Below are positions 1 to 30,827 of a stretch of DNA of 30,827 nt, one piece after another. Positions within the stretch are counted from its first letter, which is position 1. Each line of letters starts with the position of its first letter. The stretch spans positions 1 to 30,827 of the forward strand of contig JBGPIS010000001.1 of the NCBI GenBank assembly GCA_041484965.1, read 5' to 3'. A program made the position numbers and the translations under genes. The notes under the pieces are model-generated. The model ran no database searches, was not told the DNA's origin, and was given only the letters and a program-made list of their open reading frames with translations. Source of the DNA: Candidatus Methylomirabilia bacterium. Its GTDB lineage: Bacteria; Methylomirabilota; Methylomirabilia; Rokubacteriales; CSP1-6.

Positions 1-1008
1 GCCGTGGCCGTCGAAGAGGCCCAGGCCCTCGAGGACCTCCTTCCAGTTGCTGGCGATCGCGAGCGCCCGGCGGACGCGCACGTCCTTGAAGGGTTCCTGC
101 TCGAGCTTCATCGCCCCCCAGCCGGTGATCATCCAGACGAAGTCGGCGGTCTGGAGCGCGGGCTTGCGCCGCCGGGCGATGTCGAGGTCGAGGCGGCGCA
201 CGACCATCCCGTACTCGGGCGCGAAGTCGTACCTGCCGGAGAGCCAGGCGGCGAGGCGCGAGGACGCGTCGGGGTCCACGTTGAGGTCCACGCCGTCGGC
301 GTACGGCAGGCCGGAGACGAAGTAGTTCGGGTTCCTCACGAACGTGACGCGGACGTTGGGCTCGTAGCGCTCGAGCATCCAGGGCCCGGTGCCGATGCAG
401 GCCTCGGGCTTCCTCAGGTCGCCCCATTGCTCGACGGCCTCCCTCGGCACGATCCACGTCGTCGTCGCCGCGAGCGCGTCGGGAAACCAGGCGAACGGCT
501 CCTTGAGTGTGAACGTGACGGTGTGGCGGTCGAGCGCCTCGATCTTCTCGACCTGCTCGAGTACGGTGCGGCTGGGGTTGGCCCTGGTTCCGAGGAAGCG
601 CTCGTAGGTGTACTTCACGTCGTCGGCGGTCAGCTCGCGGCCGTTCACCGGGGGCTTGTTGTGCCAGCGCACGCCACGGCGCAGCTTGAAGACGTAGGTC
701 GTCTCGTTCGGCTGGGTCCACGACTCGGCGAGGTCGCCCTCGACCGGGAACGTCCCGGGCTGGACGCCCGGACCCGCCTTGTGCTTCAGCAGGCGGCTGT
801 GGGTGAACGAGAGGGCGATCTGCGTCCACCAGTTGATCGTCAGGTGCGGATCGAACCCCGTGGGGTCGGCGACGGCACAGACCCGGAACACCCCGCCCCG
901 CTTCGGCGCCTGCGCCAGGGCGGCGGGCGGCGTGAGCGACGCGCCGGCGACGCCGGCGCCGAGCGCGGCGCCCCCGAGCTTCAGCAGATCACGACGGGTC
1001 AGAGACAT
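1..1008 (-). CDS. ABC transporter substrate-binding protein, family 5 (peptide/nickel type), Tat-exported; 3' end runs off the window
   Basis: ATG at 1008-1006 gives MSLTRRDLLKLGGAALGAGVAGASLTPPAALAQAPKRGGVFRV (twin-arginine TRRDLLK, hydrophobic core, ALA cleavage site). Later IGTGPWMLERYEPNVRVTFVRNPNYF, the typical family-5 GTGP motif. Absent from the ORF track because no stop lies in the window. Confidence 0.9.
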   Translation of the reverse strand, partial: MSLTRRDLLKLGGAALGAGVAGASLTPPAALAQAPKRGGVFRVCAVADPTGFDPHLTINWWTQIALSFTHSRLLKHKAGPGVQPGTFPVEGDLAESWTQPNETTYVFKLRRGVRWHNKPPVNGRELTADDVKYTYERFLGTRANPSRTVLEQVEKIEALDRHTVTFTLKEPFAWFPDALAATTTWIVPREAVEQWGDLRKPEACIGTGPWMLERYEPNVRVTFVRNPNYFVSGLPYADGVDLNVDPDASSRLAAWLSGRYDFAPEYGMVVRRLDLDIARRRKPALQTADFVWMITGWGAMKLEQEPFKDVRVRRALAIASNWKEVLEGLGLFDGHG

Positions 1009-1129
1009 ACGCGATGCTCCTCGCGGCGAAAGGTGTGCCGAGCTTAGGGGAAGGGGTGCGAAGGGTCAAGCGCGGGGTTATAGTCGACCTCGTGAATACG
1101 ACCCCGTACCCCACAAGGAGTCCCGCACG

Positions 1130-2047
1130 ATGAAAGAGCTCAAGATCTGGATGAACGGCCGGCTCGTGTCCCAGGACCAGGCGACGCTGCCCGTCAACTC
1201 CGCCGCGGTGTTCTACGGCACCAACGTGTTCGAGGGCCTGCGCGCCTACTGGAACGAGGCCGACGGCGAGCTCTACTGCTTCCGCCTGCAGGAGCACTTC
1301 GCCCGCCTGCGCGAGTCGATGAAGATGATGCGCTTCACGGTTCCGTACAGCGACGTGGACCTCTACGAGGCCGCGCGCGAGGTGCTGACGGGGAACGAGA
1401 TCCGCGAGGACGTTCACATGCACCTGGTCGCGTACGTGACCGGCCCCGGCATGGACGCGACCAGCCCGACCGGGCTCTACATCAACCCGCGGCGCCGCGG
1501 CCGCATCTCGGACGGCGGCCTCCGCTGCTGCGTGAGCTCGTGGCTCCGGACCTCGGACAACGCGATCCCGATCCGGCTCAAGTGCGGCGCGAACTACCAG
1601 AACGGCCGGCTCGCGCTGCTCCAGGCCAAGGCCGACGGCTACGACGCGCCCATCTTGTTGAACCAGCGCGGGCACGTGGCCGAGGGCACCGGGGCGACGT
1701 TCTTCATGGCGCGGAAGGGCAAGCTCGTCACGCCGCCGATCTCGAGCGACATCCTCGAGAGCATCACGCGCGAGACCCTGATCGAGGAGATCTGCCCCGC
1801 CCTCGGCCTCGACGTCGTCGAGCGCGAGATCGACCGGACCGAGCTCTACGTGGCCGACGAGGCGTTCTTCTGCGGGAGCGGCTACGAGATCACGCCGATC
1901 GTCTCGATCGACCGGTTCCCGCTGGGCGAGGGCAAGGTCGGCACGACGACGCAGCGCCTGCTCACGGCCTACATGAGCGTGGTGCGCGGCGTGGACGCGC
2001 GCTTCCCGGAGTGGCGCACGCCGACCTACAAGGGGATCAGGGTCTAG
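1130..2047 (+). CDS. ilvE: Branched-chain amino acid aminotransferase (PLP fold type IV)
   Basis: AAGGAG SD at 1115-1120, ATG 1130. Motifs YGTNVFEGLRAY, LKCGANY (PLP lysine), EGTGATFF, ILESITRETL, ADEAFFCGS. Exact substrate within the class IV family not certain. Confidence 0.85.
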   Translation: MKELKIWMNGRLVSQDQATLPVNSAAVFYGTNVFEGLRAYWNEADGELYCFRLQEHFARLRESMKMMRFTVPYSDVDLYEAAREVLTGNEIREDVHMHLVAYVTGPGMDATSPTGLYINPRRRGRISDGGLRCCVSSWLRTSDNAIPIRLKCGANYQNGRLALLQAKADGYDAPILLNQRGHVAEGTGATFFMARKGKLVTPPISSDILESITRETLIEEICPALGLDVVEREIDRTELYVADEAFFCGSGYEITPIVSIDRFPLGEGKVGTTTQRLLTAYMSVVRGVDARFPEWRTPTYKGIRV

Positions 2048-2082
2048 GCGGGAGTCCCGCTCCGGCCGGCCGGCGCCGCCAC

Positions 2083-2712
2083 GTGAACGCGGGGCGCCTG
2101 ATCATCGGCGGAACGCTCGCCGCGATCGCCGCGGTCGCCGCCTCACCCTTTGACGCGCGCGGGCTGGTCGACGCGCGCGGGCGGGCCGCGGGCAGCCTGA
2201 CCGGCCAGCTCCTGGTCGCGACGGAGGACCTTCACGACCCGCGGTTCGTCCGGACCGTGATCTACATGCTCCAGCACGACGCGGGCGGCGCGATGGGGCT
2301 CGTCGTGAACCGCCCGGTCGGCGCCGCGCCGCTCGCGCGTCTGCTCGAGCAGTTTGGCCTGGAGGGCCACGCGGCGAGCGGCAGCATCCGCGTGCACTAC
2401 GGCGGGCCCGTCGAGCCCGGGCACGCGTTCGTGCTGCACACGACCGACTACACGGGCGACGGGACGCGCGTCATCAAGGACGGCATCGCCCTGACGATGC
2501 ATCCGGAGATCCTCGACGCGCTCGCGCAGGGCCGGGGCCCGCGCCACGTCCTCCTCATGCTGGGCTACGCCGGCTGGGCGCCGGGCCAGCTCGAGGCCGA
2601 GATCCAGCGCGGCTCGTGGATCACGGTGCCGTCGGACGAGACGCTGCTCTTCGACGACGAGGCCGGCAAAAAGTGGGAGCGCGCGACGGCGCGGCGGAAG
2701 ATCGAGATCTAG
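2083..2712 (+). CDS. YqgE/AlgH (DUF179) family protein with hydrophobic N-terminal extension
   Basis: Motifs LLVA..DPRFVRTVIY..HDAGGAMGLVVNRP, YGGPVE, LGYAGWAPGQLEAEI..GSW. GTG start at 2083 is inferred. Confidence 0.85.
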   Translation: MNAGRLIIGGTLAAIAAVAASPFDARGLVDARGRAAGSLTGQLLVATEDLHDPRFVRTVIYMLQHDAGGAMGLVVNRPVGAAPLARLLEQFGLEGHAASGSIRVHYGGPVEPGHAFVLHTTDYTGDGTRVIKDGIALTMHPEILDALAQGRGPRHVLLMLGYAGWAPGQLEAEIQRGSWITVPSDETLLFDDEAGKKWERATARRKIEI

Positions 2713-2730
2713 AGCCCAGAAGGAGAGCGC

Positions 2731-5046
2731 ATGACGCACGGGGGCGAGCACGCGACGGACGGCTGGATCGGCCGGCCCCTCAAGCGACGCGAAGACCACC
2801 GGCTGCTGCTGGGCGCGGGGCGCTTCGTGGACGACATCCGGCCGCCCGGGTGCGCTCACGTCGCGCTGCTCCGCTCGCCCCACGCGCACGCGCGCATCGT
2901 GAGGCTCGCCGTCGAGCGCGCGCGGCGCGCGCCCGGTGTGGTGACGGTCGTCACCGGCGCCGAGGTGCGCCAGCTGGCGCCGATGCCGGTCAACCGGCTC
3001 GTGCGCGACATGAAGGTGCCGCCCCATCCGATCCTGGCCGGGACCCACGTCCACGCCGCCGGGACGCCCGTGGCCGCCGTGGTCGCCGAAGACGCCGCCA
3101 CCGCGCGCGACGCGCTCGAGCTGATCGACGTCGAGTACGAACCGCTCGCGGCGCTTCCGGAGCCCGAGGCCGCGGTGGTCGACGGCGCTCCCGTCCTGTT
3201 CCCCGAGATCGAGCGCAATCGCTCCTTCACGCGGACGATCCGCGAGGGTGACGCGGCGGGCGCGTTTCGGGCGGCGGCGCGCACCGTCTCGCTCCGCGTC
3301 GTCCAGGCGCGCCTGGCCGGGGTGCCGCTCGAGCCCCGCACCGTGCTGGCGACCTTCGATGCGTCCACCGAGGAGCTGACGCTCTGGGTCTCCTGTCAGG
3401 CGCCCTTCCGCATCCGGGCCGAGGTGGCGCGGCTCCTCGGGCTCCCCGAGTCGCGCGTGCGGGTGATCGCGCCCGACGTGGGCGGCGGCTTCGGCGTGAA
3501 GAGCGGTCCCTACCGCGAAGAAGTGCTGCTGGCCTGGCTCGCGCGGCGGCTCGCGCGGCCGCTCAAGTGGGTGGCGACGCGCAGCGAGGACCAGATCACC
3601 ACGAATCACTCGCGCGGCTCGGTCTGCGAGGGCGAGCTGGCCCTCGACGCCGCGGGGCGCATCACCGCGCTCCGGGCGCGCGTCGTCTCGCCGCTCGGCG
3701 CCGCGCTGATGAACGCCGCCGCCGGCCCGCCGTGGAACCACGCGCGCCTGCTGACCGGCGCGTACGTCGTGCCGGCGTGCGACATCACGCTCACCGGCGC
3801 GCTCACCACGACCGCGTCGGTCGCGGCCTACCGCGGCGCCGGCCGGCCCGAGGCCTGCTTCGTCATCGAGCGGCTGATGGATGAGGCCGCGCGCGCGTTC
3901 GGGCTCGATCCCGCCGAGATCCGACGGCGCAACTTCGTCGCGCCCGAGCGCTTTCCGTTCCGGACGGCGACGGGCCAGGTCTACGACTCGGGCGACTACC
4001 CGCAGGCGCTCGCCCGCGCGCTCGCCACGGCCGGCTACGTCACGCTGAGGCGCGAGCAGGCCGCGCGGCGCGGGCGCGGCGAGATCGTCGGGATCGGCCT
4101 CGCCTCCTACGTCGAGCCCTGCGCGCTCGGCTGGGAGAGCGGCAGCCTCAAGGTCGAGCGCTCCGGGCGCGTGACCGCGATCACCGGCTCGAGCGCCCAC
4201 GGGCAGGGACACGAGACGACCTTCGCCCAGGTCGTGGCCGACCATCTCGGCGTCACGCCCGACGACGTCGAAGTGGTCCACGGCGACACGCGCTCGGGGC
4301 CCGAGGGCTTCGGCACCTTCGGCAGCCGCAGCGTCGCGCTCGGCGGCGGCGCCCTGGTCCGGGTGGCCGTCGAGGTGCGCGACAAGGGGCGAAAGATCGC
4401 GGCCAAGCTCCTCGAGGCCGCCGCCCTGGACGTGATCGGTGTGGCCGGCGGCTTCCAGGTGGTGGGCGTGCCGCAACGCCGCGTGACCTGGCGCGAGGTG
4501 GCGGCCGCGGCGTACGCCGGCGGCCAGGCCCTGCCGGAGGGCGAGACTCCGGGCCTCGAGGCCACGACGTACTTCCAGCCGGAGGGCGAGGTGTGGAGCT
4601 TCGGCGCCGTCGTCTGCGCGGTGCGCATCGAGGCGGAGACCGGGGGTCTCGTCATCGAGCGCCTCGTGTGGGTGGACGACGCCGGCACGGTGATCAACCC
4701 GCTGCTCGCCGAGGGCCAGCTGCACGGGAGCCTCGCGCAGGGCCTCGGCCAGGCGCTGCTCGAGGCGATCGTGTACGACCGCGACGGTCAGCTGCTCACC
4801 GGCACCCTCATGGACTACGCGATCCCGCGCGCCGCCGACGTGCCGCCCGTCACGATCGAGAAGATGCACACGCCGTCCCCGCGCAATCCACTCGGGGCCA
4901 AGGGGCTGGGCGAGGCCGGCTGCATCGCCATCCCGCCCGCCGTCGTCAACGCCGCGGTGGACGCGCTCGCGCCCTTCGGCATTACGCATCTCGACATGCC
5001 GCTCACGCCCGCGCGGCTCTGGGCGGCGCTTGGGCCGAAGGTGTAG
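2731..5046 (+). CDS. Molybdopterin-binding large subunit, xanthine dehydrogenase / CoxL-like (form II-type motif)
   Basis: 771 aa. RREDHRLLLGAGRFVDDI, LRSPHAHARI, DVGGGFGVK, AYRGAGRPEA (3826-3846), HGQGHETT, GTFGSRS, NPLGAKGLGEAG. AAGGAG SD upstream. Confidence 0.9.
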   Translation: MTHGGEHATDGWIGRPLKRREDHRLLLGAGRFVDDIRPPGCAHVALLRSPHAHARIVRLAVERARRAPGVVTVVTGAEVRQLAPMPVNRLVRDMKVPPHPILAGTHVHAAGTPVAAVVAEDAATARDALELIDVEYEPLAALPEPEAAVVDGAPVLFPEIERNRSFTRTIREGDAAGAFRAAARTVSLRVVQARLAGVPLEPRTVLATFDASTEELTLWVSCQAPFRIRAEVARLLGLPESRVRVIAPDVGGGFGVKSGPYREEVLLAWLARRLARPLKWVATRSEDQITTNHSRGSVCEGELALDAAGRITALRARVVSPLGAALMNAAAGPPWNHARLLTGAYVVPACDITLTGALTTTASVAAYRGAGRPEACFVIERLMDEAARAFGLDPAEIRRRNFVAPERFPFRTATGQVYDSGDYPQALARALATAGYVTLRREQAARRGRGEIVGIGLASYVEPCALGWESGSLKVERSGRVTAITGSSAHGQGHETTFAQVVADHLGVTPDDVEVVHGDTRSGPEGFGTFGSRSVALGGGALVRVAVEVRDKGRKIAAKLLEAAALDVIGVAGGFQVVGVPQRRVTWREVAAAAYAGGQALPEGETPGLEATTYFQPEGEVWSFGAVVCAVRIEAETGGLVIERLVWVDDAGTVINPLLAEGQLHGSLAQGLGQALLEAIVYDRDGQLLTGTLMDYAIPRAADVPPVTIEKMHTPSPRNPLGAKGLGEAGCIAIPPAVVNAAVDALAPFGITHLDMPLTPARLWAALGPKV

Positions 5047-5091
5047 CCCGCCGCGACGCCGATGAGCTCCTTGTGGGCGCGGGCGCGGCGT

Positions 5092-5598
5092 TCACGGCCG
5101 GCGACTCGCCTCTCGAGAAGCACGCAGCGACGTCTCCAGCAGTTCCAGCGCCGCCGTCGCGAACGCCCACATGTTCCTCTCCCGACCGCCGTGCCGCGTC
5201 TCCAGCGTGATCGCCCGCTCGACCGGGCCCGTCACCGCGAGGCACGCGTGGCCCGGCGCGTCGCCGTAGCGGTTGCCCGTCGGCCCGCTCGCGCCCGTCT
5301 CGGCGAGTCCCCACGTGGTACCCAGTAGCTCGCGGATCGTCCGTGCTTTCAGGAGGGCGTACGCCTCGGTGCTCGACCGGATGCCCTTGACCGTTTCGTC
5401 CGGCACCCGCAGCAGGGCGCGCCGCGCCGCCTGCGTGTAGATCACGCCGCCGCCCAGGAAGTAGGCGGAGGCGCCGGGCACGGCGAGCAGCGCAGCCGAG
5501 ATCAATCCGCCCGCCGCCGATTCGGCGACGGCGATCGTCTCCTTCCGCTCCTTCAGCAGCGCTCCGAGCGCTGAGGCCATCGTGGTCAGCTCGTTCAT
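5092..5598 (-). CDS. CinA C-terminal domain / NMN deamidase (PncC-like)
   Basis: TIAVAESAAGGLISAALLAVPGASAYFLGGGVIYT and GLAETGASGP motifs. ATG at 5598. Confidence 0.85.
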   Translation of the reverse strand: MNELTTMASALGALLKERKETIAVAESAAGGLISAALLAVPGASAYFLGGGVIYTQAARRALLRVPDETVKGIRSSTEAYALLKARTIRELLGTTWGLAETGASGPTGNRYGDAPGHACLAVTGPVERAITLETRHGGRERNMWAFATAALELLETSLRASREASRRP

Positions 5599-5651
5599 GG
5601 CTTGGCTCCGATTCGATGCGCCGGCCGGCGCCACGATCCTGGGATCCAACC

Positions 5652-5700
5652 GGCGCTGCGCCGTGCCCCGCGCTGCGCCATGCCCGGCGCTGCGCCATGA
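5652..5700. repeat. 17-bp tandem repeat, about 2.9 copies
   Basis: ggcgctgcgccgtgccc (5652-5668), cgcgctgcgccatgccc (5669-5685), ggcgctgcgccatga (5686-5700). Confidence 0.85.
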
Positions 5701-5855
5701 TAGTCGAGAAGGCTCGCGGGCGCATTTCGGACGAGCACGCGCCGTGCGAGGACAGCCTCCATCGGATGGCGAGGGCATTGAACGTGTCGCTGAAGGCGCT
5801 TGTCGGGTTCACGCCTACCGAGGGAGGGTCCCGAGGCCCGCCAGGTCTTCGCTAG
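5697..5855 (+). pseudogene. Possible remnant of an XRE/Cro-type helix-turn-helix gene
   Basis: 52-aa ORF containing APCEDSLHRMARALNVSLKALVG, which resembles the P...L..IA.AL.VS...L tail of XRE domains. The N-terminal helices are not recognisable. Confidence 0.35.
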
Positions 5856-5877
5856 ACGTTGTCTGGAAAAAAGAAGT

Positions 5878-6256
5878 GCGCCAGAGAAGGCCTGTAAGCC
5901 GGGTTCTGTTCCCCGAGCAGTTTCCTGACCCAGGGCGACAGTCATTTCTCTAGGACGCCGGTTGCCCGACGTCTCCAGCGGCCTAACCCGAGAGCGCGGG
6001 CGGGCGACCCGATGGCTCTCCTATTTGGCCTTGCTCCGGGTGGGGTTTGCCTAGCCGACGCGGTCACCCGCGCCGCTGGTGAGCTCTTACCTCACCGTTT
6101 CACCCTTACCGCCCTCGCGGGCGGCGGTCTGTTTTCTGTGGCACTGGTCCGTGGGGTTGCCCCCCCTGGGTGTTACCCAGCACCCTGCCCTGCGGAGCCC
6201 GGACTTTCCTCCCGCCACGTTGCCGCGGCCGGCGACCGTCCAGCCTTCTCTGGCGC
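5878..6256 (-). ncRNA. rnpB: RNase P RNA, bacterial type A
   Basis: Minus strand has the universal GAGGAAAGUCC and ACAGAACCCGGCUUAC P4 strands, and AGUGCCACAGAAA. A 13-bp P1 helix forms between 5878-5890 and 6244-6256. Confidence 0.97.
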
Positions 6257-6262
6257 GGAGCC

Positions 6263-6268
6263 AGTATA
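6263..6268 (-). promoter_or_regulatory. Putative -10 box (TATACT) of rnpB
   Basis: TATACT lies 6 nt upstream of the predicted rnpB 5' end. Confidence 0.6.
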
Positions 6269-6281
6269 CCGCTGCCCGGGC

Positions 6282-6746
6282 CTAGAGCGCCTGGATGGCT
6301 TCGCGCGCGAGCACGTCGACGCGCTCGTTCAGCGGGTCGCCGCTGTGGCCGCGCACCTTATACCAGTGGACCTCGTGCCGGCGCTCCTGGGCGAACAGCC
6401 GCTCCCAGAGGTCGCGGTTCGCGACGGGCTGCTTCTGGGCGTTCTTCCAGCCGTTCCGCTCCCAGCGCTCCCACCAGCGATCGCGGAAGCAGTTGACGAC
6501 GTAGGCGCTGTCCGAGTGCAGGTGGACGCGCCTGCGTCCGGCAACCGCGGCGAGCCCTTCGACCGCCGCGGTGAGCTCCATGCGCTGGTTGGTCGTCTGG
6601 GGCTCGGCGCCGGACACGGAGCGCTCGTCGCTGCCGTCGAGGATGATGGCCGCCCAGCCGCCGGGGCCGGGATTCCCGGTGCAGGCGCCGTCGGTGTACA
6701 GGGTGACGTCGGGACGGGGGGACGGCTTCGCGCGGGGAGCCGTCAG
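6282..6746 (-). CDS. rnhA: Ribonuclease HI
   Basis: YTDGACTGNPGPGGW, TTNQRMELTA, SDSAYVV, W..NGWK...PVANRDLW, KVRGHSG..NERVD. Start uncertain: CTG at 6746 overlapping the upstream stop, or GTG at 6860. Confidence 0.93.
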   Translation of the reverse strand: MTAPRAKPSPRPDVTLYTDGACTGNPGPGGWAAIILDGSDERSVSGAEPQTTNQRMELTAAVEGLAAVAGRRRVHLHSDSAYVVNCFRDRWWERWERNGWKNAQKQPVANRDLWERLFAQERRHEVHWYKVRGHSGDPLNERVDVLAREAIQAL

Positions 6747-7456
6747 GCGGGTTCCTGCCAGTAGAGGTAGCGGCCGCAGTTCTCGCAGAGCATGAGCGCG
6801 CTGGCGGCCTTCAGCTCCTGGATCGCCTGGGGCCGGATCCCGACGCGGCAGCCGCCGCACACGGCGCCGCTGTTCACGGCGACGACCACGACGCCGCCGC
6901 GCGCTTTCAAGATTTTCTCGTAGTCGGCGAGGAGCGGGCGGGGGAGCTCGATGGCGCGCGAGTTGCGCTCGCCACGCACGACGGCCAGCTCCTGCTCGAC
7001 CTCCGCGAGTTTCTTCCTGATGACGGCCTCGTCCTGCTGGGCCTGCGCCTCGCGCTTCTTGAACTGCGCCTCGGCCGCGCGGATGTCCGCAGCGAGCTTC
7101 TCCTGGAGCTCCATGAGGGCCAGGATCTCCTCCTCGCCCTTGCCCTTCTCCTGCTTGATCGCCTCGATCTCGGTGAGGACGGCCGAGTACTCGGTGTTGT
7201 TCTTCACTTCCCAGAGGCGCGCTTCGGCCTTGGTCCGCTTGGCGGTGACGACCTCGAGGTCCTTTTCCTTCGTCCGGAGGTCCTTCTTGGTCGTGTCGGC
7301 CTTCGCCTTGAGGGCGTCGAGGGCGTTCTTGGCTTCAGCGAGGGCGGCGTGGATCGCGTCGATCTGCTTCGGCAGGCGGGCGGCTTCGGCCTCGAGCGCG
7401 GCGATCCGCGTGTCGAAGGCCTGCAAGTCGATCAGCGTCAGGAGCTGGGTATCCAC
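6743..7456 (-). CDS. Coiled-coil protein with C-terminal C4 zinc ribbon (DUF164 / CT398-like)
   Basis: About 190-aa coiled coil followed by CGGCR...CENCGRYL. Typical position between rpoD/tRNA and rnhA/rnpB. Confidence 0.9.
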   Translation of the reverse strand: MDTQLLTLIDLQAFDTRIAALEAEAARLPKQIDAIHAALAEAKNALDALKAKADTTKKDLRTKEKDLEVVTAKRTKAEARLWEVKNNTEYSAVLTEIEAIKQEKGKGEEEILALMELQEKLAADIRAAEAQFKKREAQAQQDEAVIRKKLAEVEQELAVVRGERNSRAIELPRPLLADYEKILKARGGVVVVAVNSGAVCGGCRVGIRPQAIQELKAASALMLCENCGRYLYWQEPA

Positions 7457-7469
7457 GCGTTCCCCAAGA

Positions 7470-7544
7470 TGGTGGGCCCACCTGGACTCGAACCAAGACC
7501 TAACCGGTTATGAGCCGGCTGCTCTGCCATTGAGCTATGGGCCC
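7470..7544 (-). tRNA. tRNA-Ile2 (anticodon CAT, lysidine type)
   Basis: Cloverleaf GGGCCCA..GCCGG-CTCATAA-CCGGT..TTCGAGT..TGGGCCC-A-CCA with encoded CCA. C4:G69 and C5:G68 (TilS determinants) are present, there is no C1:A72 initiator mismatch, and the position just downstream of rpoD matches ileX. Confidence 0.9.
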
Positions 7545-7552
7545 TCGACGGC

Positions 7553-7558
7553 ATGATA
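7553..7558 (-). promoter_or_regulatory. Putative -10 box (TATCAT) for the tRNA-Ile transcript
   Basis: TATCAT lies 8 nt upstream of the tRNA 5' end, in the rpoD-tRNA gap. Confidence 0.45.
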
Positions 7559-7562
7559 CCGC

Positions 7563-9402
<1,840 letters not shown>

Positions 9403-9410
<8 letters not shown>

Positions 9411-11286
9411 TCGTCTGAGCTCCTTGGGGACCGGGAGTCCCGTTGTCGAGCGACTGGGCGACGCCACCCGTGATCCCGTACACCGCGGCGCTCTCCTGAT
9501 GGAGCGCCCGCAACTCGTCGGTCGCCGTCACCGCCGCGCCGGTCTTGGCCTGGACGTCTGCGATGGACTGGCTCACCTCGCGCGCCCGCCGGAGCCGCTG
9601 GCTGCGCTCGAGCCGCTTCTGGAACTGTTCGATGCTAACCCGGACGTCAAGCGAGAGGAACTCGTCGACGAGCAGCGCGGCCAGGACCGAGCGCGCCTCG
9701 TCGGTGGGGATGTCGGTCATGAGGCTCTCCGCGGGCGCCTCGGGCCGGAGCTTGAGCGTCGCTACGATTGCGCGGAGCGGGACATGGCCGACGTCCTCGG
9801 CCTCCGCGATCATCGACAGGAGCGCCTGGCGCGCCTCCATCGAGTGGAGGAGCAGCACGACCAGGTCGCGCTCGACGGAGGGCGGCCCCGAGGGCGCCGC
9901 GCCCGTCCGCGCCGGGGCGGGCACCAGCGGCCTCCGGAGGGAGGCCTGGAGCCGCTGGGCCTCGATCCAGAGCTGGGTCGCGTCCACGCCCAGCTTGGTG
10001 GCGGCTTCGCGCGAGAGCGCGGTCGCCTCCTGGGCGTCGCCCACCTTCGCGAGCAGGAGCGCCGCGCGGGCGAACGCGTTGGCTCGCGCGCGCGGGCCGG
10101 TCGCGCCCGCGGGGTCGGTGATCGCGCGGTCGAGGGCATAGGCGAGGAGGCTCCGCGCGGCCGCGACGCGCTCCTCGAAGGCGGCGTCGCCATACGCTCT
10201 CAAGAACGTGTCGGGGTCGTGGCCGGCCGGCAACAGCGCCACCCGGAGTCGCAGCGCGCCCCCACCCTCGAAGGCGCCGCTGCGGTTGACGCTCCACGCG
10301 AGGCCGCCGCCCGTCGGCTCGAGCAGCTCCTCGGCACGCTCGGCCGCCTTCTGCCCGGCCGCGTCGGCGTCGAAGAAGAGGACCGCCTCATCGCAATACC
10401 GCCTGAGGAGGCCGAGCTGTGCCTGCGTGAAGGCGGTGCCCAGCGCGGCGACCGTCTCGGTGAAGCCGTGCTGGTGGGCCATGAGGCAGTCCACGTAGCC
10501 CTCGACGAGCAGCGCGCGGTTCTTCGTCTGGATCGCCGGGCGCGCGACGTCCGCGGCATAGAGGAGGTTGCCCTTGGTGTAGAGCGGTGTCTCGGGCGAG
10601 TTCAGGTACTTCGGCTGCTCGTCACCGAACGCGCGCCCCCCGAAGGCCACGACCCGGCCCTGGAGGTCGCGGATTGCGAAGAGGAGCCGGCCACGGAAGC
10701 GGTCGTAGACGCCGGTGCGGTTCTCGCGCTGGATCGCGAGCCCCGCGGCGACGAGCGCGTCCTCGGCGACCTTCTCGGACCGCATGTGGCTGAGCAGCGC
10801 GTCCCAGGCCTCGGGGGCCAGACCGAGGCCGAAGCGCCGGGCGATCTCGGGATCGATTCCGCGCCCCGCGAGGTAGGCGCGCGCGCGCGCGCCGGCCGGC
10901 AGCCAGAGCTGCTCCGCGTAGAACCGCGCGGCCAGCTCCATCACGCGCAGCAGCTCCTCGCGGGCGCCCTCGCCCGGCTGGCCGCCGCGCTCCTCGGGGA
11001 GCGCCACGCCCGCCTGCCTGGCGAGCGCGCGGACGGCCTCGGGGAACGAGAGCTTGTCCTGGCGCATGAGGAAGCCGAACGCGTCGCCGCCGACGCCGCA
11101 GCCGAAGCAGTGGAAGATCCCCTTCTTCGGATTGACCATGAACGACGGCGTCTTCTCCACGTGGAAGGGGCAGAGGCCCTTCCAGTTCGCGCCGGCCTTC
11201 CGGAGGTTCACGAATCGGCTGACGAGATCGACGACGTCCACGGCGGCCCGGATATCGTCGAGGACCGCCTGGGAGTATGACGCCAT
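9403..11286 (-). CDS. dnaG: DNA primase
   Basis: [17 protein letters not shown] zinc finger, [20 protein letters not shown] and FDAD, HDPD. Overlaps the rpoD start by 8 nt. Confidence 0.97.
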
Positions 11287-11311
11287 CAGCGGATTCTCCA
11301 GGCGGTGGGCA

Positions 11312-13681
11312 TCAGCTGACCTTTAGCGCGGCGACGGTCGCGCCCGTGCCGCCCTCGGAGGGCGCGCCGTCGCGGAACGACTCGACGAGCGGGTGCACCG
11401 CAAGCAGATCGCGCACCGTCTTCCTGAGCGCGCCGGTGCCCTTGCCGTGCACGAGGCGCACGGTGGCGAGCCCCGCGAGGAACGCGTCGTCGAGATAGTG
11501 CTCGACGCGGTCGCGCGCCTCGTCGGTGGTCTGGCCGATCAGGCGGAGCTCGGGGGCGACCGCGGACTTCTCCGGCAGGGTGATCCGCGCGCGCGGCGCC
11601 GGAGGGCCTTGAGCGACGATCGGGGTCAGCGCCTGGAGGGGCACGCGCACGGTGAAGGTTCCCGACCGTACCGTCGCGGTCGTCCCGGCGATCGCGAGCA
11701 GCTCGCCGCGGATCCCGAGGTGCTCCGCCGCGACCGTCGCCCCGGGCGCGAGCTCGGCCGGGGCGCTCGACGCCGGGGCGGGGGCGATCGCGTCGACGCG
11801 CGCGGCCGCCTCTCGGACGCGCCGCCGGCTCTCCTCGAGCGACGGGCGGGAGCGCTCGGCGCGCTTGAGCTTGTCCCACTCGGAGGCGAGGGCGCGGCGG
11901 ATGTCGGTCAGCAGCGTCGCGGCCTCGGCCTTCGCCCGCAGGACGATGGTCTGTGCCTTCCGTTCGGCGGCGGCCTCCGCTTCACGGGCGGCGGCCAGGC
12001 GGGCGGCGGCTTCGCTCTCGCGGCGCTCCATGGCGATCGTGCGCTCCGCCTCGCTGCGCGTGTGCGCGTCGAGCCAGGCGATGAGCTCGCTCATCCGCGC
12101 GGCATCCTTCGAGCGGTGGGCCTCGGCGCGCGCGATCAGCTCGGGCGTGAGCCCGAGCCGCGCGGCGATGGTCAGCGCGTAGCTCTGGCCCGGGTGACCG
12201 TAGCGCAGCCGGAAGGTCGGCGCGAGCGTCGCCGTGTCGAACTCGACGGCGGCGTTGCGCGCGCGGGGATGCGTGGCGGCGAAGGCCTTGAGGGGCTCGA
12301 GGTGCGTCGTGGCGATGACGAGCGCGCCGCGCTCGGCGAGCTCCTCGAGGATCGCCTGGGCCAGCGCCGCGCCCTCGTCGGGGTCGGTGCCGGCGCCCAG
12401 CTCGTCGAGGAGGACGAGCGAGTGCTCGCCCGCCGCCTCCAGGACCTCACGGACCTGCTTCACGAACGCCGAGAAGGTCGAAAGGTTCTCCGCCACCGAC
12501 TGGTCGTCGCCGATGATCGCGTGGAGGTCGGTGAAGACCGGCAGGCGCGAGCCCTCGTCGGCCGGCACGTGGCAGCCGACCTGGGTCATCAGCGCGAGCA
12601 GCGCCGCGGTCTTCAGCGCGATCGTCTTGCCGCCGGCGTTCGGTCCGGTGATGACGAGCAGCGGGCGGTCGGCCGTGAGCTCGATGTCCACCGGGATGAC
12701 GGGCTTGGCCGGGTCCTTCCAGCTTTGGGCGAGCAGCAGCGGGTGGCGGGCGTTCCTGAGCGAGACGGTCCGGCCGGTGTCGATGACCGGCAGGGTCGCG
12801 CCCATCAGCTCGGCGGCGGCCGCGCGCGCGAAGACCCAGTCGAGCTCGCCGATCGCCGCCACGAGCCGGGCGAGATCGTCCGACCGCTCGCGCACGGCGT
12901 CGCTCAGCGCGGCGAGGATGCGCGCGGTCTCGTGCTCCTCCTCGCGCACGGCTTGCACGAGGTCGTTGTTGGCCTCGACGACGTGCTCGGGCTCGACGAA
13001 GAGCGTCTGGCCGCTCTGCGAGCGGTCGTGGACGATCCCGCGGACGCGGGCCCGCGCCTCGGCCCGGACGGGGAGGACGTAGCGCCCGTGGCGGATCGTG
13101 ACGTAGCGGTCGGTGAAGAGCCGCTCGGCCTCGCTCCCCTGGAGGGCGCGCTCGAGCTCGGTGGCGAGGCGCCGGCGCCGCTCGCGGATCTCGCGCCGCA
13201 GGCGCTTGAGCGGCGGACTCGCGTCGTCGACGACGGCGCCTGCATCGTCGAGCGCGCCGCGCAGCCGGTCGCTGAGCTCGGGCATTCGCGGCAGCGAGTC
13301 GGTGAGCGTGGCCAGGTCGGGGCTCGCCGGCCGGACGGACTTGCCGTAGGCGATGAGCCGGGGACCCGCTTCGACCAGGGGGATGATCTGGACGAGCTCC
13401 CCGCCGTCGAGAACGCTGCCTGCCACGGCGCAGCGGTCGAGGACGGGGCGGATGTCGGGAGCGCTCTCGAGGGGGAGGGGCCCGGAGGTGGCCAGCGCCA
13501 GCCGGGCCTGGCGCGTCAGCTCGAGAGCGGCCTGGACGTCGCGGGGGTCGAAGAGCGGCTCCGCCGCCGCCGCCCGTTCGCGCCCCATCTCGGTTTGCGC
13601 TTCGTGAGCGAGGAGCGCGCGTACGGTGCTCCACTCGGTGCCGCGCTCCCAGGTACGGCCGGCCTCCATCCTTTGCCTCAT
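11312..13681 (-). CDS. mutS2: MutS2 (endonuclease / ribosome-splitting ATPase with Smr domain)
   Basis: GIVHDRSQSGQTLFVEP, ITGPNAGGKT, QSVAENLSTFS, LLDELGAGTDPDEG, TTH. C-terminal Smr VHGKGTGALR..EGGTGAT. Confidence 0.96.
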   Translation of the reverse strand: MRQRMEAGRTWERGTEWSTVRALLAHEAQTEMGRERAAAAEPLFDPRDVQAALELTRQARLALATSGPLPLESAPDIRPVLDRCAVAGSVLDGGELVQIIPLVEAGPRLIAYGKSVRPASPDLATLTDSLPRMPELSDRLRGALDDAGAVVDDASPPLKRLRREIRERRRRLATELERALQGSEAERLFTDRYVTIRHGRYVLPVRAEARARVRGIVHDRSQSGQTLFVEPEHVVEANNDLVQAVREEEHETARILAALSDAVRERSDDLARLVAAIGELDWVFARAAAAELMGATLPVIDTGRTVSLRNARHPLLLAQSWKDPAKPVIPVDIELTADRPLLVITGPNAGGKTIALKTAALLALMTQVGCHVPADEGSRLPVFTDLHAIIGDDQSVAENLSTFSAFVKQVREVLEAAGEHSLVLLDELGAGTDPDEGAALAQAILEELAERGALVIATTHLEPLKAFAATHPRARNAAVEFDTATLAPTFRLRYGHPGQSYALTIAARLGLTPELIARAEAHRSKDAARMSELIAWLDAHTRSEAERTIAMERRESEAAARLAAAREAEAAAERKAQTIVLRAKAEAATLLTDIRRALASEWDKLKRAERSRPSLEESRRRVREAAARVDAIAPAPASSAPAELAPGATVAAEHLGIRGELLAIAGTTATVRSGTFTVRVPLQALTPIVAQGPPAPRARITLPEKSAVAPELRLIGQTTDEARDRVEHYLDDAFLAGLATVRLVHGKGTGALRKTVRDLLAVHPLVESFRDGAPSEGGTGATVAALKVS

Positions 13682-13735
13682 TCGCTCCCGCTCTGGATCA
13701 CGGGAGTGCCGGCGGCGCGTCCAGGAGTGTGGCGG

Positions 13736-13807
13736 CTAATCGGATATCCGTTCCCGCCGCGTGGCCTTCTTGCGAGCCGCGAGGGCTTTGCGCTTCCGCT
13801 GGGTCAC
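13736..13807 (-). CDS. rpsU: 23-aa bS21 (rpsU) C-terminal-like peptide; truncated gene or pseudogene
   Basis: GGAGGGGGGAG SD, then GTG ACC CAG CGG AAG CGC AAA GCC CTC GCG GCT CGC AAG AAG..TAG = MTQRKRKALAARKKATRRERISD, matching the KRKxKAxAARKR tail of bS21. Sits at the head of mutS2-dnaG-rpoD. Confidence 0.65.
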   Translation of the reverse strand: MTQRKRKALAARKKATRRERISD

Positions 13808-13847
13808 CCTGCTCCCCCCTCCGGGACGCCACCCGCTGGATAAAAAG

Positions 13848-13860
13848 CAACTATATACCA
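13848..13860 (-). promoter_or_regulatory. Putative -10 region for the rpsU-like/mutS2/dnaG/rpoD transcript
   Basis: AT-rich TGGTATATAGTTG on the minus strand (TATATA or TATAGT) in an otherwise very GC-rich context. Confidence 0.5.
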
Positions 13861-13893
13861 TGCGACCCACCGTCGGGCAATCGAGCCGGGCCC

Positions 13894-13902
13894 TGCTATA
13901 CT
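13894..13902 (+). promoter_or_regulatory. Putative extended -10 (TGcTATACT) for the antiporter
   Basis: TGnTATACT lies 40 nt upstream of the GTG at 13943. Confidence 0.55.
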
Positions 13903-13942
13903 CGCCCGGCGCGACGCCGGACCCCGGGGGGGACGCTCGACC

Positions 13943-15184
13943 GTGACGACCGCCGGCCCACTGCCTGTTTCCACCGTCCTGCCGTTCGTCGCCATGTTGC
14001 TCGCGATCGCGATCTGCCCGCTCTGGGTGGCGCACTGGTGGGAGTCGAACCGCAACAAGTTCGTCGTCTCGGCGGTGCTGGGCCTGCCGATCCTCGTGCT
14101 GTACCTCGTCCGCGAACCCGGCGCGCTCGTCGGGATGGCCGGGGAATACGTCTCGTTCATCCTGCTGCTCGCGGCCCTGTACGTGATCTCGGGCGGTATC
14201 CTCCTGCGCGGCGACCTCGCCGCGACGCCGCTCGTGAACACCACGTTCCTCGCGGTGGGCGCGGGGCTCGCCTCGTTGATCGGCACCACCGGCGCCTCGA
14301 TGCTCCTGATCCGCGCGCTGCTCCAGACCAACCGCGAGCGCACCCAAGTCAAGCACACCGTCATCTTCTTCATCTTCCTCGTCTCGAACATCGGCGGCCT
14401 GCTGACCCCGCTCGGCGACCCGCCGCTCTTCCTGGGCTACCTCCAGGGCGTCCCGTTCGTCTGGACGCTCCGGCTCTGGCCGCAATGGCTCCTGATGGTC
14501 GGCGTGCTCCTGGTGACGTACTTCGTCTGGGACACGGCGCTCTACACGCGCGAGCCGCTGGCGGCGATCCGCCGTGACCGGGCGCAGGTCGAGCCGCTGC
14601 GGATCCGCGGTCGCCTGAACGCGCTCTGGCTCGGCGGCGTCGTCCTCGCGGTCGCGTTCCTGCACGCGCCGTGGCGCGAGGCCGTCATGGTGGCCCTGGC
14701 CGCCGTCTCCGTCTGGCGGACGCCGCGCGAGCTCCGTCGCGCCAACGGCTTCACCGCCTACCCGATCGTCGAGGTGGCGGTGCTCTTCTTCGGGATCTTC
14801 CTCACGATGCTCCCCGCGCTCGAGCTCCTGCGGCTCCGGGGCGGTGAGCTCGGCGTGCGCGAGCCGTGGCAGTTCTTCTGGGCGTCGGGCACGCTCTCGT
14901 CGTTCCTCGACAACGCTCCCACGTACCTCACGTTCCTGGCGCTCGGGCAGGGGCTCGGCCTCGCGAAGGAGGTCGCCGGAGTCCCCGAGGCGATTCTGGC
15001 CGGGATCAGCGTCGGGTCGGTCGCGATGGGCGCGAACTCCTACATCGGCAACGCACCGAACTTCATGGTGAAGTCCATCGCGGAGGAGCAGGGCGTGAAG
15101 ATGCCGAGCTTCTTCGGCTACATGCTCTATAGCGGGCTCGTCCTGATCCCGCTGTTCATCATTGTGACCGTCGTCTTCTTCTAG
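13943..15184 (+). CDS. Ion transporter superfamily membrane protein (putative Na+/H+ antiporter / CitMHS-like)
   Basis: About 11-12 hydrophobic segments. IGTTGASMLLIR, SNIGGLLTPLGDPPLFLGYL, SSFLDNAPTYLTF, YIGNAPNFMVKSIAE. Confidence 0.85.
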   Translation: MTTAGPLPVSTVLPFVAMLLAIAICPLWVAHWWESNRNKFVVSAVLGLPILVLYLVREPGALVGMAGEYVSFILLLAALYVISGGILLRGDLAATPLVNTTFLAVGAGLASLIGTTGASMLLIRALLQTNRERTQVKHTVIFFIFLVSNIGGLLTPLGDPPLFLGYLQGVPFVWTLRLWPQWLLMVGVLLVTYFVWDTALYTREPLAAIRRDRAQVEPLRIRGRLNALWLGGVVLAVAFLHAPWREAVMVALAAVSVWRTPRELRRANGFTAYPIVEVAVLFFGIFLTMLPALELLRLRGGELGVREPWQFFWASGTLSSFLDNAPTYLTFLALGQGLGLAKEVAGVPEAILAGISVGSVAMGANSYIGNAPNFMVKSIAEEQGVKMPSFFGYMLYSGLVLIPLFIIVTVVFF

Positions 15185-15741
15185 CGGGACACCTCGACGA
15201 TCAGCGAGAGGACGCGCTCGGCCGCCTGGGCCACGGCGGCGTCCACCGCCGGCAGCTCGTCCGTCTCGAAGGGCGTGAGCACGTGGTCGGGGACGTCGCC
15301 CCTCCGGTCCGGCCGGCCGACGCCCACCTTCACGCGGCGGATCTCCGAGGTGCCGAGGCTCTCGATCACCGACCGCACGCCGTTGTGCCCGCCGTGGCTG
15401 CCCTTCATGCGCAGACGCACGGCGCCGAGGGGGAGGTCGATGTCGTCGTAGACGAGGACGAGGTCGGCGGGCCCGGCCCCGACGTGGCGGAGCGCCTTCG
15501 CGACCACCGGGCCGCAGACGTTCATGAACGCGAGCGGCTTGACGAGACGAACCGTTTCGCCGCGCCACTGCCCCTGGGCCACGAGCGCCTGCCCCTCGCG
15601 GCGCCAGGGTTTCCTGAGCATCTGGGCGAGCAGGTCGAGGACGCGCTGGCCCACGTTGTGGCGTGTGTCCCGGTACTCCGGCCCGGGGTTGCCGAGCCCG
15701 ATCACCACTCGGCCGGATCCCCGGCCTTGCGCGTGGGCCAC
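15181..15741 (-). CDS. pth: Peptidyl-tRNA hydrolase
   Basis: IGLGNPGPEYRDTRHNVG, KPLAFMN, YDDIDLP, SHGGHNG. Follows rplY. Confidence 0.96.
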   Translation of the reverse strand: MAHAQGRGSGRVVIGLGNPGPEYRDTRHNVGQRVLDLLAQMLRKPWRREGQALVAQGQWRGETVRLVKPLAFMNVCGPVVAKALRHVGAGPADLVLVYDDIDLPLGAVRLRMKGSHGGHNGVRSVIESLGTSEIRRVKVGVGRPDRRGDVPDHVLTPFETDELPAVDAAVAQAAERVLSLIVEVSR

Positions 15742-15756
15742 GCGGCCAGCGCTCCG

Positions 15757-16479
15757 CTACTTTTCCTTCTCGGCCTTCTCGGCCTTCTCGGGCTTCTTCG
15801 CCTTCTTGCCTTCCTCGGGCGCCGACTCCTCTTCTTTGGGCTTGCGCTCGGTGAGAACCTCGGGCTCCAAGACTGCGGCCGCAGCCTCCGGCGCGACCAC
15901 CGGCGCTTCCTCCGCCATCGGCGGCACCACCGTCGCGACGGCCTGGCCCGCGGGCGTCAGGATCCGTACGCCTGCGGGCGCCTGGAGCTGGCCCACGGTC
16001 AGCACGTTGCCGATCATGAGCGCCGTGACGTCGGCGTCGATGCGCTCGGGGATCGCGGCCGGCAGGCAGGAGACCTCGAGCTCGTGGAGCACCTGGTTCA
16101 GAATGCCCTGCTGGTCCTTCACGCCCGCGGCCTCGCCGACGGGCCGGACGGCCACCCGCACGGTGATCGTGCGGTCGGCGGCGACCTCCTGCAGATCGAC
16201 GTGGACGAGGTTCTCGCTGACGGGATCGAACTGGAGGGCGCGGATGATGGCCATCCGCGCCCCGCCGGCCTGCTCGCCGTCGAACCTGAGCGTGAGCAGC
16301 TGCGTGGTGCCCTCGCGGCCGTGGATCATGCGGAGGACCGCCTTCGGATCCACCGTGACCGGCTCGGCCTTGGCGCCGCCGTAGAGGATCGCGGGCACCC
16401 GGCCCTCGCGGCGCAGGCGCTTGGCGACCTGCTTGCCGGTCGCCTCGCGCCGCGTGATCGTCAACTCCTGCATCTCCAT
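15757..16479 (-). CDS. rplY: 50S ribosomal protein bL25 (Ctc/TL5 long form)
   Basis: GK..AKRLRREGRVPAILYGG, QFDPVSENLVHVDL, GILNQ, IPERIDADV, plus an E/K-rich tail. Confidence 0.96.
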   Translation of the reverse strand: MEMQELTITRREATGKQVAKRLRREGRVPAILYGGAKAEPVTVDPKAVLRMIHGREGTTQLLTLRFDGEQAGGARMAIIRALQFDPVSENLVHVDLQEVAADRTITVRVAVRPVGEAAGVKDQQGILNQVLHELEVSCLPAAIPERIDADVTALMIGNVLTVGQLQAPAGVRILTPAGQAVATVVPPMAEEAPVVAPEAAAAVLEPEVLTERKPKEEESAPEEGKKAKKPEKAEKAEKEK

Positions 16480-16508
16480 CGTCGGACTCCCTTCGGTGGC
16501 CTCGTAGT

Positions 16509-17450
16509 TCAGACGAACAGCGTCGAAACGGATTCTTCGTCGTGGATGCGCCGGATCGCTTCGCCGAGCAGCGGCGCCACGGAGAGCACGGTGACCCGCG
16601 CGGCGCGCTTCTCGGGCGAGACGGGGATCGAGTTGGTCACCACGACCTCCTCGAGCGGTGACGCGACGATGCGCTCGACGGCCGGGCCCGAGAGGACCGG
16701 GTGGACGCCGCAGGCGAGGATCCGGCGCGCGCCCTCGCGCGCGAGGGCGCCCACGGCTTGGACGAGCGTGCCCGCCGTATCGATCATGTCGTCGATCACG
16801 ACGGCGTCGTGGTCCTTGACGTCGCCGATCAGGTGCATCGCCACGGCCGCGTTCGGACCCTCGCGCCGCTTGTCGATGATCGCGAGCCCCGCGTTGAGCC
16901 GCTTGGCAATCGCGCGGGCCCGTTCCACGCCGCCCGCGTCGGGGGCGACGATGACGGGATCGTGGAGCTCCTTCTTGCGGAGGTAGTCGATCATCACCGC
17001 GGGCCCGGCGAACAGGTGGTCCACCGGCACGTTGAAGAAGCCCTGGATCTGACCGGCGTGGAGGTCGAGTGCCAGCACGCGGTCCACGCCCGCAGCCTCG
17101 AGGAGATCGGCGACGAGCTTGGCGCTGATCGGCATGCGCCCCTGCACCTTACGGTCCTGGCGCGCGTAGCCGTAGTAGGGGAGCACGGCCGTGATCCGGT
17201 GGGCCGACGCGCGCTTGAGCGCGTCGATCATGATCAGGAGCTCCATGAGCGTGTCGTTCACGGGCGGGCACGTCGGCTGGACGATGAAGACGTCGGTGCC
17301 GCGCACGTTCTCGTTGATCTGGACGAAGACTTCGCCGTCGGAGAAGCGGCTGACCTCCGCGTCCGTCAGCGGCAGGCGGAGGTACTGCGCGATCTCCTCG
17401 GCCAGCGGCCGGTTCGCGTTACCCGTGAGAAGCTTCAGCTCGTAGGTCAT
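16509..17450 (-). CDS. prs: Ribose-phosphate pyrophosphokinase
   Basis: [57 protein letters not shown] at 17450. Confidence 0.98.
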
Positions 17451-17471
17451 CGGCGCCTCTCGCTCAAGCTG

Positions 17472-17546
17472 TGGTTGGGGCGGGAGGATTCGAACCTCCG
17501 AATACGGGATCCAAAGTCCCGCGCCTTGCCGCTTGGCCACGCCCCA
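17472..17546 (-). tRNA. tRNA-Gln (TTG)
   Basis: TGGGGCG..GCCAAGCGGCAAGGC..CGGGA-CTTTGGA-TCCCG..GGTTCGAATCC..CGCCCCA-A-CCA. U1:A72 is the known bacterial GatCAB determinant. Classical ispE-tRNA-Gln-prs synteny. Confidence 0.96.
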
Positions 17547-17566
17547 TCGTTCGCTGCGTCCTCGTC

Positions 17567-18478
17567 CTACCCTCTGATTCGGATCGCCGGGCCGCGCAGG
17601 CTCCGGACGGCCCAGCAGGCCCACGACGCCCGCGCGACGCGCGCCCGGAGCTGCCGCGCGTGGTCGAACGAGCGCGCCACGCCGAACACCGTGAGCCCGC
17701 TGCCCGACATCGCCGCGCCGAGCGCCCCGGCCGCCAGGAGCGCGGCTTGCATTTGCGCCACCTGGCCGTGCGCCTGCGCCGCGACGCGCTCGAGCCCATT
17801 GTAGAGGCTCGCGGCGACCTTCGCCGGGCGGCGGCTTCGGAGCGCCGCCGCCATCTCGCGGGCCCGGCTGCCGTCAGAATACATCGAGGGCGTCACGCCC
17901 TCATACATCGTCGCGGTGCTCGCCCCCGCCCGCGGGTGGACGAGTACCAGCGCGAGCGCGCCCCCGGGGAGGGGCTCGAGCTGCTCGCCGCGGCCCGTTC
18001 CCAGCGCCGCGCCGCCCCGCAGGAAGAACGGTACGTCCATCCCGAGCGTGACGGCGACCTCGGCCAGGCGCGCCGCCGGCCACCGGAGCCCCCAGAGCCG
18101 GTTCAGCCCGACCAGCGTTGCCGCCGCGTCGGTCGACCCGCCGCCCAGGCCCGCCGCGACCGGGATGCGCTTGTCGAGCGTGATGCGCACGCCGCGGTCG
18201 ACGCCCGCCGCCTCCGCGAGCGCCCGCTCCGCTCTGAGGACGAGATTGGTCCCGTCCGTCGGGACGTCGGGGGCGGTCGCGCGAAGCTCGAGGCCGTCGG
18301 CGTCCTCGAGCACCAGGCGGTCGGACAAATCCACGGCCTGCAGAACCGTGGCGATCTCGTGATAACCGTCAGACCGCCTGCCCAGAACCTCCAGGACCAG
18401 GTTGATCTTGGCCCCGGCGCTGAGCACGAGGCGACGAGCAACCGCCGACCGCTTCGACAAGGCAGTGAAGCGTAGCAT
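17567..18478 (-). CDS. ispE: 4-diphosphocytidyl-2-C-methyl-D-erythritol kinase
   Basis: [49 protein letters not shown]. Confidence 0.96.
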
Positions 18479-18493
18479 GCCGAGCGGGGCGTT

Positions 18494-19246
18494 TCAACGG
18501 ATGCTCTGTATTTTCGCCCCTTTCGGGAGCGCCAGCGTGAAGCGTTCGGGGTCGATTCCGGCCCCCAGCACCACATTCCGGTAGGTCACGGACCCCGTGA
18601 CGTACTCGCCGGCGGCGCTGAAGTCGAAGCCCGCGGGGACGCCGCCGTCATGCCGGAAGGTGATCGTGACGGCGACCCGCCCGTCCCCGATCTCGAGCCG
18701 GCGGACGTCGCCGGTCTGGAGATCCATCCAGACTCGCTGGCGCTGGACGCCGCCGATCAGATTGAGTGACGGGCCCGTGCCGTCGGGCGGCAGGAGGTCG
18801 GCCACCCGCAAATCTCTGGGTTGCAGGACGTGGCCGGCGAGCACGGCGACGAGATCGCCGGCCTCCAGCGGCAGGCCGAGCACGCGGGCGATGGTCTCGG
18901 CGGTCGCGGGGCCCACCAGCGCTTCGTTCTTGGCCGCGTCGTAGGCGGTGAGCTGGCCGGCGTGCACGACGACCAGGTAGTAGGGCTGGCCGAACGGGGA
19001 GAGCGCCTCGAGGCGCAGCGAGTCCGGCCCCTGGACGAGCAGCGCGAAGGTCAGCCGTTGGCGCTCGCCGCCCTTCTGGACGGCGACGTCGGCGAGGGCG
19101 CGGAGATCGCTGAACTCGCGCAGGCGCTCGCCGAGGAGCTCGAGCGCGCGCCGGGCCTCAGCCTCCACGGGCTGGCGCGGCGGCGCGGTCGCGCAGCCCG
19201 CCAGGGCGAGGACCACGAGGAGACTACTGAGACGCCTTCGGGCCAC
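18494..19246 (-). CDS. Lipoprotein, LolB-like / DUF4292-like fold (putative)
   Basis: Lipobox LALAG|C after a basic N-terminus. LRLEALSPFGQP beta-rich pattern. Occupies the lolB position upstream of ispE. Confidence 0.65.
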   Translation of the reverse strand: MARRRLSSLLVVLALAGCATAPPRQPVEAEARRALELLGERLREFSDLRALADVAVQKGGERQRLTFALLVQGPDSLRLEALSPFGQPYYLVVVHAGQLTAYDAAKNEALVGPATAETIARVLGLPLEAGDLVAVLAGHVLQPRDLRVADLLPPDGTGPSLNLIGGVQRQRVWMDLQTGDVRRLEIGDGRVAVTITFRHDGGVPAGFDFSAAGEYVTGSVTYRNVVLGAGIDPERFTLALPKGAKIQSIR

Positions 19247-20984
19247 CCTTGACCCGGAGCGCGCGGTCCTTGAGGTCGTCGATCTTCTTCTTGACCCCGT
19301 CGAGGGCCGGGTCGAGCTGGATGGCCTTCTCCCACGCGGTGAGGGCGTCGTCCTGCAGGCCGTTCTTGAGGTACGCGTCGCCGAGGTGGTCGTAGATGAC
19401 CGGATCCGGCTCCTTGGCCTTGTCGACGGCGCGCTTGAGCTCCTTCAGCGCTTCTGGATAGCGCCCCTGCTGATAGTACGCCCAGCCCAGGCTGTCGATG
19501 AAGTAGCCGTTGTCCGGCTCGAGCGCCAGCGCCTGGTTGATGAGCTGGATCGCCTCGTCGAGGCGCTGGCCCTTCTCGGCGTACATGTAGCCGACGTAGT
19601 TGTAGGCCTCGGCGTGCTTGGGATCGAGCGTGATCACGAGTCGGAAGGCCTTGACCGCCTCGTCGAACTTCGCCTGCTTCTCGTAGACGACGCCCAGCTG
19701 GAAGTTGAGGTCCCGGTTCTTGTCGTCGAGCGTGAGGCCTTCCTGCAGCGTTTCGAGCGCCCGGTCGTACTGCTTGGCGCGGAAGTACGCGGTGCCGAGG
19801 TAGAGGAATAGCTCCGGCCGCTTCGGCTCGAGGTTGACCGCGTCGCGCAGGACCGTGACCGCCTCGTCGTGGCGCTTGGCGCGGCCGTGCAGGAACCCGA
19901 GCTGGACGCGCGCGTCGATCGAGCGGGGGTCCACGCGCAGGATGCGCTCGAGCTCGGCCCGGGCCTCGGCGTCCTTGCCCGCGTCCATGTACGTCGTGGC
20001 GAGGAAGTAGTGCGCCCGGAGGTTCGAGGGCTCCAGCGTGACGGCGCGCCGGAAGGCGTCGGCCGCGCGGTCCCAGAGCTTCTGCTCGTAGAACACGGCG
20101 CCGAGCTTCATCCACACGCGCGGGTCGCGCGGCGCGACCTCCGCCAGCGCCTCGATCTCGGCCTGCGCCTCCGTGAAGCGGCCGAGCCGAATCAGGAGGT
20201 CGCCGAGCCGCTCGACGAACGCGGGGTTGTCGGGGTTGGCCTTGGCGGCGCGCCGGTAGATCTCGACCGCCTCCTCGCCCTTCCGGCGCGTCTCGTAGAC
20301 GTACCCGAGCGCGGTCCAGGCGCCGTCGTGATCGGGATCGAGCTCGACCGCGGTCGTGAGCCGCTTGATCGCCTCGTCCCACGCCTCGGTCTCGATCGCC
20401 AGGCGCCCGAGGAGGAAGTAGGCCTGGGCCAGGCGCGGCTGCTTCTCCGTCAGGCGGACCAGCGTACGGCGCGCCCGGTCGTAGGCTTTCTGCTCGACCT
20501 GGTACCGTGCCAGAGCCAGGTACGGCTCCTCGGCGCCGGGGTTCAGCGCGATGACCGCCTCGAGCTCGGCCTCGGCCTCGGGGTACTGCTTCTGCGTGCG
20601 CAGCAGCTCGGCGAGCGTGATGTGCGCGGCGACCTGCTCAGGCGCGAGCTCGATCGCGCGGCGGGCGGCGGCGGCGGCGTCCTCGTACGCGTCGGTCCGG
20701 ACGAGCCACTGGGCAAGCGTCGTCCAAAGGAAGGCCGAGTCCGGGTCTCGCTTGAGCGCCTCCCGCAGCGCCGGAACTGCCTCGTTGAAGCGGCCGCCCT
20801 GGGCGGCCATCTGCGCCACCGAGTAGTGGTAGTACGCCGCCTGCATCGGATCGGACGAGAGGGGGGTGGGGCGCGTGATTCTCTCGTCGTCGGGTCCCAC
20901 CGTCATCGGCCCGAGGATGGCGCACGCGGCGAGCGCGGCACCGGCCAGGGCCACGCTCACTCGACCGAGCACACGGCGGATCAT
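19224..20984 (-). CDS. Tetratricopeptide-repeat lipoprotein (586 aa)
   Basis: MIRRVLGRVSVALAGAALAA|C lipobox, then many TPRs (e.g. AYNYVGYMYAE, YFIDSLGWAYYQQG, IYDHLGDAY). Confidence 0.9.
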   Translation of the reverse strand: MIRRVLGRVSVALAGAALAACAILGPMTVGPDDERITRPTPLSSDPMQAAYYHYSVAQMAAQGGRFNEAVPALREALKRDPDSAFLWTTLAQWLVRTDAYEDAAAAARRAIELAPEQVAAHITLAELLRTQKQYPEAEAELEAVIALNPGAEEPYLALARYQVEQKAYDRARRTLVRLTEKQPRLAQAYFLLGRLAIETEAWDEAIKRLTTAVELDPDHDGAWTALGYVYETRRKGEEAVEIYRRAAKANPDNPAFVERLGDLLIRLGRFTEAQAEIEALAEVAPRDPRVWMKLGAVFYEQKLWDRAADAFRRAVTLEPSNLRAHYFLATTYMDAGKDAEARAELERILRVDPRSIDARVQLGFLHGRAKRHDEAVTVLRDAVNLEPKRPELFLYLGTAYFRAKQYDRALETLQEGLTLDDKNRDLNFQLGVVYEKQAKFDEAVKAFRLVITLDPKHAEAYNYVGYMYAEKGQRLDEAIQLINQALALEPDNGYFIDSLGWAYYQQGRYPEALKELKRAVDKAKEPDPVIYDHLGDAYLKNGLQDDALTAWEKAIQLDPALDGVKKKIDDLKDRALRVKGGPKASQ

Positions 20985-21454
20985 CGCGCCGCACCGCGCT
21001 CTCTCGGAAACCGCCAGGCCTTCGTCAAGAGGCGCCGGGCCGCGGCCGCGAGGGTTGCGTCGGGGATGGCCGCGGCCGCTTCGTCGATCGCGCGCCGGTC
21101 GGCGGCAGCGAGGGGGATCGCGGGCTGCGTGCGCTCCGGCCCGGCGGCCGGCGCCTCGCGCGGGTCGAGCCGGCCGAGGACGAAGCGCAGCGAGCGGACG
21201 TCCGGAAACCGCTCCCGAAGGCGCGCGGTCAATTCGGCCGCGCGCAGCGTCATCTCCTGGAGCCAGGGCGAGTTGTCGACGACGACGGTGAGGCAGCCGT
21301 TGGCGAGTGTCTGGGGCCTCGACCGCCGCGCCACCTCGGGCCCGACGGCCGCGGTCCAGGCGCGCCGGACCTCGTACTCCGCCAGCCGATCGCGAAGGTC
21401 CGGCACGGCAATGACGAGCAGATCGGCGACGGCGCGCGGGGCTCGAATCCTCAC
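20981..21454 (-). CDS. dciA: DciA / DUF721 replicative helicase loader-like protein
   Basis: W..AVGPEVARRSRP..L.NG.LTV.VDNSPWLQEM..L...L pattern of DUF721. Stop overlaps the TPR gene ATG (ATGA). Confidence 0.75.
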   Translation of the reverse strand: MRIRAPRAVADLLVIAVPDLRDRLAEYEVRRAWTAAVGPEVARRSRPQTLANGCLTVVVDNSPWLQEMTLRAAELTARLRERFPDVRSLRFVLGRLDPREAPAAGPERTQPAIPLAAADRRAIDEAAAAIPDATLAAAARRLLTKAWRFPRERGAAR

Positions 21455-21569
21455 GAATCAGTATCATACCTTGTTGTCGCGAAAGCCGCGAGTTCGCGAC
21501 GGACCGCGGGTGGACTGGGACATGTGCGGGTGGCTCCAGACGCCGAAGTCCTTTATATTGACCTCGGTC

Positions 21570-22934
21570 ATGGCGAAACCGCGTCGCGGCGACAGCCTCG
21601 AGCTCACCATCGATGACCTTGCGTTCGGCGGCGAAGGCGTCGGGCGGGTCGACGGGTACGTCGTGTTTGTGCGGGGCGGCGTCCCGGGCGACCGCGTCCG
21701 CGCGAAGGTCGTCGAGGCGCGGTCGCGCTTCGGGCGCGCCGTGATCGAGTCGGTCGAGAGGCCGTCGCCCGACCGGGTCGAGGCGCCGTGCCCGTACTTC
21801 GGGCGCTGCGGCGGCTGCCGGCTCCAGCACCTCTCGTATGCCGCGCAGCTCGTGTTCAAGGCCAAGCAGGTGCGCGACTGCCTCGAGCGACTCGGCGGCC
21901 TCGGCGCGTTCGAGCTCCGGCCGATCCTCGCGGCCCCAGAGCCGTACGGCTACCGCAACAAGATGGAGTTCACGGTGGCGCCCGGCGCGGTCCCTGCCAT
22001 CGGGCTCCACCAGGCCGACCGCTACGACGTCGTGCTCGATATCGAGCGCTGTTTGCTCCAATCCGAGACGATGAACGCGCTGCTCGACGAGCTGCGCCGC
22101 GAGGCGCGGGCGCGGGGGCTCTCCGTCTACGACCAGGACTCGGAGCGGGGGCTCCTGCGCTTCGTGTCGCTGCGCGAGGGCCGGCGCACCGGCGTGGCCA
22201 TGTTCAACATCGTCGCCACCACGCCCGACGTCGTGGCGCTCGGCCCGGTGGCCTAGCGCCTGCGCGCGCGCGTGCCGGCGACGGCGAGCGTCGTGCTCAA
22301 CGTCAATGCCAAGAAGGCCTCCGTCGCCGTCGGCACCGAGGAGCACCTGCTGCTCGGCCGCGACCACATCCGCGAGTCGCTCGGCGGGCTCACGTTCCAG
22401 GTGTCGGCGAACTCGTTCTTCCAGACCAACACGGTCCAGGCCGAGCGCCTGTTCGCCCTCGTCGGGGAGGCGTGCGCCCTCGCGGGCGGCGAGACGGTCA
22501 TGGACCTCTACTCGGGCACCGGCACCATCAGTCTCCTGCTCGCGCGCCACTGCCGCTGGGTCTATGGCATCGAAGTCGCCGCGGCCGCGGTGGCCGACGC
22601 CGTCAGGAACGCGCAGGAGAACGGGATCGAGAACTGCACGTTCCTCGCCGGCGAGGTGCGCCACGTGCTGCCGACCCTGATGCGCGACGGCGTCCGGGCG
22701 GATGTGGTCGTCGCGGATCCGCCGCGCGCCGGCTTCCACCCGAAGGCCCTCCACGCGCTCGCCGCGCTTGGGCCCGCGCGGCTCGTGTACGTGTCGTGCA
22801 ACCCGGCGACGCTCGCGCGGGACCTCGCCGACCTCGTCCGCGAGGGCTACCGGCTCGAGTGGGTCCAGCCCGTAGACATGTTCCCGCAGACCCCGCACAT
22901 CGAGGCCGTGGCGCGCCTCTCCCGGAGCGTATGA
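21570..22934 (+). CDS. rlmD: 23S rRNA (uracil-1939-C5) methyltransferase interrupted by an in-frame TAG at 22254-22256 (nonsense allele, readthrough or sequence error)
   Basis: TRAM domain, CPYFGRCGGC Fe-S motif, FFQTN, DLYSGTG, DPPRAG, YVSCNPATLARD, DMFPQTPHIE. ORFs 21570-22256 and 22272-22934 are in the same frame and together give 454 codons. Confidence 0.9.
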
Positions 22935-23848
22935 GGGTCTTCCTGATCCGCCGTCTGCTCCAGTCGTTGCTGGTGCTGCTCGGCGTCTCCTTCGTCGTCT
23001 TTTTCATCCTCTACCTCACGGGCGACCCGGCCCTGGTGCTGCTGCCGCCCGACGCGACCGCCGACGATGTCCTCCGCTTCCGCGAGGCGATGGGCTTCAA
23101 CGAGCCGTTCCTCGTCCAGTACGGCCGCTTCCTCGCCGGCGCGCTCCGCGGCGACTTCGGCCAGTCGGTGCGCCACGGCGAGCCCGCCTTCGGCCTGGTG
23201 GTCGAGCGGATGCCCGCGACCTTCGAGCTCGCGGGCTCGGCGCTCCTCGTCGCGCTCGCGCTCGCGATCCCGGCGGGCATCGTCTCGGCGGTGCGGCGCA
23301 ACACCCTTCTGGACTACGTCTCGACGGTCGTCGCGCTCCTCGGCCAGTCGATGCCGACGTTCTGGCTCGGGATCATGCTGATCCTGGTCTTCTCGGTGCA
23401 GTTCAACCTCCTGCCCTCGTCGGGGCGGGGCGGCCTCGAGCACCTCCTCCTGCCGGCGATCACGCTCGGGCTCTTCACGACCGCGCGCATCACGCGGCTC
23501 ACGCGCTCGGGGATGCTCGAGGTCCTGAACCAGGACTACATCCGGACCGCGCGGGCCAAAGGCATGAGCGGCCCGCCGGTCGTCGGGAAGCACGCGCTCA
23601 AGAACGCCGCGATCCCGATCGTCACGATCGTGGGCATCGAGCTCGGCACGCTGCTCGGCGGCTCGGTGATCACCGAGACGATCTTCGCGTGGCCGGGCGT
23701 GGGGCGGCTCTCGGTCCAGGCGATCTACAACCGCGATTACGCGGTGGTCCAGGCCGCGGTGTTCATGCTCTCGTCCACCTTCGTCCTCGTGAACCTCTTC
23801 GTCGACTTGCTCTACACCTACCTCGATCCGCGGATCCGGCTGCGATGA
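22931..23848 (+). CDS. Peptide/nickel ABC transporter permease (DppB/OppB-like)
   Basis: FLIRRLLQ.., GDFGQS, SMPTFWLG, EAA motif TARAKG, ETIFAWPGVG. ATG overlaps the rlmD stop (ATGA). Confidence 0.93.
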   Translation: MRVFLIRRLLQSLLVLLGVSFVVFFILYLTGDPALVLLPPDATADDVLRFREAMGFNEPFLVQYGRFLAGALRGDFGQSVRHGEPAFGLVVERMPATFELAGSALLVALALAIPAGIVSAVRRNTLLDYVSTVVALLGQSMPTFWLGIMLILVFSVQFNLLPSSGRGGLEHLLLPAITLGLFTTARITRLTRSGMLEVLNQDYIRTARAKGMSGPPVVGKHALKNAAIPIVTIVGIELGTLLGGSVITETIFAWPGVGRLSVQAIYNRDYAVVQAAVFMLSSTFVLVNLFVDLLYTYLDPRIRLR

Positions 23849-24747
23849 GGGCCGAGGCGATCGCGCTGCCGGCCGAGCGCACCCCCGCCCGGCGCGAGTG
23901 GGTCCAGTTCCTTCGCCGTCTGGCGCGCCGCCGGACCGCACTCTTCGGCCTCGTGGTCGTGGCGGTCGTGCTCGTCGGGGCTCTCGGCGCGCCCTGGCTC
24001 ACGCCGTGGGACCCGACGGAGCAGGACATCACCCACCGCCTCATGCCGCCGGGGTCGCAGGACGCGTCCGGCCGGGCGCACCTCCTCGGCACCGACCACC
24101 TCGGCCGCGACATCCTCGCGCGGATCATCTTCGGCGCGCGCCCCGCGCTGATGGTGGGGTGCGCCGCTGTCGCGATCTCGGGCCTCCTCGGCTTGGGCGT
24201 CGGGCTCGTCTCGGGCTACTTCGGCGGGCGCGTCGACGACGTGTGCATGCGGCTCGCCGACATTCAGCTCGCGTTTCCGTTCATCCTGCTGGCGATCGCC
24301 GTGATCGGCGTGCTGGGCCCGAGCCTGCCCGTCATCATCGTCGTCATCGGGGTGTCGAGCTGGGTGGTGTACGCGCGCGTGGTGCGCGGCTCGGTGCTCT
24401 CGATCCGCGAGCGGGAGTTCGTGCAAGCGGCGCGGGCGCTCGGCAGCCGCGACGGCCGCATCCTCGTGCGCCACGTCCTGCCGAACGCGCTCACGCCGTG
24501 GATGGTCGTGGCGACGCTCGACATGGCGCGCGTCATCGTGATCGAATCGGCGCTCTCGTTCCTGGGCCTGGGCGTTCAGCCGCCGACGCCGACGTGGGGC
24601 GGCATGCTCGCCGACGGCCGCGTCTACATCTCGACGGCGTGGTGGCTCGCGACGTTCCCCGGGCTGGCGATCCTCGTGACCGTGCTCGGCATCAATCTCT
24701 TCGGCGACGGCCTGCGCGACACGCTCGACCCGCGCCTCAAGATCTGA
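23845..24747 (+). CDS. Peptide/nickel ABC transporter permease (DppC/OppC-like)
   Basis: HLLGTDHLGRDILARIIFGAR, EFVQAARALG, RHVLPN, ESALSFLGLG, NLFGDGLRDTLDP. ATGA overlap with the upstream gene. Confidence 0.93.
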   Translation: MRAEAIALPAERTPARREWVQFLRRLARRRTALFGLVVVAVVLVGALGAPWLTPWDPTEQDITHRLMPPGSQDASGRAHLLGTDHLGRDILARIIFGARPALMVGCAAVAISGLLGLGVGLVSGYFGGRVDDVCMRLADIQLAFPFILLAIAVIGVLGPSLPVIIVVIGVSSWVVYARVVRGSVLSIREREFVQAARALGSRDGRILVRHVLPNALTPWMVVATLDMARVIVIESALSFLGLGVQPPTPTWGGMLADGRVYISTAWWLATFPGLAILVTVLGINLFGDGLRDTLDPRLKI

Positions 24748-24792
24748 CGCGGGCCGGAGCGGCCCGGCACGGGAGGCCCTCCTCGACCACGC

Positions 24793-24813
24793 GAGCTCTC
24801 TAAGCGAGAGCTC
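24793..24813. terminator. Perfect 8-bp hairpin between convergent genes (possible terminator)
   Basis: gagctctc-taagc-gagagctc. No clear U-tract on either side. Confidence 0.4.
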
Positions 24814-24856
24814 AAACCATTCTGCGGGCGCCGAAGCGACGCCCAGAAGCTACGGG

Positions 24857-25435
24857 TCAGCGCCGGAGACGCCGGCGCGCGAGCAGGCCGAGCGCGGCTG
24901 CCGGCGCCGTCAGCCAGAGCGCTCCCGAGGGGACGCCCGCGACCGCGTTGATCGCGAGGACGGCGGCGCCCCCGACGGCGCCCATCCAGAGGAGCCCCGC
25001 CGCCGCCACGTCCGCCGCCGCGCGCCAGCCGCGGCGCGCCACGACGAGCGCGGCCAGGGCGCCCGCGCCGTCGATGACGACGTCCATCGCGCTTCCGATG
25101 CGCGTGGGAAGCGTGGACTGGTGCCACTCGTCGAGGAACGCCCAGCCGACGCTGAGCGCGAGCGCGGCCCAGGCGGCGACCCGCGGGGCGAGGCCCCGGC
25201 CGCGAACGAACGCGCGGAAGCAGAGGGCGGCGAGGATCGCGTACTCGGTGAGGTGCGCGCCCTTGCGCGCGAGGCCGTGGACGGCCTCGAGCTGGCCCGG
25301 CGTGGCCCACGGCAGCAGCCAGCGGAGCGACGGCAGCAGCCACCGGCCGGTGTGCTCGGCGCTCCCGGTGTCGGAGGAGAGCCCCATGATGACCGCCATC
25401 CAGACGACCGGAGGGAGCCAGTGGGCGAGGCGCAT
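24857..25435 (-). CDS. VanZ-family membrane protein
   Basis: RKGAHLTEYAIL, LDEWHQSTLPTR.GS..DV..D motifs and several TM segments. Confidence 0.85.
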   Translation of the reverse strand: MRLAHWLPPVVWMAVIMGLSSDTGSAEHTGRWLLPSLRWLLPWATPGQLEAVHGLARKGAHLTEYAILAALCFRAFVRGRGLAPRVAAWAALALSVGWAFLDEWHQSTLPTRIGSAMDVVIDGAGALAALVVARRGWRAAADVAAAGLLWMGAVGGAAVLAINAVAGVPSGALWLTAPAAALGLLARRRLRR

Positions 25436-25439
25436 CGCC

Positions 25440-25449
25440 TGCTATGATA
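25440..25449. promoter_or_regulatory. Overlapping back-to-back -10 boxes (bidirectional promoter)
   Basis: Plus strand TGcTATGAT (25440-25448), 7 nt before ATG 25456. Minus strand TATCAT (25449-25444), 8 nt before ATG 25435. Confidence 0.6.
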
Positions 25450-25455
25450 CCGGGC

Positions 25456-25803
25456 ATGGCGCGAGTGGACTGGAGCTATCACCGGAAGGGCTGAGGCTCC
25501 TGCGCCAAGGCGCAAGAGTTTCTTGCGAAGAAGAAGGCGAGCGTCGTCGAGCAGGTGGACACGCGGAAGTCGCCGATCACGGGCGCCGCCGCCCTCGCCG
25601 TCACGCGTGACGTGGACGAGATCTGGGTGGCCAAGGGGAAGAAGGCGGTCCACGTCGACCTCACGGGCGCGCGGCCGGGGAAGGCCGAGCTGCTCACACT
25701 GCTGCTCGGGCCGACGGGCGGGCTCCGGGCGCCGACGCTCCGGGTGGGACGGACGCTGCTGGTCGGATTCAACGAAGAGGTGTACGCGAAAATTCTGAAG
25801 TAG
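25456..25803 (+). CDS. ArsC/Spx-like thioredoxin-fold selenoprotein (UxxC), 115 aa
   Basis: ATG GCG CGA GTG GAC TGG AGC TAT CAC CGG AAG GGC TGA GGC TCC TGC = MARVDWSYHRKG-U-GSC. Continues in frame to LLGPTGGLRAPTLRVGRTLLVGFNEE (ArsC-family R-P motif). The TGA (25492-25494) occupies the first Cys position of the CxxC motif. Confidence 0.85.
25511..25527 (+). promoter_or_regulatory. Candidate bacterial SECIS element
   Basis: CGCAAGA-GTT-TCTTGCG, a 7-bp stem whose loop begins with G at +24 from the UGA. Confidence 0.6.
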
Positions 25804-25827
25804 AAGTCGGCCGGGGTCCGCGGGGCG

Positions 25828-25836
25828 TGATAGAGT
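25828..25836 (+). promoter_or_regulatory. Putative extended -10 (TGaTAGAGT) giving a leaderless mrfA-like mRNA
   Basis: 7 nt between the hexamer and ATG 25844; no SD. Confidence 0.5.
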
Positions 25837-25843
25837 TGCCCCG

Positions 25844-28189
25844 ATGCTCGGCGAGATCCTCGACGATCTGCTGACCTCACCGTCGACGGGGCCGTGCATC
25901 ACGGCGATCCGTCACTTCGCCGCCCGCCCCCCCGTTCCCGCGCCCTTCCCGCCGTCACTCGATCCGCGCATCGCCGACGCGCTGCGCGCTCGGGGGATCC
26001 ACGAGCTCTACTCGCATCAGGCGCGGGCGTGGGCGCTGATCGAGAAGGGGCACAATGTCGTCGTCGTCACGCCGACGGCGTCCGGCAAGACCCTCTGCTA
26101 CAACCTGCCCGCCCTGCAGGCGCTGATCGCGCAGCCGGACGCGCGCGTCCTCTATCTCTTCCCGACGAAGGCGCTCGCCCAGGACCAGCTGGCTGAGCTG
26201 GAGGAGCTCGCGAAAGAGCTCCCCGAGATGCGGATGTTCACGTACGACGGCGACACGCCGCAGGACGCGCGCCGCGCGGTGCGGGCGCGCGCCAACCTCG
26301 TGTTGACCAACCCTGACATGCTTCACTCCGGGATCCTGCCCCACCATACAAAATGGGCGACCCTGTTTCAGAACCTCAGATACGTCGTCATCGACGAGCT
26401 GCATGCCTATCGGGGAGTCTTCGGAAGCCACCTGGCCAATGTCTTGCGCCGACTGCGGCGCATCTGCCGCCACTATGGATCGGCGCCCCAGTTCATCATG
26501 GCTTCGGCCACGATCGCCAACCCGGGCGAGCTCGCCCGGCGGCTCACCGGCGCCGAGGTCGAGGAGCTCGCGGAGAGCGGTGCCCCGACGGGCGACAAGA
26601 CGTTCGTCTGCTACAACCCGCCGGTCGTGAACCCCGAGCTCGGCATCCGGGCGCCGTACCTTGGCGAGGCCTCGAGGCTCGCGGTGCGCTTCCTCCGGGA
26701 GAAGATCGCGACGATCGTCTTCGCCCAGAGCCGCCTCGCGACGGAGGTACTGCTCGGCTCGATCAAGAACGGCGTCGCCGACAAGACCGGCGACAGCGGC
26801 ATCGTGCGCGGCTACCGCGGCGGGTACCTGCCGACCCGCCGGCGGGCGGTCGAGAAGGGGCTGCGCGAGGGCCTAGTCCTGGGCGTCGTGTCGACGAACG
26901 CGCTGGAGCTTGGCGTCGACATCGGCCACCTCGACGTGGCCCTGCTCGCAGGCTATCCGGGCGCCATCGCCTCCCTCTGGCAGCAGGCCGGGCGCGCGGG
27001 GCGCCGCTCGGGCTCCTCAGCCGCGATCTTCGTCGCGACCAGCGCACCGCTCGACCAGTTCATGGTGACGCACCCCGAGTACCTCTTCGGCACGCCGCCC
27101 GAGCACGCGCGGGTGAATCCGGACAACCCGTTCATCCTCGTGAACCATCTCAAGTGCGCCGCGTTCGAGCTGCCGATTGCCGACGACGCGAAGTTCGGCG
27201 AGGTCGACGTTCGGCGCCTCCTCGCCGCGCTCGAGGATGAGGGCGTCCTGCACCATGCGGGTTCGCGGTGGCACTGGGCCTCGGAGACCTACCCGGCCGA
27301 TCATGTCTCGCTCCGCAGCGTCACGAGCGACAACTTCCTCGTGATCGACACGACCTCGCGCGACGAGACGCAGACCAAGCGCCGGCAGATCATCGCCGAG
27401 GTGGACTGGGGAAGCGCGTTCGCGACGATCCACCCGAAGGCGATCTACCTCGTCGAGAGCGAGCCGTTCGAGGTGCGGGAGCTCCACTTCCGCGAGGACG
27501 AGGAGAAGGTCGCCTACGTCAAGCGCGTCTCCGTGGACTACTTCACCGACGCGATCAGCGCCAAGGGGGTCTGGATCCTCCAGCGGCTCGCCGACCAGGG
27601 CCACGCCGCGTACCTCGCCGAGCAGGGCGAGGTGCTCGTCGCCGAGAAGGTCGTCGGCTTCAAGAAGATCAAGATGGGGACGCTCGAGAACGTCGGCTCG
27701 GGCGAGGTGGAGCTGCCGCAGCAGGAGATGCAGACGACCGCCGCGTGGCTCACGGTCGCGCCCGAGACGCTTCCGCGCGTGAGCGCCTCGCGCGAGGAGC
27801 TGATCGACGGCCTGCGCGCCGTGACGTACCTGCTGCATCACCTCGCGCCGATCTTCCTCCTCTGCGACATCCGAGACCTCGGCTCGTGGCTCGGCGACAC
27901 GACGCCCGCCGAGCCCGGCGCCGTCGCGACGCGCGAATCGGCGAAGCGGCGGCTCATGAGCGCCGAGCGGTTCAACCCGACGATCTACCTTTACGACTCT
28001 CACGCCGGCGGCATCGGCCTCGCCGAGCGCGTCTTCGAGGTCCTGCCCGACCTCCTGAAGCAGGGCCTCGCGACGCTGGATGCCTGCGCCTGCAAGTTTG
28101 GCTGCCCGTCGTGCGTCGGCCCCGTCAACGAGGTCGGCCGCAGGGCCAAGGCGACGGCGCAGGCGCTGCTGCGCCTCCTCACCGCCTGA
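25844..28189 (+). CDS. mrfA: SF2 DEAD/DEAH helicase with C-terminal DUF1998 (MrfA/YprA-like)
   Basis: TPTASGKT, PTKALAQDQ, DELH, SAT, ELGVDIG, QQAGRAGRR. C-terminal LLCD..DACACKFGCPSCVGP cysteine cluster. Confidence 0.88.
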   Translation: MLGEILDDLLTSPSTGPCITAIRHFAARPPVPAPFPPSLDPRIADALRARGIHELYSHQARAWALIEKGHNVVVVTPTASGKTLCYNLPALQALIAQPDARVLYLFPTKALAQDQLAELEELAKELPEMRMFTYDGDTPQDARRAVRARANLVLTNPDMLHSGILPHHTKWATLFQNLRYVVIDELHAYRGVFGSHLANVLRRLRRICRHYGSAPQFIMASATIANPGELARRLTGAEVEELAESGAPTGDKTFVCYNPPVVNPELGIRAPYLGEASRLAVRFLREKIATIVFAQSRLATEVLLGSIKNGVADKTGDSGIVRGYRGGYLPTRRRAVEKGLREGLVLGVVSTNALELGVDIGHLDVALLAGYPGAIASLWQQAGRAGRRSGSSAAIFVATSAPLDQFMVTHPEYLFGTPPEHARVNPDNPFILVNHLKCAAFELPIADDAKFGEVDVRRLLAALEDEGVLHHAGSRWHWASETYPADHVSLRSVTSDNFLVIDTTSRDETQTKRRQIIAEVDWGSAFATIHPKAIYLVESEPFEVRELHFREDEEKVAYVKRVSVDYFTDAISAKGVWILQRLADQGHAAYLAEQGEVLVAEKVVGFKKIKMGTLENVGSGEVELPQQEMQTTAAWLTVAPETLPRVSASREELIDGLRAVTYLLHHLAPIFLLCDIRDLGSWLGDTTPAEPGAVATRESAKRRLMSAERFNPTIYLYDSHAGGIGLAERVFEVLPDLLKQGLATLDACACKFGCPSCVGPVNEVGRRAKATAQALLRLLTA

Positions 28190-28197
28190 GCACCGCC

Positions 28198-29394
28198 GTG
28201 CCGTCGCTCGACGACCTCCGGCGCGTGATCCGGCGCATCGAGACGCGCCGGCCGCCGTGCCACGCCGCTGCGCCCGTCCAGGAGGTCCTGGGCGGCGAGC
28301 TCCACGACACGGGCGAGGGCCAGATCCTCGTCGTGCGCCGCGAGTTCCCGCTCTCTCACTGTCACGGCCGCCAGCTGCTCGGCGCGGCGTTCGAGGCGCC
28401 GCTGGATCTCCTCGGCGCCGTCGCGCGGATGGACGCGCCCCCCACCGACGCCCGGGGCCTCCTCTTCCTCGACACGGAGACGACGGGGCTCGCGGGAGGC
28501 ACCGGGACCTACGCGTTCCTCGTCGGCGCCGGCTGGCTCGAGGACGAGCGGCTCGTGCTGGCGCAGTACTTCATGCGCGACCTCGACGAGGAGGGGGCGC
28601 TCCTCGCCGCGTTGGCGCCGCTCTTCGAGCGCGCGAGCGGCGTCGTGACCTTCAACGGCGCGGGCTTCGACCTGCCGCTGCTCGAGACGCGGTTCGTTCT
28701 GGCCCGGCGCCGCTGGCCGGCCACGCTCCCGCACCTCGACCTCCTGCGTCCGTCGCGCCGCGTGTGGACAGGGCACTTCGCCGACTGCCGGCTCGCGACG
28801 CTCGAACGCGAGGTGCTCGGCCTCGAGCGCCCTGACGACGTGCCGGGCGCCCTGATCCCGGGGCTCTACTTCGACTATCTGCGGTCGCGCCGGGCGGCGC
28901 CGCTCGTCCGCGTCTTCGAGCACAACCGCGACGACGTGCTCTCGCTGGTGGGGCTGCTCGGCTGGTTCGTCCGCGCGCTCGGCGCCCAGGCCGCGCTCGC
29001 CGCCGAGGAGCGCGCCGGACTCGGCCGCCTCTGGGAGCCCGTGGACCTCGCGCGCGCGCTCGCGTGCTACCGGGCGGCGCTGGAATCCGGGCTCGCCGGC
29101 GCGGAGGCTCACCGGGTGCGCCTGCGCCTGGCGCGGTGGGAGAAGCGCGCGGCGCGCTGGGACGCGGCGTGCGCCCTCTGGCAGGCCGCCTCGCGGCACG
29201 CGGACTTCGACCCGCAGCCCTGGGAGGAACTCGCGAAGTTCCACGAGCACCGCCGCCGCGATCTCGCCGCCGCGCGCGCGCTCGTCGGGGAGGCGCTCGC
29301 CCTCGCCGAGGCCGCCGCCGCGTCAGCGCGCGTCGTCGAGGCCCTGGCGCACCGCTGTGCGCGCCTGACGCGCCGGCTCGCGGCGCGGGGCTGA
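28198..29394 (+). CDS. mrfB: RNase H-like DEDD exonuclease with TPR-like tail (MrfB/YprB-like)
   Basis: FLDTETTGL, TFNGAGFDLPLL, HLDLL, FEHNRDDV, and an alanine-rich helical C-terminus. GTG 28198, 8 nt after the helicase stop. Confidence 0.82.
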   Translation: MPSLDDLRRVIRRIETRRPPCHAAAPVQEVLGGELHDTGEGQILVVRREFPLSHCHGRQLLGAAFEAPLDLLGAVARMDAPPTDARGLLFLDTETTGLAGGTGTYAFLVGAGWLEDERLVLAQYFMRDLDEEGALLAALAPLFERASGVVTFNGAGFDLPLLETRFVLARRRWPATLPHLDLLRPSRRVWTGHFADCRLATLEREVLGLERPDDVPGALIPGLYFDYLRSRRAAPLVRVFEHNRDDVLSLVGLLGWFVRALGAQAALAAEERAGLGRLWEPVDLARALACYRAALESGLAGAEAHRVRLRLARWEKRAARWDAACALWQAASRHADFDPQPWEELAKFHEHRRRDLAAARALVGEALALAEAAAASARVVEALAHRCARLTRRLAARG

Positions 29395-29456
29395 CGCTGG
29401 GCTGACCGGGGCGGCGCGTGGCCGTCCTGTTCCTGCGCCGGCGGGCGTGGGAAGAC

Positions 29457-29507
29457 CGGGCGCGGGTCGCGACCGACCGCTCAAGCTAGGCGAGAAGCCC
29501 GCGCCCG
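29457..29507. terminator. 10-bp inverted repeat between convergent genes
   Basis: cgggcgcggg (29457-29466) and cccgcgcccg (29498-29507), 31-nt spacer. No U-tract. Confidence 0.3.
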
Positions 29508-29518
29508 TCAGTCTCGGC

Positions 29519-30478
29519 TCACGGCACGGGCGTGAGCGGTGGCTTGCCGTCGAGCACGGCGAGGCAGTTCCTCACCGCGAGCGTGGCCATCGCCACGCGC
29601 GTGTCGCGCGAGGCGCTCGCGATGTGCGGCGCGAGCACCACGTTGGTCAGCGGCTTCAGGCCCGGGTGGATCTTCGGTTCCTCCTCGAACACGTCGAGCC
29701 CGGCGCCGGCGATCCAGCCTTCCTGGAGCGCCCGCACGAGGGCGGCCTCGTCCACGATCGGGCCGCGCGCCGCGTTCACGAGGACGGCCGTCTTCTTCAT
29801 CATGCGCAGCGTGCGCTCGTTGATGAGGTGGCGCGTCTCGGGCAGGAGCGGTGTGTGGAGGCTCACGAAGTCGGCCTCACGGAGGATCGTCTCCGGCTCC
29901 GCGTAGGTCGCGCGAAGTTCGCGCTCGACGGCGGCGGCCGGCCGGACCGCATCGTGGTAGAGCACGCGCATGTCGAAGCCCGAGGCGCGGCGGGCGACGG
30001 CGCGCCCGATCCGCCCGAAGCCGAGGATACCGAGCGTCTTGCCGTGGACGTCCGCCCCCCAAAAAAGATCCCACTGCCAACGCTGCCACTGCCCCGACCG
30101 GGCGAAGTGATCGGCCTCAACGACCCGCCGCGCGGCCGCCATCAGCAACGCCCACGCGAAGTCGGCCGTCGTCTCGGTCAACACCTCGGGCGTGTTGGTC
30201 GCGATGACGCCGCGCCGCCGGCACGCCGCCACGTCGATGCGGTAGTAGCCGACCGCGACGTTCGCTACGACCTTGAGCGCGCGCGCCGCTCCGAGGACCG
30301 CGTCGTCGATCGTACTCATGATGTGGCAGATCAGGCCGTCCTTGCCGCGGAGCCTCGCTAGGAACTCGGCCCTTGAAAGGGGGGTGTCGCTGCCGTTGTA
30401 GTCGACCGTGATGTCCTTCGGGATGAGGTCGAGGGCTTCCTTTGGTAAAACATTTGAAGCTAAAACACTTTTTGGCAT
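29519..30478 (-). CDS. D-isomer-specific 2-hydroxyacid dehydrogenase (glyoxylate/hydroxypyruvate reductase-like)
   Basis: TNTP.VLTETTAD, GKTLGILGFGRIG, NAARGPIVDE, GLDVFEEEP, APHIAS (catalytic R/E/H present). Confidence 0.92.
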   Translation of the reverse strand: MPKSVLASNVLPKEALDLIPKDITVDYNGSDTPLSRAEFLARLRGKDGLICHIMSTIDDAVLGAARALKVVANVAVGYYRIDVAACRRRGVIATNTPEVLTETTADFAWALLMAAARRVVEADHFARSGQWQRWQWDLFWGADVHGKTLGILGFGRIGRAVARRASGFDMRVLYHDAVRPAAAVERELRATYAEPETILREADFVSLHTPLLPETRHLINERTLRMMKKTAVLVNAARGPIVDEAALVRALQEGWIAGAGLDVFEEEPKIHPGLKPLTNVVLAPHIASASRDTRVAMATLAVRNCLAVLDGKPPLTPVP

Positions 30479-30501
30479 TCTCGGCCTCCCGAAGTTTTCA
30501 C

Positions 30502-30530
30502 TTGATCCGGTGCTTGAGTTCGGCTATGTT
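30502..30530 (+). promoter_or_regulatory. sigma70 promoter of groES
   Basis: TTGATC (30502-30507), 17-nt spacer, TATGTT (30525-30530). Confidence 0.7.
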
Positions 30531-30555
30531 AGCACTCGACCTGATGGAGTGCTAA
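30529..30555. promoter_or_regulatory. CIRCE element (HrcA operator)
   Basis: Perfect TTAGCACTC-N9-GAGTGCTAA upstream of groES, overlapping the -10 box. Confidence 0.97.
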
Positions 30556-30584
30556 CAAGCTACTAAGTACACAACAAGGCCGCA

Positions 30585-30638
30585 ATGGCCAAGCCGACCG
30601 CCAAGAAGCCCGGTTCCGGCTCAACACAACATGCATGA
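30585..30638 (+). CDS. Putative 17-aa leader peptide (uORF) upstream of groES
   Basis: AAGG at 30576-30579, ATG 30585, [17 protein letters not shown]. The TGA abuts the groES SD. Confidence 0.3.
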
Positions 30639-30654
30639 AGGAGGCAGAAGAGCC

Positions 30655-30827
30655 ATGAAGATTCGTCCGTTGCACGATCGCCTGCTGGTGGAGCGGCTCG
30701 AGGAGAAAGAGGTCAAGAAGGGCGGGATCATCATTCCCGACACGGCCAAGGAGAAGCCCCAAGAGGCCAAGGTGATCGCCGTCGGCAACGGCAAGGTCAC
30801 CGACGAGGGCAAGAAGATCCCGCTCGA
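30655..30827 (+). CDS. groES: Co-chaperonin GroES (3' end beyond the window)
   Basis: AAGGAGG SD, then [47 protein letters not shown]. Confidence 0.98.

What the first reader, a model, noticed from the sequence alone, without database searches (positions are those of the whole stretch)
13736..13860. A 23-aa mini-bS21: only the C-terminal basic helix survives at the rpsU position
Seen: AT-rich -10 region, strong SD (GGAGG), GTG, then MTQRKRKALAARKKATRRERISD, upstream of mutS2-dnaG-rpoD. No other minus-strand frame between the putative promoter and this ORF encodes the missing part. Established: rpsU heads the rpsU-dnaG-rpoD operon; full bS21 is about 60-70 aa and ends in EKPS.KRK.K..AARKR; its C-terminal part lies near the 16S anti-SD. 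Inference: an in-frame deletion fused the first codons (MT) to the tail, removing the N-terminal helix. This is either a pseudogene, an assembly collapse, or a functional minimal peptide. With the several leaderless-type genes in this window, reduced bS21 function is a testable hypothesis.
Basis: partly seen in the sequence, partly recalled or inferred. Interest (0 to 1): 0.68.

Follow-up and report, generated by a model that had tools for sequence, protein, structure and literature searches.

The report
Freshly truncated spare ribosomal protein gene
One of this soil/sediment bacterium's two genes for ribosomal protein bS21 has recently lost 41 of its 64 codons in a clean in-frame deletion. 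This leaves a 23-codon stub that is most likely a young relic, because a second, intact bS21 gene sits elsewhere in the genome.

Summary
At window 13736-13807 (-) a GTG-started 23-codon ORF sits at the rpsU position, upstream of mutS2-dnaG-rpoD. Relatives (Rokubacteriales, phylum Methylomirabilota) carry a nearly invariant 64-aa bS21 ("A" copy) at this spot. The window lacks exactly 123 nt (codons 3-43). The promoter-like box, 5'UTR, strong SD, GTG-ACC and the native stop are all kept. What remains is the C-terminal helix (AF2: H41-63).

It is not an assembly collapse. Contigs from other public runs span the junction without gaps. A roughly 97%-identical strain in a groundwater run still has the full-length gene, so the deletion is very young.

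The claim that only the tail survives is wrong for the genome as a whole. A second intact bS21 ("B", 67 aa) lies on contig C74. Across the order, copy number varies from 0 to 3. Whole genera appear A-only or B-only. The A copy has decayed or gone missing independently in at least five other lineages. The SD-next-to-tail layout occurs in 1 of 183 genomes.

Best reading (about 0.78): a recent, tolerated pseudogenisation of a redundant paralog. A functional mini-peptide is not excluded, but nothing supports it.

The parts
13736..13807 (-). Relic of rpsU-A: GTG start, 23 codons and TAG. It equals codons 1-2 fused to codons 44-64 of the ancestral 64-aa bS21.
   Evidence: AF2 of the intact relative places helix 3 at residues 41-63.
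13801..13804 (-). Deletion junction: ACC|CAG (T2|Q44). 123 nt (codons 3-43) are missing. A 2-nt microhomology (CC) is shared by ACC and the ancestral GCC.
   Evidence: Alignment A1. The loose end of the X12 contig after 13803 reads ...EKPSA|QRK in a roughly 97%-identical strain.
13808..13850 (-). Retained 5' leader. It holds the conserved TTTATCCAG (13844-13836) and a strong purine-rich SD (GGAGG at 13822-13818, G-run to 13812).
   Evidence: Invariant columns. The same elements occur across the order. No conserved fold was found and there was no Rfam match.
13851..13880 (-). Inferred promoter: TTGCCC (13880-13875), 17 nt, then TG-G-TATATA (13860-13852).
   Evidence: Invariant across four genera. 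The motif recurs in most relatives. The consensus scanner did not call it, so this is inference from conservation.
11312..13681 (-). mutS2 (MutS_V + Smr). It starts 54 nt after the relic's stop. This spacing is similar to the closest relatives (53-57 nt in most, though it ranges from -25 to +57 across the loci).
9403..11286 (-). dnaG primase, intact.
7563..9467 (-). rpoD (sigma-70 regions 1.1 to 4), intact. The exact start was not determined.
13943..15184 (+). Divergent CitMHS_2 transporter gene that bounds the intergenic region. The same neighbour is seen in relative L162.

Best explanation
This is the young relic of rpsU-A, one of two bS21 paralogs that are widespread in Rokubacteriales. A single 123-bp deletion with CC microhomology at its ends removed codons 3-43. 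That stretch comprises the N-terminal strand, helices 1 and 2, and the nearly invariant YEKPS turn. The promoter, leader, SD, start codon, helix 3 and the native stop were left intact.

Shown:
- the deletion itself;
- its presence in independent assemblies;
- its recency;
- the intact second paralog (rpsU-B on contig C74);
- the dispensability of either paralog across the order.

Inferred:
- ribosomes of this lineage now use bS21-B only;
- the stub is probably still transcribed and translated into a +8-charged 23-mer with no maintained function;
- because the deletion is in frame and leaves all signals and the stop in place, expression of the downstream mutS2-dnaG-rpoD genes is undisturbed, which is why the allele was tolerated.
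For: 1. Position and sequence. 24 of 29 relatives' loci examined carry an intact 64-aa bS21 directly upstream of mutS2. Its tail is almost identical to the stub.

2. One clean gap. The DNA alignment shows a single 123-nt gap with conserved flanks.

3. Independent assemblies. A 1787-nt X1 contig covers 13300-14300 with 0 gaps and 6 substitutions. A 401-nt X7 contig covers 13495-13895 with 0 gaps and 4 substitutions. X9 is identical up to 13811.

4. Recency. X12 holds a strain with 5 differences in 180 nt whose sequence continues into the full-length gene.

5. Second paralog. The own genome has a full-length second bS21 scoring 69.7 bits against PF01165 and 67.9 bits against TIGR00030. Its orthologs in relatives are 68-90% identical, with the closest relative G007 also closest for this gene. 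It lies in a conserved rbp / small ORF / rpsU-B cluster. So it belongs to this lineage and is not contamination.

6. Either copy is dispensable. Among 97 relatives that are at least 90% complete, copy number is 0 in 2 genomes, 1 in 37, 2 in 43 and 3 in 15 (counted from the table). Whole genera look single-copy A-like or B-like by HMM score.

7. Repeated loss of the A copy. It is degraded or missing on separate branches of a MutS2 tree, each next to an intact sister: G024 (20-nt frameshifting deletion), G010, G002 and G028. G003, which is not in the tree, also lacks it.

8. Not a conserved layout. An SD directly upstream of the tail is found in only 1 of 183 genomes of the order.

9. Literature. 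McNutt et al. 2023 (PMC9976891) note that bS21 paralog number varies among close relatives, implying frequent gain and loss.
Against: The stub keeps every expression signal and an open frame, and it shows no disabling mutation. No substitutions were seen in it among the deletion-bearing strains. However, only about 2 were expected in this segment, which gives P of about 0.15, so this is uninformative.

The genome is 87% complete, so the full bS21 complement is not known.

The F. johnsoniae work shows that the C-terminal part of bS21 contributes strongly to 30S binding: bS21 lacking residues 43-64 occupies only 11-16% of particles. A helix-3 peptide could therefore retain some affinity for the ribosome.
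Confidence: 0.78

Rival explanations
1. The stub is kept as a translated leader ORF. On this reading, the in-frame outcome was selected because continued ribosome traffic from the strong rpsU SD to the native stop protects the transcript. It would also preserve coupling or anti-polarity for the essential downstream genes (mutS2-dnaG-rpoD). The peptide itself would be irrelevant.
For: The promoter-like box, leader, SD, start and stop are all untouched. The 54-nt spacer to mutS2, including a conserved GGCACTCCCGTGATCCAG block, is the same as in the closest relatives.
Against: An in-frame outcome has a 1 in 3 chance expectation. Other lineages tolerate out-of-frame or 5'-deleting lesions of the same gene (G024, G002) or its complete absence (G028, G003). 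So there is no general need for a translated ORF here.
Confidence: 0.1
2. The stub is a functional mini-protein. The 23-aa basic helix would be made and would bind the 30S platform or the 16S 3' tail, or another RNA. It would act either as a minimal bS21 or as a competitor of bS21-B that tunes SD-dependent initiation.
For: Expression signals are intact. The retained segment is helix 3. In Flavobacterium this is the part of bS21 that contacts the 16S 3' tail and is needed for stoichiometric binding (PMC9976891).
Against: The layout is unique to this lineage among 183 genomes. The allele is too young for any test of selection. An older analogous remnant in G010, a 14-codon ORF, has changed three residues that are invariant in intact genes. 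The peptide gives no profile match. An intact paralog already fills the bS21 role.
Confidence: 0.08
3. The truncation is an assembly or binning artefact: a collapsed segment or a chimeric join.
For: The source is a fragmented metagenome-assembled genome of 428 contigs. Other Rokubacteria with full-length rpsU co-occur in the same samples.
Against: Separately assembled contigs from runs of different studies cross the junction with no gaps while differing from the window at flanking sites (X1, X7). There is no repeat at the junction beyond 2 nt.
Confidence: 0.02

Closest known systems
Variable bS21 (rpsU) paralog sets in bacteria, e.g. the three Francisella tularensis paralogs and the lineages listed by McNutt et al. 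2023 (PMC9976891; PMC13374519)
   Same: More than one bS21 gene per genome. Copy number differs among close relatives, implying frequent gain and loss. Paralogs are presumed to be interchangeable on the 30S subunit.
   Different: Here one paralog is caught just after inactivation, as an in-frame stub with all its signals. Nothing is known about differential roles of the A and B copies in Rokubacteriales.
E. coli-type rpsU-dnaG-rpoD macromolecular synthesis operon
   Same: rpsU heads a cluster containing dnaG and rpoD on one strand.
   Different: mutS2 is inserted between rpsU and dnaG. Co-transcription was not tested here. The rpsU at the head of the cluster is truncated.
Engineered bS21 lacking residues 43-64 in Flavobacterium johnsoniae (PMC9976891)
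   Same: The break point falls at almost the same residue (42/43 versus 43/44), between the N-terminal body and the C-terminal basic region.
   Different: It is the reciprocal product. The engineered protein keeps the N-terminal body and loses the tail. The window keeps only the tail. The Bacteroidia-specific Tyr54 mechanism is not implied here.

Membership tests
Ribosomal protein bS21 (PF01165 / TIGR00030) | Profile match at or above the curated cut-off | tested here: not met
   The 23-aa product gives no Pfam or NCBIfam hit, even at E<=10. The intact paralog on C74 scores 70.6 and 67.9 bits.
Ribosomal protein bS21 (PF01165 / TIGR00030) | N-terminal strand, helices 1-2 and the conserved G27 and Y38-E-K-P-S42 positions | tested here: not met
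   Residues 3-43 are deleted.
Ribosomal protein bS21 (PF01165 / TIGR00030) | Descent from an rpsU gene (orthologous position and alignable sequence) | tested here: met
   Same place upstream of mutS2. 19/21 identical to relatives' tail, E=2e-10. Flanks align.
Ribosomal protein bS21 (PF01165 / TIGR00030) | Incorporation into the 30S subunit | not testable with these tools
   Needs ribosome purification with mass spectrometry, or a structure.
Relic (pseudogene) of a redundant paralog | An intact paralog is present in the same genome | tested here: met
   G000:C74:7464-7625(-), 67 aa. Lineage-consistent identity and synteny.
Relic (pseudogene) of a redundant paralog | The gene is dispensable or lost repeatedly in relatives | tested here: met
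   Independent lesions or absence in G024, G010, G002, G028 and G003. 37 of 97 near-complete genomes are single-copy.
Relic (pseudogene) of a redundant paralog | Relaxed selection visible in the relic itself | tested here: inconclusive
   No substitutions in the stub among deletion-bearing strains, but only about 2 were expected. The allele is too young.
Conserved small-ORF protein | The truncated form is conserved across species | tested here: not met
   The SD-next-to-tail pattern occurs in 1 of 183 genomes of the order. The junction pattern was absent from genome and metagenome contig collections.
Conserved small-ORF protein | Evidence of translation | not testable with these tools
   One RNA-type run holds 27% of 11 sampled words.

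The most novel reading that the evidence does not exclude
The helix-3-only peptide is made from the retained strong rpsU signals and still docks at the bS21 site near the 16S 3' tail, competing with bS21-B. A fraction of ribosomes would then be effectively bS21-less, with altered use of Shine-Dalgarno sequences. That would be a natural minimal modulator of initiation.
Probability: 0.06. Interest if true: 0.7.

Novelty: new member of a known kind. Interest (0 to 1): 0.24.

Why it matters
The main value is as a clean, dated snapshot. A ribosomal-protein paralog is caught immediately after inactivation, with a near-identical strain that still carries the intact gene.

Rokubacteriales carry two conserved bS21 types, one linked to mutS2-dnaG-rpoD and one linked to an RRM protein gene. 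Different lineages have lost one or the other. That makes the group a natural system for asking whether bS21 paralogs are interchangeable.

It does not change what is known about bS21 or translation. For annotation, the stub should be flagged as a truncated rpsU and not as a new small protein.

Tried and rejected
- Pfam and NCBIfam scans of the 23-mer found nothing, even at E<=10.
- An Rfam scan of 13500-14100 found nothing.
- The consensus promoter/terminator scan called no site. The promoter is therefore inferred from conservation only.
- A degenerate junction pattern found nothing in genome contigs or metagenome contigs.
- I looked for a closer full-length relative through the protein database. 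The best candidate by leader and tail similarity (P0010, L162) was only about 79% identical in DNA, so it did not help date the event.
- RNAalifold on 19 leaders showed no conserved structure.
- An RNA-run search gave one weak holder that could not be examined.
- Many "1-43 only" matches looked like truncations. They were a segmentation effect: all of those genes are full length.
- I first miscounted the ancestral gene as 63 aa and the deletion as 120 nt. The correct figures are 64 aa and 123 nt.

Full report
**What is in the sequence.** On the minus strand, a GTG at 13807-13805 opens a 23-codon frame, (M)TQRKRKALAARKKATRRERISD, that stops at 13738-13736. GGAGG at 13822-13818 with a following G-run precedes it. 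Further upstream lies TGGTATATAG (13860-13851). After a 54-nt spacer come mutS2 (MutS_V + Smr, 11312-13681), dnaG (9403-11286) and rpoD (7563-9467). A CitMHS_2 transporter gene is transcribed divergently from 13943. The window is about 70-75% G+C, so long spurious frames overlap the region. The stub's own frame stays open far upstream for that reason.

**Homology and the deletion.** I took the mutS2 loci of 40 relatives and read their upstream regions.
- 24 of the 29 relatives' loci fetched carry, at the same place, an intact and almost invariant 64-aa bS21. It begins (M)TKVIVEPDESF and ends ...EKPSVRRKRKALAARKKAKRRER-x-SD.
- Eighty more loci from the public genome collection show the same protein. 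Their titles name the group as Candidatus Rokubacteria / Rokuibacteriota / Methylomirabilota.
- A DNA alignment with three genera shows conserved sequence through the AT-rich box, the leader, the SD and GTG-ACC. A single 123-nt gap follows, and conserved sequence resumes from the RKRK codons to the stop and on into mutS2.
- tblastn of the intact protein against the window's 730 nt upstream of mutS2 finds only the tail (19/21 identical, E=2e-10) and nothing for residues 1-43.
- A search of the whole assembly with residues 1-43 finds only the separate paralog described below.
- AlphaFold2 on an alignment of intact proteins (pLDDT 86) gives helices at 12-26, 28-37 and 41-63.

The stub is therefore codons 1-2 fused to nearly all of helix 3.

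**Is it real, and how old is it?** I laid Logan contigs of four public runs from different studies on 13300-14300.
- X1 has a 1787-nt contig (depth 13.7) that covers the whole kilobase with no gaps and 6 substitutions.
- X7 has a 401-nt contig over 13495-13895 with no gaps and 4 substitutions, all inside mutS2.
- X9 has a 519-nt contig identical to the window that ends at 13811.
- The deletion allele therefore exists in separately assembled populations that differ from the window at flanking sites. This excludes an assembly collapse.
- X12, a groundwater sample, shows no deletion allele. Its 210-nt contig matches 13624-13803 with 5 differences and then runs on into sequence whose reverse complement reads ...KKRQHYEKPSA, followed by QRK.

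Three conclusions follow from X12:
- A strain about 97% identical still has the full-length gene.
- The glutamine after MT is ancestral (PSAQRKRK), not a later mutation.
- The deletion ends share only the dinucleotide CC (ACC / GCC).

The event is a single, recent, microhomology-flanked deletion. Because it is so young, the intact frame says nothing about function. Only about 2 substitutions were expected in the stub and leader among the deletion-bearing strains, and none was seen (P about 0.15).

**The second paralog.** The Pfam bS21 model finds a full-length gene elsewhere in the same genome (G000:C74:7464-7625, minus strand). It encodes 67 aa and scores 69.7 bits. Scanning the translated protein gives 70.6 bits (Pfam) and 67.9 bits (TIGR00030).
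- Its orthologs in relatives are 68-90% identical. The nearest relative by MutS2 (G007) is also the nearest for this gene.
- It lies in a conserved cluster with an RRM-type RNA-binding protein gene and a small ORF of about 74 aa.
- It therefore belongs to this lineage. The organism is not left with only a tail.

**Evolutionary context.**
- Among 97 genomes of the order that are at least 90% complete, I count 2 with no bS21 match, 37 with one, 43 with two and 15 with three (table).
- By HMM score, some genera look uniformly single-copy of the mutS2-linked type (about 75-79 bits). Others look uniformly single-copy of the other type (about 64-69 bits). This typing by score is an inference calibrated on the loci I inspected.
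- At the mutS2 site, the A copy is damaged or missing in other lineages too:

| Genome | State of the A copy at the mutS2 site |
|---|---|
| G024 | 20-nt deletion that shifts the frame just after EKPS |
| G010 | Keeps the AT-rich box and a 14-codon remnant (MARKKAGQRTRFSR) that has changed three residues invariant in intact genes |
| G002 | Lacks the leader, start and first codons and carries many substitutions |
| G028 | Has other sequence upstream of mutS2 |
| G003 | Has other sequence upstream of mutS2 |

- All four of these with a checked B locus (G024, G010, G002, G028), and also G003, keep the B copy.
- On a MutS2 tree, G024, G010, G002 and G028 sit on separate branches next to lineages with an intact A copy.
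- A pattern requiring an SD 4-36 nt upstream of the tail codons matches only the window among 183 genomes of the order.
- McNutt et al. 2023 had already noted that the number of bS21 paralogs varies among close relatives, implying frequent gain and loss.

**Mechanism.** The best-supported account is ordinary: loss of a redundant paralog, seen early.

Shown:
- the deletion, its reality and its youth;
- the intact paralog;
- the dispensability of either copy.

Inferred:
- Ribosomes here use the B form.
- The stub is probably still transcribed and translated, since all signals are intact.
- The resulting +8 peptide has no maintained role.
- The allele was tolerated because it leaves the signals and spacing upstream of mutS2-dnaG-rpoD untouched.

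A variant in which the in-frame ORF is selected as a leader for the downstream genes is possible. It is not needed, because other lineages tolerate out-of-frame lesions or complete loss. A functional mini-bS21 cannot be excluded. In F. johnsoniae the C-terminal part contacts the 16S 3' tail, and its removal drops occupancy to 11-16%. Even so, nothing found here speaks for that reading.

**Comparison and verdict.**
- The stub descends from bS21 but fails the family's defining tests: there is no profile match and no N-terminal body.
- It is best filed as a truncated rpsU paralog.
- The kind of event is known, and this is a new and unusually clean example.
- Interest is low to modest. Earlier notes of this scan on the same window concern other loci and did not bear on this one.

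Noticed in passing
window 13836-13880 (-); L004-L032 upstream of rpsU: The rpsU-A leader is conserved at DNA level across two families. It has TTGCCC, 17 nt, TG-n-TATA(T/A)A, then CGTTTAYCC and a long purine/G-rich SD (GGAGGGGGG or GAAGGGGGGA). Gene callers often start the protein inside the -10 box (MVYS...). The very strong SD recalls the SD-based rpsU autoregulation described in Bacteroidota. That link is only a resemblance.
   Followed up: partly
window 13682-13710 (-): The rpsU-mutS2 spacer contains a block, GGCACTCCCGTGATCCAG-n-GCGGG, that is conserved in other genera. Its ATCCAG..GCGGG part echoes the ATCCAGCGGG of the rpsU leader. It could be an internal promoter or a regulatory site for mutS2-dnaG-rpoD.
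   Followed up: no
G000 contig C74 (L001:1462-2254, minus strand) and L062-L079: The intact second bS21 gene lies directly downstream of a conserved ORF of about 74 aa and an RRM-type glycine-rich RNA-binding protein gene. From memory, cyanobacteria have a cold-regulated rbp-rpsU cluster. If that is comparable, the B paralog may be stress-regulated.
   Followed up: partly
L019 (G010) about 80 nt upstream of mutS2: This is a second, independent tail-only remnant. It keeps the AT-rich box and an SD-like GGAGAGGG, plus an ATG-started 14-codon ORF, MARKKAGQRTRFSR. The sequence has diverged from the invariant tail.
   Followed up: partly
order-wide: bS21 copy number in Rokubacteriales ranges from 0 to 3. 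Genus g14 consistently has three copies, and two genomes at least 90% complete show none. The third copy and the apparent zero-copy genomes were not examined.
   Followed up: no
window 11312-13681 (-): MutS2 (Smr domain) is placed between rpsU and dnaG throughout the order. B. subtilis MutS2 is a rescue factor for collided ribosomes (PMC10897456, listed), so the rpsU-mutS2 linkage may be functional and not incidental.
   Followed up: no

What the first reader, a model, noticed from the sequence alone, without database searches (positions are those of the whole stretch)
25456..25803. Hidden selenoprotein: ArsC/Spx-like redoxin with a UxxC active site
Seen: the ORF track reports only the C-terminal 82 aa, but an in-frame ATG at 25456 gives MARVDWSYHRKG-TGA-GSC. 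The UGA falls exactly at the first position of the redox CxxC motif, followed by a SECIS-like hairpin. GC-biased coding continues on both sides, and TGA is an ordinary stop in other genes here. Established: Sec typically replaces the nucleophilic Cys of thioredoxin-fold CxxC motifs, and ArsC-like selenoproteins have been reported in some bacteria. Inference: this organism uses Sec, and standard annotation would truncate or miss this 115-aa protein.
Basis: partly seen in the sequence, partly recalled or inferred. Interest (0 to 1): 0.85.

Follow-up and report, generated by a model that had tools for sequence, protein, structure and literature searches.

The report
Known ArsC-like selenoprotein, correctly spotted
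This is a real selenocysteine-containing redox protein that ordinary gene finders cut short, but it belongs to a selenoprotein family that is already described and curated, so it is a correct call and not a discovery.

Summary
ATG 25456 opens a 115-codon frame with one in-frame TGA (25492-25494) at the first position of a UxxC motif, and TAG ends it at 25803.

- The protein scores 131.5 bits (cut-off 85) against NCBIfam NF041106, "ArsC family (seleno)protein".
- The genome holds selA, selB, a Sec-containing selD and tRNA-Sec (anticodon TCA).
- TGA sits at the same column in 13/13 orthologs from related genera and in 25/25 wider loci from several phyla.
- Full-length homologs carry Cys at that column.
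- TGA is the ordinary stop of the neighbouring genes.

The functional SECIS is probably not the minimum-energy hairpin that starts at the UGA. It is a 7-bp stem with a GUU loop at 25511-25527, 23 nt after the UGA. That hairpin is conserved with compensatory changes, is built from rare codons, and is missing in three Cys-form genes.

The family has been in the literature since 2008 ("Arsenate reductase 2, UxxC") and is listed under NF041106 in a 2026 review. Methylomirabilota are already reported as selenoprotein-rich. The biochemical function is untested. Novelty is low.

The parts
25456..25803 (+). Complete coding sequence of the ArsC/Spx-like selenoprotein (115 aa, U13, TAG stop)
   Evidence: NF041106 131.5 bits over positions 1-107/107. 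The start is supported by Cys-form homologs that begin with near-identical MxxxDWSYHR N-termini.
25492..25494 (+). In-frame TGA read as selenocysteine (codon 13)
   Evidence: Same column is TGA in 13/13 orthologs and 25/25 wider loci. Full-length homologs have Cys there. No variant in four independent assemblies.
25492..25503 (+). UxxC redox motif (U13-G14-S15-C16)
   Evidence: C16 is invariant and G12 precedes it in 23 homologs. In the AlphaFold model (pLDDT 92.9) the motif lies between strand 3-9 and helix 14-25. It aligns with the CxxC of Spx.
25511..25527 (+). Bacterial SECIS candidate (hairpin B): 7-bp stem 25511-25517 / 25521-25527, GUU loop 25518-25520
   Evidence: 95.2% of cells paired across 35 sequences, compensatory changes at 2 pairs, 0/500 shuffles reach the score. 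Loop G lies 23 nt after the UGA in 31 of 35 sequences (22-24 in the rest). Absent in 3 Cys-form genes, and built from rare CAA/TTT/CTT codons.
25493..25522 (+). Hairpin A: the minimum-energy fold, mutually exclusive with hairpin B, probably not functional
   Evidence: z = -0.11 against shuffles. 70.2% paired, no compensatory change, no better than shuffles.
25723..25737 (+). LRAPT motif (R91, P93 invariant), counterpart of the LRRP motif of Spx
   Evidence: Invariant columns. Aligned with LRRP of Spx 3l78.
24857..25435 (-). Divergent upstream neighbour, VanZ-like membrane protein (context only)
   Evidence: PF04892 43.2 bits. Syntenic only in close Rokubacteria relatives.
25844..28189 (+). Downstream neighbour, MrfA/Hrq1-type DEAD helicase with MZB zinc domain (context only)
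   Evidence: Syntenic only in close relatives.

Best explanation
The gene at 25456-25803 encodes a 115-residue selenoprotein of the ArsC/Spx/YffB superfamily. It belongs to the curated subfamily NCBIfam NF041106 ('ArsC family (seleno)protein'; 'arsenate reductase-like protein, UxxC' in the literature). The host is a Rokubacteria/Methylomirabilota-type bacterium from sediment or groundwater. UGA at codon 13 is decoded as selenocysteine by SelB with Sec-tRNA(Sec). SelB is recruited by an in-frame hairpin with a 7-bp stem and a GUU loop, whose loop G lies 23 nt downstream of the UGA (shown by comparative evidence, not by experiment). Sec13 sits at the N-terminus of helix alpha-1 of a thioredoxin-like fold and pairs with Cys16. 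By inference, the protein works as a selenol/thiol-disulfide oxidoreductase that cycles through a Sec13-Cys16 selenenylsulfide. Its physiological substrate is unknown, and it is probably not a true arsenate reductase.
For: Family: NF041106 131.5 bits against cut-off 85, full length; Pfam ArsC 25.2 against 24.
Machinery in the same genome: selA 579.5 bits and selB 376.1 bits, adjacent; selD 336 bits, itself with U in the active-site loop; tRNA-Sec 69.8 bits with anticodon TCA.
Conservation: TGA at the same column in 13/13 orthologs from 13 genera and in 25/25 loci whose record titles include Rokubacteria, NC10, Polyangium, Terriglobia and Planctomycetota. The residues before the UGA (W6, Y8, H9, R10, G12) are invariant.
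Sec/Cys pair: full-length homologs have Cys. 'W' forms are TGA read as Trp (shown for P0006).
SECIS: hairpin B is 95% paired with compensatory A-U to G-C changes and exceeds all 500 shuffles. Stem length, loop size, loop G and spacing fit the published bSECIS model. Three Cys forms lack it, and rare codons build it.
Code: TGA is a normal stop nearby.
Assembly: independent assemblies keep TGA.
Fold: pLDDT 92.9; top matches are YffB and Spx.
Against: There is no direct evidence of selenium incorporation or expression. No RNA run was shown to hold the gene. The bare 17-nt hairpin gives -7.4 kcal/mol, just short of the -7.5 threshold of the published model; with flanking bases it gives -8.7. Within the closest 13 orthologs the stem hardly varies, so covariation rests on a few distant lineages, and the stem overlaps conserved codons (Q-E/G-F-L-A). 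The oxidoreductase function is inferred from motif and fold only. Fold similarity to solved ArsC/Spx structures is moderate (TM 0.53-0.57). Gene context gives no functional clue outside close relatives.
Confidence: 0.93

Rival explanations
1. The TGA is a nonsense mutation, sequencing error or assembly error, so the locus is a pseudogene or really encodes Cys.
For: Single in-frame stop in a fragmented MAG (428 contigs, 87% complete). One syntenic relative (L068) does carry a degraded copy.
Against: TGA is at the identical column in 38 loci from many genera and several phyla. The N-terminal peptide is conserved as protein. Four independent metagenome assemblies keep TGA without indels. The Sec machinery is complete.
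Confidence: 0.01
2. The organism uses a code in which TGA is a sense codon (Trp or Gly, tables 4/25), so residue 13 is not Sec.
For: Some public gene calls print W at this column.
Against: One such W call was checked and is TGA translated by the caller. TGA ends five of the six adjacent genes, including the four Pfam-supported ones checked at their stops, and ends several orthologs of this very gene. The genome has tRNA-Sec with anticodon TCA plus selA/B/D. Cys, not Trp, is the alternative residue in homologs.
Confidence: 0.01
3. The gene is Sec-decoded, but the protein is an Spx-like redox-sensing regulator that binds RNA polymerase (or a dedicated partner), not a free oxidoreductase.
For: Spx proteins are among the best sequence and fold matches. 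The CxxC and LRRP-type motifs align.
Against: The Spx/MgsR model TIGR01617 scores 20.7 bits against cut-off 75, and the Spx equivalogs score under 16 bits. The central subdomain is predicted to hold a beta-hairpin (55-68), and the fit to Spx is only TM about 0.55. Spx is (own knowledge) characteristic of Firmicutes.
Confidence: 0.05
4. It is a true arsenate reductase in which Sec replaces the catalytic Cys.
For: Pfam ArsC is just over threshold. JGI names relatives 'arsenate reductase-like glutaredoxin family protein'.
Against: The arsenate reductase model TIGR00014 is not among the matches at E<=1. The literature treats the UxxS arsenate reductase selenoprotein (TIGR00014) as a separate family. 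Only R10 and R91 are invariant arginines. No ars genes are adjacent.
Confidence: 0.05

Closest known systems
[quoted passage not shown]
   Same: Full-length HMM match well over the cut-off, the same UxxC motif, the same length, and Sec and Cys forms in the same family.
   Different: Nothing essential; this is a member.
Spx/MgsR redox-sensing regulators (PDB 1z3e, 3gfk, 3l78, 6ghb)
   Same: ArsC-type thioredoxin-like fold. The N-terminal CxxC aligns with UxxC, and the LRRP motif aligns with LRAP.
   Different: Far below the Spx family cut-offs. TM is only about 0.55. The predicted central insert contains a beta-hairpin. Spx has no Sec.
YffB (PA3664, PDB 1rw1), ArsC-family protein of unknown function
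   Same: Best fold match (TM 0.57), and similar size of 114 aa.
   Different: 23% identity; sequence E-value only 1.3e-3; not a selenoprotein.
Arsenate reductase selenoprotein (TIGR00014, UxxS; 'ArsC 1' of the GOS study)
   Same: Same superfamily (PF03960), with Sec at the N-terminal nucleophile position.
   Different: Different motif (UxxS, not UxxC) and a different HMM. TIGR00014 does not match this protein at E<=1.
E. coli fdhF-type bacterial SECIS
   Same: In-frame hairpin just after the UGA, with a small apical loop carrying G then U. Stem length, loop size, loop G and spacing fall inside the published consensus model.
   Different: The loop G lies 23 nt after the UGA. In fdhF it is about 4 nt closer (own knowledge of the G23/U24 numbering). 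This hairpin has a triloop and no bulged U.

Membership tests
NCBIfam NF041106 ArsC family (seleno)protein | HMM score over the curated cut-off across the full model | tested here: met
   131.5 bits against 85, positions 1-107/107; 123.8 bits in the genome search.
NCBIfam NF041106 ArsC family (seleno)protein | U/C-x-x-C motif at the conserved N-terminal column | tested here: met
   U13-G-S-C16. The column is TGA in 38 loci and Cys in full-length homologs.
Bacterial selenoprotein (SelB/SECIS-dependent UGA decoding) | selA, selB, selD and tRNA-Sec present in the same genome | tested here: met
   All four are over curated cut-offs. Anticodon is TCA. SelD is itself a Sec protein.
Bacterial selenoprotein (SelB/SECIS-dependent UGA decoding) | In-frame UGA aligned with Cys in homologs and conserved in orthologs | tested here: met
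Bacterial selenoprotein (SelB/SECIS-dependent UGA decoding) | bSECIS geometry (PMC13188914): 3-9 nt apical loop, 4-16 bp upper stem, G in the first two loop positions, 16-37 nt spacing | tested here: met
   7-bp stem, loop GUU (or A-GUU-U with a closing A-U pair), spacing 23 nt. The same geometry holds in 34 of 35 family members. Criteria are quoted.
Bacterial selenoprotein (SelB/SECIS-dependent UGA decoding) | bSECIS free energy of -7.5 kcal/mol or lower | tested here: inconclusive
   -7.4 for the bare 17-mer and -8.7 with flanking bases. The result depends on the window folded.
Bacterial selenoprotein (SelB/SECIS-dependent UGA decoding) | Selenium physically present in the protein | not testable with these tools
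   Needs 75Se labelling or mass spectrometry.
Pfam PF03960 ArsC/Spx superfamily | HMM over the gathering score, and an ArsC-type thioredoxin-like fold | tested here: met
   25.2 against 24 bits, which is marginal. AlphaFold pLDDT 92.9. Top PDB fold matches are YffB and Spx, TM 0.53-0.57. Profile hits to Spx/ArsC-like chains have E 1e-7 to 1e-3.
Spx/MgsR RNA polymerase-binding regulators (TIGR01617) | HMM over the curated cut-off | tested here: not met
   20.7 bits against 75.05. Spx equivalogs score 14-16 bits against cut-offs of 123-159.
Glutaredoxin-coupled arsenate reductase ArsC (TIGR00014) | HMM match | tested here: not met
   TIGR00014 is not among the NCBIfam matches at E<=1. Own knowledge: the family also has a catalytic arginine triad; here only R10 and R91 are invariant arginines, which was not mapped formally onto the triad.

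The most novel reading that the evidence does not exclude
NF041106 proteins may be neither arsenate reductases nor generic redoxins. They could be a functionally distinct branch of the ArsC/Spx superfamily, marked by a beta-hairpin in the central insert and an invariant W-x-Y-H-R-x-G-U motif. Such a branch might act as a Sec-based redox switch or as a dedicated reductant for a specific partner, for example a selenium-dependent Spx-like regulator.
Probability: 0.08. Interest if true: 0.5.

Novelty: already known. Interest (0 to 1): 0.15.

Why it matters
The main value is for annotation. Standard gene callers truncate this gene to 82 aa, and most public entries of the family are truncated in the same way, so selenoproteomes of soil and sediment Methylomirabilota/Rokubacteria are under-counted unless Sec-aware models such as NF041106 are applied. 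The family-wide SECIS described here (fixed 23-nt spacing, GUU loop, absent from Cys forms) could serve as a clean test case for SelB-SECIS recognition outside E. coli. It opens no new question, because the family, its UxxC motif and the selenoprotein richness of the phylum are already published.

Tried and rejected
1. The minimum-energy hairpin that starts at the UGA (25493-25522). It is no better than shuffles and is not conserved, so it was rejected as the SECIS in favour of hairpin B.
2. Rfam. No SECIS-type family reached threshold in the window. This is uninformative because bacterial SECIS elements of this kind are not modelled there.
3. Covariation within the 13 closest orthologs. The stem is nearly invariant, so the test had no power. 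Wider loci were needed.
4. Gene context as a functional clue. The VanZ / Sec gene / MrfA-helicase arrangement holds only in close Rokubacteria relatives, and Cys-form homologs sit in unrelated contexts. It was rejected as a conserved module.
5. Arsenate reductase and Spx memberships. Both failed their HMM cut-offs.
6. Expression evidence. No RNA run was shown to hold the gene, and only DNA contigs were laid.
7. Codon usage was estimated from long high-GC3 frames of the window, some of which are probably not genes, so the percentages are rough.

Full report
**Observation.** The window reads ATG at 25456, twelve sense codons (MARVDWSYHRKG), TGA at 25492-25494, then GGC TCC TGC. The frame stays open to TAG at 25801-25803. 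Under the standard code only an 82-aa GTG ORF at 25555-25803 is listed. TGA ends five of the six neighbouring genes, including the four Pfam-supported ones checked at their stops: two ABC permeases, a VanZ-like gene and a DEAD/MZB helicase. The description is accurate.

**Family.** With Cys standing in for Sec, the protein matches NCBIfam NF041106, "ArsC family (seleno)protein", at 131.5 bits against a cut-off of 85 over the whole model. It matches Pfam ArsC (PF03960) just over threshold, 25.2 against 24. The Spx/MgsR models and the glutaredoxin models lie far below their cut-offs. The true arsenate reductase model TIGR00014 does not appear at all.

**Sec machinery.** The window's genome is a MAG of 2.7 Mb in 428 contigs, 87% complete.
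- selA (579.5 bits) and selB (376.1 bits) lie side by side on one contig.
- selD scores 336 bits and has its own in-frame TGA in the active-site loop, CAG-U-ASK.
- tRNA-Sec scores 69.8 bits, and ARAGORN gives anticodon TCA.

The organism therefore decodes UGA as Sec and has at least one other canonical selenoprotein.

**Comparative evidence for the UGA.**
- In 41 genomes of the same order (the window's own plus 40 relatives), 13 from 13 genera have an ortholog over the NF041106 cut-off. Every one has exactly one in-frame TGA, at the same alignment column.
- A scan of species-representative genomes gave 26 more loci. All 25 intact ones have TGA at that column. Their record titles name Rokubacteria, Methylomirabilia/NC10, Polyangium, Terriglobia/Acidobacteria, Planctomycetota, Deferrimicrobiaceae, Verrucomicrobiia and a gammaproteobacterial family.
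- The residues before the UGA are conserved as protein: W6, Y8, H9, R10 and G12 are invariant. Translation must therefore run through the codon.
- In the protein database most relatives are truncated calls of 67-102 aa.
- Full-length relatives of 115-122 aa carry Cys at the column. A few carry W. One W call was checked and is TGA read as Trp by the gene caller.
- Contigs from four independent metagenome runs (sediment, cave, groundwater) cover the gene at 95-99% identity or more. None shows a change at the TGA or any indel. The only nearby variant is 25496 G>A (Gly14 to Asp).

**SECIS.** Two mutually exclusive hairpins can form.
- Hairpin A (25493-25522) is the minimum-energy fold but is no better than shuffled sequence. 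Across 35 family members it is only 70% paired, shows no compensatory change and does not exceed shuffles.
- Hairpin B (25511-25527) has stem CGCAAGA/UCUUGCG and loop GUU. It is 95% paired. It shows compensatory A-U to G-C changes in Polyangium and a different stem sequence in the gammaproteobacterial locus. It exceeds all 500 shuffles and all slid controls.
- Its loop G lies 23 nt after the UGA in 31 of 35 sequences, and 22-24 nt in the rest.
- Stem length, loop size, loop G and spacing fit the published bacterial SECIS model: 3-9 nt loop, 4-16 bp stem, G in the first two loop positions, 16-37 nt spacing (PMC13188914).
- The energy criterion of -7.5 kcal/mol is borderline: -7.4 for the bare hairpin and -8.7 with flanking bases.
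- In this 71% GC genome the hairpin is built from CAA, TTT and CTT. Each of these is roughly 6-10% of its synonymous set (rough estimate).
- Three Cys-form genes have no hairpin at the corresponding place.

**Caveat on the SECIS.** The stem overlaps conserved codons, and covariation rests on a few distant lineages.

**Structure and function.**
- An AlphaFold model built on 23 homologs is confident (pLDDT 92.9, pTM 0.86). It places U13 between strand 3-9 and helix 14-25, the usual position of the nucleophile in thioredoxin-fold redoxins.
- The best PDB fold matches are YffB and Spx, then other ArsC-family proteins and glutaredoxins, at TM 0.53-0.57.
- A profile search finds the same group. It aligns UxxC with the CxxC of Spx and LRAP with LRRP.
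- The predicted central insert contains a beta-hairpin (55-68), which may explain the moderate TM scores.
- I infer a selenol/thiol oxidoreductase that cycles through a Sec13-Cys16 selenenylsulfide. The substrate is unknown.
- Gene context does not help. The VanZ / Sec gene / MrfA-type helicase order is kept only among close Rokubacteria relatives, and Cys-form homologs sit in unrelated neighbourhoods.

**Comparison with what is known.**
- ArsC-like selenoproteins were listed in 2006 (PMC1794560).
- The UxxC form appears as "Arsenate reductase 2, cd03032, UxxC" in the 2008 ocean-sampling study (PMC2398784).
[quoted passage not shown] It also notes a Methylomirabilota MAG predicted to carry 63 selenoprotein genes.
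- The gene is thus a member of a known, curated family in a phylum already known to be rich in selenoproteins.

**Verdict.** The finding is a correct annotation and not a novelty. No experiment has yet shown selenium in any member I could find, and the biochemical role of the family remains open.

Noticed in passing
L010:1501-2442 (own genome, contig C16): SelD of this genome is itself a selenoprotein, with TGA in the active-site loop (CAG-U-ASK).
   Followed up: partly
L068:3001-3222: One Rokubacteria MAG (isolate AR26) carries a degraded copy in the same syntenic slot. The TGA is kept, but the second Cys of the motif is lost and the match covers only about 74 codons, so it looks like a decaying selenoprotein gene.
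   Followed up: no
window 25496: Strain variant G>A (Gly14 to Asp, the first x of UxxC) in contigs of three of four independent metagenome runs. The TGA itself is unchanged.
   Followed up: no
relatives G007, G009, G011, G017, G019, G022, G024-G027, G037 and others: Fifteen further ArsC-like matches below the NF041106 cut-off (25-52 bits) each also carry one in-frame TGA. Related genomes therefore appear to hold one or more paralogous Sec-containing ArsC-like subfamilies that this HMM does not cover.
   Followed up: no
P0006, P0046, P0106, P0125: Four public gene calls print Trp at the Sec column. P0006 was checked and its W is TGA translated as W by the caller. Such entries would mislead alignments.
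   Followed up: partly
L056 and L055: A 60%-identical copy with a bacterial in-frame SECIS sits on a 70-kb contig of a MAG titled Candidatus Nitrosocosmicus (an archaeon), and a 66%-identical copy sits in a Verrucomicrobiia MAG. Mis-binning or horizontal transfer is possible.
   Followed up: no
window 25435-25456: The VanZ-like gene (minus strand, ATG at 25435) and the Sec gene (ATG at 25456) diverge with only 20 bp between their start codons. This leaves no room for ordinary promoters and leaders. There may be leaderless transcripts, or the VanZ start may lie further in.
   Followed up: no
window 25844-29394: An MrfA/Hrq1-type helicase (DEAD, WHD_HRQ1, MZB zinc domain) is followed by an RNase_H_2 superfamily nuclease, which resembles the MrfA-MrfB repair pair.
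   Followed up: partly
window 5879-6251 (-), 7473-7544 (-), 17475-17546 (-): Bacterial class A RNase P RNA (310 bits) and two tRNA genes.
   Followed up: no
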